This document shows positions 1 through 64,000 of a DNA stretch of 64,000 nt, one piece after another. The stretch lies in contig JBJXHD010000006.1 in assembly GCA_046160845.1 (NCBI GenBank), positions 15,174 to 79,173 of the forward strand. The letters are read 5' to 3'. The notes beneath the pieces were generated by a model, which worked only from the letters and a program-made list of their open reading frames with translations, had not been told where the DNA came from and did no database searches. This DNA is from Hyphomicrobium sp. GTDB taxonomy: Bacteria > Pseudomonadota > Alphaproteobacteria > Rhizobiales > Hyphomicrobiaceae. The translations under genes and the position numbers were made by a program. How positions within the stretch are numbered: position 1 is the first letter of the stretch; each line of letters starts with the position of its first letter.

Positions 1-287
1 GCGCTGAAAACCTCGGGATCGGTCTCCGAGAGATGCGATTTGAAGAAGCGCGACGTCTGCGTGTTGGCGGCGGCCGGTGCGGTCGACATGCTGTCGTTTC
101 CTCTGGTTTCGTTGGATTTTATGGTTTCAACGCATGGTACAGCGTTAAGGCGCCGACCGCGCGGAACTCCAATCATTGTAGAAGTCTGAGCTTCTGCGCT
201 CAACACCCAATAGGGTAGCCGACGCCGCGTAAAATGGGCGCGGAATGCCTACTCAAGCGGCTCTTACGCCGACGCAGCGACGGCCGA

Positions 288-1520
288 TCACTCGGCGGCT
301 TGTCGCAGGCTCTCCATCATCGCGAGGGGGCACTGCGACCACAGTTCCGTCAGCGCGCTGACGAGGTGATCCATGTCGGCGTCGGAATGCTGCGGCGAGG
401 GCGTCAAACGCAGTCGCTCCGTGCCGCGCCGCACGGTCGGATAGTTGATGGGCTGCACATAGATTCCGTGCGAATTGAGCAGCATATCCGAAAGCGCCTT
501 GCAGCGCACGGGGTCGGAGACCAGCACCGGCACGATGTGGCTTGGTCCGGAAATGACTGGAAGCTCGGCGGCGGTGAGGCGGCGTTTTAAGGTCCGCGCG
601 CGCTCCTGATGACGCTCACGCTCCATGGAGCTCGACTTCAAATGCCGGATCGAAGCGAGCGCGCCCGCGGCGATGACCGGCGCCAAGGACGTCGTGAAAA
701 TGAACCCCGGCGCATACGATCGCACCGCGTCGCACAGTGTTCTCGACGCGGCGATATAGCCGCCCATCACGCCGTAGCCCTTGGCGAGCGTGCCGTTGAT
801 CACGTCGACGCGATCCATTACGCCGTCGCGCTCTGCGATGCCGCCGCCGCGCGGGCCGTAGAGGCCGACGGCATGGACTTCATCGAGATAGGTCAGCGCA
901 TTGTATTTTTTCGCCAACGCACAGATGGCGGCGATCGGCGCCACGTGCCCATCCATCGAGTACACGCTTTCGAAGGCGATAATCTTCGGCGTCTCGCGCG
1001 GCAGCGATTTCAGTTTCGTTTCGAGGTCGCCGAGATCGTTATGCAGGAAGATCTGCTTCGGCCCACGGCCGTTGCGGATGCCGGCGATCATCGAAGCGTG
1101 GTTCTTCTCGTCCGAAAACACGACGCAACCCGGCAGAAGCTGCACGAGCGACGAAAGCGCTGCTTCGTTGGCGACGAAGGCGGAAGTGAACAGCAGCGCC
1201 GATTCCTTGCCGTGCAGATCGGCGAGTTCGGCTTCAAGTTCGACGTGGTAGTGCGTGGTGCCGGAAATGTTGCGCGTGCCGCCGGATCCCGCGCCGACCA
1301 AATCGATCGCCTCGTGCATCGCCGCCGTCACCTTCGGGTGCTGGCCCATGCCGAGATAGTCGTTGGAGCACCACACGGTGATCGGCCGCTGCTCGGCTTC
1401 GCGATAGACGTCGGCAATCGGGAACGCGCCGCGACGGCGCTTCAGATCGGCGAAGATGCGATAGCGCCCCTCGCTTTTGACGGCGTCCACGGCGGCCGCC
1501 AGCTTCTGCTCGTAGGTCAT
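288..1520 (-). CDS. hemA: 5-aminolevulinate synthase (PLP-dependent)
   Basis: Motifs [52 protein letters not shown] (PLP lysine). Start set at MTYEQKL (1520); the ORF track extends to 1547. Confidence 0.96.
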
Positions 1521-1851
1521 GAAGTGACTTTCACTCCCAAGGCGCACGATCGGCGCACATTTTTTTAAGACTTATATCGCAATGCGCAGATTTTGCGCGT
1601 CGTGCTTTATCGTCGCGCACCCCACCGCGATCATCAGGCCGGCAAGCCGCTTGATGGCTGCCGAATCCGCTATTTTTGCGACGATCGCAGTCCGGCAATG
1701 ATTAGTCCAACCGGTCAAGCCTAATGCCCTGCCGCAGCAAATCGCAAGGTTTCGACCATCGTTAAGATTGGCCGCTTGGGACCTAGAGGGCGCCAAGCGG
1801 CGCACTATCGCGATGGCGCTCAGATGAGCTGCGTTCGAGCAAATCGACGTC

Positions 1852-2334
1852 CTATTTTGACGCGTCCGCCGTAACGATCTTTTCGCGGAAACTCTGGAGC
1901 GCCGTCATAAGCTCGCCCATTTCCTTTTCGGGCACGCCGAATTTGTAAAACGTCTCCTTGCACTCATGCATGATCACGTCGAATTCGCGGTTGGTGATCG
2001 ACAGGTGCGCGTGAGCCTTGTCCATGGGGCGGCCGAAATAGACCTTCGGTCCGCCGGTGTTTTCCATCACCCAGGTCGCGAGAATGAGCTTGAACGCCGC
2101 CTTCTCGTTGAGGTCATGCACGGCTTTCAACGCCGGATTCTGATTGAGCGTCTGATTGACGTAAATCCGATCGACGAGATCGTCGACGGTTGCGGCGATC
2201 CCCTTGTAACCGCCGATGCGGTCGTAAAGCGACTTATCTTCCGCCGAAGCCAATGTCGCAGCGCCTGCCAGCGCGACCGACACGACCATCGCTGCAATGA
2301 TGGAACGTCCAAAGTCAGCCAGATGTTTCCGCAT
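1852..2334 (-). CDS. Group I truncated hemoglobin with N-terminal signal peptide
   Basis: SLYDRIGG, TGGP..Y.GRPMDKAHAHL.IT..EFD (proximal His) typical of trHbN/GlbN; hydrophobic leader ending ASA-EDK. ATG at 2334 with upstream GGAGG. Confidence 0.85.
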   Translation of the reverse strand: MRKHLADFGRSIIAAMVVSVALAGAATLASAEDKSLYDRIGGYKGIAATVDDLVDRIYVNQTLNQNPALKAVHDLNEKAAFKLILATWVMENTGGPKVYFGRPMDKAHAHLSITNREFDVIMHECKETFYKFGVPEKEMGELMTALQSFREKIVTADASK

Positions 2335-2474
2335 GCTCGTTTCCTCCGGTTTTTGTTGTTGGTCCTGGTGTCGGATGTTCTGGAGCGGCGCTGGCGCAAC
2401 ACCCTGCGACGAAAGCCTTTGAAAACGCCTTTCGGTGCTCGCCGCCCGCTGATTGTTGAACCGAATGATAGCAA

Positions 2475-2498
2475 TTGCACAATTTAGTTTTGCACAAT
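2475..2498. promoter_or_regulatory. Direct repeat TTGCACAAT x2, candidate OhrR-type operator upstream of the globin
   Basis: TTGCACAAT at 2475-2483 and 2490-2498 in an AT-rich patch; related ATTGCGCAC at 2579-2587 and ATTGCG..GACAAT at 3184-3199 upstream of the ohrR-like gene. Confidence 0.45.
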
Positions 2499-2672
2499 CT
2501 TTATACGTGCCGGCGAATTGGCGCGCCAGAATGAATCGTCGATCGGCGGAAAACTTTACGTGCGCCGCACCATCGGCGATTGCGCACTGCGCCATCACGA
2601 TCCGAGGCGCGGCTCAAGAACTTGCAACGTCAGAGACTTCGAGAATATTCACCTGAGCCGGACGCGGCCGAT

Positions 2673-3170
2673 CTACTCTGCGGCGTCTACGGCGTCGTCG
2701 GCGTCGAGCTGCGCGACGAGCCCCATCAGATCCGCCCGCAAGGCCAGAATCTGGGCTTCAGGCATGGCGAGTTGGCAGGCAACAAATCGCCGCGCGTCGC
2801 GAGCGTCGACTTTCAAGGCCTCGCCTTTCGGCGCCAGAAACGCCTGCACGACGCGCTCATCCTTGGAACTGCGCTTGCGCCTGACCAACTGCATAGACTC
2901 GAGGCGTTGCAGTAGGGGCGTCAACGTGCCGGAATCGAGACGCAATCTGTTGCCGATTTCGGTGACTGTCAGCCCGTCCTGCTCCCACAGCACAATCAGC
3001 ACGAGGTACTGCGGATAGGTGATGCCCATCGGCTCGAGCTTCTGCCGGTAGGTCTTGGCGATCGCGCGCGTCGCCGCATAGAGCGCGAAACAGAGCTGGT
3101 TCTCGAGCCGCAGGACATCGAAATCTGCATCGGCTGAGGCGGGATAATCAGGCACGCGCCGTTGCTCCAT
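2673..3170 (-). CDS. ohrR: MarR-family redox sensor, OhrR-like
   Basis: LENQLCFALYAA (sensing Cys), GITYPQYLVL, LDSGTLTPLLQRLE, R.RS..DER; a second Cys near the C-terminus (FVACQL). Confidence 0.8.
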   Translation of the reverse strand: MEQRRVPDYPASADADFDVLRLENQLCFALYAATRAIAKTYRQKLEPMGITYPQYLVLIVLWEQDGLTVTEIGNRLRLDSGTLTPLLQRLESMQLVRRKRSSKDERVVQAFLAPKGEALKVDARDARRFVACQLAMPEAQILALRADLMGLVAQLDADDAVDAAE

Positions 3171-3333
3171 CGGTCGTAACTGGATTGCGCTCCGACAATT
3201 GAAGCCGGATGCTTGCGGATAATCAAGCTTTTAGAGCATACGCGAAGCCTGACGCATTAACTTCGAGTCGGGTCCGATGGTTTGGACCCGCGCGACAAAC
3301 GAGCGGAACTCGAGGCCGCACAACCCACGAAAT

Positions 3334-4674
3334 TCAGTACGCCGCGGCGACCTCGCCGACCCCGTCGCGCTGGTAAATATCGCGGCGGAACTGCACCACG
3401 CCGTCGTCCGTCGCCCAGGCCGTCAGATAGACGAAGTGCAGCGCGACCGGCTTTTTGAGGCGCACGTCGAGCCTCTCGCCGGTCTCCCTCATGCGCGAAA
3501 TGCGATGGGGATTCCAGCCAGGCTGGCCGACCAGCAGCCATGCAGCGAGGTGGTCGATGTTATGCACCCGGATGCAGCCCGAACTCGCCGAGCGGAAGTT
3601 GCGCCCGAAAATCCGCTCCGACGGCGTGTCGTGCATGTAGACCGAATGGGCGTTGCCGAAGTTGATCTTCAAAAAGCCGAGTGGATTCTCGCTGCCCGGC
3701 TGTTGGCTGTAAGAGTATGTGCCGGGCTGAACCTTGGTCCAGTCGATCTTGGCGACGTTCACTTTCTTGCCGGCGCCGTCGTAGGCGTCGATGCCGAATT
3801 TCTCGAGAACGTTCTTGCCGTTCGCCTGCATTTCGCGACCACGCGGAATGAGGTCTTCCGAGATCACTGTCGGCGGCAGCCGCCATACGGGATTGAAGTT
3901 CAAATCCGTGATCGACGACGTCAACAACGGCGTCGGCCGGTCCGCCTTGCCGACGACGCCGGCGTACCGCGCGACGATCTCGCCATTCTCGACCGCTTCG
4001 ATCTGCGCCGCCGGAATGTTGACCACGACGTAGCGTTTGCCGACGGACCCTGAAAGCGATTGCAGGCGCGGCAGGTTGGCTTTGAGCTGCTTCAGGCGCG
4101 CATCAGCCGGCACGTTCAACGCGGCGATGGTTCGCTTGTCGGCGATGCCGGTGGGCGTCAGGCCGTTGGAGGCTTGGAAGCGCTTCAGCGCTTTTTCGAG
4201 CGTAAGGTCGAACGTCGTCGAGGAAAAATCGTCGTCCTTGAGATCGCCGGAAGCGGCGAGACGCAGGCGAAGCAGGCGGACCTCCGGGTCGGAAACGCCG
4301 GCCTGCATGAGCGTCTGTTCGCTCGGCTTGCCCTGTGGAACCGACAGCGGAGCCCAGCCGCCCTGCGCGACGATGTCTTCGTAGCGTTTGATCGCCGCCT
4401 TGGTCGGCGCGATGTTGGATTTGGACAGCGTCGTGAAGCCCTTCGGCGGGTTCGACTCCCACTCACGGATGAATTCGCGATCGTAGGACTCGCCCGATGT
4501 CCCTGCTCCGGGGCCAGTAACACCGTACTGAATCGCGGCCATATCGTCGGCGCGAGCGATGGTCGTCGCAGCCATCGGGGCAATGAGCGCAAGCGCCGCG
4601 ACAACAAAAGTCAGCCAGTGGCCGCGCCGAGGGGCAATAGCCAGAACGTCCGAAGTCAGCTTGCGGGGCGACAT
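3334..4674 (-). CDS. L,D-transpeptidase with peptidoglycan-binding domain (YcbB/LdtP-like)
   Basis: PG-binding segment (ALKRFQASNGLTPTGIAD), VVVNIPAA, YMHDTP...SSGCIRV catalytic His/Cys motif; signal-like N-terminus. Start uncertain (4674 chosen). Confidence 0.9.
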   Translation of the reverse strand: MSPRKLTSDVLAIAPRRGHWLTFVVAALALIAPMAATTIARADDMAAIQYGVTGPGAGTSGESYDREFIREWESNPPKGFTTLSKSNIAPTKAAIKRYEDIVAQGGWAPLSVPQGKPSEQTLMQAGVSDPEVRLLRLRLAASGDLKDDDFSSTTFDLTLEKALKRFQASNGLTPTGIADKRTIAALNVPADARLKQLKANLPRLQSLSGSVGKRYVVVNIPAAQIEAVENGEIVARYAGVVGKADRPTPLLTSSITDLNFNPVWRLPPTVISEDLIPRGREMQANGKNVLEKFGIDAYDGAGKKVNVAKIDWTKVQPGTYSYSQQPGSENPLGFLKINFGNAHSVYMHDTPSERIFGRNFRSASSGCIRVHNIDHLAAWLLVGQPGWNPHRISRMRETGERLDVRLKKPVALHFVYLTAWATDDGVVQFRRDIYQRDGVGEVAAAY

Positions 4675-4996
4675 TGTTCGTCTTGCGTCCTTCAGAGTGC
4701 GGGCCATGCGCCCCAAGGGCGCTGACGCATGCGTCACGAACTGTTGGCGATCCGACACGACCGGCACGCACGCCCTCTCGCGGGCGCCACGGCGCACGCT
4801 TTGATCGGCAATCAAAATAAGGCGCTGCGGAGGCAAACGCGAGACTGACCGGGGCGGCGCCCGCCAATATCTGGTTAGCGCGGCATGTCGGCCACAGCGG
4901 CGCTCCTACCGCCCGACAAGCGAATGGTCAACGAAAAGGGCCGCCGCGCGTCACCGCGAGACAGCCCTTTGCAGGGTGTTAGAGTATCGAAGTCGA

Positions 4997-5506
4997 TTAC
5001 AGCCGATAGCGGATCTGGTCGGACCAGAAACGTTCGAGCCGCACCAACGCCCGGTTCAGACCCTTGACGTCTTCGCACGAGATTTCGCCGACAGCCTGCA
5101 CCGAACCCAGTTGGCGATGATAGAGCTTCGATACGATATCGCAGACGTCACGGCCCTTGTCGGTCAGGCTGACTCGCACCGAGCGGCGATCGCTGTCCGA
5201 TCGCTTGTAGTGAATGTAGCCCATATCGACGAGCTTCTTCAGGTTGTAGGAGACATTCGAGCCGAGATAGTAGCCGCGCGTCTTCAATTCACCTGCCGTC
5301 AGTTCGTTTTCGCCGATGTTGTAGATCAGCAGCGCCTGCACGCTGTTGAGCTCCGCCCCGCCCTGGCGATCGAATTCATCCTTGATCACGTCAAGGAGGA
5401 GGCGGTGCAGTCTTTCGATCAGGCGCAGCGCCTGAAGATATTCGGTCCGGAACGTTTCGTCCGGCGCCGGGGCGCGATGGCGCGCCACGTCTAATACTAA
5501 ACTCAT
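4997..5506 (-). CDS. ldtR: MarR-family regulator, LdtR-like
   Basis: LIERLHRLLLDVIKDEF, RGYYLGSNVSYNLKKL, DRRSVRV; directly upstream of the L,D-transpeptidase gene as in rhizobial ldtR-ldtP loci. Confidence 0.8.
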   Translation of the reverse strand: MSLVLDVARHRAPAPDETFRTEYLQALRLIERLHRLLLDVIKDEFDRQGGAELNSVQALLIYNIGENELTAGELKTRGYYLGSNVSYNLKKLVDMGYIHYKRSDSDRRSVRVSLTDKGRDVCDIVSKLYHRQLGSVQAVGEISCEDVKGLNRALVRLERFWSDQIRYRL

Positions 5507-5713
5507 AACCCTGCCTCACATGCACTTTGACGCGCCCCGATTATTCCGGGTTGATAAAATGAGTAACAGAGATGACTAAATGCCGACTGAATAGATATAG
5601 TAAAAGAATAGTTCCACCCGCCTTTGGAAACGGAAAATTAGCGATATCTGGACCCTAACGTGGCGAATGGTGAAAAGTATATTGAGGCTCTCGCTGCAAT
5701 TCGAGCGATTGGC

Positions 5714-6883
5714 CTAGACGCGCGCCGCCTGCATTTCGGGGCGCGACTGCAGCACAAGATCACCGGACGGAACAGGAGCGAAATAGGCTTCAACCATCGC
5801 CTCCGTCACGTAGGAAAGCCGAGCCGGAGACCATTGCGGGCGCGCGTCCTTGTCAATCAGGGCGGCCCTAACTCCTTCATAGAAGTCATGACCTTCAAGG
5901 CACCGCACCGCGAGCCGGTAATCCTGGATCAGGGTTTGGCGCAGATCGAGGGTTCGCGCCGTGCGGATATGCCTATCCGTAATCGCCAGAGATATGGGAG
6001 AGCGCGCTTTTATTACCGCCAAAGCCTTTTCCGCGAATTCCCGGCTCGGGCTTCCCGATTTTTCCAGCGAAGCAATGATTTCGGCCAGCGACTCGCCCGA
6101 AAAATGCTCTTCGATCATCGCCGCGCGAGATTGCAATGGCCCAGAAGATTGCGGCTCGTGCAGACCGTCGAGCAGGGGATCGACAGGCTCGGCGTCGGCC
6201 AGCTGGTCAAGAATATGCGCGAACCGCGTCGCAGGGATGCAATGCGTCGTGAGCTTTAGCCACTGCGCATCGGCGCGGCCGAGGCTGTCCCCCGTCAGAC
6301 CGAGATAGAGTCCGATCGGCCACGGCATCCGGCCGAGGACATGCGCCACGCCGACGTCGGGAAACAACCCGATCGCCGTCTCGGGCATCGCCCATTTGTA
6401 CGCTTCGCCGGCGACCCGGTGGGTGTTGGTGCAGGTGAGTCCGGCGCCCGACCCCATGCAAAGGCCGTCGATCAACGATATCGTCGGCTTCGAAAAACAG
6501 TCGAGCAGCCAGTCCAAGGCGTACTCGGCGCGAAAATAGCCTTTGACCGTTTCTATGTCGGTCTTTGCCTCGGTGACCAGCCGGCGCACGTCGCCCCCGG
6601 CAGAAAACGCCTTGGGGCTCGCCGACGTTAAGGCGACGATATAGACGTCTGGATTGCGGGCGATGCGCGGGATCTCGTCAGCCAGAACGCGACGCATGTC
6701 GTCGTCGAACGCATTCAGCGTCTTGGGCCGGTTGAGTATGAACTGCGCGACGGCGCCGCGGCGGTTGACCTCCACCTTCGGCGACTCGCTCGGCGCATCG
6801 GTCGAGAAGGTCGTCTGTTTCAATTCCGTCACAGGGATGCTCAGCAAATTGAATTCGAAGCGTTCAGATGTGGGTCGCGCCAC
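5714..6883 (-). CDS. Enoyl-CoA hydratase/isomerase family, 3-hydroxyisobutyryl-CoA hydrolase-like
   Basis: LNRPKTLNA, AFSAGGDV, GLCMGSGAGL, AMPETAIGLFPDVG, DFYEGVRAALIDKD. Confidence 0.88.
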   Translation of the reverse strand: MARPTSERFEFNLLSIPVTELKQTTFSTDAPSESPKVEVNRRGAVAQFILNRPKTLNAFDDDMRRVLADEIPRIARNPDVYIVALTSASPKAFSAGGDVRRLVTEAKTDIETVKGYFRAEYALDWLLDCFSKPTISLIDGLCMGSGAGLTCTNTHRVAGEAYKWAMPETAIGLFPDVGVAHVLGRMPWPIGLYLGLTGDSLGRADAQWLKLTTHCIPATRFAHILDQLADAEPVDPLLDGLHEPQSSGPLQSRAAMIEEHFSGESLAEIIASLEKSGSPSREFAEKALAVIKARSPISLAITDRHIRTARTLDLRQTLIQDYRLAVRCLEGHDFYEGVRAALIDKDARPQWSPARLSYVTEAMVEAYFAPVPSGDLVLQSRPEMQAARV

Positions 6884-7065
6884 AAGAACGCCTTCCTAGA
6901 GCTTGATCCGGGGCCTGTCGCCACAATTTATGCCTATCCAGCGCCAATCTTGCCAAGAAACTCGTGGAGCCGATTCGCCCAGTGTTCAGCCCTTTGCGAG
7001 GGAAAGCCCCTTCGCCGCTCGTCCCCGTCGAGCGACCCCGAAATCTGAAGGTATGGAGACGTCCC

Positions 7066-8541
7066 GTGGCGCGATGGCCGGGCGCGAATGGGCTGTTGTT
7101 CGCCGCCCTGCTTTCCGCAGCTGGCGTGTCGATTGCGGCAAAAGCCGGCGAAAAGTCCGCAACGACGACGGACAAAATTGTCGACGAAGTCGTCGTCCAG
7201 CCGGGCAAGGCCATCGTCAAGGCCGCGAAGTCGGCGATCGACGAACTCACCCCCGACAACGGCAAGAAAAAATCCAAGACATTGAAATCCAAATCTCCGG
7301 GCAAGGACGCTCCGACCGCAACCACCGCGCAAAAAAAGCCCGAAGCGGCGCCTGCCGCGGACCAGAAGGCGCCGGTGAACGTCAAAGATCAAAAGCCGGA
7401 TGCTGATAAGGCGCCAGTGGCCATCGAAACGAAAGGCGGCGCCAATACTCCCGCCGCAACGTCCAAGATCCCGCCGTCGTTCCCGAAAACACTCGAAGAC
7501 GCCAAGGCCGAAGCCGACGCCGCTAAAAAACCGCCCCCTGCTTGGACGCCTGAAGAAATCACTGCCGCCAAAGATCGCTGCACGGCGATCCTCGAGCGCA
7601 TCAACGCGGTCGCTATTCCGGAACCGCCGCTGCGCGAAGGCGCCTGCGGCGCGCCGGCGCCGATCCAACTCGTCAGCATCGGCAAGGCGCCGGAGATCGC
7701 CATTTCACCACCCGCCCTGATGACCTGCGAACTAGCCGAGGCGCTCGAGACCTGGATGAAAAACGACATCCAGCCTCTGGCCCGCAAACATCTCGGCGCC
7801 GACGTCATCAAGATCGAGACCATGAGTTCCTATTCGTGCCGCAACGCCTATGGCCGCGTCGGCGGCAAGCTCAGCGAACATGGGCTCGCCAACGCGCTTG
7901 ATATCCGCGGTTTCGTGACGTCGTCGGCGAAAACGGCCTACGTGCTCGAAGACTGGGGCGTCACCCAGCGCGAAATCAACGCCAAGATCGCGGCGGCGAA
8001 GGCAGCCGCGGAAAAAGCCGAGGCCGATCGCTTGGCTGCTGAAAAGGCCGCGCAGGAGAATTTGAAGGCTGAAAAAGGCGGGCCCGCGGCCGCGCCGCCC
8101 GCCGCGGCGGCCGTGACGTCGGGCGCGCCAGCAGGTGGGGTCGCGCGAAATACGATCGTCGACGGCGTCCCCAAACTCACCGTAACCGTTCCGGGCGCCG
8201 CGCCCAAGCGCGGCGACGCGCCAGCGCTCTCGGTCACCGAGCCAAACCATCTCGGCGGGCTCGATGCCAAAAAGTCCAAAGCCAAGGTCAAATCCATTGC
8301 GCCCGAGTCGATAGGAGCGGCGCCCGCCCCGATCAAGGTCGCCGGCGTGCAGATCAACATCGCGATTCCGATGGCCCCGCCGCCGCCGACTGCAAAGGGC
8401 GATTTCCTCCACAAGGCGCACGCCGCCGCCTGCCGGATTTTCGGCACCACGCTCGGCCCCGAAGCCAACGCCGCCCACCGCAATCACTTCCACGTCGACA
8501 TGGCGCAGCGGAAAGTCGCAACCACAAAAATCTGCGATTAA
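7066..8541 (+). CDS. Exported extensin-like C-terminal domain protein (peptidase M15-like fold) with low-complexity regions
   Basis: SYSCRNAYG, SEHGLANALDI and HRNHFHVD motifs; GTG at 7066 after GGAG gives a signal peptide (ORF track start 6964). Confidence 0.78.
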   Translation: MARWPGANGLLFAALLSAAGVSIAAKAGEKSATTTDKIVDEVVVQPGKAIVKAAKSAIDELTPDNGKKKSKTLKSKSPGKDAPTATTAQKKPEAAPAADQKAPVNVKDQKPDADKAPVAIETKGGANTPAATSKIPPSFPKTLEDAKAEADAAKKPPPAWTPEEITAAKDRCTAILERINAVAIPEPPLREGACGAPAPIQLVSIGKAPEIAISPPALMTCELAEALETWMKNDIQPLARKHLGADVIKIETMSSYSCRNAYGRVGGKLSEHGLANALDIRGFVTSSAKTAYVLEDWGVTQREINAKIAAAKAAAEKAEADRLAAEKAAQENLKAEKGGPAAAPPAAAAVTSGAPAGGVARNTIVDGVPKLTVTVPGAAPKRGDAPALSVTEPNHLGGLDAKKSKAKVKSIAPESIGAAPAPIKVAGVQINIAIPMAPPPPTAKGDFLHKAHAAACRIFGTTLGPEANAAHRNHFHVDMAQRKVATTKICD

Positions 8542-9690
<1,149 letters not shown>

Positions 9691-9782
9691 TCGGCCATAG
9701 ACGTCAGCCACGTCGGTTGTTTCGCCGCCGACAGACTTCGCTATACTCGCCAGTGTCCTGCAGGGGTGGGTTCGAGGTCGAC

Positions 9783-11888
9783 ATGTCGCGCGTTGCGACC
9801 GCAACGATCGCATTGGGGATTTTGGCGCTGGCAGCAATGCCGGCCGCGGCCGCCGACGAGATCGTCCCGGAGTTGCCTGAACCGATCGCCTGCGCCGCGC
9901 AAGCAGACGACCCGACAATCGCCGAGCCCGAGAAGAGCGCTTGGTCCGACTGCGAGAAATGGGTCTGGTCGTGCGTTCGCCGCGGCCTCGAGGCCAATAT
10001 GTTCTCGAAGCAGTGTCTCGTTCCGCGCCAGGCCGATACGACGGCCCAGCGCAAAAAGTATCGTTTCGCGCCGTTCGTCACGCCTGACGTTTACGCGTCG
10101 AGCAACGCGCTTTCGGACAAGTTTCTGATCGCGGTTCTGACCAAGCCGCCCTATGTCGCGCAGGTCCCTCCGGTCGGCGTGCGCATTTTCGGCGCCTACT
10201 TCGCCGATCCGGTCAATCTCGAAAACCTCACCACCGTTATCAATTTAGTGCTCGACGCGTCGATGGCCCGCCAAGGCCTGCGCATGACGAACTTCCGAAC
10301 GGACAAAAACCTGTCGATCGACGGCTCCAACGTTCGCGGGCCCACATTCCTCATGCGCGCTCGCGTCGAAGGTTCGATCTTCATGGAGAAGAGCGTCGTC
10401 GACAGCGTTGATCTCAACGACGCGCGCATCGGCTCCAGCTTCGAAGCGACTGGCGCCCTATTCAACGGCGATTTGCGCATGCATCGCGCGTACGTCGCCG
10501 GCAAGGTCATACTGACGAAAGCGCTGCTGACCACCTTGAACGCCTGGAACAGCCACTTCGGCTCATCGCTTGAAATGCGGCTCGCCGACATCCGCAAAGG
10601 CCTTGACCTGACGGGGTCGACCGTCGACGGAGACGTTCGTCTCCCGGAGGTGAGCTTCGGCCGCCGCATCGCCGCCGACCCTCTCCACTGCGATTGGAAT
10701 CCGGCGGCGCGAACGGAGCACATTCTGAACCTGCTCAAGACTTTGCTGCCGCCAGACAGATTCGAAGCGGCGTGGCGCGAGACGGTCGAGTTGCGCGACG
10801 TGAAAAACGGCGTTCCCATGCCGAACGCCTGCATTTCCGACGAGCCTTCGGCGCAGCCCGCGGTCAAGGAAAACGCGCTGCTTCGCGACATGACGATCAA
10901 GGGCACGCTGTGCCTCGTCGACGTGACAGGCGAAATCCAAACGAGCGACGCGGCTCAACCAGTTGCCCAATCGATCGCGACGATCTCCCTCGACGGCACG
11001 CAGGCGAAGTCGACGATCCTGAGCTGGAAGCCGTCGCCGAGCGCGACCGAATGGCGCGCCGTCAACTTCAAGACCGACTACCTGCTGATCAATCTGCACA
11101 GCCAGCCCAACGTCCACTACATCGACAATCTGGAACTCGGCCTGATCACGCTGCTCAAGTCCGACGCCACCGCCGTCGCCGCGCAAGCGCCGAAGATGAG
11201 CGACGAACACCTCGTGAAGCTCAAGTGCGACGTCAAGCCCGGGACCCAAACAACCGACGTGGCCGGAGACCGGGATACGCAAGACCGTTTGGTCCGGTTC
11301 TTCATGAGCGACCAGTCGGGAAGCGCGCAGCCGTTCTCGGCCATCGTCGCGAGCCTCGATTCAACCGGCGTCAACACGGTCCATCTCAAAAAGGCGCTGA
11401 GCGCTCTCAAGTATCGGAACCTCTGCGCCTCGTCTCAAATGTCGCAATCGTCGAGCAATCCCGCCGCGACCCTTGGCGAAAGATTGACGACCGTGAAGGC
11501 CTCAGAAGCCGCGAAACTCGCGCTCGACGGGGTGTGCTCAATGGGGCTCGCGTCATACGCGGCCCTCGTCTCCTACGGGCATGAGCCACACCGGCTGTTC
11601 TATTTCACGATAGGAATGATCGTGTTGTTCTGGGCGCTGCTCAAGCTCGACGGACCGCCGCCGGCCGAAGCGCCCGCCGCAGCGAGCGTCCGGCCCGCCG
11701 GACACAGGTTCGACGTCGCGTACGCGATCGACAATTTCAATCCGCTGAAAACGTACAGGATCGACCGGGAGCGTTCGGAAATCCTACCGAATAAGCGTTG
11801 GCTCAGGTTCTATCGCGCCTGCCACCGCGTCGTCGGCTCCCTGTTCCTCGTGCTGATCCTGCTCATCGTCTATAAAATCGTGCGCTGA
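9783..11888 (+). CDS. Hypothetical exported/membrane protein with beta-helix-like repeats and C-terminal membrane segments
   Basis: Signal-like N-terminus; recurring xxLxxAxI/VxG spacing (VDLNDARIGSSFEATGA, LDLTGSTVDGDV); C-terminal YGHEPHR-TM ... YAIDNFNPL ... TM. Codon usage is host-like. Confidence 0.6.
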   Translation: MSRVATATIALGILALAAMPAAAADEIVPELPEPIACAAQADDPTIAEPEKSAWSDCEKWVWSCVRRGLEANMFSKQCLVPRQADTTAQRKKYRFAPFVTPDVYASSNALSDKFLIAVLTKPPYVAQVPPVGVRIFGAYFADPVNLENLTTVINLVLDASMARQGLRMTNFRTDKNLSIDGSNVRGPTFLMRARVEGSIFMEKSVVDSVDLNDARIGSSFEATGALFNGDLRMHRAYVAGKVILTKALLTTLNAWNSHFGSSLEMRLADIRKGLDLTGSTVDGDVRLPEVSFGRRIAADPLHCDWNPAARTEHILNLLKTLLPPDRFEAAWRETVELRDVKNGVPMPNACISDEPSAQPAVKENALLRDMTIKGTLCLVDVTGEIQTSDAAQPVAQSIATISLDGTQAKSTILSWKPSPSATEWRAVNFKTDYLLINLHSQPNVHYIDNLELGLITLLKSDATAVAAQAPKMSDEHLVKLKCDVKPGTQTTDVAGDRDTQDRLVRFFMSDQSGSAQPFSAIVASLDSTGVNTVHLKKALSALKYRNLCASSQMSQSSSNPAATLGERLTTVKASEAAKLALDGVCSMGLASYAALVSYGHEPHRLFYFTIGMIVLFWALLKLDGPPPAEAPAAASVRPAGHRFDVAYAIDNFNPLKTYRIDRERSEILPNKRWLRFYRACHRVVGSLFLVLILLIVYKIVR

Positions 11889-11902
11889 AGCGGCCCGTGC
11901 GC

Positions 11903-12886
11903 CTACGGCGCCGCCCGACGCGACAGCGACACGGCGTAGGACGTGCTGCGAACGGGCAAGACTGTATCGTCCGGCGCGCCGGCAAGCCCGGCCGCCAGAT
12001 TGTTCGGATCGAACGTCGTCGCGTCACAGGTCGCGTTGTCTTCGAGCGCGGTGATTTCGATTTTGCCGAGCTTGACCTTTTTCCGATCGGCTTCCGGCCA
12101 ATCGATCGACGGATCGTTGGTCGGATCGCCCTTTTGCCCGATGATCGCCACGAGATCGAAGCCGATCGGCGCCTTGGCGAGACGGTCGCCAAGATCGGCG
12201 GTGAAGAAATTATCCGGCTTGGCTTTCGCTTCCTCGTCCGTCAGCTCGAGTTCGCCTGCGAGCGGGATCGACTTGAATTTGATCGTGGTCGTCTCGCCCT
12301 TGGCGTTCTCGGCGATGAAGGCGTGGATGCCCCAATAGTTCAGCCCTGCGTAGCTAGCCGGGATCGGCTTTGAGTCGATAAAGACAGTCTGCTTCACGGT
12401 GTTGGGATTAGCGGCACTGAACGCCTTGATCTTTTCGACGTCGCCTTTGCCTAATCCGGCCCCGGCGCGCACTTGCAGGAACGCCAACGCCTGCTCGGCC
12501 GTCTTGGCGAAGAAAATGGGGGCCGAAAGCTGGACGAAATCGACAGGCGACTTGCCGTCGGGATCAAAGCGCATGGCGAGGCCGCGGGACGATCTGATTT
12601 TTTCGCCAGCCTTCGGATCGCCGCCGCCGAACGAGAATCGCCCGAGCAGCGGCGCCCGCGCTGCGAACAACGGCGCCTTCGACAGCGCGGCCGCTTCCGG
12701 CGTCGGCGTGAAGCGGCCTTTCACACATTGCCCCTTGGCATGACTGCCCCGCGCGCCGGCGTGCTTGCCGAAAATTCCATTCAGCGAGTCGACAAGCGCC
12801 TCGCCGGAAACCTCGTCGGCGCTTGCGGCGTTTGATGATGCGAGTCCAATCATCGCCACCGCAACGGCGGCTGCTAGCGTTCTCAT
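11903..12886 (-). CDS. Periplasmic catalase-related peroxidase (SrpA-like)
   Basis: RGSHAKG (distal His), GRFSFGGG, RGLAMRF, RSTSYAVS (proximal Tyr RxxxY); signal peptide from MRTLAAA. Confidence 0.85.
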   Translation of the reverse strand: MRTLAAAVAVAMIGLASSNAASADEVSGEALVDSLNGIFGKHAGARGSHAKGQCVKGRFTPTPEAAALSKAPLFAARAPLLGRFSFGGGDPKAGEKIRSSRGLAMRFDPDGKSPVDFVQLSAPIFFAKTAEQALAFLQVRAGAGLGKGDVEKIKAFSAANPNTVKQTVFIDSKPIPASYAGLNYWGIHAFIAENAKGETTTIKFKSIPLAGELELTDEEAKAKPDNFFTADLGDRLAKAPIGFDLVAIIGQKGDPTNDPSIDWPEADRKKVKLGKIEITALEDNATCDATTFDPNNLAAGLAGAPDDTVLPVRSTSYAVSLSRRAAP

Positions 12887-13013
12887 GCGTAACTCTCCGT
12901 ATCTCGCGCCGTCCACGACGGTCTGGTGGTTTCGCGGCGCCCAAACTCGCACATTTGACCGATCCGGCCATATCGCTTTTTACGAAAACCAATTGACGGA
13001 ATGATGCCCGCAT

Positions 13014-13562
13014 TCAGCGCCGCACGCGGCGGCGCGGCTCAGCCGGCGACTCGGTCTCGGCAGGCGCTGCGGCGTCCGCTGCATCGGCCGGTGCCGCGAC
13101 CCCGCCCTGACGGGGCGGTTGCGGCGAACGCTGCGCCGTCGTTTTCGTCGGTCCCTTGCACTCGGTCAGCCACACGTCGACGGTCGGATGTTCAACGCCG
13201 TAGAGCCCGGGGCTTTCGGCGAACATCCAGCCGGTGAAAATCCGCTTCTCCGCACCGTCGAGCTGCACCTCGTCGACTTCGACGAACGTCGTCGTCTTCG
13301 GTTGCTCGGTCGGGGGGCGCGAATAACAGGTCCGCGGCGTCACTTTCAGCGATCCGAACGCCGCCGATTTACCAAGTTCCACTTCGAATTTCGAAATCCG
13401 CGCCGTCACCTTGTCGAGGCCCGAAAACACCGCGGTATTGTTTTCGATGCGTTCGGCGCGCGCCGGTGGCGCCAAAGCGATCGTGACGAACGCCGCGGCG
13501 GCTCCGCCCAGCGCCCAGAGCCAGATCACGTCCGCCGATTGAATGTCGTCAGCGTTGTTCAC
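13014..13562 (-). CDS. DUF2155 family exported protein
   Basis: AVFSGLDKVTAR, FTGWMFAESPGLYGVEHPTVDVWLTEC. Confidence 0.85.
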   Translation of the reverse strand: MNNADDIQSADVIWLWALGGAAAAFVTIALAPPARAERIENNTAVFSGLDKVTARISKFEVELGKSAAFGSLKVTPRTCYSRPPTEQPKTTTFVEVDEVQLDGAEKRIFTGWMFAESPGLYGVEHPTVDVWLTECKGPTKTTAQRSPQPPRQGGVAAPADAADAAAPAETESPAEPRRRVRR

Positions 13563-13643
13563 GTCGCTTAAGTCCTGATCCGCGCCTCAGCCCGGCGCGA
13601 TGTTCGGCGACTGTCCGCCAAATGGTGTCATGACGATGGCCGT

Positions 13644-14042
13644 CTAGTTGGGTTTCCACGGCTTGTAATCGCCGCTGGACGGCTGGCGATCGCCGTCACC
13701 CAGGATCGATCCTTTGGGCCGATAGGCGCCGGCCGTCCCGGTCAAATTCGCCTGGTGCGGCTTCTCCCACGGATGGGCGCGGTATGTGTCTTCCGTCGGC
13801 GGCGTATCGACCGTGTGATGCAGCCACCCGTGCCACTCGGGCGGCACTTGGCTGGCTTCGGAAAGATTCGGATAGATCACCCAGCGCGCCGGCACGCCGA
13901 GCGGTCCGATGCCCGACTTCTGCACATAATAGCGGTTGCCGAAGTCGTCGCCGCCGACCAGCCGGCCCTTGCGCCACGTGAACAGGCGCGTGCCCCACGT
14001 ATTGCCGCCCCACCAGCTGAAGATCTCGGTCAGCATGCTCAT
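13644..14042 (-). CDS. NADH:ubiquinone oxidoreductase NDUFA12-family protein
   Basis: G.DDFGNRYY, RWVIY, ASQVPPEWHGWLHH, WEKPHQANLTGT, W.P C-terminus. Confidence 0.92.
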   Translation of the reverse strand: MSMLTEIFSWWGGNTWGTRLFTWRKGRLVGGDDFGNRYYVQKSGIGPLGVPARWVIYPNLSEASQVPPEWHGWLHHTVDTPPTEDTYRAHPWEKPHQANLTGTAGAYRPKGSILGDGDRQPSSGDYKPWKPN

Positions 14043-14307
14043 GCGCGCGTCGCCTCGCGGTGGCTGGCATCAAATTTTGCCGCCTTCGCACTAGCGTCGG
14101 ACGCGCATTTTTGTCCAGCAGAGAGTCCACCATTCAGGCGGCGGCAAATGCGCAACACACCTGAGGCGGAATCGCGATAGTCTTGGTCCCTCGGCCCCCA
14201 AAAAGTGTGCCGCTAGCGGCTTACTAACAGCCCTCACTGCGGCTCCAAACCGCAAGTCAGCCCGCAAATTGGGCGTTCCAGGCGCCCTCCCCCACAGGTT
14301 GCCAACA

Positions 14308-14354
14308 CCACTACATATTGTGTCGGTTGTCGCTGCTACTACAATATATGCCAT
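14308..14354. promoter_or_regulatory. Tandem NrdR boxes upstream of nrdJ
   Basis: CCACTACATATTGTGT (14308-14323) and weaker CTACAATATATGCCAT (14339-14354), 31 bp apart, matching acaCwAtATaTwGtgt and the usual tandem spacing. Confidence 0.8.
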
Positions 14355-14750
14355 TTCTCCAATGACGCCCCGCTCGAATCGTCCTAGCTTTTTGTCTTGA
14401 GCGAGGCGGCTGGCGACTGTCGCATCCATTCTGGCTCACCGCATCGGACGGCAAGGCCTTCGGACCGTGTCCATCCGGCCGCTTCGGCCCAGCTGCGGCG
14501 TCTTTGTCGAGTGAAACGGGCCTTCGCCCATCAGTCCAATCCGTGTCCGTGTTTCAGCGTCGAAGCGCGTTGCAATCAGCGCGCAGGGGATTCGACGTCT
14601 GCTGTTTGAGTTCGTTCCGTTCGCGTCAGTCGGTGTGCGCACGTTCGGTCGGGGCCGAGCGCAGGCAGCGTCGACTCCACTCACACGACGGCGACGGCCG
14701 CCAACAACCGGGCCGCGTCAGGCAAGCATTCATTCGGGGGCACGACACAC

Positions 14751-17700
14751 ATGAAGATCACGCGGCGCTTTACGCAAGCCGGACAATCGCCATACGCACC
14801 GATCGCCTTCCGGCGCGCTGTCTCCGAAATCAAGAACCCCGACGGTTCGATCGTCTTCCGCCTCGACGGCTTCGATGTCCCCGAACACTTCAGCCAGGTC
14901 GCCGCCGACATCCTCGCGCAGAAATATTTCCGCAAAGCCGGCGTCGCCCGGCGCCTCAAGAAATTCGAAGAGACGCAGGTGCCCTCGTGGCTGTGGCGCT
15001 CGATCCCCGACGAATCGGCGCTCGCCGCATTGCCCGAAAAGGAGCGCACGGGTGGGGAAAGCGACGCGCGGCAGGTGTTCGACCGCCTCGCCGGCACATG
15101 GACCTACTGGGGCTGGAAGGGCGGCTATTTCTCGACCGAAGAGGACGCTCAGGCGTTCTTCGACGAGATGCGCTACATGCTCGCCATGCAGATGGCGGCG
15201 CCAAACTCGCCGCAGTGGTTCAACACCGGCCTGCACTGGGCCTATGGCATCGACGGCCCCGGCCAGGGACATATGTACGTCGATTTCCAAACGGGCGAAC
15301 TGACCAACTCGTCGTCGGCCTATGAACATCCCCAGCCCCACGCCTGCTTCATTCAATCCGTCGCTGACGATCTCGTCGGCGACGGCGGCATCATGGACCT
15401 GTGGGTGCGCGAAGCGCGCCTGTTCAAATACGGCTCCGGCACCGGCTCGAATTTCTCCTCGCTGCGCGGCGCCAATGAAAAGCTGTCAGGCGGCGGACGC
15501 TCCTCCGGCCTGATGAGCTTCCTCAAAATCGGCGACCGCGCCGCCGGCGCCATCAAGTCAGGCGGTACGACACGACGCGCGGCCAAAATGGTCGTCGTCG
15601 ACGTCGATCATCCCGACATCGAGGAATACATCGGCTGGAAGGTGCGCGAGGAGCAGAAGGTCGCCGCACTCGTGACAGGCTCCAAGATCTGCCAGAAGCG
15701 CCTCAAGGCCGTGATGAAGGCCTGCGTCAATTGCGAGGCCGAAGACGACGCGTGCTTCGAGCCGACCAAGAACCCCAAACTCAAGCAGGCGATCCGCGAA
15801 GCCAAGCGCGACCTCGTTCCCAACAACTACATCCTGCGCGTCATCCAGTTCGCCAAGCAGGGCTACAAGGACATCGAGTTCGACACCTACGATACCGATT
15901 GGGACAGCGAAGCCTATCTGACCGTCTCGGGCCAGAACTCGAACAACTCGGTGCGCGTCACCGATGCTTTCCTCGACGCCGTCGTCGACGACAAGCCTTG
16001 GAATCTCACCTCCCGCCTCGGAAACAAGACGACCAAGACGCTGCAGGCGCGCGACCTCTGGGAGCAGATCGGCCATGCCGCCTGGGCTTCCGCCGATCCG
16101 GGCATCCAGTTCCACACCACGATCAATGACTGGCACACTTGCCCGCAATCGGGACCGATCCGCGCCTCGAACCCGTGCTCGGAGTATATGTTCCTCGACG
16201 ACACAGCCTGCAATCTCGCCTCGCTGAACCTGCTGCGCTTCCGCCGCGAAGACGCATCCTTCGACGTCGAGAGCTACGAGCACGCCTGCCGCCTGTGGAC
16301 CCTTGTGCTCGAAATCTCCGTGCTCATGGCGCAGTTCCCCTCGCGCCAGATCGCAGAGCTGAGCTATCGCTACAGAACGCTCGGCCTCGGCTTCGCCAAC
16401 ATCGGCGGCCTCTTGATGTCGGCCGGCATCTCCTACGATTCCGCTGAAGGCCGCGCCATCTGCGGCGCGATCTCGGCGATCATGACCGGCGTCTCCTACG
16501 CAACGAGCGCGGAAATGGCCGGCGAGCTCGGCGCCTTCCCCGGCTTCACGCCGAACGCCGTCGACATGCTGCGCGTGATGCGCAACCACCGCCGCGCCGC
16601 CTATGGCTACGCCGACGGCTATGAACAGCTGTCGATCGCGCCCGTGCCGCTCGACCACGCCTCATGCCCCGACAAGCGTCTCGTCGAAGCGGCGATGCTC
16701 GCCTGGGACCGCGCGCTCGCGCTCGGCGAAGAGCACGGCTATCGCAACGCCCAGGCGACCGTCGTCGCGCCAACGGGCACCATCGGCCTCGTCATGGACT
16801 GCGACACGACCGGCATCGAGCCCGATTTCGCGCTCGTCAAGTTCAAGAAGCTGGCCGGCGGCGGCTACTTTAAGATCATCAACCAGTCGGTGCCCGAAGC
16901 GCTGCGCACGCTCGGCTATCGCGAGAGTGAGATCGCCGAGATCGAGGTCTACGCCGTCGGCCACGCCTCGATGCGCCAGTCGCCGGCGATCAATCACACG
17001 ACGCTGAAGGCGCGCGGCTTCACCGACGCGGCTCTCGAAAAGATCGAAGCCGGACTCGCCTCCGCCTTCGACATCAAGTTCGTGTTCAACCGCTGGAGCC
17101 TCGGCGACGAGTTCCTGACCGGCGCGCTCGCCGTGCCAGCCGACAAGCTCGCCGATCCCGCCTTCGACCTGCTCGCCCATCTCGGCTTTTCGAAGCGCGA
17201 TATCGAAGCGGCCAACGAGCACGTCTGCGGGGCGATGACGCTCGAAGGCGCGCCACACCTCAAGGACGAGCACCTTCCGGTGTTCGACTGCGCCAATCCG
17301 TGCGGCCGCAAGGGCAAGCGGTTCCTCTCGGTCGAGAGCCACATCCGCATGATGGCGGCGTCGCAGCCGTTCATCTCGGGCGCGATCTCGAAAACCATCA
17401 ACATGCCGAACGACGCCACGGTGAAGGACTGCAAAGAGTCCTACATGCTGTCGTGGAAGCTGGCGCTCAAAGCCAACGCGCTCTATCGCGACGGCTCGAA
17501 GCTGTCGCAGCCCCTGAACAGCCAGGTGCTCGGCGACGACGACGCGGCGGATGACGCGGCCGAACAACTGGCGGCATCGCCGGCAATGGCCGCACGCACC
17601 GCGATCATCACCGAAAAGATCGTCGAACGCATCGTCGAGCGCGTGCAGTACATCAAGCAGCAGGAGCGCGACAAGCTGCCGGGCCGGCGCAAGGGCTACA

Positions 17701-18503
17701 CGCAGAAGGCCAGCGTCGGCGGCCACAAGGTGTATCTGCGCACCGGCGAATACGACGACGGCAAGCTCGGCGAGATCTTCATCGACATGCACAAGGAAGG
17801 CGCCGCGTTCCGGTCGCTGATGAACAACTTCGCCATCGCCATCTCGCTCGGCCTGCAGTACGGCGTGCCGCTCGAAGAATACGTCGAAGCCTTCACGTTC
17901 ACGCGCTTCGAGCCGGCCGGACTCGTGCAGGGCAACGAGACCATCAAGAACGCCACGTCGATCCTCGACTACATCTTCCGCGAACTCGCCGTATCGTATC
18001 TCGGCCGTCACGATCTGGCCCACGTCGACCCGCGCGAGATCGTCGGCGAGACGGGGCTCGGCTCCAGCGACGACGCGACAGATGAGCAGCTCGACCTCGA
18101 TCTGCCTGAGCGTTTCGTCTCGAAGGGCCTCGTGCGCGGCGCGCCGGTGCTGCGCGTGGCGGCCCGGTCCGCCAATCCGTCGCCGCGCCCCTCCTCGCTC
18201 GGGGCGGCGGCCGTCGATGCGGCGGGCGCCTACGACGTCAGCCCGCGCTTCGTCGACTCGACACTCACCCACGGCGCAACGGCGCTCGCCGTCGACCACG
18301 CGGTCAGCCTGCGTTCATCTTCGGTCAGCGAGATTGCGCCGGCGGTGCTGACCAAATCGGAATTGTTCAAGCAGCGCGTCACGGAAGCCAAGCTGCGCGG
18401 CTACGAAGGCGTGTCGTGCAGCGAGTGCCACAACTTCACGATGGTGCGGAATGGCACGTGTCTCAAATGCGACACGTGCGGGTCGACGAGCGGCTGTTCG
18501 TGA
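14751..18503 (+). CDS. nrdJ: Class II (adenosylcobalamin-dependent) ribonucleotide reductase
   Basis: [35 protein letters not shown]-like C-terminal region and terminal Zn ribbon CSEC...CDTCG; no intein-sized insertion seen. Confidence 0.96.
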
Positions 18504-18610
18504 GGCTGCGGGCGTTTTCTGTGAATTGTTGCGGCGCGGCGCGTTGCGTCGGGCCGTGTTGAGCGGGTTTGGTCTGGGCTGGTTCTGCGTTTTTCGAATG
18601 GAGTGACGAC

Positions 18611-18787
18611 ATGGGACTGGCAGAACCGCGCACCACCGCACGCCCCGTTTTCCGCGTCATCGCCGGCGGCAAAGCTCCGCGGCCGAGCACCAAACCGTTT
18701 ATCGAAGCGCTCGACGACGCCGTACGCCCAGCCGACGAACCGCAGGAGCCTGCGCGGGCTTGGTCGGTTGGGGAGATGGTGAGGTAG
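18611..18787 (+). CDS. Hypothetical 58-aa protein
   Basis: GGAG 7 nt before ATG; contains FRVIAGGK; its stop is followed closely by the next ORF. Confidence 0.4.
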   Translation: MGLAEPRTTARPVFRVIAGGKAPRPSTKPFIEALDDAVRPADEPQEPARAWSVGEMVR

Positions 18788-18790
18788 GGC

Positions 18791-19042
18791 GTGCCAATGC
18801 AAAACGGTGCCATCTATGAAACGTGGGTTTATCACCAGCGACTTTCGCCAGCTGGAAAGATTATTCGGTCGGATGAACTCGCCGATTACCGTCGGCGCGG
18901 TTGGGTGGATACTCCGTCAAAATATGGCCGCGGGCCGCGCGGAATATTTTACTCCGCTATTAGCTATCTCGAGACGTGGAACAGAACTGAATTGATGACG
19001 CTCGCGGCGCTTGCAATTGCGGCGGCAGCTTTATTGATATGA
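18791..19042 (+). CDS. Hypothetical 83-aa protein with C-terminal hydrophobic tail
   Basis: GAGG upstream; GWVDTP motif; terminal TM-like LAALAIAAAALLI; AT-richer codons than neighbours. Confidence 0.5.
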   Translation: MPMQNGAIYETWVYHQRLSPAGKIIRSDELADYRRRGWVDTPSKYGRGPRGIFYSAISYLETWNRTELMTLAALAIAAAALLI

Positions 19043-19050
19043 TTTGACAC

Positions 19051-19228
19051 CGTCATCCTCGAACGCGGGAGCGCAGCGACCAAGTTCGGGGATCCAGCAC
19101 AAAACGTGTCGAAGACGCATCATCAAGGCGCTCCCCAAAAGGAGCGCCTTGCGTATTTTTGAGCCGTCGGCGAGTCTTACGCTGGATCCCCGGCCTCGTT
19201 CGCTACGCTCATTCGGCCGAGGATGACG
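19051..19228. repeat. Large REP/MITE-like palindromic element (CGTC-tagged)
   Basis: Terminal inverted repeats CGTCATCCTCG (19051-19061) / CGAGGATGACG (19218-19228); inner inverted repeat GGGGATCCAGC (19088-19098) / GCTGGATCCCC (19181-19191). Confidence 0.85.
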
Positions 19229-19293
19229 TTCGAAAATGCGCGGCTCGCGCCGCGCTCGGCCGAGAATGACGAAAGTGCGATGGGGCGGCATCC

Positions 19294-19599
19294 ATGCACG
19301 CCAAGGCTCCGACCGTTTACATCATGGCGAGCCGCAGAAACGGGACGCTCTACATCGGCGTTACGAGCTACCTTTCCGGACGGAACGCGGAACACAAACA
19401 GGACCTGATCGAAGGGTTCACCAAGCGCTACGGCGTCCACTTGCTCGTTCACTACCAGACGTTTTCGACGATGCCTGACGCCATTGCGCGCGAGAAGAAA
19501 CTCAAGAAATGGCCGCGCGCGAAAAAGATCGCACTGATTGAAGCGACAAATCCCCATTGGCTCGATCTGACAGAGCAGATCGCCGACTGGCGGGAATAG
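19294..19599 (+). CDS. Stand-alone GIY-YIG nuclease (YhbQ/UPF0213-like)
   Basis: VYIMASRRNGTLYIGVT, R..EHK, FTKRYGV..LV, AIAREKKLKKW.R..K..LIE..NP.W.DL. Confidence 0.9.
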   Translation: MHAKAPTVYIMASRRNGTLYIGVTSYLSGRNAEHKQDLIEGFTKRYGVHLLVHYQTFSTMPDAIAREKKLKKWPRAKKIALIEATNPHWLDLTEQIADWRE

Positions 19600-19744
19600 T
19601 GCCACGACCCGCGCATCGCGTCGAAGGGCAGGGGAAGCCGAAATGCACCCTGCGGCGCGAACGACGGGCCTCATGGCGAGCGCACCGCTAGCGCGCCCGC
19701 CGCTCCGCCGCTAATCTCAGCCCCGCCGCCGCCGGAGTCCGCCC

Positions 19745-20089
19745 ATGACGTACGATCAGCTTGTCGCGATCCAGAACTGGATGTCGCTCGTCTTCCTCGT
19801 CTTCATCGCCGCCGGCGCGCTCTATCTGATCGCCGGCATGATCAGCCCGTCGTTCGTCCGCGCACCCGGCCGCGGTCGCGTCATCCTTAAGACGCTGCTG
19901 ATTTGGACCATCGGCGCCGGCGCACTCGCAGGAACGATCGCTTACACCCACAGCCACGAAAACGGCCCGCACAGCGTCAAGGGGTATATCGAAGACTATT
20001 TCAAACAACAGTGCGCCGAGGGCGCCGATCTGCCCGCCTGCCGCGAAGGCTCGGGCGCGCCCGTGACCGCGCCGCCTGCGGCCCGTTGA
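19745..20089 (+). CDS. Hypothetical membrane protein (2 TM, C-terminal Cys pair)
   Basis: Two hydrophobic stretches; GGAG upstream; C....DLPAC. Confidence 0.6.
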   Translation: MTYDQLVAIQNWMSLVFLVFIAAGALYLIAGMISPSFVRAPGRGRVILKTLLIWTIGAGALAGTIAYTHSHENGPHSVKGYIEDYFKQQCAEGADLPACREGSGAPVTAPPAAR

Positions 20090-20180
20090 ACCACGCATGA
20101 ACGGTTAACGAGCGCACGTGCTGGCGCTCCGCGCGTGGCGGCCGGCTCGCGGAACGCGAGTCGCCACGCGCCAGCAAAAA

Positions 20181-20198
20181 ACGTCACACGCCTGCAAT
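20181..20198 (+). promoter_or_regulatory. Possible Pho box upstream of plcP-btaAB
   Basis: ACGTCAC-N4-CTGCAAT, 11-bp period resembling CTGTCAT-N4-CTGTCAT; a further CTTCAT at ~20211. Degenerate; context supports it. Confidence 0.4.
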
Positions 20199-20250
20199 AT
20201 GAATCCAGTCCTTCATCCGACATGACGGAAAGACAGGGCGGAGGGCGCGC

Positions 20251-21060
20251 GTGACCGGCTCAGAAACGACGCACACCTACCGCAGCATTTTCATCTCCGA
20301 CGTCCATCTAGGGATGCGCAACTGCCAGTCGGACGCGCTCCTCGACTTTCTGAAACACTCCGAATCCGACACGCTCTACCTGGTCGGCGACATCGTCGAC
20401 TTCTGGAAAGTGAAGCGCGGGCCGCATTGGCCGCAATCCCACAACGACATCCTCCAGAAGCTGCTGCGCAAAGCGCGCAAGGGCGCCCGCGTCGTCTTCA
20501 TCCCGGGCAACCACGACGACGGGCTTCGCGACTACTGCGGCATGAATTTCGGCGGCGTCGAGATCCGCCGCGACGCCGTCCACGAAGGTCCGAACGGCAA
20601 GCGCTACCTCGTTCTGCACGGCGATGAATTCGACGTCGTCGTCCGCTACGCCCGCTGGTTGGCGCTGCTCGGCGACCGCGGATACGACCTCGCGCTGGCC
20701 ATGAACGTGCCCGTCAACATCGCGCGGCGCCTGCTCGGGCTCGACCACTGGTCGCTCGCCAAATTCCTGAAACACAAGGTCAAGACCGCCGTCAACTTCA
20801 TCGGCGAGTTCGAATCCGCGCTCGCTTCCGAGGCCCGCCGGCGCGACGCTCAAGGCATGATCTGCGGCCACATCCACCACGCCAACGACCGCATGATCGA
20901 CGGCGTGCACTACATCAATTGCGGCGATTGGGTCGAAAACTGCACGGCGATCGGCGAGCGCCACGACGGCGCGTTCGAAATCATCCGCTGGAAAGACGTG
21001 ATGGCCGCGCGATCGGCGGTACGAGAAATAAGGCAGCGTCGGCTCGTGCAAGCGGCCTAG
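20251..21060 (+). CDS. plcP: Metallophosphoesterase (LpxH-like), probable phospholipase C PlcP
   Basis: ISDVHLG, LVGDIVD, PGNHD, LHGDEFD, ICGHIH, YINCGDWVE; immediately upstream of btaA-btaB. Confidence 0.75.
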   Translation: MTGSETTHTYRSIFISDVHLGMRNCQSDALLDFLKHSESDTLYLVGDIVDFWKVKRGPHWPQSHNDILQKLLRKARKGARVVFIPGNHDDGLRDYCGMNFGGVEIRRDAVHEGPNGKRYLVLHGDEFDVVVRYARWLALLGDRGYDLALAMNVPVNIARRLLGLDHWSLAKFLKHKVKTAVNFIGEFESALASEARRRDAQGMICGHIHHANDRMIDGVHYINCGDWVENCTAIGERHDGAFEIIRWKDVMAARSAVREIRQRRLVQAA

Positions 21061-21087
21061 TCGACACCAGGGGGAGAAACCGAGGCC

Positions 21088-22329
21088 ATGCTGAACGCCC
21101 GCGCGATGCAACCTTCCACGTCCGACCTGCTCGGCGAGGCCGTCCATCAGAACGGAGCGCTCAGCATCACAGGCGCGCTCGAACGAGCCTTCACCTTCGC
21201 CTTCCGCTCAATGGTCTATCCGCAAATCTGGGAAGACCCCCGCGTCGACATGGAAGCGCTCGATCTCCAGCCGTCGAGCCGGATGATGACCATTGCGTCC
21301 GGCGGCTGCAATGCGCTGAGCTACCTCACCGCCAATCCGGCGCGGATCTACGCCGTCGATCTCAATGCCGCCCACGTCGCGCTGGTGCGCCTGAAGCTCG
21401 CCGCCGCGGTGCATCTGCCGACCCACGCCACGTTCTTCCGCTTTTTCGGCGCCGCCAATGACCGCCGCAACGCCCGCCTCTACGACGATCTGATCGCGCC
21501 GAACCTCGACGCCGTGACGCGCGCCTATTGGGAAGGGCGCGACACGTCGGGACGCCGCCGCATTTCGCGCTTCGGGCGCAACTTCTATCGCTTCGGGCTG
21601 CTCGGCCGCTTCATCGGCGCTGGCCATGCCGCAGCCCGCGCGCTTGGCGCCGACCCAAGACGGATGCTGGCTGCGAGAACGCCTGGCGAGCAACGGCAAA
21701 TCTTCGATGCCGAGATCGCACCGCTGTTCGACAAGCGACTGGTCCGCTGGCTCGCGTCGCGCCCGGCGTCGCTGTTCGGGCTCGGCATTCCGCCAGCGCA
21801 GTATGCTGCGCTGTGCGACCACGGCCGCCGCCACATGGCGGACGTGCTGCGCGAGCGCGTCGAACGGCTCGCAACCGGCTTCGATCTCGCCGACAACTAT
21901 TTCGCCAGCCAGGCGTTCGGCCGCACTTATGTCGACAACGCCGCCGCCCCTTGCCCGCCGTATTTGCAGAAGGACAAGTTCCTGGCCGTCAAGGCGCGCG
22001 CCAGCCGCGTCTCGGTCGTCCAGCAGAACATGATCCACTTCCTTGGCCGAGAACCGGCAGAGAGCCTCGACCGCTATTCGCTGCTCGACGCCCAGGACTG
22101 GATGGACGATGCGACCTTGAACGCGCTCTGGCGCGAGATCACGCGCACAGCACGCCCCGGCGCCCGCGTCATCTTCCGCACCGCCGGAGCCGAGACCATC
22201 CTGCCCGGCCGCGTCTCGGCTGCCCTGCTCGAACGCTGGAGCTATCAGGCCGAAACCTCTGCGGCGCTGTTCGCCAAGGATCGCTCGGCGATCTACGGCG
22301 GCTTCCACCTCTACATCAAGACGGCGTGA
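21088..22329 (+). CDS. btaA: SAM:diacylglycerol 3-amino-3-carboxypropyl transferase (DUF3419)
   Basis: VYPQIWEDP.VD, TIASGGCNALSYL, AVDLNAAH, LLDAQDWM, DRSAIYGGFHLY. Confidence 0.92.
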   Translation: MLNARAMQPSTSDLLGEAVHQNGALSITGALERAFTFAFRSMVYPQIWEDPRVDMEALDLQPSSRMMTIASGGCNALSYLTANPARIYAVDLNAAHVALVRLKLAAAVHLPTHATFFRFFGAANDRRNARLYDDLIAPNLDAVTRAYWEGRDTSGRRRISRFGRNFYRFGLLGRFIGAGHAAARALGADPRRMLAARTPGEQRQIFDAEIAPLFDKRLVRWLASRPASLFGLGIPPAQYAALCDHGRRHMADVLRERVERLATGFDLADNYFASQAFGRTYVDNAAAPCPPYLQKDKFLAVKARASRVSVVQQNMIHFLGREPAESLDRYSLLDAQDWMDDATLNALWREITRTARPGARVIFRTAGAETILPGRVSAALLERWSYQAETSAALFAKDRSAIYGGFHLYIKTA

Positions 22330-22339
22330 GCTCAGTCCC

Positions 22340-23005
22340 ATGACCGAGTCGACGGCCGCGGCGCACGCTCAAGCACGGGCGATGGATCACATCTATCGCT
22401 ATCAGCGCTACGTCTATGACGCGACCCGGCGCTACTACCTGTTCGGGCGCAACGAGTTGCTGGCCGAACTCGCGCCGCCCGTCGGCGGCTCGGTGCTCGA
22501 GGTCGGCTGCGGCACCGCGCGCAATCTCATCCTCGCGGCCGAGCGCTATCCGCAATCGCGCTACTACGGCTTCGACATCTCGGCGGAAATGCTGAAAACA
22601 GCGAGGAAGTCCGTCGAAGCGAGCGGGCAATCGCGGCGCATCTCCCTCGCCGTCGCCGACGCGACGAATTTCGACGGCGCCACGCTGTTCGGCGTCGACG
22701 CCTTCGACCGCATCTTTATCTCCTATTCGCTGTCGATGATCCCGGCCTGGGAGGCGATCATCGCCCACGCGGCGGACCAGCTCGCCCCCGGCGGCGCCCT
22801 GCATATTGTCGATTTTGGTTCCATGGACCGGATGCCGGCGGTCGGCCGGCGCGCCATGCTCGCCTGGCTCAGGCGCTTTTCCGTGACGCCGCGCCGCGAT
22901 CTGGTCAACGTCGCGCGCCGCATCGCCCGAGCGCGCGGCATGTCTTGCGGGTTCCGCCATGGGACGCTCGACTACGCCGCCCACGCCACTCTGCGACGCG
23001 CCTAA
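22340..23005 (+). CDS. btaB: SAM:diacylglycerylhomoserine N-methyltransferase
   Basis: MDHIYRYQRYVYDATRRYYLFGR, VLEVGCGTARNL, SYSLSMIP, LHIVDFG; follows btaA. Confidence 0.92.
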   Translation: MTESTAAAHAQARAMDHIYRYQRYVYDATRRYYLFGRNELLAELAPPVGGSVLEVGCGTARNLILAAERYPQSRYYGFDISAEMLKTARKSVEASGQSRRISLAVADATNFDGATLFGVDAFDRIFISYSLSMIPAWEAIIAHAADQLAPGGALHIVDFGSMDRMPAVGRRAMLAWLRRFSVTPRRDLVNVARRIARARGMSCGFRHGTLDYAAHATLRRA

Positions 23006-23023
23006 GTCTCCTTTTCCCACCCG

Positions 23024-23051
23024 AAAAGCCCCGGCGGCGAACCAGGGCTTT
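23024..23051. terminator. Probable bidirectional intrinsic terminator
   Basis: AAAAGCCC...GGGCTTT hairpin between convergent btaB and the 23090 ORF. Confidence 0.6.
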
Positions 23052-23089
23052 CCAGAACATGTGACTTAGAGCCCGCCGACCGATGCCGA

Positions 23090-23551
23090 CTAGGGCGTCG
23101 CGGTCGTGGCCGGAATGGCGGCAGTTTCGGCCGCCGCCGCCAACTCGGCGACGAGCGCGCGATCGTCTGCCGGGATTTCGGCGACGACGACCTCTGCAGC
23201 CGCCTCGGCGGCGGCTTCGACCGGCGCCGCTTCGACGACGGCCTCTTCCGCGACGTCTTCAGTCGCCGCTTCTTCAGGCGCCGCTTCCGCGGCAGGAGCG
23301 TCTTCCGTCACAGCTTCGGTGACAACGTCCGCCGGCGCGTCGACCACGTCCGCCACGACCGCTTCCGCCGCGACTTCGGTTTCGACCGCGTCGTTCGCGG
23401 CCGCCGGCGCTGCCATCGGCGCAAACAGTGATTCGACTTCGCCGATCGCCCGCTGCATCGCCATCAACGCCTTGTAGTCGGCCGTCGCCTCGATCCGAAT
23501 ACGCACTTCCTCGCTTAACCCCTTGAGTCTCGCCAGAACATCTTCCGCCAT
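23090..23551 (-). CDS. Hypothetical acidic Ala/Glu/Val-rich protein
   Basis: About 43-aa helical-looking N-terminus followed by low-complexity acidic tail; GGGA upstream of ATG. Confidence 0.65.
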   Translation of the reverse strand: MAEDVLARLKGLSEEVRIRIEATADYKALMAMQRAIGEVESLFAPMAAPAAANDAVETEVAAEAVVADVVDAPADVVTEAVTEDAPAAEAAPEEAATEDVAEEAVVEAAPVEAAAEAAAEVVVAEIPADDRALVAELAAAAETAAIPATTATP

Positions 23552-23814
23552 CGCGTTTTCCCTTCAGCCAGAAATTTGCAAAGTTCCGCCTTCGTCCGCG
23601 CATGACTGATCATGCGGACGCGTGCTCTCGATTTTTCAGTAATGCGCGACAATAAGGTACATCACGAATCGCGTTCGCGCATCAGGTCGCGCGCGTCTAC
23701 ACAGCAATAAATATTTTGAAATGAAACGCGCGCTGCATGTGATGCGCGTGATGCGCGACACGCGTGCTGATCTGATGTCGTCGCGATGCCCAACTCTGCA
23801 GCGCAGAGATTGCG

Positions 23815-23997
23815 TCAGCTGGCGTTCGGACCGCGCAACTGCTGCAGCGCTTTGCCGATCAGTTTCCAATCGCCAGCGAGTTTGTCGTCGCCGGATTGCT
23901 CGTATCGGCGCGCCTTGTCTGCGGCCTCCGCCAACGCCTTCGCGCCATGCGCTTCATACAGTTTCTGCGCATGCGCCTGGATCTCGACTGCGTTCAT
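23815..23997 (-). CDS. Small helical hypothetical protein (60 aa)
   Basis: GGAGG before ATG at 23997; MNAVEIQAHAQKLYEAHG.KA.AEAA.KAR...GD...A.DW pattern resembles a small alphaproteobacterial family. Confidence 0.7.
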   Translation of the reverse strand: MNAVEIQAHAQKLYEAHGAKALAEAADKARRYEQSGDDKLAGDWKLIGKALQQLRGPNAS

Positions 23998-24105
23998 GGC
24001 TTGCCTCCCTGGCTTTGGTTGCCCATTGCGATTTTGATGTAGGGTCGCCGGCACGATCGCCAAGCCTCGCCATCAGCATTTCGCAGTCGCTAGACTTGCA
24101 CATAG

Positions 24106-24143
24106 AAAAAGGGCCGCCGCGACGATGCGCGACGGCCCTCTTT
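24106..24143 (-). terminator. Intrinsic terminator of groESL
   Basis: Minus strand GGGCCG...CGGCCC stem followed by TTTTT, just after the groEL stop. Confidence 0.75.
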
Positions 24144-24170
24144 ATTGGGGTTCTGGCTGGTACAGCCGGC

Positions 24171-25832
<1,662 letters not shown>

Positions 25833-25881
25833 CTAATGTTGAATGCAGTGTTGGATTCGGGGATGAGAAACCGCGGCGGTC

Positions 25882-26196
25882 TTAGGCTGCCTTCGCCTTC
25901 GACGCTGCCTTATCGACGATGCCGAGGATGTCGCTTTCCTTCATGATCAGCAGCTCTTCGCCGTCGATCTTGACCTCGGTGCCCGACCATTTGCCGAACA
26001 GCACCTGATCGCCAACCTTGACGTCGAGTGGCTGGACTTTGCCGGCTTCATCGCGGGCGCCGGGGCCGACGCCGACGATCTCGCCGCGCTGCGGCTTTTC
26101 CTTCGCTGTATCGGGAATGATGATGCCGCCGGCAGTTTTGGCATCTTCCTCGAGGCGCTTGACGACAACGCGATCGTGGAGGGGACGGAACGCCAT
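25882..26196 (-). CDS. groES: Co-chaperonin GroES
   Basis: [50 protein letters not shown]. Confidence 0.98.
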
Positions 26197-26252
26197 GGGT
26201 ATAACCTCTTGAATTGGTTGTGTTTTAGGACGTTTTTTGATCGCCGATGCGC

Positions 26253-26283
26253 GATATAGGCAGCGGCTGGGCTCGGGCAATGG
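26253..26283 (-). promoter_or_regulatory. RpoH-type promoter candidate for groESL
   Basis: Minus strand CATTGC-N16-CCTATATC, close to the alphaproteobacterial sigma32 consensus CTTG-N~17-CCTATAT. Confidence 0.5.
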
Positions 26284-26332
26284 CGCGAAACTGCGCACCC
26301 GCTCAATGCCGCCCGGGTATATGTCTCGCCTG

Positions 26333-26359
26333 CTAGCACTGTCAAGAGCTGAGTGCCAA
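26333..26359 (-). promoter_or_regulatory. CIRCE element (HrcA operator) overlapping a promoter
   Basis: Minus strand TTGGCACTC-N9-CAGTGCTAG vs consensus TTAGCACTC-N9-GAGTGCTAA; overlaps CTTGAC-N17-CATATA. Confidence 0.8.
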
Positions 26360-26481
26360 CTACATGCTGAGTTTGCCCGGGAAGATCAATGGCCGGCTAG
26401 AGTGGCGGCGGAGTCACACACAGCAACGCCCGTATCGCAGGGGCGACACGGGCGTAAGACTTTAGTTTAATACACCTGGGA

Positions 26482-26814
26482 TCAGATTTCAAAATCGCCG
26501 AGCTTCGCGCCCTTTTTCAGCCGATCGAGCAGCCAATTCGGCTTACGTCCCCGGCCAGTCCATGTGTCTGATTTGTTTTCGGGATTGGCGTACTTGGCGA
26601 CTCCGAGCGATTTGCCTTTCCCCGCGCCGCGACTGCCGCGACCGCCGCCGAATAGCTCATTGACGGAAAACCCATGCGTTTCCGCCATTTCAGCCACCTT
26701 TTTCTTCAGGTCGCTGCGTTCGCGGTCTCGCGCCGCTGCAATTGCCTTTTTGACTTTGGATTCAAGATCGACGAGCTCTTTGAGAGACATTTTGTCGACG
26801 TTGAATGCCGCCAT
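26482..26814 (-). CDS. hns: H-NS family nucleoid protein (HvrA-like)
   Basis: N-terminal coiled coil; C-terminal AKYANPEN..DTWTGRGRKPNW. Confidence 0.9.
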   Translation of the reverse strand: MAAFNVDKMSLKELVDLESKVKKAIAAARDRERSDLKKKVAEMAETHGFSVNELFGGGRGSRGAGKGKSLGVAKYANPENKSDTWTGRGRKPNWLLDRLKKGAKLGDFEI

Positions 26815-26968
26815 TTTCTTCGCCTTTTGCGCCACGGTGGTCCACCCCAATTCATCGGTTTTTTTTCCATCTAGCCGAGAACGGAATGACGCGCACGAAA
26901 ATTCGTTCGTGCCGCGTCAATTGATCCACGACGTCGTTAAGTTAGCCTTGCCGCGTAATCAAGCTGGC

Positions 26969-28201
26969 TTATTCGCTGCGCAGCGCATCAATCGGATTGA
27001 GGTGGGCGGCGCGCCGCGCCGGAAAAAACCCGAATATCACGCCGGTCCCACCGGCGGCGCCAAGTGCTAATGCAATAACCGCCGGAGAAATAAGCACAGG
27101 CCATTTGGCGGCATTCGCAATGACAGCCGCTGCAATCACCCCAAGTAGCGCGCCGACGATACCTCCAATGAGGCATAATGCTACCGCTTCGACGAGAAAT
27201 TGTCGCATAATGTCGCCACGCCGGCCGCCGACAGCCATTCGCAATCCGATCTCGCGGGTGCGCTCGGTGACGGAAACGAGCATAATATTCATAATGCCAA
27301 TTCCACCGACAATCAGCGAAATGGCCGAAGTCGCGGCGAGCAAATAAGTCATTGTACTGAGCACTTCGGTCCGCGCCTTCATAAACTCGGCGAGATTACG
27401 GACATTGAAAGTCTCTTCTTCGCCAGGCGAAATGCGCCGCCTTTGCCGCATGAGAGTCTCGATATCTTCTTCGGCATCCTTCAAATCGATGGACGGATCG
27501 AATTTGATATAGATCTGGCCGACCTGATCGGCCTTGACCTGGCTCTTGCCGACGATCTGGCCGCGCGCAGTTGTCATCGGCATCAGGACCACGTCGTCCT
27601 GGTCGCGGCCGAAATTCGACGAACCCTTTGCCCCCAGCACGCCAACGACGAGGAAGGGCGTGCTCTTGACCCGGATAGTCGCCCCGACGGGCTCTTCGTC
27701 CTGAAACAGCTGTTTGACCACGGTCTGCCCGAGCAGTGCCACCTTGGCGCTCGAGCGCACGTCCTGCAGTGTCAGATCGCGGCCCGAAACGATCGGCCAA
27801 TCCCTCACCCTCGCGAAATCGGCGTGGATTCCGGTCAGCGTCGTCGACCAGTTGGCGTTGCCGTAAACGACGGGTCCCGCGCCATTCAACTGCCCGGAAA
27901 TCGCAATGACGCCCGGAACCTTATCGCGAATGGCGGCGAGGTCGCCCTCATCCAGCGGAAGCTGCGTTCCAGCGCCCCCCGCGCGGCCCATGACGCGGCT
28001 TGAACCCGAAAACACCACCAGCATGTTCGAGCCGAGCGACTCGATCTGCTTTTCGACTTCGCTGCGCGCACCGGAGCCGACCGCCACTAGGATGATGACG
28101 GAGGCGACGCCGATGATGATGCCCAGCGTTGTCAGGATCGACCGCAGCAAATTCGACTTTAGCGCCGTCCACGCGATGGCCAGACTGTCAAGCAGCGTCA
28201 T
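26969..28201 (-). CDS. MacB-type ABC transporter permease (no fused ATPase)
   Basis: RSILTTLGIIIGVASVI, GGIGIMNIMLVSVTERTREIGLRMAVG, PARRAA.LNPIDALRSE. Confidence 0.92.
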   Translation of the reverse strand: MTLLDSLAIAWTALKSNLLRSILTTLGIIIGVASVIILVAVGSGARSEVEKQIESLGSNMLVVFSGSSRVMGRAGGAGTQLPLDEGDLAAIRDKVPGVIAISGQLNGAGPVVYGNANWSTTLTGIHADFARVRDWPIVSGRDLTLQDVRSSAKVALLGQTVVKQLFQDEEPVGATIRVKSTPFLVVGVLGAKGSSNFGRDQDDVVLMPMTTARGQIVGKSQVKADQVGQIYIKFDPSIDLKDAEEDIETLMRQRRRISPGEEETFNVRNLAEFMKARTEVLSTMTYLLAATSAISLIVGGIGIMNIMLVSVTERTREIGLRMAVGGRRGDIMRQFLVEAVALCLIGGIVGALLGVIAAAVIANAAKWPVLISPAVIALALGAAGGTGVIFGFFPARRAAHLNPIDALRSE

Positions 28202-28979
28202 GGCGCGCCTCGCTCAGACTTGCGGCGACCACCGGCGCGTCGGAGCGCACGTCATCGACAACCCGTCCGTCGCGGAACAGGATCCGCCGGCGCGCGTGCG
28301 CGGCGATGTCCGGCTCATGGGTGACGAGAATGACCGTGATGCCATCGCGATTGAGCTCCTGGAAGAGCGCCAATATCTCTTCTGACGTCTTGGTGTCGAG
28401 CGCGCCCGTCGGCTCGTCCGCCAGAAGAATTTTCGGGTTATTGACCAGCGCGCGAGCGATCGCGACGCGCTGCTGCTGACCGCCAGACAACTGGCGGGGA
28501 TGATGATCAAGTCGCGCGCCGAGCCCGACCTGCTCGAGCCGCAGGCGGGCCAGCCCCTCGAGATCATCGGGACGCGGATGCGCGTACAGCAGCGGCAGCA
28601 TCACCTGGCGCAGCGCCGTGGTTCGCGCCAGCAGATTGAACTGCTGGAACACGAAGCCGATGGTGCGGTTGCGCATCGCGGCGAGGTCGTCAGCGTCCAT
28701 TGCGGCGATGTCGCGGCCGTCGATTGTCAGCGTTCCCGTCGTAGGTTTATCGAGGGCGCCGATGAGGTTCATCATCGTCGACTTGCCTGAGCCCGAGGCG
28801 CCCATGATGGCGACGAATTCGCCCTCGCGGATATCGAGCGTCACGCCGTCGAGGGCGCGCACCGTCTGATCGCCCATCTGATAGACCTTGGCGACATTGT
28901 GGACGCGGATCAGAGCGCCGCCGCGATCCTCGCTGCGGCCGCGCCGGGCATCGCTAGGCGCCGGAACGGACCCATTCAT
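28188..28979 (-). CDS. MacB/LolD-type ABC ATP-binding protein
   Basis: GASGSGKST, IGFVFQQFNLL, LSGGQQQRVAIARAL, LADEPTGALD, VTHE; ATGA overlap with the upstream gene. Confidence 0.95.
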   Translation of the reverse strand: MNGSVPAPSDARRGRSEDRGGALIRVHNVAKVYQMGDQTVRALDGVTLDIREGEFVAIMGASGSGKSTMMNLIGALDKPTTGTLTIDGRDIAAMDADDLAAMRNRTIGFVFQQFNLLARTTALRQVMLPLLYAHPRPDDLEGLARLRLEQVGLGARLDHHPRQLSGGQQQRVAIARALVNNPKILLADEPTGALDTKTSEEILALFQELNRDGITVILVTHEPDIAAHARRRILFRDGRVVDDVRSDAPVVAASLSEARHDAA

Positions 28980-30442
28980 TTCGACGCATTCCTGACTCGC
29001 AGCACGACGCGGTCGCCCTCGGCAAGTTGACCGCCGGCGATCTCCGTGAAGGCGTCGTCGGAGACACCGAGCCGGACGAAGCGGCGTTCCGGCTTGCCCG
29101 CGGCGTCGAGCGCGTACACGGCGCCGGATTTGACGTTCTCGCGGCCGCGCTTCCACTTTTCGAACAACGGGCGCTGCTCTTCGGTCAGCAGCGGACCCAG
29201 CGCTTGCTCGATTGTCGTTTGCAGACGCTGTCGCATGGCGCTCGGATCGGCCGAGGCGTCGCCTTGGCCCGGACCCGACCCGTTCTCCGAAAACAGCTTC
29301 TTGATGGCGTCGCGTACGGTGCGCTCCTGCTCCTCGGACAATTCGAGATCGGTCTTCAACTTGGATATCTGCCGCTCGCTGCGGTTGGAGCGGTTTTGCC
29401 CCGACCCATCACCGCGTTCCGAAGCTTCGGGCGTGCGCGGCTTGAAGCGCAGCGCGTCGTTCGGAACGCGCAGCGCGTTGTCGAGCTTCGCGACCTCGAT
29501 TTGCACGTTGGCCGTCATGCCCGGAAACAGCTTGCGGTCGTCGTTCGATGCTTCGATGATCACCGTATAGGTGACGATGTTCGCTAGCTCCGTTGCGGAC
29601 AGACGCACCTGCGTGACCTTGCCCTGAAACGTGCGATCCGGATAGGAATCGACAGTGAACATCGCGGTGTCGCCCTCCGACACGGCCCCGACGTCAGCTT
29701 CGTTCACCTGCGCCTCGATGCGGATGCGCCGCAGATCCTGCGCGAGCTTGAAAAGTTCGGGCGCCTGCAGGCTGGCGGCGACCGTCTGCCCTGGATCAAC
29801 GGTACGCGAAATCACGGTGCCGTTGATCGGCGCGACGATGCGCGTGCGGTCGAGGTCGATCTCGGCCTGCGTCAATCCTGCCTCGCGCTGAACAATGACG
29901 GCCCTCGCGCTTTCGATCATCGCTTCCGAGACAGCGATGTCGGCGGTCGCAACCTCGGCGTCGCGCTGCGCGGCGTCGAGCGTGGCGCTGCTCGCGTAGC
30001 CCTTGTCCTGCAGCGCCTTCTGGCGCGTCTGGATGCGCTCGGCGACGTTCTTGATCGCCTGCGCCTTCGTCAGCGCCGCCTGCTGGTTGGTCAGCGCCGC
30101 TTTTGCGGCATTGAGATCGGCGCGCGACTGCGCCACCTTCGCTTCGAAAGTCCGCGAGTCGATGGTCGCCAGCACGTCGCCGGCTTTCACTTCGCTATTG
30201 AAGTCGACGGGAATGGTCTCAACCTGACCCGAAATCTGCGAACCGATCGACACCGTCACCAGCGCCCGGACCGGGCCCGACGTCGAGACGATCTTGCGAA
30301 TGGCGCCCTTGCCTACCGTGACGGCGTCATACGTGCGGGCGGCGTCGCCGCTGCCGGCGGGATTGAGCATCCAGACGACGGCCAGCCCGAGCGCAGCCAG
30401 CGGCGCGCCGAGCGTGAACAGGTATTTGAGCGGCTTCGTCAT
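28976..30442 (-). CDS. MacA-type periplasmic adaptor (membrane fusion protein)
   Basis: N-terminal TM, VSIGSQISGQV, APINGTVISR.V.PGQTVAASLQAP, FTVDSYPD, LFPGMTANV. Confidence 0.92.
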   Translation of the reverse strand: MTKPLKYLFTLGAPLAALGLAVVWMLNPAGSGDAARTYDAVTVGKGAIRKIVSTSGPVRALVTVSIGSQISGQVETIPVDFNSEVKAGDVLATIDSRTFEAKVAQSRADLNAAKAALTNQQAALTKAQAIKNVAERIQTRQKALQDKGYASSATLDAAQRDAEVATADIAVSEAMIESARAVIVQREAGLTQAEIDLDRTRIVAPINGTVISRTVDPGQTVAASLQAPELFKLAQDLRRIRIEAQVNEADVGAVSEGDTAMFTVDSYPDRTFQGKVTQVRLSATELANIVTYTVIIEASNDDRKLFPGMTANVQIEVAKLDNALRVPNDALRFKPRTPEASERGDGSGQNRSNRSERQISKLKTDLELSEEQERTVRDAIKKLFSENGSGPGQGDASADPSAMRQRLQTTIEQALGPLLTEEQRPLFEKWKRGRENVKSGAVYALDAAGKPERRFVRLGVSDDAFTEIAGGQLAEGDRVVLRVRNASK

Positions 30443-30769
30443 CGGACCGGTTCGCCTTGCGTCGTTTGCGCGCGTTTTGACTACGCGCTAAACGGCGAAA
30501 TGGGTTGTTTCCGTCGTCATCACTTATACGACGAGCGTGACTGTAGCCTGAACAGGTATCCGGGACAGCCGCCCGAGAGGGTGAATGGTCGAGCAAATTA
30601 CGGCGAATTACCGTCATTTAAGACGACGGACGCCGGAACACGGTCCATGGCCGGCGCGTTGAAGCATCATATGGCCCGGCGCTTGTCTCAGGCGCATGCC
30701 AAAGCTAAAGCTACGGCGCCCGCCGGTTCGCATCGCGGCTTTCAACCACCGACCAACGAGATCGAGTTC

Positions 30770-31357
30770 ATGACTCTCAAACTCCCCGACCTTCCCTACG
30801 CCTACGACGCGCTGGCCCCCTATATGTCGGCCGAGACGCTCGAATTCCACCACGACAAGCATCACCTCGCTTATGTCGACAACGGCAACAAGCTGCTCGA
30901 CGGCTCGAAGTATGCCGGCATGTCGCTCGAAGAGATCTGCAAACAGGCCTACGCCGACAAGGCCGCCGGCGTCATCAACAACGTCGGTCAGCACTGGAAC
31001 CATCTGCACTTTTGGCAATGGATGAAAAAGGGCGGCGGGGGCAAGAAGCTACCCGGTTCGGTCGCGAAACTCGTTGAAGGCGCCGGCGGTTACGACAAGG
31101 TCCGCGCCGACTTCATCGAAGCCGGCAAGGGCCAGTTCGGCTCGGGCTGGGCTTGGCTTTCCATCAAGGACGGCAAGCTGGAAGTGCAAAAGACGCCCAA
31201 CGGCGAAAATCCTCTAATGCACGGCTCAAAGCCGATCCTCGGCTGCGACGTCTGGGAACACAGCTATTACATCGACTATCGCAACGCGCGCCCCAAGTAT
31301 CTCGAAGCCTGGTTTGACAATCTGGTGAACTGGGAACACGTCGAGTCGATGATCTGA
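30770..31357 (+). CDS. sodB: Fe/Mn superoxide dismutase
   Basis: LPYAYDALAP, FHHDKHH, HWNH, QFGSGWAW, DVWEHSYY. Metal specificity not determined. Confidence 0.93.
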   Translation: MTLKLPDLPYAYDALAPYMSAETLEFHHDKHHLAYVDNGNKLLDGSKYAGMSLEEICKQAYADKAAGVINNVGQHWNHLHFWQWMKKGGGGKKLPGSVAKLVEGAGGYDKVRADFIEAGKGQFGSGWAWLSIKDGKLEVQKTPNGENPLMHGSKPILGCDVWEHSYYIDYRNARPKYLEAWFDNLVNWEHVESMI

Positions 31358-31455
31358 GGGCGGCGGACGGCGCCGTCAACCTTCCCGCGTTTGTTTGAGC
31401 CTTGCATCGAGGCGTCCGTGGTAGACTTGCGTTCGCTCGCAGCCCCGGCGCCTCG

Positions 31456-33279
31456 ATGTCCGTTCCCCCCCACACCCTCGCATCCGTCGCGGCGTTCCGC
31501 GGCCTCTCCGGCGACGATCTCGCGCGGCTCGAAGCGCTGCTCGAACAGCGCTCCATAACGCGCGGCGAAGTTCTGGTGCGAGAAGGCGATGCGGCGGACG
31601 CGCTTTACGTCGTCATCTCGGGCCGCTTCGCCGTCGAGATCGACGGCCTCGATGAACCGGTCGCCGAAATCTCCAAAGGCGCGACCATCGGTGAAATCGC
31701 CTTCTTCGCAGGGGGCGCGCGCACCGCTAGCGTGCGCGCTATTCGTGACAGCGTCGTCGTCGGCCTAACACGCGCCGACTTCGACGAGATTTCGGCGCGC
31801 GCGCCGCAGGTCTGGCGCACCATCACCGCGACACTTGCCGAGCGCCTTGCCGCCGAGACGCGACGCAGTCACGGATTCGATCCGTCGAGACGCCCCGCCC
31901 CGCGCGCCGCGCCGCCGGCGCGTACCGTCGCCGTCATTGCCGCAGGCGGCGGGCCGATTGCGCCGTCGTTCCTCGACGCTTTCGCGGCAGCTTCAGCCTC
32001 CCGTCCCGGCCTGCTCTTCATGTCCGGTGAGGACGCCGGCCGGCATCTGAACGGCGGACGCATCGCCGATCTCGATGCGACGGCGGCGCTGAACGATCTC
32101 GAAAGCCGATACGAGACGCTGATCTTCATCGCCGATCCCGACCTGTCGCCGTGGAGCGAGAAAGCCGTCCGGCAAGCAGATGAGATCCTCATTATCGCCG
32201 ACAATTCGCACGGCCCCATCGGCTCGCCCGTGCGCCTCGGCGAGATCGAAGCCTTTGCCGCGTCCCTGCCGCGCCCGCCGCGCCGCCGTCTCGCCATTCT
32301 GCAGTCGCGGTCGCATGTCGCGCAGGGGACACGTCACTGGCTCGCGCCACGCGCGCCCGCCGCGCATCATCACGTGGCGATCGGCGATGCGGAAAGCTTC
32401 GCGCGGTTGTGGCGCTTCATCACCGGCGAAGCGCTCGGCTTCGTCGCCTGCGGCGGCGGCGCCTACTGCGCAACGCACATCGGCATCTACAAGGCCTTCC
32501 GCGAGGCCGGCATCTCGTTCGACATGCTCGGCGGCGCCTCAGGCGGCGCGGCGATGGCGGCGGCCTTCGCCGAAGACGCCGATCCGGGCGACATCGACGC
32601 TCGCGTGCATCGCATGTTCATCGAAGGCAAGGCGCTGGCGCGCTACACGCTGCCGCGCTACGGCCTGCTCGACCATACGCATTTCGACCGTCATCTGCGC
32701 GAGGTTTACGGACCCGGCGCCATCGAAGATTTGTGGAAGCCCTATTTCGCCGTCGCCGCCGACCTGACCGACGCCAGCGTCGCGGTGCTGCGCGACGGGG
32801 CGGTGTGGCGCGCCATCCGCGCCAGTTCGGCGATTCCGGGCCTGCTGCCGCCGCTCTACACGGACGATGGGCGCACGCTCGTCGACGGCTCCGTCATCGC
32901 CAACGTGCCGATCGCCGCCATGCACGAGTTGAAACGCGGACCCAACATTGTCGTCAGTTTTCACGCGCCGGAGGGCCAGCGCTACGTCGTTGATTACGCG
33001 GCGCTGCCGAACCGCGCCGACCTGATGCGCCGGTCGCTCAATCCTTTTGCAGCTGCGCCGCTGCCCAGTGCGCCGTCGGCTGCGACGGTGCTGGTGCGCA
33101 GCTTGATGGCAGACCGCAGCCACTTCGAACGCGCGCTGACGTCAGGCGATTGGCTCATGCTGCCACCCGTGCCGGCCGAAATGGGCGCCCTCGACTGGCG
33201 CCGTCACACGGCTCTGGTCGAAGCCGGCTACCGCTATGCGCGCGACGAAATCGCCAAGCGCCATGGGCCGGCGCTCTAG
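31456..33279 (+). CDS. cNMP-binding domain + patatin phospholipase (NTE/RssA-like)
   Basis: GD.ADALYVVISG, IGEIAFF.G..RTASVRA; patatin GGGA, GASGG (GxSxG), VDGS. Confidence 0.88.
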   Translation: MSVPPHTLASVAAFRGLSGDDLARLEALLEQRSITRGEVLVREGDAADALYVVISGRFAVEIDGLDEPVAEISKGATIGEIAFFAGGARTASVRAIRDSVVVGLTRADFDEISARAPQVWRTITATLAERLAAETRRSHGFDPSRRPAPRAAPPARTVAVIAAGGGPIAPSFLDAFAAASASRPGLLFMSGEDAGRHLNGGRIADLDATAALNDLESRYETLIFIADPDLSPWSEKAVRQADEILIIADNSHGPIGSPVRLGEIEAFAASLPRPPRRRLAILQSRSHVAQGTRHWLAPRAPAAHHHVAIGDAESFARLWRFITGEALGFVACGGGAYCATHIGIYKAFREAGISFDMLGGASGGAAMAAAFAEDADPGDIDARVHRMFIEGKALARYTLPRYGLLDHTHFDRHLREVYGPGAIEDLWKPYFAVAADLTDASVAVLRDGAVWRAIRASSAIPGLLPPLYTDDGRTLVDGSVIANVPIAAMHELKRGPNIVVSFHAPEGQRYVVDYAALPNRADLMRRSLNPFAAAPLPSAPSAATVLVRSLMADRSHFERALTSGDWLMLPPVPAEMGALDWRRHTALVEAGYRYARDEIAKRHGPAL

Positions 33280-33620
33280 ACGTGCTCGACATAGTTAGCA
33301 AGCTCCCGGATGCGCACCCGATAGGCGCGGCGCAGGCAGAAATAGCTCGCGCCGCAAGCGTTACGGCTTGCGACCCAGGCGCGCTGCGCGTCGCGCACGT
33401 CCTCCGTCTGATCGAAATAACCGGCGCGGATCAGCGCTCGGCGGTACCAGCTGTCGAGACGCTCGTCGAGGGCGGCAAGCCCGCGACTCGAACAGATCAT
33501 GCGCTCGGCGGCGTTGAGGTCGTAGTCCGCCATGCAGCTGAAGCTTGCGGCGTTGGCGGGGCCGGCGAGCGGCAGGGCGGCGGCGAATGCGAGGGCGGCC
33601 AACTTGGCGGCGTTCGACAT
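33276..33620 (-). CDS. Exported lysozyme inhibitor LprI-like protein
   Basis: Signal peptide, ASFSC, AERMICS...LAALD, Q.AW...RNACG...CL..AY..RI.EL. Confidence 0.75.
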   Translation of the reverse strand: MSNAAKLAALAFAAALPLAGPANAASFSCMADYDLNAAERMICSSRGLAALDERLDSWYRRALIRAGYFDQTEDVRDAQRAWVASRNACGASYFCLRRAYRVRIRELANYVEHV

Positions 33621-33774
33621 GGCGGATCTCCAGAATGCAGCTTCGTTAATGACCCATGCTTATTCTCTCGAAGCTGAATTGGCTCTGAAGGGCCTGTTCA
33701 TGCCTCGTTGGGGTACGGCGATACCCTGACGCCGCAGTTGCCGCACGCACCGCTACAGCGTAGAATCTTTCGTA

Positions 33775-35178
33775 TTGTTGGCCAATTTCGGTTTGGGGGA
33801 CTTGCGTCTGTCTGTGCTGCGTACCAAGTCCGGCGCGCTGATCGCGATCGCTGCGCTCGCCCTGTCGGCCTGCGCACCGCCGATTGCGCGCAACGGCATT
33901 ACCGATGCGAAGCTAGCGCAGGTCGCCGAGGCGCGCGATCTTCCCGGCGTCCGCTTCTGGGCCGACGAAATTCCTGCCGACCCCATCGCAGAGATCAAGC
34001 GGCGCACTCCGCACATGCCCCCGATCGGGCGCTTCGCCAAACAACGCGGCGGCGCCCGTTCCGTCGTCGAGACGCTGGCGCTTTCGGGCGGCGGGGCTGA
34101 CGGCGCATTCGGCGCCGGCTTACTCACCGGCTGGACAGCGCGTGGCGATCGCCCCGAATTCGAAGTCGTCACCGGCGTCAGCGCCGGCGCAATCATCGCG
34201 CCGTTCGCCTACCTCGGCCCGTCGGAAGACGAGAAGCTCAAGCGCATCTGGACCGAATATCGCGCCAGCGACGTCGTAACCGCGCAGATCATTCCGGGCC
34301 TGTTCGGCGGCCAGGCGCTCACCGATACGACGCCGCTCGCCAATCTCGTGGCCCAATACATCGATCACGCGACGCTGCGGCGCATCGCGGCCGAATATAA
34401 TCGCGGCCGCATCCTGATGGTGCTGACGACGAATCTCGACGCCCAGCGCCCGGTCGTGTGGAACATGGGCGAGATCGCCCGCGTCGGCACAGACGACGCG
34501 CTCGACATGTTCCGCAAGGTCATCCTCGCGTCGGCCGCCATTCCGGGCGCCTTCCCACCGGTCAACATTCCGGTCACTGCCAACGGCAAGGCTTACGAGG
34601 AGCTGCACGTCGACGGCGGCACGACGCGCGAAATTTTCGTGCTGCCGGTGCAGGCGCCGTTCAGGGCCTTCGACGCTCTCTATGCGCAGCCACCGCTGCG
34701 CAAGCTCTATCTGGTCAAGAATGGCAAGCTCAATCCGGAGCAGGAGATCGTCACACAATCGACGCTGCCCATCGCAGGGCGTGCCATCGCCACGCTTATC
34801 AAAAGCCAGAACTGGAGCGAACTCTATCGCCTCTACCGCCTCGCGAAGGATGACGGTGCTGACTTCAATCTGGCCTACGTGCCGGCGGCGTTCACGCACA
34901 CGACCGAGAAAATCTACGACCCCGAATATCAAAAAGCGCTGTTCGCGGAAGGTGTGACGCTCGGACGCAACGGGGCGTGGTCCAAGAGCCCGCCGGGCCA
35001 GACGCCGATATTCGCACAAAAGTCACGCGGTCCGAAAGGCGAGGCAGACGCGCGACCGTCGGTCGATCCGCCGCCGCTGAAGCCCGATCCCGCGCCGCCA
35101 GCCGCCAGCGACTCGCCGTCGACGTGGACGCCTCGCATCATTCCAGGCAACCGCCAGCCGGTCGCTGCTGTAGAGTAA
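33775..35178 (+). CDS. Patatin-like phospholipase, lipoprotein
   Basis: Lipobox LSAC; SGGGADGAFGAG, GVSAG, VDGG; Pro-rich tail. Start uncertain. Confidence 0.85.
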   Translation: MLANFGLGDLRLSVLRTKSGALIAIAALALSACAPPIARNGITDAKLAQVAEARDLPGVRFWADEIPADPIAEIKRRTPHMPPIGRFAKQRGGARSVVETLALSGGGADGAFGAGLLTGWTARGDRPEFEVVTGVSAGAIIAPFAYLGPSEDEKLKRIWTEYRASDVVTAQIIPGLFGGQALTDTTPLANLVAQYIDHATLRRIAAEYNRGRILMVLTTNLDAQRPVVWNMGEIARVGTDDALDMFRKVILASAAIPGAFPPVNIPVTANGKAYEELHVDGGTTREIFVLPVQAPFRAFDALYAQPPLRKLYLVKNGKLNPEQEIVTQSTLPIAGRAIATLIKSQNWSELYRLYRLAKDDGADFNLAYVPAAFTHTTEKIYDPEYQKALFAEGVTLGRNGAWSKSPPGQTPIFAQKSRGPKGEADARPSVDPPPLKPDPAPPAASDSPSTWTPRIIPGNRQPVAAVE

Positions 35179-35220
35179 GCCTCACGCCGCCGAACGCGCC
35201 GCCTGCTGCTGTGATGCACC

Positions 35221-35309
35221 TGTCATCCTCGGCGCGCGAAGCCGACCGCCGCCCAGACCCCCTCATCCTCGGCGCGAGACGGCGCAGCCGGAGCAAGCCG
35301 AGGACGACG
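35221..35309. repeat. Degenerate palindromic repeat copies
   Basis: TGTCATCCTCGGCGCG at 35221, CTCATCCTCGGCGCG at 35262, closing GCCGAGGACGACG at 35297-35309; between convergent genes. Confidence 0.65.
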
Positions 35310-35334
35310 TCCGAAGAAATAAACGCCCAGCGCC

Positions 35335-36831
35335 CTACCGCCGCCCGCCGCGCAGAGTGCCGACGATGATGTTCTTGATCGTCGTCGCCGCTGTGCGCGC
35401 AATCGAGCGCTGCAGCTCCTTGCCGATCATACCGCCCATGCCCTGCGAGCCGCGCTTGCCGGCAGCAGCCTTGCCGCCGCCAAGCACGCCGCCGAGCCAG
35501 TCCCCGGCCCCGCCGCCAGCCTCAGCTTCCGCGGCGCCCGAAGCCTTCCGATCGAGCATCTCGCGCGCGCTGTCGCGTTCCTGCCGCTCTTCGTACTTGC
35601 CGTAATAGGGGCTGTACTCGATAACGCCGCGACGCTCTTCCGCCGTCACAGGTCCGAGGCGGCCTTCCGGCGGACGGATCAGCGTCCGCTGAACGATCGA
35701 CGGCTCGCCCTTGTTCTCGAGCACAGATACCAGCGCTTCGCCGACCTTCAGCTCCTTGATCACCTCGTCGACTTTCAGCGCCGGATTTTGGCGGAAGGTT
35801 TTCGCCGCCGCCTCGATGCCCTGCTGGTCCTGGGGCGTGTAGGCGTTGAGTTTGTGCTGAATGCGGTTGTTGAGCTGGCTCGCCACCGTCTTCGGCACGT
35901 CGATCGGGTTCTGCGTAACAAAGTAGACGCCGACGCCCTTCGAGCGAACCAGCCGCGCGATCTGCTCGATACGGTCGAGCAGAGATTTGGGCGCGTCGTC
36001 GAACAGCAGATGCGCCTCGTCGAAAAAGAACACGAGTTTCGGCTTCGGCTGGTCGCCGACTTCAGGCAGCGTCTGCCAAAGCTTGGTCAGCATCCACAGT
36101 AGGAAGGTGGCGTAAACCCGCGGCGCCTCCATCAACTTGTCGGCCGAGAGCACGTTGACGACGCCGCGCCCGTCTGGCGCGACGCGGATGAAATCCATGA
36201 TATCGAGCGCCGGCTCGCCGAAAAAGCTCGACGCGCCCTGCTCTTCAAGCACCAACAGCCGGCGCTGGATCGACCCGACCGACGCCGGCGCCACGTTGCC
36301 GTACTTGGTGGTCAATTCCTTCGCCCGCTGGCCGATGCTGGTGACGAGCGCGCGGAGATCCTGCAAATCGACGAGCGGCATCTTTTCATCTGCCGCCAAG
36401 CGAAACGCGATGTTGACGACGCCTTCCTGAACTTCGTTGAGTTCAAGCAGGCGCGAGATCAGCAGCGGCCCCATGTCGGCGACGGTGGCGCGGATCGGAT
36501 GGCCCTGCTCGCCGAACACGTCCCAGAAGACCGAGGGGAACGCGTGGTTTTCATACGGCGCTAGGCCAACCTCTTGGGCGCGCTTGACCAGGAAGTCTTT
36601 CTGTTCGCCGACGGCGGCGATGCCCGACAGATCGCCTTTGATGTCGGCGGCGAACACTGGAACGCCGGCGTTCGAGAAGCCCTCGGCCAGCACTTGCAGC
36701 GTCACCGTTTTGCCGGTGCCGGTCGCGCCAGTGACGAGGCCGTGGCGGTTGGCGAGGCGAAGTTCGAGGTACTCGTTTTTCCCGCTCTTGCCGAGAAAGA
36801 TCTTACCGTCCTGGAGTGGCGACTGGCTCAT
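35335..36831 (-). CDS. DUF853/YjgR helicase HerA-like ATPase
   Basis: RHGLVTGATGTGKT, DIKGDLSG, FFDEAHLLF, RSKGVGVYFVTQNP. Confidence 0.9.
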   Translation of the reverse strand: MSQSPLQDGKIFLGKSGKNEYLELRLANRHGLVTGATGTGKTVTLQVLAEGFSNAGVPVFAADIKGDLSGIAAVGEQKDFLVKRAQEVGLAPYENHAFPSVFWDVFGEQGHPIRATVADMGPLLISRLLELNEVQEGVVNIAFRLAADEKMPLVDLQDLRALVTSIGQRAKELTTKYGNVAPASVGSIQRRLLVLEEQGASSFFGEPALDIMDFIRVAPDGRGVVNVLSADKLMEAPRVYATFLLWMLTKLWQTLPEVGDQPKPKLVFFFDEAHLLFDDAPKSLLDRIEQIARLVRSKGVGVYFVTQNPIDVPKTVASQLNNRIQHKLNAYTPQDQQGIEAAAKTFRQNPALKVDEVIKELKVGEALVSVLENKGEPSIVQRTLIRPPEGRLGPVTAEERRGVIEYSPYYGKYEERQERDSAREMLDRKASGAAEAEAGGGAGDWLGGVLGGGKAAAGKRGSQGMGGMIGKELQRSIARTAATTIKNIIVGTLRGGRR

Positions 36832-37105
36832 GTCCGTGTCTCATCCTCAGCGTCGATCGATCTTCAAAGCGGCCGCCGAACGCGACTCGGCCGAACCCGC
36901 CGCCGGCAGCCCTCTTTGCATGCCGGAACGGTGTTTGCAAACCCAGGTTGCAGAGACGACTTGCCAAAGCCGGGCCGCCCTTTCAATGTCATCTGACGCC
37001 CGAGAATGACCGTCCGCGGTGGCCGCTGTGTGGCGCTGCGCATGAACCTTCGACGCGGCGGAATAACACCCTCCACGCGGCTGCAGGGACGGCTATACGA
37101 GGATC

Positions 37106-39046
37106 ATGGCTTCGTCCGCCGACGAGCCCCAGGGGACTGCTGCCGAAATGAGCGCCGAGACGCCTACCGAAACGCCGATCACGCCGCTGGCAAGCGTTTT
37201 TCCCCCGGTCTCCTTCGACCACTGGCGGGCGCTGGTCGACAAGGCGCTGAAGGGCGCCGACTTCGACAAGCGCCTGGTTAGAAAGACGGCCGACGGCATC
37301 GCCGTGCGGCCGCTCTACGCGCGCAGGGACGAACTCGACGGCGCCGACGCCGCCCAGCCCGGCGCCGCGCCCTTCACGCGCGGCACGGCCCCCCGCCGCG
37401 ACGGCCTCGACTGGGATATTCGCACATTCCACAGCGAGGCTGAACCCACGGCGGCGAACCAGGCGATCCTCGACGACCTCGAAGGCGGCGTGACGTCGAT
37501 CGCGCTGCATGTCGGGCCGACAGCGCTGCCGCCAACCCGCGAGGCGCTCACCGCCACACTCGACGGCGTGATGCTCGACGTCTGCCCGATCGCGTTGGTC
37601 GCCGATGCGGGCGCCTATGAAGCCGCGCTGGCGATGATCGCAGTCTGGCGCGACCGTGGCGTTGCCGAGAAGGATCGCAAAGGCGCGTTCGGCGCCGACC
37701 CGCTGGCTGCCCTCGCGACGTCCGGCAAGCTTTATGAGCCGCTCGACTCGGCGCTCGCCCGCGCGGTCGCCTTGATCAAGCTCACCGAGGTGAGCCCAGG
37801 ACTGACCGCGATCACCGCCGACGGCGTCTGCTATCACAACAGCGGCGCGAGCGAAGCCCAGGAGCTCGCTTGCATGCTGGCGACGCTGGTCGCTTATCTG
37901 CGCGCCGCCGAGCGCGGCGGCATCGCGCCAAAGGCCGCTCTTCCCAAAATCAGCGTGGCGCTCGCCGCCGATGCCGACGAATTCGCGACGATCGCCAAAC
38001 TGCGCGCTGCGCGCCGCCTGGTCTGGCGCGTCGCTGAGGCGTGCGGCGCAGGCCCAGCCGCGGCGCGCGTGCAGTACGCCTGCCCGACGTCATATCGCAT
38101 GATGGCCAAGCGCGATCCGTGGACCAATATCCTGCGCACCACCATCGCTTGCACCGGCGCAGCGCTCGGCGGCGCCGATGCGATCCTGGTGCTTCCCTTC
38201 ACGTTTGCGCTCGGCAAGTCTGACGCCTTCGCGCGCCGCGTCGCCCGCAACATCCAGATCGTCTGCCAGGAAGAAAGCCACCTCGGTCGCGTCGCCGATC
38301 CGGCAGGCGGCTCGTGGTATGTCGAACAACTCACCGATGAACTCGCCAAGAAGGCCTGGGAGATTTTCCAGGATATCGAGGCGCGCGGCGGCATGTTGGT
38401 CGGCCTCACCACCGGCTACGTTCAGGAGATGATCGCGCGGACCGCGGAAGCGCGCGCCAAAGCCATCGCCACCGGCAAACTCAAGCTCACCGGCGTTTCC
38501 GCCTTCCCGATTCTCGGCGACGACGGCGTCAAGACCGCACCGTGGCCGCGGCCGTCGTCGACCAGCGAAGAAGATCCCTCGCTGGAAGTGGCGCCGCTCA
38601 AGACCCGCCGCCTGGGCGAAGATTTCGAGGCGCTGCGCGACGCCGCCGATGCGGCTGGCGGCTACACGGTGTTTTTGGCGAGCCTCGGCGAAATCGCCAA
38701 GCACAACGTGCGCACGACTTGGATCAAGAACTACCTCGCCGCCGGCGGCGTCGCGACGCTTATCTCCGACGGCTACACCTCCGCTGAGGACGCGGCGGAA
38801 GCATTCATCGAGTCCGGCGCAACCGCCGCGTGCATCTGTTCTTCCGACGCAGTCTACGCCACGCTCGCCGAACCAACGGCCAAAGCGCTGAAGAGCGCTG
38901 GCGCGAAGCTCGTGCTGATGGCGGGCCGTCCCGGCGACAAGGAAGCCAGGCTGAAATCGGCCGGCGTCGATCAATTCCTATTCGCCGGCGCAGACGCCAT
39001 CGCGACGCTCAAGGATCTGCACGCTTGGCTGACCGCGACCGGCTAA
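37106..39046 (+). CDS. mcmB: Methylmalonyl-CoA mutase small (beta) subunit
   Basis: MCM barrel motifs (HNSGASEAQEL, DPWTNILRTT, DPAGGSWYVE); C-terminal domain lacks the DxHxxG cobalamin motif. Confidence 0.85.
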   Translation: MASSADEPQGTAAEMSAETPTETPITPLASVFPPVSFDHWRALVDKALKGADFDKRLVRKTADGIAVRPLYARRDELDGADAAQPGAAPFTRGTAPRRDGLDWDIRTFHSEAEPTAANQAILDDLEGGVTSIALHVGPTALPPTREALTATLDGVMLDVCPIALVADAGAYEAALAMIAVWRDRGVAEKDRKGAFGADPLAALATSGKLYEPLDSALARAVALIKLTEVSPGLTAITADGVCYHNSGASEAQELACMLATLVAYLRAAERGGIAPKAALPKISVALAADADEFATIAKLRAARRLVWRVAEACGAGPAAARVQYACPTSYRMMAKRDPWTNILRTTIACTGAALGGADAILVLPFTFALGKSDAFARRVARNIQIVCQEESHLGRVADPAGGSWYVEQLTDELAKKAWEIFQDIEARGGMLVGLTTGYVQEMIARTAEARAKAIATGKLKLTGVSAFPILGDDGVKTAPWPRPSSTSEEDPSLEVAPLKTRRLGEDFEALRDAADAAGGYTVFLASLGEIAKHNVRTTWIKNYLAAGGVATLISDGYTSAEDAAEAFIESGATAACICSSDAVYATLAEPTAKALKSAGAKLVLMAGRPGDKEARLKSAGVDQFLFAGADAIATLKDLHAWLTATG

Positions 39047-39066
39047 AACGGAGACCAAGACCCGCA

Positions 39067-39507
39067 ATGCTCGAACACGCGCAACGCGCCGCCGGCCACG
39101 GGGCCAAGATGACGGCTTACGTCGCGGTCCTGGCGGCGCTCGTCGTCGCCGCGTGGGAAGCGCACGCGACGACCGGCCTTTGGTCGACGTTCGGCGAGAT
39201 CGCCGTGCCACGTGTCGCGATCGCAGTGTTCGGCGGCGCGGCGTTCGGAGCGCTGGTGTTCGGCTTCATCGGTTTCTGCGCGGCGCTGCTCGGCGTCAAG
39301 CGCGTCGGCTGGACCTTCACCTACGCGCTATTCGGCGCCGCGCAGTTTGTGTTCGCCGCGCACGTCATGCGCAACTCCATAGCCGCTAGCGCGACGATGT
39401 TCGCTGGACCGGCCGGATTCGGCGCGGCGATCACGCTGGCGGCGCTGACCGGCGCCGTCGCCGGCGCCCTTGTGGCCCGCGGCCTCAAGGCCGGACCGGA
39501 AGCTTAA
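39067..39507 (+). CDS. Hypothetical membrane protein (about 4 TM)
   Basis: GGAG upstream; four hydrophobic segments; begins 20 bp after the mcmB stop. Confidence 0.6.
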   Translation: MLEHAQRAAGHGAKMTAYVAVLAALVVAAWEAHATTGLWSTFGEIAVPRVAIAVFGGAAFGALVFGFIGFCAALLGVKRVGWTFTYALFGAAQFVFAAHVMRNSIAASATMFAGPAGFGAAITLAALTGAVAGALVARGLKAGPEA

Positions 39508-39604
39508 CGCCAATGTGAACCTCCGCGCCGTTGGAGACGACTGAACCTCTGGCCGAGGCGATGCGCCTTGACTGTGTTCAACCGTCATAGCCGGAGGATC
39601 CGAC

Positions 39605-39781
39605 ATGAACCGCTTCCACATTCCAGCATCCGTCATGCTGGCGCTCATCGCCGCGACAACCACCGCGTACGCCGCATCGAAACCGGCCGATACGGGCGGC
39701 GGCGGACGCACCCTCTCAGACTACAACATCCAGAAGGAAAGCGCCGCGCCGCGTCTTCGGTTGCGCATCGCGCCTCGTTAA
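39605..39781 (+). CDS. Small exported peptide (58 aa), absent from the ORF track
   Basis: Read by hand: MNRFHIPASVMLALIAATTTAYA-ASKPADTGGGGRTLSDYNIQKESAAPRLRLRIAPR*; GGAGG 7 nt before ATG; AYA signal-peptidase site. Confidence 0.6.
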   Translation: MNRFHIPASVMLALIAATTTAYAASKPADTGGGGRTLSDYNIQKESAAPRLRLRIAPR

Positions 39782-39927
39782 GTCGCAGCGGTGACCCCAA
39801 TCCGGCCGGCTCGGTAAACGCCTGTATCCAAGGGAACAGCCGCCGGCCCGCTCTTGAACCATTCTCCTCCTCAAGACGACAGACCTTCAACCCGGCCCTG
39901 CTGCTTGAGACCTAAGGAGACGACACC

Positions 39928-40131
39928 ATGTCCGCCACGATTATTGGGTCCGCCGCCGCAGCTCTGACGACCGCCGCCACCGTCGTGGTCGCTGCGAGCC
40001 CAGAGGCGCAGGCGCTGCTCTCGCCGCTGACAGAAGGCGGCAGTGAATACGCGACGACCGCCGTCGCGATGATGATCTCGTTTCCGATCCTCGCCGTGCT
40101 CAGCGTGCTGGCAGGATCATCGAAGAATTAA
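39928..40131 (+). CDS. Small hydrophobic protein (67 aa)
   Basis: Strong TAAGGAG RBS; two hydrophobic segments. Confidence 0.65.
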   Translation: MSATIIGSAAAALTTAATVVVAASPEAQALLSPLTEGGSEYATTAVAMMISFPILAVLSVLAGSSKN

Positions 40132-40178
40132 TTCTAGCCGCGCTTGCCCCTGCCTCGTCCTCCTCTCCTCCCGAACCT

Positions 40179-40213
40179 TGGCTGGCTCTCTCCCGGAGCC
40201 AGCCATTTTTCTT
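40179..40213 (+). terminator. Intrinsic terminator with pyrimidine-rich loop
   Basis: TGGCTGGCTC-TCTCCC-GGAGCCAGCCA followed by TTTTTCTT. Confidence 0.75.
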
Positions 40214-40420
40214 CTTACGACGGCGAATTGCGAAGCATTGCCTACCGGCCAACGAGAATATTCAATCAAATTCTTTCCAACTGAGACCGAGCCAGTGATT
40301 GCGCCACGACGGATTGCGCGCCATCTCGCCACACGCCTGACTGCCTCCCTTCTGATCTCGTCTCGCAATCGACCATTTGACTTTGCGCGGACCGACGTCG
40401 TCGCAATGCAACGAGCGCGC

Positions 40421-40435
40421 GTAACAAACCGTTAA
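40421..40435. promoter_or_regulatory. CtrA-like site upstream of the histidine kinase
   Basis: GTAA-N7-TTAA (reverse TTAA-N7-TTAC), one mismatch from TTAA-N7-TTAA. Confidence 0.4.
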
Positions 40436-40539
40436 ACGAACCGGTGACAAGCAGCGTTTAGATAAATCGTTGATCGCAAATTTAGGACGACGTTCATCGC
40501 CCCCAAATAACGTCAAGACATCAAGGGGCCGAACGATCC

Positions 40540-42390
40540 ATGCGCATTGCAACGAAATTGAACGTCGGCATTCTGATGGTCTTCCTGGCGACCGTCATAG
40601 GTAACGGCGTCGTCCTAGACCTGACGATCCGCCCGAAATTCGTGGAGATGGAAGCGACGGCGTCCCGGGCCGATCATCAGCGCGTTCTGGACGTCATCCA
40701 TAGTCTGGCCGACAAACTGCGCGCCTCCTCGCAGGACAACGCATATTGGGACGAGCCCTACGCCTACGCCCGAGGCGAAACAGGCGACACGTTCATCACG
40801 AACACCTATGGGTCGCCAGCGGAAGCGATCGATGCGTTGGGCATCGAAGTCTTGGCGTTCATGGACGCGCGCAACTCCCTGCTTTGGGGCAAGGCGTTCG
40901 ATCTCGGCACAAAGCAGGAGATGCCGAACCTCGTCGAAGAGATCAGCTCCCTGAAGTATCATCACCCGTATCTGTCGGGGACCGGTGAGCTTCGCGCAGA
41001 ATCCGGGCTCATCTCGACATCGTCCGGACTGATGATGTTGGCCGTTGCGCCCATCGTCAAGAACGACCGGTCCGGCGCGCCGGCAGGCACCGTGTGGATG
41101 GCGACGCGGCTGAAGGTCAAGGACGTGGAACAGTTGACGGGCGTCGGCGTCCGCATCGACGCCATCGAAACCGGCACGCCGCTGCCGAAGGACCTCAGCC
41201 TGAAAAAATCTGCGAACGTCATCGAGACAACCTCTCTCGTCCGCGACATCACCGGCCGTCCGCTTGCGCTGCTCGCCACCAGCTCGCCTCGCAATCTGAC
41301 GCTCGCAGGCGACACCGCCATCCGCTCGGCGAGCATGCTGTTGATGTTCGCCGCCGCCATGCTGATTCTCGCCATCCGCTTCTTCGTCCAGAAGTTGGTT
41401 GTCACGCCGGTTGGCGCGCTCAAGGCCCATTTCGCAGCAACCAACAGCAGCGGCAAGCTGAGCCCGATCACCCACGATCTCGCTTCCGACGAAATCGGCG
41501 AACTTGGCCGAGCGTTCAACGCCATGGAGGCGCGTGTCAGCAATCTGCGCGACGCCCTGTCGCTCAGCGCGCATCACGCCAACAATGCCTACGTCGCCGG
41601 CATGGCAGAGTGGGCCGCGGGAACCTTGCACAACATCCGCAATGGGTTGAGCCCCATAAATATGCACGCCTGGAAGATCCAGCAGCTCTATCCCGATGCA
41701 CGACTGAAAAAACTCAGGACTGCGATAGCGGAGATCGAAACCCCTGAAACGCCCGATGAGCGAAAAGGCAAACTGACGGCGTTCATTGTCGCCAATGCAT
41801 CCGTGCTGATCGACACCGCTGAAAAGACCAAGGCGATGACCGATGACATTGTCGCCGCCAGTAGAGGCATTGAGGCCATCGCATCTGAGTATGAGAATTT
41901 CAGCCGCCAGGAGACCACGCTTGAACAGATCGACCTCGCTGCCCTGGTCGAAGAGGTGGCCAAGGTTTCGTTCATGTCGCACGAGTCGCACATCAACGTG
42001 ACCTTGCCGACCTCTACGGCGGTCGTAGTGGGCAACGTCACGATCCTGCGGCAAGTCCTATCGAACCTGTTCCTGAACGCGGTCGAGGCCATGTCGTTGC
42101 AGACTCATGGCCGACGGATTCGCATCGACCTCCGCCACGCCATAGACGTCGTCGAGCTGTCCGTAACCGACAGTGGCGACGGCATCACCGCGGAACACCT
42201 GAAGTCGATGTTCCAGCGAGGCTTCAGCACGCGCACGCACAAGCGCGGCGGACTGGGTCTGCATTGGTGCTCAAGAGCGGTTAAATCACTTGGTGGAACA
42301 TTACGTGCCGAAAGTGAAGGCCGCGGCAAGGGCGCGACGTTCGTCGTTGTCCTCCCGACGCCTCACGCAGTCGAACAAGTGGCGGCATAA
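40540..42390 (+). CDS. Membrane sensor histidine kinase (CHASE4-like + HAMP + HisKA + HATPase)
   Basis: DNAYWDEPY periplasmic motif, DEIGELGRAFNAM (HAMP), LHNIRN (H box), NLFLNAVEAM, DSGDG, FQRGFST, GGLGL. Confidence 0.9.
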   Translation: MRIATKLNVGILMVFLATVIGNGVVLDLTIRPKFVEMEATASRADHQRVLDVIHSLADKLRASSQDNAYWDEPYAYARGETGDTFITNTYGSPAEAIDALGIEVLAFMDARNSLLWGKAFDLGTKQEMPNLVEEISSLKYHHPYLSGTGELRAESGLISTSSGLMMLAVAPIVKNDRSGAPAGTVWMATRLKVKDVEQLTGVGVRIDAIETGTPLPKDLSLKKSANVIETTSLVRDITGRPLALLATSSPRNLTLAGDTAIRSASMLLMFAAAMLILAIRFFVQKLVVTPVGALKAHFAATNSSGKLSPITHDLASDEIGELGRAFNAMEARVSNLRDALSLSAHHANNAYVAGMAEWAAGTLHNIRNGLSPINMHAWKIQQLYPDARLKKLRTAIAEIETPETPDERKGKLTAFIVANASVLIDTAEKTKAMTDDIVAASRGIEAIASEYENFSRQETTLEQIDLAALVEEVAKVSFMSHESHINVTLPTSTAVVVGNVTILRQVLSNLFLNAVEAMSLQTHGRRIRIDLRHAIDVVELSVTDSGDGITAEHLKSMFQRGFSTRTHKRGGLGLHWCSRAVKSLGGTLRAESEGRGKGATFVVVLPTPHAVEQVAA

Positions 42391-42912
42391 ATGCAATCCA
42401 ATACTCCGAGAATTCTGGTCGCCGATGACGACCTGGGCGTCATCGCCGCCTACCGTCACGTGCTGGAGCGAGAACAGCACGCGACGGTCGCCGGCCGCAG
42501 ACGGGCCGCCGACGCATTGGATGAAGAGCTGTTCGGGACGGCCCCTCAGAAGGCCGAGGATACGGACTGGCGCGTGCACTTCGTCGATCAAGGCCGCGAC
42601 GCCGTCGACGCGGTCCGCGAGTCGATGGACAAACAGGACCCCTTCAGGATTGCGTTCCTCGACATCCAGATGCCGCCCGGCATGGACGGTTACGCGACGG
42701 CGCGCGCAATGCGACGCCTGGATCCGAACTTGGACATCGTCATCGTGTCGGGATATTCAGACTACACGCCCGAGGAGTTGACGGAAGTCGCTGGACCCGC
42801 CGACAAGTTGCACTTTCTGCCGAAGCCGGTGTGGCCCGACCAACTGCAGGCCATTGCGCTTTGGCTTTGCGACGCCAGACGCGAGCGCATGGAGTCGGCC
42901 AAGAGGCCTTGA
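42391..42912 (+). CDS. Single-domain response regulator receiver
   Basis: ILVADDD, FLDIQMPPGMDG, IVSGYS, FLPKP; abuts the kinase stop; no output domain. Confidence 0.88.
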   Translation: MQSNTPRILVADDDLGVIAAYRHVLEREQHATVAGRRRAADALDEELFGTAPQKAEDTDWRVHFVDQGRDAVDAVRESMDKQDPFRIAFLDIQMPPGMDGYATARAMRRLDPNLDIVIVSGYSDYTPEELTEVAGPADKLHFLPKPVWPDQLQAIALWLCDARRERMESAKRP

Positions 42913-42953
42913 GATTTCGGCGCGACGCGTTCTCGCGAAAGAAGCGCCAGCGT

Positions 42954-43859
42954 TCAAGTTCTGAAGCTCGTTGGCGGCGACCGCATCGCCACCCACGCGA
43001 CCAGCACATACGAAATAATCATCAGCAGAAACCACGAGCCCAGTTTGCCGAGTCCGACCATTTGCCAGCCGTGCTTCTGATTGGGGTAAGCCCAGGCGGC
43101 GGTGAACGTGCCAATGTTTTCCGCGAACCAGATGAACAGCGCGACGAGTGCGAGGCCGACCAGCAGCGGCATGTGTCTGTGCGACTTCCAGACTTTGAAG
43201 TAGATCGTGCAACGTCCGAACAGGGCAATCGCCGTGAGGAATAGAAGCGGCCGCGCATCCCACGCATAGTGGTGCGCGAAAAAGTTGACGTAGATCGCCA
43301 CGGCCAGCGCCGAAATCGCCCACAGCGGCGGATGGCGGTCGAAGCGGAAGTCGAACAGCCGCCAGCAGCGCGCGATGTACGAGCCGACCGCCGCGTACAT
43401 GAAGCCCGTAAAAAGCGGCACGCCGGCGATGCGCAGGATGCTCGCCTCCGGATAGACCCACGAGCCGACCGACGTCTTGAAGATTTCCATCGCCGTGCCG
43501 ACGGCGTGGAAAACGAAGATGACCTTCGCCTCCTCCCAGGTCTCCATCTTGAAAGCGAGCATCGCGATCTGGATGCTGATCGCCGCGAGCACAAGAAAAT
43601 CGTACCGCGCCAGCGCAGCGCCCTTGGGATAAAACAAATAGGTGCCGATCAACAGCGCCAGCATCAGCGCGCCGAATAGGCAAGCCCATGCCTGCTTCAC
43701 GCCGAAGCGGACAAACTCATAGGCGAAGTGCGCGAACCGGCCCCGCGCTTCCGCGCGTTCGCCGAGTTCCGCTTCCCAGTCGATGAATCGCGCCAGCGGC
43801 GCCCACAGCCGCGCCGCGCTTCGACTTCGCTGAAGACTGCCAGGCGCCTCACGCTGCAT
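42954..43859 (-). CDS. DUF817 family membrane protein
   Basis: KQAWACLFG, RYDFL, FHAVGTAMEIFKT, PLFTGFMYAAVGSY, WFAENIGT..AW.YPNQ. Confidence 0.88.
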   Translation of the reverse strand: MQREAPGSLQRSRSAARLWAPLARFIDWEAELGERAEARGRFAHFAYEFVRFGVKQAWACLFGALMLALLIGTYLFYPKGAALARYDFLVLAAISIQIAMLAFKMETWEEAKVIFVFHAVGTAMEIFKTSVGSWVYPEASILRIAGVPLFTGFMYAAVGSYIARCWRLFDFRFDRHPPLWAISALAVAIYVNFFAHHYAWDARPLLFLTAIALFGRCTIYFKVWKSHRHMPLLVGLALVALFIWFAENIGTFTAAWAYPNQKHGWQMVGLGKLGSWFLLMIISYVLVAWVAMRSPPTSFRT

Positions 43860-43891
43860 GCGTCAGTCCCGGCCGCGCGATGTGATGACGA

Positions 43892-44398
43892 TCAAGCGGG
43901 CATCGCCTTGCGCATCGCAGCCTTAATCTCGTCCGGCGTCATAGCCTTGACCGGCGTCGCAACCGACCAGCGATGCCCGAACGGATCTTCGAGCTGGCCG
44001 TAGCGGTCGCCCCAGAACATCTCGGTGACGGGCATCGTGATCTTGGCGCCGGCCTTGGTCGCCCGCGCGGCGACGGCGTCGGCGTCGGGCACATTGAGAT
44101 GGATGAACACCGGCGAGCCCTTCAGCGCCTTCGGTCCCGGCGCGCCGTATTCGAGATTCTGATCGACGAGGAAGATCGGCGCGCCTTCAATCATCACGCA
44201 CGCGTGCATGATAAAACCGTCCCTGCCTTCGAGCCGCATCGCTTCGACCGCACCGAACGCTTTCTTGTAGAACTCAATCGCCTTCGCCGCACCGTCGCAG
44301 ACGAGGTGCGGAATGACGGGGTGCGCGGGCGGCTTCGTCGCCGCGGCCGCTTTCGGCTTTGCAGTTACTTTCGTCGCCGTGGCCTTTTCTTTCGCCAT
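43892..44398 (-). CDS. VOC/glyoxalase family protein (PhnB-like)
   Basis: AIEFYKKAFGA, MHA.V.I.G, MFWGDRYGQLEDPFGHRWSVAT; Lys/Ala-rich N-terminal extension. Confidence 0.9.
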   Translation of the reverse strand: MAKEKATATKVTAKPKAAAATKPPAHPVIPHLVCDGAAKAIEFYKKAFGAVEAMRLEGRDGFIMHACVMIEGAPIFLVDQNLEYGAPGPKALKGSPVFIHLNVPDADAVAARATKAGAKITMPVTEMFWGDRYGQLEDPFGHRWSVATPVKAMTPDEIKAAMRKAMPA

Positions 44399-44493
44399 GA
44401 CCCTGCTCCTGTCGCGGCTGCTGTCCTGGCGCGCCACATGCCGCCCGAAAATGGACGCTCCCGTGGCAGGGCCAAGCCCGCAACGACGATTTC

Positions 44494-44612
44494 CGTCATC
44501 CTCGGGCGAGCGCGGCTTGCTGCTTACCGTTCGGCAGCCTCGATCGACAAGACTCCCTCTGCATGTCATCCCGGACAAGCCGCGACAGCGGCGCGCTCCG
44601 TCCGGGATGACA
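44494..44612. repeat. Palindromic repeat pair (one half copy, one perfect short copy)
   Basis: CGTCATCCTCG at 44494; TGTCATCCCGGAC (44564-44576) / GTCCGGGATGACA (44600-44612) is a perfect 13-bp inverted repeat. Confidence 0.85.
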
Positions 44613-44747
44613 GATTTTGTCAGAAGCTGCCATTAACTGCCCCTAAAGTCGCACGAAATTCGCTTGCCTTCGCCGCATCGCCAAGCTCGCTCGGCCTGTG
44701 CTAGTTCAAGACGGAGAAACGCAGTCTCGCAGCGGGTCACAACAAAG

Positions 44748-46919
<2,172 letters not shown>

Positions 46920-46929
46920 GTTTCGCCCT

Positions 46930-47040
46930 TGTCATCCCGGGCGAGCCCGCATTTGCGGCGAGACCCGGGACCCAGAACCTCACGACTTCAGTCGCCCTGG
47001 GTCCCGGATCGCGATGCCCGGCATCGCGTCCGGAATGACA
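46930..47040. repeat. Palindromic repeat element
   Basis: TGTCATCCCGG / CCGGAATGACA ends; inner CCGGGACCCAG / CTGGGTCCCGG. Confidence 0.85.
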
Positions 47041-47062
47041 AGTTGGGGCTATCCCTCCTACC

Positions 47063-47205
47063 CGTCATCCTCGCGCGAGCGCGGCATGAGCCGCGTCGAA
47101 GCGCGGGGAACCAGCACAAAACTTCTATCGCATTATCGAGCCTTTGGCGCATCCCACGCTGGATCCCCGAACGCATTTGCGTTGCCCGCGCGTTCGAGGA
47201 TGACG
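47063..47205. repeat. Palindromic repeat element related to the 19051 copy
   Basis: CGTCATCCTCG / CGAGGATGACG ends; inner GGGGAACCAGC / GCTGGATCCCC; shares CCAGCACAAAAC with the 19051 copy. Confidence 0.85.
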
Positions 47206-47299
47206 GAGTTTACGCAGCGCCGAGTTTACTACGCTTTGGCATCATGGGGGCTTAGCGGGCCCCTTATCGTGCTACGCTCCGCGCGAAGCAGGAGGCTCA

Positions 47300-47539
47300 A
47301 TGACAGAAACAGACTCAAAGCCTGGCGACATCAATCGCAATAGCCAAAGGCTGGTGGCCAAGACCAAACGACCGGGCAACGATCACAACCAACTCGTTTG
47401 GATTCTCTGTTGCGAGCGTGTCGACTATCACGGCGAGGTATGCGGTCATCGCTACGGAGCGAGCGGCTCGGACTATGTCCAGCGCAAGTGCCCGGAGTGC
47501 CAGGGCGGAGAGCCGGGTCTGTCGATCGCTAGTCTCTGA
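47300..47539 (+). CDS. Small Zn-ribbon-like hypothetical protein
   Basis: GGAGG RBS; INRNSQ..V.KT..PG.DHNQ..W.L.C...C.H.YGASGSD..QRKCPECQGG.PGL. Confidence 0.7.
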   Translation: MTETDSKPGDINRNSQRLVAKTKRPGNDHNQLVWILCCERVDYHGEVCGHRYGASGSDYVQRKCPECQGGEPGLSIASL

Positions 47540-47556
47540 ACCTTCGACGAACGTGC

Positions 47557-47874
47557 TCAGACGTCGCGCCGCGCCGCCCTGACGAGACTTCCCAGCAACC
47601 GCACGATCCCCGCAACGACGAGACCGATCAACAGCAGCAGCATCGACTTCGGGCCGAGTTCGCCGAACACGCTGGCGTAGGCCGAATCCGCCGAGCCGGC
47701 GAATGTGCTTTCGACGAAGCCCGCCATGAAGTCGAGAACGCCGCCCGCGTGGCGCACGAGTTGGCCGAAGAGGTCCATGTTGTAAAGGTTGAGCCCGACG
47801 TAGACGAGCATCGTCAGCGCCAGCTCGATGACGACCAGCGCAGCTGTGCCGATCAGCGATCCGATGACTCTCAT
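47557..47874 (-). CDS. Hypothetical membrane protein (2 TM)
   Basis: Hydrophobic N- and C-terminal segments; GAGG upstream. Confidence 0.65.
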   Translation of the reverse strand: MRVIGSLIGTAALVVIELALTMLVYVGLNLYNMDLFGQLVRHAGGVLDFMAGFVESTFAGSADSAYASVFGELGPKSMLLLLIGLVVAGIVRLLGSLVRAARRDV

Positions 47875-47983
47875 GACAGCCTCGCACGCGCGGCTGATCG
47901 GTACGTGCTCATATTAAAATTCTCCACTGTGTAAGCCGGGATGAAGGCGCCGCGCCCGCGCGCAGGATCGAAAGGCGTGGCCG

Positions 47984-48127
47984 TCACCGGTTGGACCGGA
48001 ACGACCCGGCGTAGTGTCCACGATCGAAGCCGCCGCGCTTTCCGCCGCGCAGAATAGAATCCGCGATCACCGAGCCGATGACCGTCACCATCACGCCGAG
48101 GATCAGTTGGGACATCCATCTCCGCAT
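47984..48127 (-). CDS. Small membrane peptide (47 aa), absent from the ORF track
   Basis: Read by hand: MRRWMSQLILGVMVTVIGSVIADSILRGGKRGGFDRGHYAGSFRSNR*; GGAGG RBS. Confidence 0.5.
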   Translation of the reverse strand: MRRWMSQLILGVMVTVIGSVIADSILRGGKRGGFDRGHYAGSFRSNR

Positions 48128-48313
48128 TGCCTCCGCTTAGAGGCCGACGGCGGCGGAAGTTTGGCTTCCCTGTGGCGCGTGGCGGCGGGCGACGATCGGA
48201 ATCTATCCCCGCTCTTCACCATCCCAAAAATTTTTTCGCAAAAACGTATCCCCGCTGACTCCAGCGGCCTCATCCTCAAGCTCGACACGCAAACGAAGCG
48301 CGAAAGGAAGGAC

Positions 48314-49417
48314 ATGCCCGTCGAAACGACACCGAACCTGCTGCTCCCGTACATCCTGGCGGCGCAGTCGCAGAAGCACGTGACGCACAACGAGGCGATC
48401 CGCGCGCTCGATGCGCTGGCCCAGATCACGGCGCTCGACCGTGATCTCGCAACGCCGCCCGGCGCGCCCGCCGACGGCGACCGCTACATCGTCGCCGCGA
48501 GCCCGACCGGCGCGTGGGCGGGGCAGGCCGGCAAAATCGCCGCCTACCAGGACGGCGCATGGGCGTTCTACGCGCCGCGCGAGGGCTGGATCGCCTGGCT
48601 CGCCGACGAGAACGCAGCCGTGGTTTACGACGGCGCGGCGTGGACGGCGTTTGGAGGCGGCGGAGGCGGAGGCGGCCTGGCCAACGTCGTCGAGGATACG
48701 ACGCCGCAGCTCGGCGGCCCGCTCGACGTCAACGGCTTCGCGCTCGGTGACGGCACGCGCGAACTGGTGAAATTTTCGGAGACCGCGTCGGCCGTCAACG
48801 AAGTGACGGTGACGAACGCGGCGACGGGTGGCAATCCGCAGCTAAGCGCCACCGGCGACGATACGAATATCACGCTGTCGCTTGTGGGCAAGGGGAGCGG
48901 CGGCGTGCGGGCGCCCGTGCTCGGCGTCAACGCCAACGGCGATACGACCAACCGATTGTCGGTGACGAGCCCGGCGGCGCTGTTCAATCACGCGGGCGCC
49001 GGCCATCAGGTCAAAGTCAACAAGAACGCCGCCGGCGATACGGCGAGTTTCCTGTTCCAGACCGGCTTCTCGGGCCGCGCCGAAATCGGCACGACGGGCG
49101 ACGACGATTTCCACTTCAAGGTCAGCGCCGACGGCTCAACGTTCAACGAGGCGCTGATCCTCAACAAGACGACGGGCGCCGTGACCCACAAGGCAGGCGC
49201 GCGCGCGACGTTTTCCCATGACGCGACTCTGCCGGGACTGCGACTGATCCCGGCTGCGAGCGATCCATCGACGCTGCTCGACGGCGATCTTTGGTTCAAC
49301 GCGACGACGGGAAAATTCCGCAAGCGCCAAGGCGGCGCGACGTCCGACCTCGATACGACCGGCGGCGGCGGGAGTTCGACACCGGACTTTTTGATCATGA
49401 ACCAGGGGATCATCTGA
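48314..49417 (+). CDS. DUF2793 domain protein, phage/GTA tail-fibre-like
   Basis: TPNLLLPYILAAQSQKHVTHNEAI..LD, GDRYIVAASPTGAWAGQ, P.EGW.AW, ASFLFQTGFSGRAEIG..GDDDFHFKVSADGS; GGAAGGA RBS. Confidence 0.85.
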   Translation: MPVETTPNLLLPYILAAQSQKHVTHNEAIRALDALAQITALDRDLATPPGAPADGDRYIVAASPTGAWAGQAGKIAAYQDGAWAFYAPREGWIAWLADENAAVVYDGAAWTAFGGGGGGGGLANVVEDTTPQLGGPLDVNGFALGDGTRELVKFSETASAVNEVTVTNAATGGNPQLSATGDDTNITLSLVGKGSGGVRAPVLGVNANGDTTNRLSVTSPAALFNHAGAGHQVKVNKNAAGDTASFLFQTGFSGRAEIGTTGDDDFHFKVSADGSTFNEALILNKTTGAVTHKAGARATFSHDATLPGLRLIPAASDPSTLLDGDLWFNATTGKFRKRQGGATSDLDTTGGGGSSTPDFLIMNQGII

Positions 49418-49418
49418 C

Positions 49419-49550
49419 ATGGCGACAGCAGCACAGTACGCAACGCAACCGACCCACGACTATTCGACCGGTAATACGGCCAACGCCAACCGCGACGGCA
49501 CGGGCACGACTGTCGTCGCCGCATCCGGCGTCGGCACGGCAGGCAAGCGC
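49419..49550 (+). pseudogene. Truncated phage structural gene
   Basis: MATAAQYATQP...TANANRDGTGT resembles small phage tail-associated proteins; after ~49550 the frame reads into antisense acyltransferase sequence. Confidence 0.5.
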
Positions 49551-50115
49551 AAAGGCGCTCCAGCCATTCAGAAAGAACACCGGCGCATCAGGCCAGAGCA
49601 GCGCGGCGCACGACGGCGCGAAAAGCACGATCCATCGCAGCGGAGGGCGAAGCAGGCACAGGCTTACGATCAGGTAGAAGGCCACTTCGTAACTGAGCGA
49701 CCAATACACCCAATTTACGCCGGGCACGGAGGTGACGGGAGCGGTCGTCAGCGTCAGTGTGGCCGCCCAAGAAAAAGCGGTCTTCGGCACGGCGATGAGA
49801 TCGTTCGTTCCGGTTTCAAGTCTTCGCGCGAGCACAAGACAAATGACGAGAGCGACGCTCGCTAAGTACGGAGGATATATCCGCCAGAACCGGCGTCACA
49901 AAAATGATACGGGACCAGTCGAGCGAATGGCGCTCGACTGCACGGCGAAACCGCTGATTGCGAAGAAGGCCGGCACTCCAAGCCCGCCCATCGATACGAT
50001 GTCTTGGTAGGCGCTCGGCGCAAATATGCCGACTTCATTGAAATGAAAAATGGCGACCGCGCAGACGGCGAGGCCGCGCATGCTGTCGATGAAGGCGAAG
50101 CGATCGGGCTAATGG
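49545..50115 (-). pseudogene. Acyltransferase-3 (O-acetyltransferase) pseudogene
   Basis: DRFAFIDSMRGLAVCAVAIFH, GVPAFFAISGF, then in-frame TGA (49896-49898) in FL*RRFWRIYPPY, then YWSLSYEVAFY; in-frame TAG at ~50110; 3' half missing. Confidence 0.8.
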
Positions 50116-50205
50116 TGCGGCAGATGGAATTCCCCCAGTGCTCACGTGTTTGATACCCGCACACCGCGACGCGGCAGGTAATGTTTAAATCCCGAGGGAC
50201 CGCCG

Positions 50206-50403
50206 ATGGCCAACACCTTTAACGGCCGCCGCTCTCTGTCGGTCAAATTGAACGCCATAGGAAAACGGACGGCTCAAGAGGTCAGCCACGCTCTTCGCCG
50301 TGGCGGGCTCGCAGTCGAGAACAGAGCTGTCGACGGCATCATCTCGCCCCCGAAAACGGGCCGCATCTACCCCTCGAAACACCGCACGGGCGCAAAGCAC
50401 TAG
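50206..50403 (+). pseudogene. Phage HK97 gp10-like head-tail gene fragment
   Basis: PKTGRIY...G.KH then stop, with GSAP in a shifted frame, matching the GR.Y....H.ASAPG motif of that family; GAGGG RBS. Confidence 0.5.
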
Positions 50404-50529
50404 GATCGGCGCCTGCCGGATCGCAGGCTGTTCTCTTGCTACGCGTACGCGATGACCTCTGGCAGATGGCTGAGGGGCTGGCTCAGATCGGTCGTCAACG
50501 TCCATCGAACGTCGCGCGCGCAACCGCCT

Positions 50530-51129
50530 CTAGAGCCCATAGATCATGTTCTCGGCGTTCGTGTAGAGCGGACGCATTTTGAACCGAGCGAAATAGGATT
50601 TGAACTTGTCGCCGTCGGCGCTGTTCCATTCGGCGCAGATCAGCTTGACGCCAAGCGCTTTCACGTCGATTTGCTCGAGGATCTCCAACACGTTACCCTC
50701 TGTATCGACGTTGATGAAATCGAACGTCTGATACTTGGCGCGCTTGAGAAGCTCGGGCACCGTCACCATCTCGCGGCTGATCTTGTTGAACTTCGTATTA
50801 TAGGCCTTCGCCCAGCGGTGCGTTTCTGACTCTAGAGTCGACGATATGGCGTCTCCGCTGGAGTCGAAGAACTCGACAGCCCCGTTGACGGCGCCAACGC
50901 AGACCGGGAGCACCTGTATGTCCGGGTCATTGCCGTATTCCGCCTCGAACGCCGGCAAAAGCGACGGCGAGGGTTCAACGAATACGCCTTTGAATCCTTT
51001 CTCATAGAGCGCGCGCGTATTCGAGAACGTCTTTGGATGAAAGGCGCCAACATCGAGGAACGTTCCGCCGCCTGTCCATCGAAAGTATCCCAGGATGTGC
51101 TTCTCTTCTTCGTTCTGGCTGTACATCAT
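50530..51129 (-). CDS. FkbM-family SAM methyltransferase
   Basis: FLDVGAFHP..FSNT..LY, G.FVEP, FINVDTEG. Confidence 0.88.
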   Translation of the reverse strand: MMYSQNEEEKHILGYFRWTGGGTFLDVGAFHPKTFSNTRALYEKGFKGVFVEPSPSLLPAFEAEYGNDPDIQVLPVCVGAVNGAVEFFDSSGDAISSTLESETHRWAKAYNTKFNKISREMVTVPELLKRAKYQTFDFINVDTEGNVLEILEQIDVKALGVKLICAEWNSADGDKFKSYFARFKMRPLYTNAENMIYGL

Positions 51130-51200
51130 CTGATCCGTCGATAAGATTCATCGTCGTTTGTGGCGCGCCCTACCTCGCTTTTTAGCGAGCGCATCGGGAT

Positions 51201-52091
51201 TTAGCTGACGAGTTCGAGGTTTTCGAGGTCTGTGGTGCGACAAAAGACGAAATCGTAGTCGATGAAAACCGATTGGTTCCTGCCAAAGCTATTGCACGTG
51301 AAGATCAATGCGAATCCCAATTCTTCCATCATCGAACAGGCTTCGCCAAGCCTGCATTGACCTTCGTAAAGCGGAATTCCGGACAACTCCATAACGACGA
51401 GTTTCAGGTTCGGAATAAATTCACCCGTTGATTTCAAAACGCGCTCCTCGAAGCCTTGGACGTCCAATTTCAGCATCACCCGCCGCTTCGGGTCTCGAAG
51501 GACGTCTCCGAACGCTTCGTCGACGCGACGAACGAGGATTCTTTCGGGCGCGCCAAGCACGACGTCGGGCGCAAATTTCTCGAGAGCTTCGGTTTGAGGG
51601 AGGAGTGACGAGGTTCCCCCATGCCCCTTTCCGACAAATATCTCAGAGGGACCGGGTACATCGCCGAGCGCCGCGTTATAGGCTTTCCAACCTTGATAGT
51701 GATGCAAGTAGCTCGCTAGAACGTCATAGTACTTTTTGACGGGCTCGAAGGAATGCACCTCGCCCTTAAAGCCGCCATAGCCGTACAAGGTGGAGGCGAA
51801 TTGCCCCGAGTGAGCCCCCGCATCGATGACAAAGTCGATTCCAAACTGGCGCGCCAAATTTCCAAGGTGGGCATAGAGTTGGTAGGCGATGACGCGTTGA
51901 TTGACGATATCGAGCGCCGCAGCGGGCTGACGCGCCAAGAGGTCCGCCAAGTCGTCGCCGAAAACCTTCGGTGATTTCGCTTTCAAGAATGCGGCGTCGA
52001 TTTTTGTGATGCGAAAGGCGCGCGAAGCCAGCCATCGAAATCTGTCAACGTGCCTGATGGCTGCCATCACGGCCGGGCGACGCTTGATCAC
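51201..52091 (-). CDS. FkbM-family SAM methyltransferase
   Basis: VIDAGAHSGQ, HSFEP, ALGD, LKLDVQGFEE.VL. Confidence 0.88.
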   Translation of the reverse strand: MIKRRPAVMAAIRHVDRFRWLASRAFRITKIDAAFLKAKSPKVFGDDLADLLARQPAAALDIVNQRVIAYQLYAHLGNLARQFGIDFVIDAGAHSGQFASTLYGYGGFKGEVHSFEPVKKYYDVLASYLHHYQGWKAYNAALGDVPGPSEIFVGKGHGGTSSLLPQTEALEKFAPDVVLGAPERILVRRVDEAFGDVLRDPKRRVMLKLDVQGFEERVLKSTGEFIPNLKLVVMELSGIPLYEGQCRLGEACSMMEELGFALIFTCNSFGRNQSVFIDYDFVFCRTTDLENLELVS

Positions 52092-52123
52092 TCTCTCAAC
52101 TCTCCTCGGCGATCGTAACCTGG

Positions 52124-53119
52124 CTATCTGGGCCTGGTAACAGTGCCGGCAATGATCCCAACCCAGCGGACATAGGGCATCCAGCGCTCATACACAAAGT
52201 TTTGCCAGTGCGGATACGCAGTCGGATTATTGTAACGGCGCAGAAACGTCAGGTCGAGCAAAGCGTCCTTGCACGATGCGGCGATTCGCGTCCACTTCGT
52301 CGGCGACTCTTTGGCGCTTGCGAATGTTGTCGACGAAGCCAACTCTGACCATTCGACCGGCGGCGCGAGCGCACGAGTGTCAAGGCCGTAAAGTCGTCCA
52401 CGCGCCATTCCGCGTCGGAAATTCTCGCTGATGATTGTGCGCCATTTGAATTTTTCCGGACGCACGAGGTGGCGGTTCACAAACGACGGCTCATAAATCA
52501 CTTTGTCCGCGCCGAACTTGGACGCAAGAGCTTGCACCAGAATGTTCTCTTCGCCGTAGTTCATGTGGCGCCCGATGGGGCCCTGCGCCGCCGCGAACCC
52601 TCCGACTTGCGCGAAGGCGCGACGACTGACGCCAAGATTTCCGGCGCTCAAGTCTGGCAACGACTGGCGCGTTGCCGTGCCAGGCATGGAGTAGGCTCCG
52701 TAGGCGTCCTTGAACCATTTCGGGCGCACCGGGCGAGGCCAAAAGCGAGGCTCGATCGGTCCGCCGAAACAGACCGGCTCGCCGCGCCCGATGATCGAGT
52801 GGGCAGTGTCGAGGTAGTCTCCTGGGAACACGCACTCATCATCGACGAACAGGAGATAGGGCGTCTGCGCCTCGCCTGCGCCGCGATTGCGGGCGCGGCT
52901 CGCGCCAATCTTCGGTTCAAACATGTAGGAAAAGCGTTCGAGACGCTGGCAGAATCCTGTGGCGAGCGACGCGGTCTCGTCGGTCGACCCGTTGTCAACG
53001 ACCAGCACGCGCCAATCGGGGCGATCGCTGCGCTGCGCTTCGAGGCTCTCGAGGCATTCGCGCAGCATGGCGGCGCGATTGTGCGTCACGACGATGACGG
53101 TGATCACGGCGGGTCTCAA
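52124..53119 (-). CDS. Glycosyltransferase family 2
   Basis: VIVVTHNR, VVDNGSTD, G.SRARNRG, LFVDDE (DxD), YGEE. Start uncertain (TTG 53119 or GTG 53107); the ORF-track extension to 53542 overlaps the upstream gene. Confidence 0.88.
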   Translation of the reverse strand: MRPAVITVIVVTHNRAAMLRECLESLEAQRSDRPDWRVLVVDNGSTDETASLATGFCQRLERFSYMFEPKIGASRARNRGAGEAQTPYLLFVDDECVFPGDYLDTAHSIIGRGEPVCFGGPIEPRFWPRPVRPKWFKDAYGAYSMPGTATRQSLPDLSAGNLGVSRRAFAQVGGFAAAQGPIGRHMNYGEENILVQALASKFGADKVIYEPSFVNRHLVRPEKFKWRTIISENFRRGMARGRLYGLDTRALAPPVEWSELASSTTFASAKESPTKWTRIAASCKDALLDLTFLRRYNNPTAYPHWQNFVYERWMPYVRWVGIIAGTVTRPR

Positions 53120-53205
53120 GGTTGACGTCAAATGTACGGGCGGCGCCGCGCATTGATACCTCGGTTCTCTGGGCGGCGTCAGTAGCCGAGAGAGTGCGGC
53201 AGCCA

Positions 53206-54216
53206 TCACGGTCGGCGCACGCAATGACCCGGCATGACAGCGCGGTGGCGCACGACGGCGCGCCATTTGTCGACGGTATGGAACTGAACGACCGCGGCAA
53301 ATGCCGACACAACCAGCAGAAACGGCAAAGCGACGAAGAACGTGAGTGGCGAACGATTGGGGAGGCCAACCATTGCGCAGGTCGCCATGCCGACGTGATA
53401 ATGGAAAATGTAGATGGGATAGGAAAGCCGGCCCAACCAGTCGTCGATCGCTTCGAACCGACGATCGGCCGCCGAAAGCATCACAACAAGCAGCCCGCAA
53501 ATCAGAACGCTCGCATAGAACGGGGTCGTATCTGGCCGCCAAGTCGTATTCGGCGTGATACTGCAGAGTCCAGCCATGGCGCTGGCCAGAACGGCTACCC
53601 GCAATGAGTCGCCGCCAAAAATCGCCAGAAGCTCGCTTCTAAAATGCCAGATTGCGACGCCGAGCGAGAATGCCAGCGATGCGGACCAAATGGAGTAGTA
53701 GCGATCCCAGCCCAAGGTAAATGCAACGACATGATAGACAACTGAGGCTGCAAGCCATGCAAGTGCGAGACGGCGATCACGCCCGAGACCCAGGCCGATC
53801 AGGATGTAGAAGAAGAATTCGACCGCCACCGCCCAACTCGGCGGCACAAGATGCGAATCGTCATCAGGCCAGAAGTACCAATTCATCACTGCGCGTGCGA
53901 TCGAGCCGATGTCTTCGGGCCAGATGAAATTGCGGTGGAACGAGCGCGCCGCATCAGATCCGAAACAGGCGATGAGCAGCAAGGTCGCGAGGCATCCCAT
54001 CCAGTAAAGCGGATAGATTCGTAGAAATCGATTGAGCAGAAAGTGCGCAAAGCCACGCGGGTGAAAACCATACGTTTCATGGACTATCCGAGCCATGATA
54101 AAGCCGGACAGCACGTAGAACCCGTAGACGGCATAAGCGGCCGAGAAGCCGATTGCACCCGATAGATGCGAGAATGCGACGACCATTGCGAGGCTGGTGC
54201 GGAACGCGCCGAACAT
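53206..54216 (-). CDS. Acyltransferase-3 family membrane O-acyltransferase
   Basis: GFYVLSGFIM, NRFLRIYPLY, SWAVAVEFFFY, LGRLSYPIYIFH; about 10 TM. Confidence 0.88.
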   Translation of the reverse strand: MFGAFRTSLAMVVAFSHLSGAIGFSAAYAVYGFYVLSGFIMARIVHETYGFHPRGFAHFLLNRFLRIYPLYWMGCLATLLLIACFGSDAARSFHRNFIWPEDIGSIARAVMNWYFWPDDDSHLVPPSWAVAVEFFFYILIGLGLGRDRRLALAWLAASVVYHVVAFTLGWDRYYSIWSASLAFSLGVAIWHFRSELLAIFGGDSLRVAVLASAMAGLCSITPNTTWRPDTTPFYASVLICGLLVVMLSAADRRFEAIDDWLGRLSYPIYIFHYHVGMATCAMVGLPNRSPLTFFVALPFLLVVSAFAAVVQFHTVDKWRAVVRHRAVMPGHCVRRP

Positions 54217-54218
54217 CG

Positions 54219-54980
54219 TCAGATCGCAAGCTCGAACGGCGCCGCCGCAAGCAGCGCTGCGGGATTGAACTGGGGCGTCACCTTGAGCTGTTTCGCTGCG
54301 CGCTTAAGCATTTCCGAAATGGAGGGAAAATCCGAGCACGTCGCCGCCCCCTCGACAGAACATTGAACCGACTCGAAATGATCGTGGTACTTCATGCCGT
54401 CGCCGCCGATCTTGTCGCTGAACGAGACCCAGGCGGCCGGCACGCCGTAGGCGTGCGCCACGATAATTCCGTGGAGCGAACTCGAAAGCACCTTGTCGCA
54501 GCTGACGATAGCGTCGGTCACGCGCTCTGGGGCGTCAAGAACGTCGATCAATCGGATTTCCCGACCCTCACCCGAATAGCGTTCGAACACGGCGCGCTGA
54601 TCTACGTAGTGTGGGATGAGTCCGACGGAGTGCGTTTTCCTCTGAATTGGTCGATAGACCCGTGGCATCAACAGCGCTGGATCGCCGAATGTCTTCGGCG
54701 CTGTGCAGCCGCACTCGATGGCGCGCTTCCAAGATCGGGGACCGCGCACGGCCCGAATTTCAGTTGCGGGGTTGACGCAGTCGCTATGACTGGCGAGACC
54801 CGGGCCCCATGCGATGGCGTACTCGTTGCACCACCCGAGTATTGATCCAATGGCGACGACTTTCTTGACCGGCTCGTCGATGTTTGTGAACACCACCCCG
54901 CTCTTTGAGAGGCGTGCGAGAAGATAGTGATTGAGGTGGTCGCCAAAGTTGTGGTTCGGCATCCAAAAGGCGTTCACCAT
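54219..54980 (-). CDS. Polysaccharide pyruvyltransferase (ExoV-like)
   Basis: NFGDHLN, IGSI, VRGPRS, GDPALL, IPHYVD, SSSLHGIIVAHAYGVP. Confidence 0.88.
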   Translation of the reverse strand: MVNAFWMPNHNFGDHLNHYLLARLSKSGVVFTNIDEPVKKVVAIGSILGWCNEYAIAWGPGLASHSDCVNPATEIRAVRGPRSWKRAIECGCTAPKTFGDPALLMPRVYRPIQRKTHSVGLIPHYVDQRAVFERYSGEGREIRLIDVLDAPERVTDAIVSCDKVLSSSLHGIIVAHAYGVPAAWVSFSDKIGGDGMKYHDHFESVQCSVEGAATCSDFPSISEMLKRAAKQLKVTPQFNPAALLAAAPFELAI

Positions 54981-54986
54981 TCCTCG

Positions 54987-55910
54987 CTAGCGCTCCCCGC
55001 GCGTCATGTCGTCGAACGCGGCCGCCACACTCGGAGGGATATCGCGACTCCGAAGCCAAAAATCGACAAGTGAAAGCCGTAGCCTTGGGTAGCGCGAGAA
55101 CGAGCGCAGCACCTCCAAAACCGCCAACGCATAACGTTGCTCGGTCCAAGCAGCAGCTCCTAACTCCAAGCTCAAGTAGGCAAGCAATCGACTCAATTCC
55201 GACGGAGCTAGCCTGGATTCACGGCTTGGCGCAAATTTCTCTGCGACGAGATCGGAGCACCCGCTCACAACTGCAAAGCTTGCGGAATGCGAAGGCGCGA
55301 TCACGACCATCGGACTTGGATCAACGTGAAGCTCACCGCCCCTTTGAGCAAATCGGATGAACCAATCAAGGTCCTCCAGCCGCCGAAGCCGTGGATCAAA
55401 AGGGCCAACGGCGTCGTATGTGGACCGTCGCATAAGCAGCGTCGAACCAGGAGCGAACCAGCACCCGCTTGCAAACTCGCTCAGCGAGTTCGAAGCCTTG
55501 GGTCGCCGCGCCTCCAATCGTCCGGACGCTCGATGCGGGTAGTAGAATGAGCAGACGAGAGCCAACAATCCCGCGCCGTCAGTAGCGGCATCAATGACCT
55601 CGAAGCGCCGGAGCTGCGCCGCGAGCTTTCCTGGCAGCCACAGGTCATCCGAGTCGAGGAAAGCCAGCAGCTCGCCGGAACTCGCCAAGATGCCGGCGTG
55701 TCTCGCTGCGGCCGGCCCGCTATTCGACGCCAGGCGGACAACTTTCACGCGGCCGCTCTCGTCTCGGACTTCGATTGGCGGCGTCGACCCATCGTCGACC
55801 AGAATGACCTCGACGGCGTGTTCGCCGCAGGGCGCTTGATCGAGCACGGACTTGAGAGCCCGTTCGGCGCGCGCCTGGCGATCGTAGACGGGGATGATGA
55901 CGCTGATCAT
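54987..55910 (-). CDS. Glycosyltransferase family 2
   Basis: ISVIIPVY, LVDDGS, GPAAAR..G, FLDSDD, EDLDW. Confidence 0.88.
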   Translation of the reverse strand: MISVIIPVYDRQARAERALKSVLDQAPCGEHAVEVILVDDGSTPPIEVRDESGRVKVVRLASNSGPAAARHAGILASSGELLAFLDSDDLWLPGKLAAQLRRFEVIDAATDGAGLLALVCSFYYPHRASGRLEARRPKASNSLSEFASGCWFAPGSTLLMRRSTYDAVGPFDPRLRRLEDLDWFIRFAQRGGELHVDPSPMVVIAPSHSASFAVVSGCSDLVAEKFAPSRESRLAPSELSRLLAYLSLELGAAAWTEQRYALAVLEVLRSFSRYPRLRLSLVDFWLRSRDIPPSVAAAFDDMTRGER

Positions 55911-55941
55911 GGAGTCCGACCCGGCCTCTGTCCCCGCCAGT

Positions 55942-56682
55942 TCACAGCGTCTTGTGGAACGCATTCGTGACGTCCAGGACGTCGCCGTACATCCGCACTT
56001 CGCCTTTCTCCAACCAGAGCGCCGTCGTACAGAATTTTCGGATGATCTCGGTGGCGTGACTTGCAAACACGAGGATCTTCGATTGCTCAACCAATTGCTC
56101 GATCCGCGAATTGACTTTCTTCATGAACATCGCGTCACCGGCGCCCAACATCTCATCCATCACGAGCACGTCGCCCTCGAATTGCAGTGCGATCGACACG
56201 ATCAAGCGGGCCAGCATCCCCGCCGAGTAGGTCGAGACGGGCATGTCGATGAACTCTCCGAGATCGGAGAACTCGACGATTTTCGGCAGCGCTTCTTCGA
56301 TCGCGCGCACGTCTTGCGTATAATAGAAGGCGACGTTCTTGATGTTCACATAGCCAGACCGGCTCGGATCGAGACCCGCCGAGAGATTGAAAAACGTGCG
56401 GATCTCGCCGTCCACGCGCAGAGAACCCGAAGTAATCGGATAAAGACCGGCAAGCGTCTTCAGAAGCGTCGTCTTGCCAGCGCCATTGTGCCCAATGAGC
56501 CCAAGTCGTCCGCCAGGCGGAACGGTGAGCGAGACATCGTGCAAGGCGCGAACTTTCATTCGCGTGCTAGATTGGTTCGTGATGACGCCGCCGATGCGGC
56601 GCGCTACGGCGCCCTTGATCGACTTGCGTCCATCTAGGATTTGCACCGGTATCTCAACCGTGACTTTGTCGAGGACGATCAA
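55942..56682 (-). CDS. wzt: Polysaccharide ABC exporter ATP-binding subunit (no C-terminal carbohydrate-binding domain)
   Basis: GHNGAGKTT, YSAGMLARL, VMDE, GDAMF, FASH, LWLEKG; 246 aa. Confidence 0.88.
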   Translation of the reverse strand: MIVLDKVTVEIPVQILDGRKSIKGAVARRIGGVITNQSSTRMKVRALHDVSLTVPPGGRLGLIGHNGAGKTTLLKTLAGLYPITSGSLRVDGEIRTFFNLSAGLDPSRSGYVNIKNVAFYYTQDVRAIEEALPKIVEFSDLGEFIDMPVSTYSAGMLARLIVSIALQFEGDVLVMDEMLGAGDAMFMKKVNSRIEQLVEQSKILVFASHATEIIRKFCTTALWLEKGEVRMYGDVLDVTNAFHKTL

Positions 56683-56732
56683 TCGGCGACTCCCAGCGGC
56701 GCAACGTCAACACCATCCTGCGCGAGCGAAAA

Positions 56733-57548
56733 CTAGACCCAAAACACCAGATACGATCCGTACTTCTTGTTGAAGTAGCTCGAGAGCATCCAGGCTACGG
56801 CGATCATGAAGAGCGCCGCGGCGTAGATTTCGGGCCCCGGAAGTTGCCCGAGAAATGGCCGTCGCACGAGCTCAAGCAGGTAGTAGAACGGGTTTACATG
56901 AATGAGCCACTGACCGCGCGGCGGTAGCCTGCTTGGCTCGTAGAGGATCGGCGACAATAGAAAGAGCAGATAGATCGCCGCCGCCATCGCAGGCGCCAAG
57001 TCGCGAAAACGCGCGCCAAGGATGCCGAGCAAGTTCGACAGCGGGTAGAGCAACGTGAACAGCAACGCCAAATTGACCAAACCCACAACAAGGGTATGAA
57101 AAAAAGTTACGCCGCAATAGACAGCAATGGCGAAGTAGACGGGCAAGCCGAACAAAAAAATCACGAAGTGACGTAGCGTCATGCGCAAGGCGAACGTCGA
57201 ATACGGCAAGGGAAAAGCGTTGAGGATCGAACCGGCGACATGATAGGTGCGCGGCGCCTCGCCAATGGCGCCGCTGACCAGGTTCCACGTCAGAATGCTG
57301 ATTGCGAGATACGGAAAGAACTCCTTCAGGCTGACGTTGAAGACCATGGAATATACGAATGCGATTCCCGAAATCGTAATCGTCTGCGCGATCATGAGCC
57401 AGAAAATTCCGAGCCCGGTGCGCTCGTACTGGCGTGCGATATCCTGACGTAGAAAATGCAGACTGAAGTCGACCCAACGCTTGTCCAGCAACAGCGAGTT
57501 GCGCATAACGCGAATGTCGGGACGGGATGACAGGTCGCGGACGGTCAC
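56733..57548 (-). CDS. wzm: Polysaccharide ABC exporter permease
   Basis: DI..QY.RT.LG.FW, LSPILY, NPFYYLLELVR.P; six TM; upstream of wzt. Confidence 0.88.
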   Translation of the reverse strand: MTVRDLSSRPDIRVMRNSLLLDKRWVDFSLHFLRQDIARQYERTGLGIFWLMIAQTITISGIAFVYSMVFNVSLKEFFPYLAISILTWNLVSGAIGEAPRTYHVAGSILNAFPLPYSTFALRMTLRHFVIFLFGLPVYFAIAVYCGVTFFHTLVVGLVNLALLFTLLYPLSNLLGILGARFRDLAPAMAAAIYLLFLLSPILYEPSRLPPRGQWLIHVNPFYYLLELVRRPFLGQLPGPEIYAAALFMIAVAWMLSSYFNKKYGSYLVFWV

Positions 57549-60151
57549 AGCGCAACGCGTCGCTGGATGACAAAGCGCATAGCGGGGCCGGCCGCCGTTT
57601 TCGCTTCTTTGGCCAAAAGTTCAGACAGTTGAGAGAACATGTTGTACTTCCTCAAAACGAGCATGCGAGCTTCAGCCAAGTCGTCCTGTCGTTCGCGCCA
57701 TAGCTCGGAACTCGAAATATCATCAATGCGGTCGAAGATCATCGGGTCGTCGGGATCGATTCGAATGAACGATCTTTCAGGGAAGTATTTTCCGATGTCG
57801 GGGGAGCCGAAGTAGAACGGCATCGTTTGGCAAACGAAGCAATCCATAAGTTTCTCGGTGAAATACAGCGGCGCGACAGTGTTCTCGAACGCGATGCTAT
57901 AACGATAAGGCGCGATGCCGTCCCATTTGTCGTCGATTTCCGTGAAACCGCGGCCAAACAAGTCGAAATCCACCTTGCGTTGAAGGCGCTTGAGAAACGC
58001 CATGCGCGCCTGATGGCCGGCGAGAATATTGGTGTTGCTTGTGACCCAGGACAGTCGCCTCGGTTTGTCGATGCTAGCCAACGCCAACAATTCTGACGCC
58101 GTCTTCTTGACGTGCCACGTCCGCGTCATGACAGGGGTGAGGATATAGCGGCGATTCTGCTCGTGGCGCGTCGTGACCCCCGCGTCGCAAGTGACGACAA
58201 CAGTCCCGCTGCCCTGCCCTTCATGCAGCACGCGGTGAAAAGTTGTCGGCGGCTCGCCGATGGCGAACCACACGCGATTTGCAGGCAGGTCGATCTCTAC
58301 ACTATCCTCCATCGGCGTATTCAGAATGAGACAGAAGTCCGGTTTTTGGACGAGGTCTGCCGGAGCAAATGCAACATCGTTCCAAATACCATCATTCGAC
58401 TCCGACATATCATGCATCGCATCGTCGAAGTCTCCCCAGCTTTCATGGACGGCGACCTTGATCGTCGCCTTGTCAAGGCTCTCCGCGTAGTTCACGCGAT
58501 ACTGCCGCGCCGTCGGTGCGGAAGCGCCAGAAGTGGCGAGATTCGGCGGGCGCGACGTCGCCGACAACCGATCGAGGGCTCGGTCACGGGTGACCCTGAA
58601 GGCAGCCAGCGACGCAATAGCGCCGATGACGCCCTGGCCCCGCAATTGCCGGACGATCAGACGCTCGAACACGAACGCGGAGACGGCGCGAGTCCCTTCA
58701 TTGCGCCACTTGCCGCGCAACACGGCCAGCTTGACCCTGAACCCCGAAGTGTCGACGCCGATGACCTTTGCCGGAATCGGCACGGCCTCATTGGCGTCGT
58801 CAACGAGTTGTAAGGCCGCGGTGCGTTCAATGACCAAACCCGGCAGCGCACCGTCGATCAACAATGCTCCCGTAACAGCAATCGGCTCGCCGTTGCGCAT
58901 GATATCAGGCCGCGCACGACCGCTGAAGATGGCGCGCGATGGTCGGTTTTCGAGTGCCGTCCTCAGGAAACCATGCAGTTCCCAAGGCCGAAATGCGCGC
59001 CGCTGAGGGGCTACGAGAAAATAATCGCCTGCAGAGTTTAAAAATAGCATCCGCCAGGGAGACGACTCCGACGTAGCATAGTTCACGACCCTGATTGGAA
59101 CATCGAGGTCGGCGATCTGCGATCGAAACCGATCCGCCTCATCGACTTTGACGGCGATCAAAACTTCGAAAGACTTTAGAGTTTGCGCCGCATAGGATTC
59201 GGCGAGTGTGCGAAACGAACTAAAAGGTGGAGCAACATGGCCGATGGTCAAGGCTGGCTTTTCGCCCTCTAGCTTGTGTCCAAGGGCCGTCATGATTTCT
59301 GCTGTGGTGAGTTCGCTATTCGCAATGAGGCTACGAGGAGACAAATGGTCCCGCAGTTCGCTAACGCCGATCGCGTTCAGCGGGTCAGGCTTGCCCTGCC
59401 GCCGTAGCCGCGCGGCTGACCTGGCGAGAACGCCTAGCCTCGTCGTCGCGGCGGTATTGTCGCGACTGTGGGTCAAAGAAGAAGCGTGCCGTCGGTAGGT
59501 GTAGAGCGCGTCGGCGATATTGGTGATATCATGCCGATCGGCCATTTTCAGGATCCAATCACCATCTTCACCGCCCCCACTGAAAATTTCGCGAAAAGGG
59601 CCGGCGTCTTCGACCGCCGCCCGCCGCGCGACCAGCGTCGCGCAACAGAGCTGCGGATCAATGCGCTGCAGTGCCGGATCGGCAGAAAAGTATTCGGTGC
59701 GTAGACGCACTAGGTTTTCGTCGGCGTAGATGATACCGGCGCCGACCGCACCGAACTGGGTGTTGGTGGTCAAGAATGCGATCTGCTTCTCGATTCTGTG
59801 CGGTGCGCTGACATCGTCGCTGTCGTTCCAACCTATGAAGGCGCCGCGCGCTGCGGAAACCAGAGCGTTCCGGGTCGCGACGACGCCCCGGTTGTCTGGG
59901 TGCGGAGGAAGAATGCGGACCCTTGCATCCCGGTCGGCGTACGCATGAGCAATGGCAAGCGACCGATCTGTGGATCCGTCGTCGAGCAGAACCACTTCAA
60001 TGTGACGATAGGTCTGCCCCAGAAGGCTGTCGAGCATCGCAGGCAAGAACCGCTCGGCATTGTAGATGGGCGTGAGCACCGAGACCAATTCCGGCGACGC
60101 CTCTCCTGAAATTTCGAGAACTGTTCGATCCATAAGCAGTGTGCATTCCAT
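57545..60151 (-). CDS. Multidomain glycosyltransferase: N-terminal GT2, central region, C-terminal GT10-like domain
   Basis: VSVLTPIYN, LDDGSTD, WNDSDD, EDGDW; C-terminal DLFGRG, YRYSIAFEN...YFTEKL.DCF, P.YFG (GT10 motif). Confidence 0.82.
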   Translation of the reverse strand: MECTLLMDRTVLEISGEASPELVSVLTPIYNAERFLPAMLDSLLGQTYRHIEVVLLDDGSTDRSLAIAHAYADRDARVRILPPHPDNRGVVATRNALVSAARGAFIGWNDSDDVSAPHRIEKQIAFLTTNTQFGAVGAGIIYADENLVRLRTEYFSADPALQRIDPQLCCATLVARRAAVEDAGPFREIFSGGGEDGDWILKMADRHDITNIADALYTYRRHASSLTHSRDNTAATTRLGVLARSAARLRRQGKPDPLNAIGVSELRDHLSPRSLIANSELTTAEIMTALGHKLEGEKPALTIGHVAPPFSSFRTLAESYAAQTLKSFEVLIAVKVDEADRFRSQIADLDVPIRVVNYATSESSPWRMLFLNSAGDYFLVAPQRRAFRPWELHGFLRTALENRPSRAIFSGRARPDIMRNGEPIAVTGALLIDGALPGLVIERTAALQLVDDANEAVPIPAKVIGVDTSGFRVKLAVLRGKWRNEGTRAVSAFVFERLIVRQLRGQGVIGAIASLAAFRVTRDRALDRLSATSRPPNLATSGASAPTARQYRVNYAESLDKATIKVAVHESWGDFDDAMHDMSESNDGIWNDVAFAPADLVQKPDFCLILNTPMEDSVEIDLPANRVWFAIGEPPTTFHRVLHEGQGSGTVVVTCDAGVTTRHEQNRRYILTPVMTRTWHVKKTASELLALASIDKPRRLSWVTSNTNILAGHQARMAFLKRLQRKVDFDLFGRGFTEIDDKWDGIAPYRYSIAFENTVAPLYFTEKLMDCFVCQTMPFYFGSPDIGKYFPERSFIRIDPDDPMIFDRIDDISSSELWRERQDDLAEARMLVLRKYNMFSQLSELLAKEAKTAAGPAMRFVIQRRVAL

Positions 60152-60253
60152 TGCCTGTGTTGGGCGTCAACCCCGGCATGATCGTCGACGCCATTTAGCC
60201 GATGGCGTCCATCAACTTTGGACGCAGGCTGGTCGGCCATGCCGTGCAGCGCG

Positions 60254-60317
60254 TTACGCCGATCTTTACGCCGCCCTTATGCCGACGCCGCACGTTCCCC
60301 ATCGAGAATTTATGCCG
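60254..60317 (+). promoter_or_regulatory. Phased TTAYGCCG repeats, candidate KdpE operator
   Basis: TTACGCCG 60254, TTACGCCG 60266, TTATGCCG 60277, TTATGCCG 60310 (spacings 12, 11, 33), upstream of kdp. Confidence 0.55.
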
Positions 60318-60358
60318 TACAGCCCAGGTTCAGGTGGTCAATTTCAGGAGCCCCGCCC

Positions 60359-60442
60359 ATGCTTGACGTCATCTATCTCGCGCTCGGTCTCGGAGGGTTC
60401 GGCCTGATGGCCGGATATGCCCTGATCTGCGCACGCCTGTGA
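60359..60442 (+). CDS. 27-aa membrane peptide upstream of kdpF
   Basis: MLDVIYLALGLGGFGLMAGYALICARL*; CAGGAG RBS. Confidence 0.65.
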   Translation: MLDVIYLALGLGGFGLMAGYALICARL

Positions 60443-60449
60443 GGACGCC

Positions 60450-60536
60450 ATGAGCGATCCGATCATCGGGCTCGTCGTCGCCCTCGCCCTTGGCGTCTAC
60501 CTCGTTTACGCGCTGGTGCGCCCCGAAAAATTCTGA
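60450..60536 (+). CDS. kdpF: K+-transporting ATPase subunit F
   Basis: MSDPIIGLVVALALGVYLVYALVRPEKF*; YL.YAL.RPE.F motif; GAGG RBS. Confidence 0.9.
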   Translation: MSDPIIGLVVALALGVYLVYALVRPEKF

Positions 60537-60557
60537 AGGCTCGGGAGGGCCTTTCCC

Positions 60558-62267
60558 ATGACCGTTATCGGATGGATGCAGATTGCGCTCATACTTGGGG
60601 CGGTCGTCGCAGCGGCGTGGCCGCTGGGACTTTACATGGCACGCGTGTTTGCGGGGCAGAAGACCATTTTGTCGCCGGTTCTCGCGCCGGTGGAGCGCGC
60701 GCTTTACGCGGCGTCGGGCGTCCGGCCGGACAAGGAACAAACTTGGCTTCAGTATGTGCTGGCCATGCTGGCGTTCAACGGCGCCGGATTTCTGCTGCTC
60801 TACGCGATGATGCGGCTTCAAGGCTATCTGCCGCTTAATCCGCAGGGCTTTACCGGCGTTTCGCCCGACCTCGCCTTCAACACCGCCGTCAGCTTCGTCA
60901 CCAACACCAACTGGCAGTCGTACGGCGGCGAGACGACGATGAGCCATCTCGTACAAATGACGGGCCTGACCGTGCAGAACTTTGCGTCGGCCGCGACCGG
61001 CATCGCCCTCGCGCTCGCCGTAGCCCGCGCGTTCTCCCGCAGCCGCGCCGCGACGCTCGGCAACTTCTGGGTGGATATGACGCGCGCCACGCTCTACGTG
61101 CTGCTGCCGCTCTCGATCGTGCTTGCCATCGCATTCATCGCGACAGGCGTGCCGCAGACGCTCCAAGCCAGCGTCGACGCGACCACGCTCGAAGGCGCCA
61201 AGCAGACGATCGCCCTTGGACCTGTGGCCAGCCAGGAGGCGATCAAGCAGCTCGGCACCAATGGCGGCGGCTTCTTCAACGTCAACGCCGCGCACCCGTT
61301 TGAGAACCCGAACGCGTGGTCGAACATCCTGTCGATCTGGAGCATGCTGCTGATTTCGACGGCGCTGACCTTCACTTTCGGACGCATCGTCGGCGACGCG
61401 CGGCAGGGTTATGCGTTGCTGGCCGCGATGGCGGTCTTGCTGATCGCTGGCGTCGCTGTCGTATACGCCGCTGAAACGGCGGGTAATCCGCTGATGACAG
61501 GCGCCGGAGTCGATAGCGCGCTCGGCAATCTCGAAGGCAAGGATATCCGCTTTGGCCAGGCGCTGACTGCACTCTATGTCGTGGCGACCACAGGCCTCTC
61601 CTGCGGCGCCGTCAATGCCATGCACGATTCGTTGATGCCGCTCGGGGGCCTCGTGCCGCTGTTCATGATTCACCTCGGCGAGATTCTGCCGGGCGGCGTC
61701 GGCTCGGGGCTTTACGGCATGATCGTCATGGCCGTTCTAACGGTATTCGTCGCCGGTTTGATGGTCGGCCGCACACCCGAATATCTCGGCAAGAAAATCG
61801 AGGCGCGCGAAATGAAGCTCGCCATGCTGGCGCTGCTTATCCTGCCTTTGACGATCCTGGGCTTCTCGGCCGTGGCGGCGACGCTGCCCACGGCATTGGC
61901 CAGTCTGGCCAACGCCGGTCCGCACGGATTAAGCGAAATCCTGTACGCCTACACCTCGGCAGCCGGAAATAACGGCTCGGCATTTGCTGGACTGAACGCC
62001 AACACGCCTTGGTATAACACCACGCTCGGCATCGCGATGGTGCTCGGCCGCTTCGCCTACGTCGTGCCCGTGATGGCGATCGCCGGCGCGATTGCAGTCA
62101 AACAAAAGGCGGCAGCATCGGCCGGCACGTTCCCGACGCATGGACCGCTGTTCATCGGTCTGCTCATCGGCGTGATCTTGATCCTCGGCGGATTGCAATA
62201 CTTCCCCTCGCTGGCGCTCGGCCCCATCGTCGAGCACGTGCTGATGCACGCCGGCAAGACATTCTGA
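60558..62267 (+). CDS. kdpA: K+-transporting ATPase subunit A
   Basis: [55 protein letters not shown]. Confidence 0.97.
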
Positions 62268-62278
62268 GGAATATCGTC

Positions 62279-64000
62279 ATGACCAAAAAATCGGCGGCAG
62301 CGCTTCTCGACGGCGCCATTCTCAAGCAGGCGTCGTTCGACGCCGTCATCAAGCTCGCGCCACAGAAGCTCGTCCGCAATCCCGTGATGTTCGTCACCGG
62401 CGTCGTCGCAGCGCTTGTTACGGCGATATGCCTGCGTGACATCCTGATCGGCGGCGACGATCTGGCGTTCACGGCGCAGATCGCCGCCTGGCTCTGGTTC
62501 ACGGTGCTGTTCGCCAACTTCGCCGAGGCCGTCGCCGAGGGCCGCGGCAAGGCTCAGGCCGACGCCTTGCGCCGCACGCGCAGCGATACGATGGCCAAGG
62601 TCATGCTGCACGCCGATGACTCCAAGGATGATCCCTGGGAATCGAAGTCGGCGCTAGATCTCAAGGAAGGTGACGTCGTGCTCGTCGAGGCCGGCGACAC
62701 GATCCCCGCCGACGGCGAGATCGTCGAGGGCATCGCCTCGGTGAACGAATCCGCCATTACGGGCGAGTCGGCGCCGGTCATCCGCGAGTCGGGCGGCGAC
62801 CGCTCGGCCGTAACAGGCGGCACTGTCGTGCTGTCGGACTGGATCAAGGTCCGCGTGACTGCGGCGCCGGGATCGTCGTTCCTCGACCGCATGATCGCGC
62901 TTGTCGAAGGCGCGGAACGCCAGAAGACGCCCAACGAACTGGCGCTGTCGATTTTGCTCTCCGGCATGACCCTGATTTTCCTGATCGCGGTCGTGACGCT
63001 CTGGGGACTGGCGCGCTATTCAGAGACCACGCTGTCCATGACGGTGCTTGCAGCGTTGCTGGTTACGCTAATCCCGACGACGATCGGCGGCCTGCTCTCG
63101 GCCATCGGCATCGCCGGCATGGACCGGCTGATACGCTTCAATGTGGTCGCGACCTCCGGGCGCGCCGTCGAAGCCGCCGGTGACGTCGACACGCTGCTGC
63201 TCGACAAGACCGGAACGATCACCTACGGCAACCGGCTCGCGACGGCATTTATTCCTGCGCCCGGCTTGACCGATCGCGACGTCGCGGAAGCGGCGCTGAC
63301 CGCCTCGCTGTCGGACGGAACGCCCGAAGGCCGCTCGGTGGTCGCGCTCGCCAAAGGTCAGTATGGCCTCTCCGAGCCGGCGCTGACCAAGGACTCTTCG
63401 ACAATCATTCCGTTCTCGGCGCAGACGCGTCTATCCGGCGTGGACTTCGACGGTCGCCGCATTCGCAAGGGCGCCGTCGACGCCGTGATCGCCTTCGCCG
63501 GTCAGTCGCAGGAGACGATCCCTGCAGCTGTAAAAGAGGCGGTCCAATCCATCGCCAAGTCCGGCGGCACGCCTCTCGCCGTCGCGGAAGGTGGCAAGCT
63601 GCTCGGAGTCATCCACCTCAAGGACGTCGTGAAGCCCGACATCAAGGAGCGCTTCGCAGCGCTGAGATCCATGGGCATCAGAACCGTGATGGTCACGGGC
63701 GACAACGCCGTCACCGCCGCGGCCATCGCCTCGGAAGCGGGCGTCGACGATTTCATTTCGGAAGCGACGCCCGAGGACAAGCTCGCCTACATCAAGAGCG
63801 AGCAAGGCAAGGGCCGGCTCATCGCCATGTGCGGCGACGGAACCAACGACGCGCCGGCGCTGGCGCAGGCCGACGTGGGAGTCGCCATGCAAACCGGCAC
63901 GCAGGCGGCGCGCGAGGCCGGCAACATGGTCGACCTCGATAGCGACCCGACCAAGCTGATCGAGATCACCGAGATTGGCAAGCAGCTGCTGATGACGCGC
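62279..64000 (+). CDS. kdpB: K+-transporting ATPase subunit B (truncated by the window end)
   Basis: [48 protein letters not shown]; ATG at 62279, frame open to the end. Confidence 0.96.

Follow-up and report, generated by a model that had tools for sequence, protein, structure and literature searches.

The locus near 19.1 kb of the window, by which is meant the entire 64-kb stretch of DNA analyzed here, very probably represents an Ssn/SRM pair, namely a small one-domain GIY-YIG endonuclease accompanied by its cognate hairpin repeats. The Ssn/SRM system was already published in 2025 (Chenal et al., Nat Commun 2025; PMC11893778), and the present locus is thus a rediscovery with a new member. 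What is new here is a hairpin variant that falls outside the published motif definition, and a conserved, terminator-bearing composite positioned upstream of the nuclease gene, ssn. An earlier note on this DNA had proposed that a GIY-YIG enzyme recognizes or cleaves the neighboring hairpins. That central idea was sound, if already in print, and is supported by the biochemistry of homologous enzymes (PMC11893778), by 60% sequence identity to one of them, and by the NTS-like frame of the repeats.

In Neisseria the repeat, referred to as NTS, has the sequence CGTCATTCCCGCGMAVGCGGGAATCYRG; the wider class is that of the Ssn-related motifs, or SRM, which are associated across bacteria with homologues of NMV_0044, the ssnA gene (PMC11893778). 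SsnA from Neisseria meningitidis (NMV_0044/NMB0047) is a single-domain GIY-YIG protein of 94 amino acids classified as cd10448, GIY-YIG_unchar_3. The enzymes from three Neisseria species and from Wolbachia bind the NTS/SRM hairpin only as single-stranded DNA and cut a few nucleotides to its 5' side, and SsnA is inactive on the complementary strand, double-stranded DNA, and RNA (PMC11893778). Cleavage is governed by the three bases 5' of the palindrome, and the cytosine just 3' of it is the most crucial for binding. The residues of SsnA that were mutated, Y6, Y17, and E64, correspond to the catalytic tyrosines and the metal-binding glutamate. In N. meningitidis, SsnA lowers transformation by NTS-bearing DNA (PMC11893778). 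A literature search for later papers on the Ssn family returned none.

The open reading frame of ssn is intact with 101 codons, and it is the only GIY-YIG gene in the window. The encoded protein matches PF01541 over residues 7-78 with an E-value of 6.7e-14 and no other Pfam family, and it displays the size and domain content of an Ssn protein (<150 amino acids, a lone GIY-YIG domain, and no extra DNA-binding domain). For comparison, a 94-residue open reading frame, identified by tblastn in a gonococcal chromosome that is mislabeled as a plasmid in PLSDB, was taken as the SsnA orthologue of Neisseria gonorrhoeae; it carries Y6, Y17, and E64 and is bracketed by NTS copies. Alignment of the window protein with this orthologue gave 60% identity over 87 residues, covering 93% of the 94 amino acids of the latter, with an E-value of 4e-35. 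Ssn proteins have been defined by a BLASTP E-value of ≤1e-10 and a coverage of ≥75% against Neisseria SsnA, CAX49033.1 (PMC11893778). Because an E-value of 4e-35 and a coverage above 75% lie within these limits, the gonococcal orthologue having been used as the reference rather than the meningococcal CAX49033.1, the window gene is judged to belong to the Ssn family (cd10448). Indeed, Y9, Y20, and E67 align with Y6, Y17, and E64 of SsnA with identical spacing, and R30, H34, and N86 are also retained. The protein is 58% identical to a Nitrosomonadales homologue that is bracketed by canonical NTS, and 55-65% identical to NTS-flanked gene products from many phyla.

An AF2 model of the window protein, with a pLDDT of 85.9, consists of one compact β-β-α-α-β-α-α domain. 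The nearest solved folds are the GIY-YIG domains of 1ZG2 (TM 0.56-0.60), Slx1, and UvrC. There is no solved Ssn structure among the PDB structural neighbors of the model, and searches of NCBIfam and of the PDB sequences with the window protein gave no informative match. The earlier note had described the gene as YhbQ-like. The YhbQ/UPF0213 group (E. coli YhbQ; BH0048, PDB 1ZG2) is likewise built of stand-alone GIY-YIG proteins of ∼100 residues, and it supplies the nearest solved fold, but at the sequence level the resemblance does not extend beyond the GIY-YIG motifs (8 of 28 residues identical in E. coli YhbQ, with an E-value of 0.03 as against 4e-35 for the SsnA orthologue), and no association with hairpin repeats has been reported for that group. 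Membership in it (cd10456) was consequently rejected. Assignment as a GIY-YIG homing endonuclease was rejected as well on the basis of the single domain, the chromosomal, syntenic locus, and the lack of Ssn homologues in a search of a phage collection.

Two residues of the window protein are unusual. A departure from the customary GVT.DL motif had been pointed out previously, along with the suggestion that this copy may be decaying. The departure is real: the tyrosine in GVTSYLSGR (D26Y) is unique among 120 homologues, which have aspartate in 101 cases, asparagine in eight, and glutamate in four (the column is 84% conserved). At position 55 the protein has a glutamine (E55Q) where 118 of the 120 homologues have a glutamate (98% conserved). 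Decay, on the other hand, is not borne out, given the intact reading frame and the retention of Y9, Y20, R30, H34, E67, and N86. Among the 37 columns with a conservation of 95% or more, the protein deviates in one, and 50 of the 120 homologues deviate equally or more; at a conservation threshold of 80%, its deviation equals the median of the 120. Both D26Y and E55Q might alter activity or specificity.

As previously noted for this DNA, a 178-bp nested palindrome lies beside the stand-alone 101-residue GIY-YIG gene (Table 1). The arms of the palindrome, each 78 nucleotides in length and 71% complementary, are separated by 40 nucleotides. As single-stranded DNA the element folds with an energy of -67.1 kcal/mol (z = -5.2), and not one of 200 shuffled sequences was as stable. 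It is nested in that each arm is a hairpin in its own right and a GC-rich hairpin followed by a T-run lies centrally, at 19124-19161. The overall architecture is that of two oriented units placed tail to tail around a core rather than that of a single long hairpin motif. When folded alone as single-stranded DNA, each of the two units displays a 10-bp basal stem with CGTC directly 5' and CCAG directly 3', and the register of the stem between these two words is that of the Neisseria NTS. Note that the fold energies of the individual hairpins, 19051-19098 and 19180-19228, are no better than those of shuffled sequences (z = -0.8 and -0.7, respectively), and that an alternative arm-against-arm fold is possible for the entire 178-nucleotide palindrome. 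The 11-bp hairpin and T-run of the core score as an intrinsic terminator and probably end transcription arriving from the nrdJ side. The right end of the palindrome (19228) is 65 nucleotides from the ATG of ssn (19294); the earlier note had correctly placed the two close together, at a distance given as 66. Its extra right end, GGCCGAGAATGACG, is found exactly at 19258-19271, inside a truncated reverse unit that is missing the closing stem and the CCAG and that matches the 5' half of the unit at 44494 as well as that of the unit at 47063. No Rfam family matched the 19.1-kb region.

Table 1 Features of the ssn locus and of the related repeats in the window (positions are those of the window).
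Feature	Position	Strand	Description	Basis
Composite palindrome, 178 bp, imperfect	19051-19228		Two inverted SRM-type units around an 81-bp core	
SRM (Ssn-related hairpin motif), forward unit, left arm	19051-19098	+	CGTC-ATCCTCGAAC-loop-GTTCGGGGAT-CCAGC	Unit pattern, ssDNA fold
Composite core, 81 bp	19099-19179	+	Terminator-like hairpin 19124-19151 (11 bp, 8 GC pairs), then CGTATTTTTG	Terminator scan
SRM, reverse unit, right arm	19180-19228	-	CGTC-ATCCTCGGCC-loop-GGCCGGGGAT-CCAGC on the - strand	Unit pattern, fold
Truncated SRM, 5' half alone	19238-19271	-	CGTCATTCTCGGCCGAGCGCGGCGCGAGCCGCGC on the - strand	Direct reading
ssn	19294-19599	+	101-aa single-domain GIY-YIG nuclease, Ssn family (site-specific ssDNA endonuclease)	PF01541, SsnA similarity
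Degenerate relatives	35221-35309		TGTCATCCTCGG... and CCTCATCCTCGGC...GCCGAGGACGACG, between convergent patatin-like and HerA-like genes	
Degenerate relatives	44494-44612		Left-end fragment 44494-44519; closed 49-bp palindrome TGTCATCCCGGAC...GTCCGGGATGACA, 44564-44612	
Second composite	46930-47040		Units 46931-46974 (+) and 46998-47039 (-), 23-bp core; stem variant TCCCGGG/TCCGGA	
Third composite	47063-47205		Units 47064-47113 (+) and 47160-47204 (-), 46-bp core	Unit pattern, folds, repeat comparison

The related elements that had been reported at 35.2, 44.5, 46.9, and 47.1 kb are all present, two as full composites and two in degenerate or partial form. The second composite abuts the stop codon of a methylmalonyl-CoA mutase gene on its 3' side. 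The core of the third (47114-47159) is homologous to that at 19.1 kb, shorter, and without the terminator hairpin. The closed 49-bp palindrome at 44564-44612 folds with an energy of -21.5 kcal/mol (z = -6.6). That no transposase resides in the window had also been claimed. This holds for the genes adjoining the dispersed repeats at 35-47 kb, which are housekeeping genes and to which the check was confined.

The end word CGTCATCCTCG, with at most one mismatch allowed, occurs 15 times in the window as compared to 3.2 occurrences expected. With the full-unit pattern GTCATYCYSG-N18-42-CSGGRAHCCA, six matches were obtained, and these are exactly the six units of the three composites; 0.00 were expected and none appeared in 100 shuffles, such that the over-representation relative to shuffled sequence that characterizes NTS and SRM is seen in the window as well. 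The units range from 44 to 50 nucleotides in length with a basal stem of ATCCTCGNNN/NNNCGGGGAT. All six carry GTC directly 5' and C directly 3' of the stem, which is the oriented (H)GTC/C(Y) arrangement of an SRM hairpin, and these are the positions found to be critical by mutagenesis in Neisseria. Generic hairpin finders were too unspecific for so GC-rich a sequence. A search for GTC, an 8-bp stem, and C gave 93 matches versus 76 expected, and a looser variant gave 40 versus 33; such finders were replaced by the specific unit pattern. A metagenome scan with the 17-mer CGTCATCCTCGAACGCG yielded 80 loci in which nearly all matches were chance occurrences within coding sequence; a true unit was present in one of them, and ssn in none.

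A single repeat adjoining a single gene is not significant within this window alone, and the juxtaposition acquires significance only through cross-genome comparison. More than 5,000 relatives of the window protein were found. From genomes that each represent a species, 80 loci were taken together with 10 kb of flanking sequence; the relatives encoded there are 52-65% identical to the window protein and derive from Proteobacteria, Planctomycetota, Chloroflexota, Cyanobacteria, Patescibacteria, and others. When the gene flanks were compared by BLAST, it emerged that the segment just 5' of the start codon reappears, reverse-complemented, just 3' of the stop codon. This segment, CGTCATTCCCGCGAAGGCGGGAATCCAG, is near-identical in unrelated phyla. 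The published SRM pattern, HGTCWYN(0-2)YYVSBRHN(0-5)WNVSBRGN(0-2)RNCYNB, has 114 matches within 200 bp of 83 ssn genes, or 3.4/kb, against a background of 0.077/kb in the remaining 1.2 Mb of the sampled loci. The enrichment of repeats near GIY-YIG genes that the earlier note had envisaged is thus ∼45-fold. Matches lie upstream of 44 genes, downstream of 42, and on both sides of 28, in agreement with the published survey in which 71% of homologues have at least one SRM within 500 bp and 42% have them on both sides (PMC11893778). There is a preferred orientation, in that upstream repeats are mostly forward (37 of 44) and downstream ones mostly reverse (27 of 42), and the repeats are often located 1-14 bp from the coding sequence.

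In the 64-kb window the published pattern has no match. When its loop is relaxed to 30 nucleotides, three of the six window units match, and none of these three is adjacent to ssn. Because the published pattern misses both ssn-adjacent units, their status as cognate repeats is inferred from the CGTC/CCAG frame, the position, and the conservation. Two full variant units and the truncated one lie within 245 bp upstream of ssn, and there is no intact unit downstream (500-bp flanks). The window units are a long-hairpin variant that keeps the CGTC/CCAG frame. The same variant also accompanies ssn in the closest relatives of the window protein.

The order nrdJ, composite, ssn is maintained in six Hyphomicrobium-type genomes (L001, L081-L083, L084, L085, L086), where nrdJ encodes a class II ribonucleotide reductase. 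L001 is the locus of Hyphomicrobium sp. GJ21, and L081-L086 represent five more assemblies or metagenome contigs of Hyphomicrobium type; together they count as one conserved arrangement and not as six independent events. A unit-core-unit composite adjoins ssn on its upstream side in these genomes, and in three of them only 10-17 bp separate its right end from the start codon. A core homologous to 19099-19179, hairpin included, is located upstream of ssn in L001, L084, L085, and L086. Three composites surround the gene in L084, both upstream and downstream, and in L081 there is one reverse unit downstream. Among these genomes NrdJ is 82-87% identical and Ssn 61-73%. Given that the synteny is fixed and that divergence proceeds in step with that of the neighbors, though faster, ssn in the Hyphomicrobium lineage is a resident, vertically inherited, and fast-evolving gene with which the composite has been retained.

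The locus is similar to the Neisseria Ssn/NTS system with regard to the ∼100-residue single-domain nuclease and the spacing of its catalytic residues, the hairpins with a 5' CGTC and a 3' CCAG adjoining the gene, and the intergenic dispersal of the repeats. It differs in several respects. Whereas the Neisseria motif is 28 nucleotides long with the stem ATTCCCGCG, the window hairpins have long, partly structured loops above their 10-bp basal stems. The intact units are found only upstream of ssn, the gene-side unit is in reverse orientation, and the upstream units belong to a composite that is conserved and has a terminator-like core. In being short intergenic hairpin mosaics, with inverted repeats around variable cores and often at the 3' ends of genes, the window elements also resemble the neisserial NIMEs, in which repeat units are flanked by dRS3 inverted repeats, and the REP/BIME elements of enterobacteria. 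The BIMEs and REPs, however, accompany HUH Y1 transposases (RAYTs) whereas the window repeats accompany a GIY-YIG nuclease, and in several genomes the core of the window composite has been conserved alongside the gene.

Three other readings of the locus were considered. If the neighborhood of palindrome and gene were a coincidence, the former would be a terminator or a REP-like element 3' of nrdJ and the latter an unrelated YhbQ-type DNA-damage nuclease. The core does contain a good terminator-like hairpin, and one repeat by one gene carries no statistical weight in the window by itself, but this reading is already contradicted by the ∼45-fold association across 83 genes, by its preservation at the same locus in six genomes, and by the similarity to SsnA rather than to YhbQ, and is highly improbable. 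A second reading regards ssn as a selfish, homing-like cassette with the hairpins serving as termini or landing sites; the copy in the window would then be a remnant that is fixed and possibly domesticated. The 55-65% protein identity over Proteobacteria, Planctomycetota, Chloroflexota, Cyanobacteria, and Patescibacteria would fit such a cassette, as would the several copies per locus or genome in L024, L054, and L047/L061. In the last of these, from a deltaproteobacterial MAG, a whole SRM-ssn-SRM segment is duplicated, either copy lying within a perfect 17-bp terminal inverted repeat and between 12-bp direct repeats. The duplicated unit is bounded by a different inverted repeat and not by the hairpins, however, and it looks like transposition by another enzyme acting in trans with ssn as cargo. 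Considering in addition the syntenic, vertical inheritance of the gene in the Hyphomicrobium lineage, with Ssn diverging to 61-73% where NrdJ stands at 82-87%, and the phage collection devoid of homologues, we regard the selfish cassette as quite unlikely.

Somewhat less unlikely, but still doubtful, is a role for Ssn as a mobilizer analogous to the REP/RAYT system, in which it would nick the outer-end hairpins of SRM-core-SRM and SRM-ssn-SRM elements and the dispersed palindromes would be non-autonomous derivatives. GIY-YIG enzymes are hydrolytic nucleases that form no covalent intermediate, and to our knowledge no strand-transfer chemistry has been described for them. The strand-transfer step that mobilization demands is for that reason missing. 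RAYTs and the TnpA proteins of IS200/IS605 resemble Ssn in being small enzymes whose genes are bracketed by hairpins recognized as single-stranded DNA and amplified genome-wide, but their HUH/Y1 fold and covalent 5'-phosphotyrosine chemistry are unrelated to those of the one-metal, hydrolytic GIY-YIG nucleases, and transposition has been demonstrated for IS200/IS605 and not for Ssn. The HUH Y1 transposase that defines a REP/RAYT pair was not what was found here: the associated enzyme is a GIY-YIG protein, and the repeat neighbors in the window are free of transposases. That the dispersed copies lack an adjoining transposase can be read in favor of the idea, as can the SRM-gene-SRM build, which resembles an insertion sequence with its nearest units often 1-14 bp from the start and stop codons. 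Composites and cassette share the same architecture, three composites are gathered around ssn in L084, and the near-identity of both hairpin and protein across phyla suggests joint horizontal spread. Empty sites and target-site signatures, which the earlier note had considered telling, gave a divided result. L086 carries a composite in the intergenic region of the ALAD and DUF2155 genes, where L001 and L084 have none, but inspection by eye of eight composite ends showed no target-site duplication or conserved target other than a pyrimidine preceding CGTCAT and a purine following ATGACG. With a single forward unit on either strand of a composite, a given strand would receive one cut and would not be excised. 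Moreover, the position of ssn is syntenic across six genomes, the copies in the window are old, with cores ∼70% identical, and the 64-kb window is compatible with a transposase located elsewhere in the genome. The authors of the Ssn study themselves likened NTS-ssnA-NTS to an insertion sequence, drew the REP/RAYT parallel, and raised mobilization and domestication as a hypothesis (PMC11893778, Discussion). That hypothesis is not much strengthened by this window. Should Ssn nonetheless spread its own hairpins, which we consider improbable, one nick per strand, made in the forward unit at either outer end of a composite, might lead to copy-out, fill-in, or template switching. New composites and tandem arrays would then be seeded, the conserved composite that precedes ssn would act as the "master" copy, and the system would constitute a hydrolytic GIY-YIG counterpart to REP/RAYT.

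Returning to the Ssn/SRM pair, the substrate specificity, cut site, and cellular role of the window enzyme are those that we infer from the characterized homologues. By analogy with SsnA, it would act on single-stranded DNA only, and the complementary strand, double-stranded DNA, and RNA would be ignored. It would bind the hairpin repeat by reading the stem sequence and the cytosine directly 3' of the stem, and the predicted cut lies on the 5' side of the conserved GTC, at a distance of a few nucleotides. The predicted cognate repeat is the long hairpin CGTC-ATCCTCGNNN...NNNCGGGGAT-CCAG of 44-50 nucleotides. The 178-bp palindrome consists of a pair of such units placed tail to tail around a short core, and with this arrangement the element would open, on either strand, with a forward unit that can be cleaved. 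The composite has stayed beside ssn from the time of an ancestor shared by several Hyphomicrobium-type genomes. A likely role for the enzyme is the site-specific cutting of repeat-bearing single-stranded DNA, whether incoming, replicating, or recombining, and such cutting would modulate recombination and horizontal transfer, as in Neisseria.

With the Ssn family, site-specific nucleases confined to single-stranded DNA were described for the first time as a class, and the specificity may differ from one protein/hairpin pair to the next. The basics of the picture published in 2025 are unchanged by the present locus. To it is added a pair from a Hyphomicrobium-type alphaproteobacterium with a predicted hairpin substrate of 44-50 nucleotides that escapes the published pattern, and present censuses of SRM probably undercount such long-hairpin variants. 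The nrdJ-composite-ssn arrangement is well suited for studying the expression of ssn and its possible regulation by the hairpins, the predicted cleavage of long-loop substrates, and a possible part of Ssn in the spread of the repeats.

Shown in the table below are the coordinates of the features described here. In one deltaproteobacterial metagenome-assembled genome (MAG), the entire cassette formed by ssn and its flanking Ssn-related hairpin motifs (SRMs) is duplicated on two contigs, L047 and L061, as a unit of ~500 bp whose copies share 91% identity. Both copies are enclosed by perfect terminal inverted repeats of 17 bp, CATAAGCGCTAACTTAA / TTAAGTTAGCGCTTATG. The copies are further flanked by 12-bp direct repeats, a different pair in each case, namely GGGTTGGAAGGG/GGGTTGGGAGGG in one and CCCCCCAGCCCC twice in the other. 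Judging from these sequences, ssn appears to be the cargo of a unit carrying the signature of terminal inverted repeats plus target duplication. A similar word adjoins ssn in two other comparison loci, L036 and L066.

Positions of the repeat elements, the duplicated cassette, and the predicted reading frame
Feature	Location	Context	Details
SRM-ssn-SRM cassette, copy 1	L047:9897-10409		
SRM-ssn-SRM cassette, copy 2	L061:9897-10382		
SRM-core-SRM composite	L086:2449-2592	gap between ALAD (hemB-like) and DUF2155 genes, filled by composite	
Closed palindrome	window 44564-44612		GTCAT paired with ATGAC, TGTCATCCCGGAC...GTCCGGGATGACA
Closed palindrome	window 35262-35309		GTCAT paired with ATGAC, TGTCATCCCGGAC...GTCCGGGATGACA
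Terminator-like hairpin, strong	window 19124-19161	centre of composite	11 bp, 8 GC pairs, then CGTATTTTTG
Predicted 83-codon ORF	window 18791-19042	between nrdJ and composite	

Among the Hyphomicrobium-type loci, the intergenic region that is filled by a composite in L086 is ~25 bp and repeat-free in L001 (Hyphomicrobium sp. GJ21) and is occupied by a different tandem repeat in L084. The comparison shows a presence/absence difference, with flanks too diverged for an exact empty site to be defined. In L084, three composite copies surround ssn (9600-10520). Upstream lie one 5'-truncated and one full copy, and downstream a single full copy. The annotated start codon of ssn at this locus is located in the second copy, within its right unit.

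The two closed palindromes of the window do not have the CCAG end. They look as if the 5' half of an SRM unit had been fused to its own reverse complement, and that at 44564-44612 folds with a predicted energy of -21.5 kcal/mol (z = -6.6). In Neisseria, the 3' C of the hairpin is required for Ssn binding (PMC11893778), and by analogy the closed palindromes would lack this nucleotide.

The window ssn gene (19294-19599) carries two single-base substitutions, in codons 26 and 55, both of them at sites that are strongly conserved among Ssn proteins. The residues replaced by D26Y and E55Q are found in 101 and 118 of the 120 homologues, respectively, and each substitution occurs in no other protein of this set. 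The gonococcal record used for comparison, L089 (NZ_CP119140.1), belongs to the 2.17-Mb Neisseria gonorrhoeae chromosomes entered as "plasmids" in PLSDB, and the gene table distributed with it carries no annotation for the ssnA orthologue.

The predicted ORF that precedes the composite in the window has no match in Pfam. Unannotated predicted ORFs of 112-207 codons occupy the same place in L081, L084, and L086. The terminator-like hairpin in the composite core is kept in L001, L084, L085, and L086; the composite of L081 and the 47.1-kb copy of the window do not have it. In L001, the gap between the composite and the ATG of ssn is only 10 bp, so that the promoter of ssn is probably located within the composite element.

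Follow-up and report, generated by a model that had tools for sequence, protein, structure and literature searches.

The window, that is, the 64,000-nucleotide stretch of Hyphomicrobium DNA analysed here, contains nine co-directional open reading frames that occupy 50530-60151 on the minus strand (Table 1). The nine proteins all score above Pfam gathering cut-offs, and the nine intact genes account for four glycosyltransferase activities, an exporter, two FkbM methyltransferases, a pyruvyltransferase-family enzyme, and an AT3 acyltransferase. With the starts of GT2b and GT2c corrected by alignment, the successive gaps from the fusion gene to FkbM2 are -4, 50, 31, 6, 2, -1, 32, and 71 nt, a spacing that indicates an operon-like organization: the wzm start overlaps the fusion stop by 4 nt, and the GT2c ATG overlaps the AT3 stop (TGATG; an alternative GTG start at 53107 is possible). 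The nine genes, their common orientation, and their short gaps or overlaps are as an earlier note on this DNA had described them; the note overlooked a tenth, decayed AT3 gene and a third module in the fusion protein.

Table 1. Features of the operon and its surroundings (window coordinates).
Feature	Coordinates	Strand	Basis
GT2/GT10 fusion	57545-60151	-	Pfam GT2 99 bits + Glyco_transf_10 45.8 bits
wzm	56733-57548	-	Pfam ABC2_membrane
wzt	55942-56682	-	Pfam ABC_tran, 246 aa
GT2b	ORF 54987-56090, start corrected to 55910	-	Pfam GT2 88 bits
Pyruvyltransferase-like	54219-54980	-	Pfam PF04230 PS_pyruv_trans 44.7 bits
AT3 acyltransferase	53206-54216	-	Pfam Acyl_transf_3 57 bits
GT2c	ORF 52124-53542, start corrected to 53206	-	Pfam GT2 90 bits
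FkbM1	51201-52091	-	Pfam Methyltransf_21 53.5 bits, TIGR01444 63 bits
FkbM2	50530-51129	-	Pfam Methyltransf_21 43 bits, TIGR01444 51.5 bits
AT3 pseudogene	49542-50105	-	Pfam Acyl_transf_3 E 1.2e-17
Presumed promoter region, intergenic	60152-60359		Sequence inspection
DUF2793 gene, neighbour outside operon	48314-49417	+	Pfam DUF2793 115 bits

The composition of the block, noted earlier as less GC-rich than its flanks, is atypical by each measure used. The operon has 58.1% GC vs. 62.3% for the genome (4th percentile among 1336 same-size windows), its tetranucleotide distance falls in the top 9%, and the GC3 of its genes is 0.65-0.75 vs. 0.81-0.85 for the genes flanking it. Other glycan loci of the genome are as GC-poor as the operon, which makes composition by itself a weak indicator of transfer. 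The first operon gene and the kdpFAB operon are divergent, and the region between them is presumed to hold the operon promoter; a sigma-70 consensus scan of this region gave no convincing site. As the earlier note had it, sugar-nucleotide, initiating-transferase, ligase, and Kps genes are missing from the operon, no such domain being found in a search of the nine proteins.

Glycosyltransferases and exporter

The fusion protein (868 aa) comprises an N-terminal GT2 module with DSDD and GGEDGDW motifs, a middle GT-A-like module (approximately residues 295-453) that has no conserved DxD, a helical linker (approximately residues 463-524), and a C-terminal GT-B domain resembling GT10 alpha-1,3/4-fucosyltransferases, in which the GT10 signature motif YRYSIAFENTVAPLYFTEK is invariant across 11 homologues. 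Foldseek searches with the AF2 model (pLDDT 71.7) retrieve the tandem GT-A polymerases PmHS2 and K4CP together with Helicobacter pylori FucT (2nzw), and a PDB profile search agrees with these fold matches. Pasteurella heparosan synthase PmHS2 and Escherichia coli K4 chondroitin polymerase K4CP, the best fold matches to the N-terminal two modules, have two catalytic GT-A modules, whereas the second module here has no conserved DxD; in the homologue from one related locus, L129, the middle module still scores as GT2. The C-terminal module and H. pylori alpha-1,3-fucosyltransferase FucT (GT10) have in common the GT-B fold and the alpha-1,3-FucT signature (FEN...Y.TEK). FucT, however, is a stand-alone decorator of the finished O-chain, whereas here the GT10 module is fused to GT-A modules and the gene directly precedes wzm, as with polymerases. 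We propose that the fusion is a chain-extending polymerase. Two related loci, L031 and L050, carry a DegT aminotransferase gene (L050 also WbqC) in place of fcl, and fucose specificity of the GT10-like module may therefore not hold throughout the family.

GT2b is a single-domain GT2 of about 307 aa that begins MISVIIPVYDR and has homologues, 41-45% identical, in the Bosea and L032 loci; we propose that it is an adaptor or side-chain transferase. GT2c is 48-50% identical to the gene right after wzt in L031, L032, L035, and L036.

The nearest sequence relative of both exporter subunits is the mycobacterial galactan exporter Wzm/Wzt (RfbD/RfbE; NF050109, NF050108; 9qfx). Wzm scores 134.7 bits with the NCBIfam galactan-export Wzm/RfbD model and is closest among PDB entries to the permease 9qfx_A (E 2e-29); Wzt scores 222 bits with the corresponding Wzt/RfbE model across its full length and is closest to 9qfx_C (263 aa, E 3e-58). 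These scores lie far under the equivalog cut-offs (Wzt 222 vs. 400 bits; Wzm 135 vs. 380), and the mycobacterial cargo and cell envelope are unlike those of the Hyphomicrobium system. The two Wzt proteins have the same short form: Hyphomicrobium Wzt has nothing beyond its ATPase domain, consistent with the earlier reading that it lacks a C-terminal glycan-binding module (CBM).

Decoration genes

The pyruvyltransferase-like protein is short (253 aa) and exceeds the PF04230 cut-off of 25.3 bits through the C-terminal half of the model alone. It has 982 homologues of about 250 aa; SSSLHG, R79, H170, and K197 are invariant, and its AF2 model (pLDDT 97.2) finds its best fold match in the yeast pyruvyltransferase Pvg1p (5ax7, E 1.8e-4). 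The subfamily has Ser at the position of CsaB Arg306, a PEP-binding residue (PMC10435577), and the donor of the enzyme is therefore not certain.

The AT3 enzyme, a 336-aa membrane acyltransferase with no SGNH domain, is proposed to be an O-acetyltransferase. It has no homologue in any of 40 same-genus genomes, and its sole match in related loci is weak (24% identity; L071). The pseudogene preserves the N-terminal half of another AT3 gene (Acyl_transf_3 positions 2-172 of 326 matched), which is interrupted by an in-frame TGA at 49896-49898 and lacks a start codon; it shares just 25% identity with the intact AT3 and marks the left edge of the locus as decayed. FkbM1 (296 aa) is 63-68% identical to its counterparts in the Bosea locus, L050, and L129, and FkbM2 (199 aa) is 59-66% identical to those in L050 and L129.

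The combination of methyl, pyruvyl, and acyl decoration had been called unusual, which overstates the case. An FkbM1-FkbM2-Pyr block, 57-70% identical, adjoins GT2-GT10/wzm/wzt in L129 and L050, and Pyr and FkbM genes lie beside GT2-GT10/wzm/wzt in Bosea sp. NPDC003192; rhizobia typically make fucose-rich O-polysaccharides that bear methyl and acetyl groups (PMC12595478), and a pyruvate is present at the terminus of Klebsiella O1 (PMC11231755). The Hyphomicrobium operon is not alone in its set of decorations.

Candidate pathway and product

The functions missing from the operon are encoded elsewhere in the 54-contig assembly. gmd (601 bits) and fcl (501.7 bits, cut-off 500) lie on contig C1, manC/PMI (661 bits) on contig C10, and a WecA-like initiator gene on contig C14, and the genome also has further phosphoglycosyl transferases, in the form of three Bac_transf genes, as well as four Wzy_C proteins that are ligase candidates. 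The results show that conversion of GDP-mannose to GDP-L-fucose, priming, and candidate ligation are encoded outside the operon, in agreement with the earlier idea of a plug-in module that uses host sugars.

We assign a probability of about 0.65 to the reading that the locus is a mosaic, accessory operon, probably gained by horizontal transfer, for a surface polysaccharide of O-antigen type that depends on an ABC transporter; the polymer that it builds, decorates, and exports is most likely a fucose-containing O-antigen-type chain. According to this reading, a host initiator would prime undecaprenyl phosphate, GT2b and/or GT2c would make a short adaptor or branch, and the three-module enzyme would extend the chain, its GT2 module adding hexose, its GT10 module adding L-fucose from GDP-fucose, and its middle module presumably being non-catalytic. 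The FkbM enzymes would O-methylate the glycan, the pyruvyltransferase-like enzyme would add a ketal pyruvate, possibly at the chain end, CBM-less Wzm/Wzt would export the chain as in Klebsiella O2a/O1, that is, without reading a terminal cap, the AT3 enzyme would O-acetylate the polymer, and a WaaL-type enzyme would attach it to lipid A-core. We infer the donor sugar of each glycosyltransferase, the methylated and pyruvylated positions, and the lipid A end of the product.

By analogy, the operon would work most like CBM-less ABC-dependent O-polysaccharide systems, as in Klebsiella O2a/O1, and rhizobial fucose-rich O-antigens. Klebsiella pneumoniae O2a/O1 uses Wzm/Wzt without a CBM, the multi-module polymerases WbbM and WbbY, and a terminal pyruvyltransferase (PMC11231755). 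Common to both systems would be an exporter ATPase without a CBM, a multi-module glycosyltransferase for chain extension (as proposed here), a pyruvyltransferase-family enzyme not required as an export signal, and an initiator and ligase encoded elsewhere. The Klebsiella sugars, however, are galactans, whereas the polymer here probably contains fucose; the Klebsiella polymerases have no sequence relationship to the fusion, and the Hyphomicrobium operon adds two FkbM methyltransferases and an AT3 acyltransferase. In Rhizobium tropici CIAT 899, an ABC-dependent O-polysaccharide is specified by the 22-gene wrt operon (PMC12595478). Operons of this type belong to the same bacterial order and depend on wzm/wzt, and the products may be alike in being GDP-L-fucose-derived 6-deoxyhexose polymers with hydrophobicity raised by acetyl or methyl groups. 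In R. tropici the operon itself includes gmd, fcl, and pmi, Wzt contains a CBM, and the fucosyltransferase, WrtF, consists of a single GT2 (GT-A) domain, whereas the Hyphomicrobium operon lacks those three genes, its Wzt has no CBM, and its GT10 module is fused into the proposed polymerase.

The same machinery could instead make a non-O-antigen glycan, either lipid-anchored (capsule-like or exopolysaccharide) or linked to protein (S-layer, pilin, or flagellin) through a Wzy_C-family oligosaccharyltransferase, which we consider unlikely. A second Wzm/Wzt cluster in the genome is larger and rich in GT4 genes; its Wzt, at 474 aa, is extended at the C terminus by a region that weakly matches Wzt_C, and this cluster is the better main O-antigen candidate. 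A Wzx/Wzy-type cluster lies on the same contig, the genome encodes four Wzy_C proteins, and the cargo of the nearest transporter relative is a cell-wall galactan, not an O-antigen. However, no Kps-type export, lipid-linker, or oligosaccharyltransferase gene lies in or beside the operon, and in gene content the operon is a close parallel to the O-polysaccharide operons of proteobacteria (PMC11231755, PMC12595478).

Distribution and origin

The operon is accessory, not core: the full-length fusion is found in none of 60 relatives, and AT3 in none of the 40 same-genus genomes. A fusion/wzm/wzt/GT2c/FkbM core, 46-68% identical, occurs in Bosea sp. NPDC003192, Rhodoplanes sp. SY1, and two metagenome contigs. 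The Bosea core is physically linked to gmd and fcl (Fcl model 508.6 bits, cut-off 500), and in L032 it adjoins two Gmd/epimerase-family genes and a gene for a separate FucT_N+GT10 protein. The transporter core is nearest to the Bosea, L031, and L032 loci and FkbM1-FkbM2-Pyr is nearest to L129 and L050, a difference that points to a mosaic origin. Synteny with the closest Hyphomicrobium contigs ends just right of mcmA. Absence of the fusion and AT3 from the genus, atypical composition, and the synteny break together argue for acquisition; no empty insertion site was found among the close relatives examined. We conclude that the operon was probably acquired horizontally and is probably mosaic.

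It is improbable that the operon has instead long been part of the lineage and disappeared from the relatives sampled. Glycan loci are commonly GC-poor even where inheritance is vertical, and other glycan loci of this genome match the operon in GC. Diversity within the genus is high (identity about 80% for KdpA and about 50-60% for the DUF2793 protein), and the sampled relatives include none above species level. However, absence from 60 of 60 relatives needs many independent losses, the top matches belong to other genera and phyla, and the parts of the operon differ in their nearest loci.

The earlier note placed the island against a prophage relic and suggested phage delivery for receptor masking; the relic is a lone DUF2793 gene, tail-fibre-like (RcGTA Rcc00171 family, with matches to PHROG tail-fibre families), which occurs in 40 of 41 genomes of the genus and is therefore a resident gene, and the designation is not supported. 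We give very little credence to delivery by a phage or prophage: a tail-fibre-like gene does lie 1.1 kb from FkbM2 with a truncated gene between them, and the homologous module in L129 is followed by a gene for a 1856-aa protein with weak tail-fibre PHROG and weak ClpP-like matches, but no other phage gene lies beside DUF2793, searches of the locus found no tRNA or att-like direct repeat, the small flanking ORFs have no PHROG match, the fusion, searched by tblastn in 50,697 phage records and 72,556 plasmids, gave generic GT2-domain matches only, and the Bosea, Rhodoplanes, L031, and L032 loci have ordinary chromosomal neighbours. The DUF2793 gene stands here outside its usual genus-wide context; the neighbours conserved in relatives map to other contigs of this genome, C24 and C7.

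Operon organization and proposed export pathway

The window lies in a Hyphomicrobium assembly of 3.1 Mb in 54 contigs and encodes a methylmalonyl-CoA mutase that shares 90-93% identity with Hyphomicrobium proteins, that of H. denitrificans ATCC 51888 among them. Nine minus-strand open reading frames occupy positions 50530-60151, and all nine products score above Pfam gathering scores, in agreement with the nine-gene cluster described in the earlier note. The short gaps and overlaps described there are likewise present: after two starts had been corrected by homologue alignment, intergenic distances range from -4 to 71 nt, a spacing consistent with one operon transcribed towards lower coordinates. 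Its promoter would sit in the 208 nt that separate it from the divergent kdpFAB operon; promoter and terminator scans at the island borders gave background-level signals.

Features of the island and its borders (window coordinates)
Feature	Coordinates	Strand	Length	Assignment
Palindromic elements (two)	46930-47045; 47063-47205			dispersed repeat family
DUF2793 gene	48314-49417	+		DUF2793 domain
AT3 pseudogene	49542-50105	-		Pfam positions 2-172 of 326 (E 1.2e-17)
FkbM2, methyltransferase	50530-51129	-		Pfam
FkbM1, methyltransferase	51201-52091	-		Pfam
GT2c, second single-domain GT2	52124-53206	-		Pfam
AT3, acyltransferase	53206-54216	-		Pfam Acyl_transf_3
Pyr, PS_pyruv_trans member	54219-54980	-	253 aa	Pfam
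GT2b, first single-domain GT2	54987-55910	-		Pfam
Wzt, ABC ATPase		-	246 aa	Pfam ABC_tran
Wzm, ABC-2 permease		-		Pfam ABC2_membrane
Fusion, GT2 + GT10 protein	57545-60151	-	868 aa	Pfam
Hydrophobic ORF	60360-60443		27 codons	
kdpF	60451-60537			
kdpFAB operon	60451-64000			

Genes for Wzm and Wzt lie within the glycosyltransferase cluster, with a multi-module glycosyltransferase encoded directly upstream of wzm, and a Pfam search of the nine operon proteins found no Wzx flippase or Wzy polymerase family. The best NCBIfam matches for the transporter subunits are the galactan-export Wzm/Wzt pair, below equivalog cut-offs. A 244-position galactan Wzt model spans the island's Wzt end to end, which bears out the claim that this subunit has no C-terminal glycan-binding domain; unlike it, the other Wzt encoded in the same genome is 474 aa long and matches Wzt_C weakly.

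The best-supported model of the mechanism is an ABC-dependent O-polysaccharide assembly line. A host enzyme would prime a lipid carrier, GT2b and GT2c would make an adaptor or branch, and the fusion would extend the chain, its GT2 and GT10 modules taking turns. The FkbM and Pyr-family enzymes would then modify the glycan in the cytoplasm; the CBM-less exporter, by analogy with known systems, would move the chain out without cap recognition; the AT3 enzyme would carry out acetylation; and a ligase is predicted to join the product to lipid A-core. The functional prototype is Klebsiella O2a/O1, whose transporter lacks a CBM, whose polymerases are multi-module and whose terminal pyruvate is non-essential (PMC11231755), and the phylogenetic parallel is provided by rhizobial O-polysaccharides, which are fucose-rich, methylated and acetylated (PMC12595478). 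We conclude that the island is an ordinary example of a known ABC-dependent surface-glycan locus.

Other functions of such a pathway are encoded elsewhere in the genome, as expected from the proposal that the island is a plug-in module using host sugars. For GDP-L-fucose supply, gmd (601 bits) and fcl (501.7 bits, cut-off 500), which adjoin rmlA, rmlB and ugd on contig C1, and manC/PMI, on contig C10, all exceed equivalog cut-offs. Candidate polyprenyl-phosphate initiators are three Bac_transf genes and a WecA-like gene on contig C14 (56 bits, far under the WecA model cut-off), which the genome has in addition to MraY; candidate ligases are four Wzy_C-domain proteins, whose roles are indistinguishable by sequence. 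Because these genes are sited outside the island, the island is a dependent add-on, a dependence that is normal for ABC-dependent O-antigen clusters. The genome also has a Wzx/Wzy cluster. The sugar-nucleotide row ugd-rmlA-rmlB-fcl-gmd (C1:43500-49800; L115) is distant from every glycan assembly locus. A second, larger and GT4-rich Wzm/Wzt cluster, which encodes the 474-aa Wzt and has Bac_transf and Wzy_C genes nearby (C51:50000-74000; L116, L117), is probably the main O-antigen locus.

The fusion and the pyruvyltransferase-family protein

Both domains of the GT2-GT10 fusion named in the earlier note are present, but the protein comprises three folded modules, the additional one being a middle GT-A-like module. 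The AlphaFold model (pLDDT 71.7) contains a GT-A domain, a GT-A-like domain (residues ~295-453), helices (~463-524) and a GT-B domain. In fold, modules one and two are similar to PmHS2 and K4CP, which are tandem GT-A polymerases, and the last module resembles H. pylori FucT, with PDB profile matches that include 2nzw, 5zoi and FUT9 and with a PF00852 score of 45.8 bits (cut-off 23.9). In an alignment of 11 homologues, DSDD and GGEDGDW are retained in the first module, residues F749, E750, N751, Y757, T759, E760 and K761 of the fucosyltransferase signature FEN...YFTEK are invariant, and the middle module has no DxD motif and almost no invariant residues. Two polymerase variants occur in related loci: a 943-aa protein (L129:2941-5772), whose middle module is still recognised as an intact GT2, and a 1052-aa protein (L032:5656-8814) with an FkbM domain fused at its N-terminus.

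By domain and signature, the GT10 module belongs to the alpha-1,3/4-fucosyltransferase family, and fucosyl transfer is predicted; the module may not be fucose-specific throughout the family, because some related loci have DegT (plus WbqC in L050) in place of fcl. Known GT10 enzymes act as terminal decorators. If the GT10 module acts within a polymerase, it would represent a new catalytic module type for ABC-dependent glycan assembly lines, and, if the polymerase role is true, the three-module protein would be a possible tool for fucose-containing polymers. This uncharacterised, GT10-containing multi-module transferase is the only element of moderate interest in the island.

The pyruvyl assignment of Pyr is putative and is based on family membership and fold: the protein matches PF04230 with 44.7 bits (cut-off 25.3) over model positions 125-277 only, and its AlphaFold model (AF2, pLDDT 97.2) has Pvg1p as closest fold (5ax7; TM 0.51, E 1.8e-4). 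The PEP-binding residues of CsaB are R148, R306, H308 and K328 (PMC10435577), and the invariant Pyr residues R79, H170 and K197 are, by sequence alone, plausible counterparts of such residues. The donor is still putative, because, at the position of the PEP-binding R-L-H of CsaB (PMC10435577), 32/32 aligned members of the Pyr subfamily read S-L-H.

Related modules and probable acquisition of the island

The GT2+GT10 architecture is common to ~40 proteins in a large public protein collection, the best of them 51% identical to the fusion; they range over Alphaproteobacteria, Acidobacteria, Planctomycetes and other groups, and none bears a name beyond generic glycosyltransferase. Among 185,579 species genomes scanned, Bosea sp. 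NPDC003192 and Rhodoplanes sp. SY1 carry full-length copies, as do a scattering of MAGs from other phyla. The fusion gene directly adjoins wzm and wzt in eight of the examined loci, and the recurrent core of fusion-bearing loci consists of the fusion, wzm, wzt, GT2c and FkbM. This core adjoins gmd and a bona fide fcl in Bosea, and two Gmd/epimerase-family genes and a separate FucT_N+GT10 protein in L032.

The FkbM1-FkbM2-Pyr block has its best matches in L129 and L050 (57-70% identity), but the transporters of these two loci are more distant from those of the island (33-50% identity), and the operon therefore looks mosaic. The same two loci bear on the view that the triple decoration is unusual: the combination of methyl and pyruvyl functions recurs in both, and only AT3 is without a clear counterpart, its sole match in the related loci being a protein of L071 with 24% identity. 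Downstream of the last FkbM gene lies a second AT3 acyltransferase gene reduced to its N-terminal half, a pseudogene with an in-frame TGA and without a start codon, which indicates that the locus is decaying at its left edge. The intact AT3 was considered as a duplicate of this pseudogene and rejected, since their mutual identity is only 25%.

The lower GC content reported in the earlier note is confirmed: the island has 58.1% GC vs. 62.3% for the genome (4th percentile of 1336 equal-sized windows), it ranks in the top 9% for tetranucleotide distance, and its GC3 is 0.65-0.75 vs. 0.81-0.85 in flanking genes. However, other glycan loci of the genome are equally GC-poor, and composition alone is therefore weak evidence. 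Distribution is stronger evidence: the full-length fusion occurs in 0/60 relatives, 36 of them of the same genus, and AT3 occurs in 0/40 same-genus genomes. The island was probably acquired horizontally.

The flanks point to rearrangement, not clean insertion. In the contigs carrying the closest mcmA genes (90-93% identity), synteny on the left is kept through mcmA and a small ORF and then switches to genes that are found here on contig C27. To the right, kdpFAB is an accessory operon in the genus: 21/41 genus genomes have kdpA, and the genes upstream of it differ in 7/7 closest relatives. A clean empty site was not found among the relatives' flanks compared.

The island amounts to the usual strain-level diversity in surface glycans, in a methylotroph genus with little-studied envelope sugars; the limited literature collection searched contained nothing relevant on Hyphomicrobium O-antigen or on a methylated and pyruvylated polysaccharide. 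Immediately past the mcmA stop lie two palindromic elements of a family that is multi-copy in the genome (contigs C4, C8, C21, C33 and C42) and genus-wide, with 72-94% identity. At the opposite border, the small hydrophobic ORF (MLDVIYLALGLGGFGLMAGYALICARL) lies immediately upstream of kdpF.

The DUF2793 neighbour and the proposal of phage origin

Beside the operon, on its left, lies a gene that encodes a DUF2793 domain and has matches to PHROG tail-fibre families, and that the earlier note had read as a prophage relic. That reading is not supported: the gene is present in 40/41 genus genomes, and nothing else phage-like is nearby. The RcGTA tail fibre is a DUF2793 family member (PMC5026251, PMC10883770); a GTA reading was rejected, since the 96%-complete genome contains neither g15 (PF13547) nor g12 (PF09343) of the GTA.

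In at least six relatives the DUF2793 gene has a conserved context adjoining hrpB, and the genes of that context are here on contigs C24 and C7. The usual DUF2793 site (C7:1957-4475) carries instead a PglA-like GT4 gene and a 376-aa ORF whose N-terminal sequence looks like that of an NAD-dependent epimerase. The DUF2793 gene has therefore relocated beside the island; in 0/10 relatives is it beside mcmA or kdp. One could suppose that this single-copy, near genus-wide gene and the operon belong together, the gene supplying a domesticated receptor-binding fibre and the operon the glycan that it recognises, with both swapped on a change of surface type; example roles would be recognition between cells or the uptake of phage-like particles. 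We regard any functional link between the gene and the island as unlikely, and a matched pair of this kind as highly improbable.

Phage delivery of the island is not supported: tblastn of the fusion against phage and plasmid collections returned generic GT2-domain matches only, the island borders have no tRNA and no att-like repeat (repeats of chance level only, <=33 nt), and the small ORFs neighbouring the island have no PHROG match. Of the earlier interpretation, the dependent, accessory glycan module stands; its phage origin is not supported, and its triple decoration was overstated as unusual.

At L129:13796-20232 (a contig of ENA ERZ17990957), a protein of 1856 aa has repeated, weak matches to tail-fibre PHROGs, and after these comes a weak ClpP-like (head-maturation protease) match; the protein adjoins a homologous module of fusion, wzm, wzt, three FkbM genes and Pyr.
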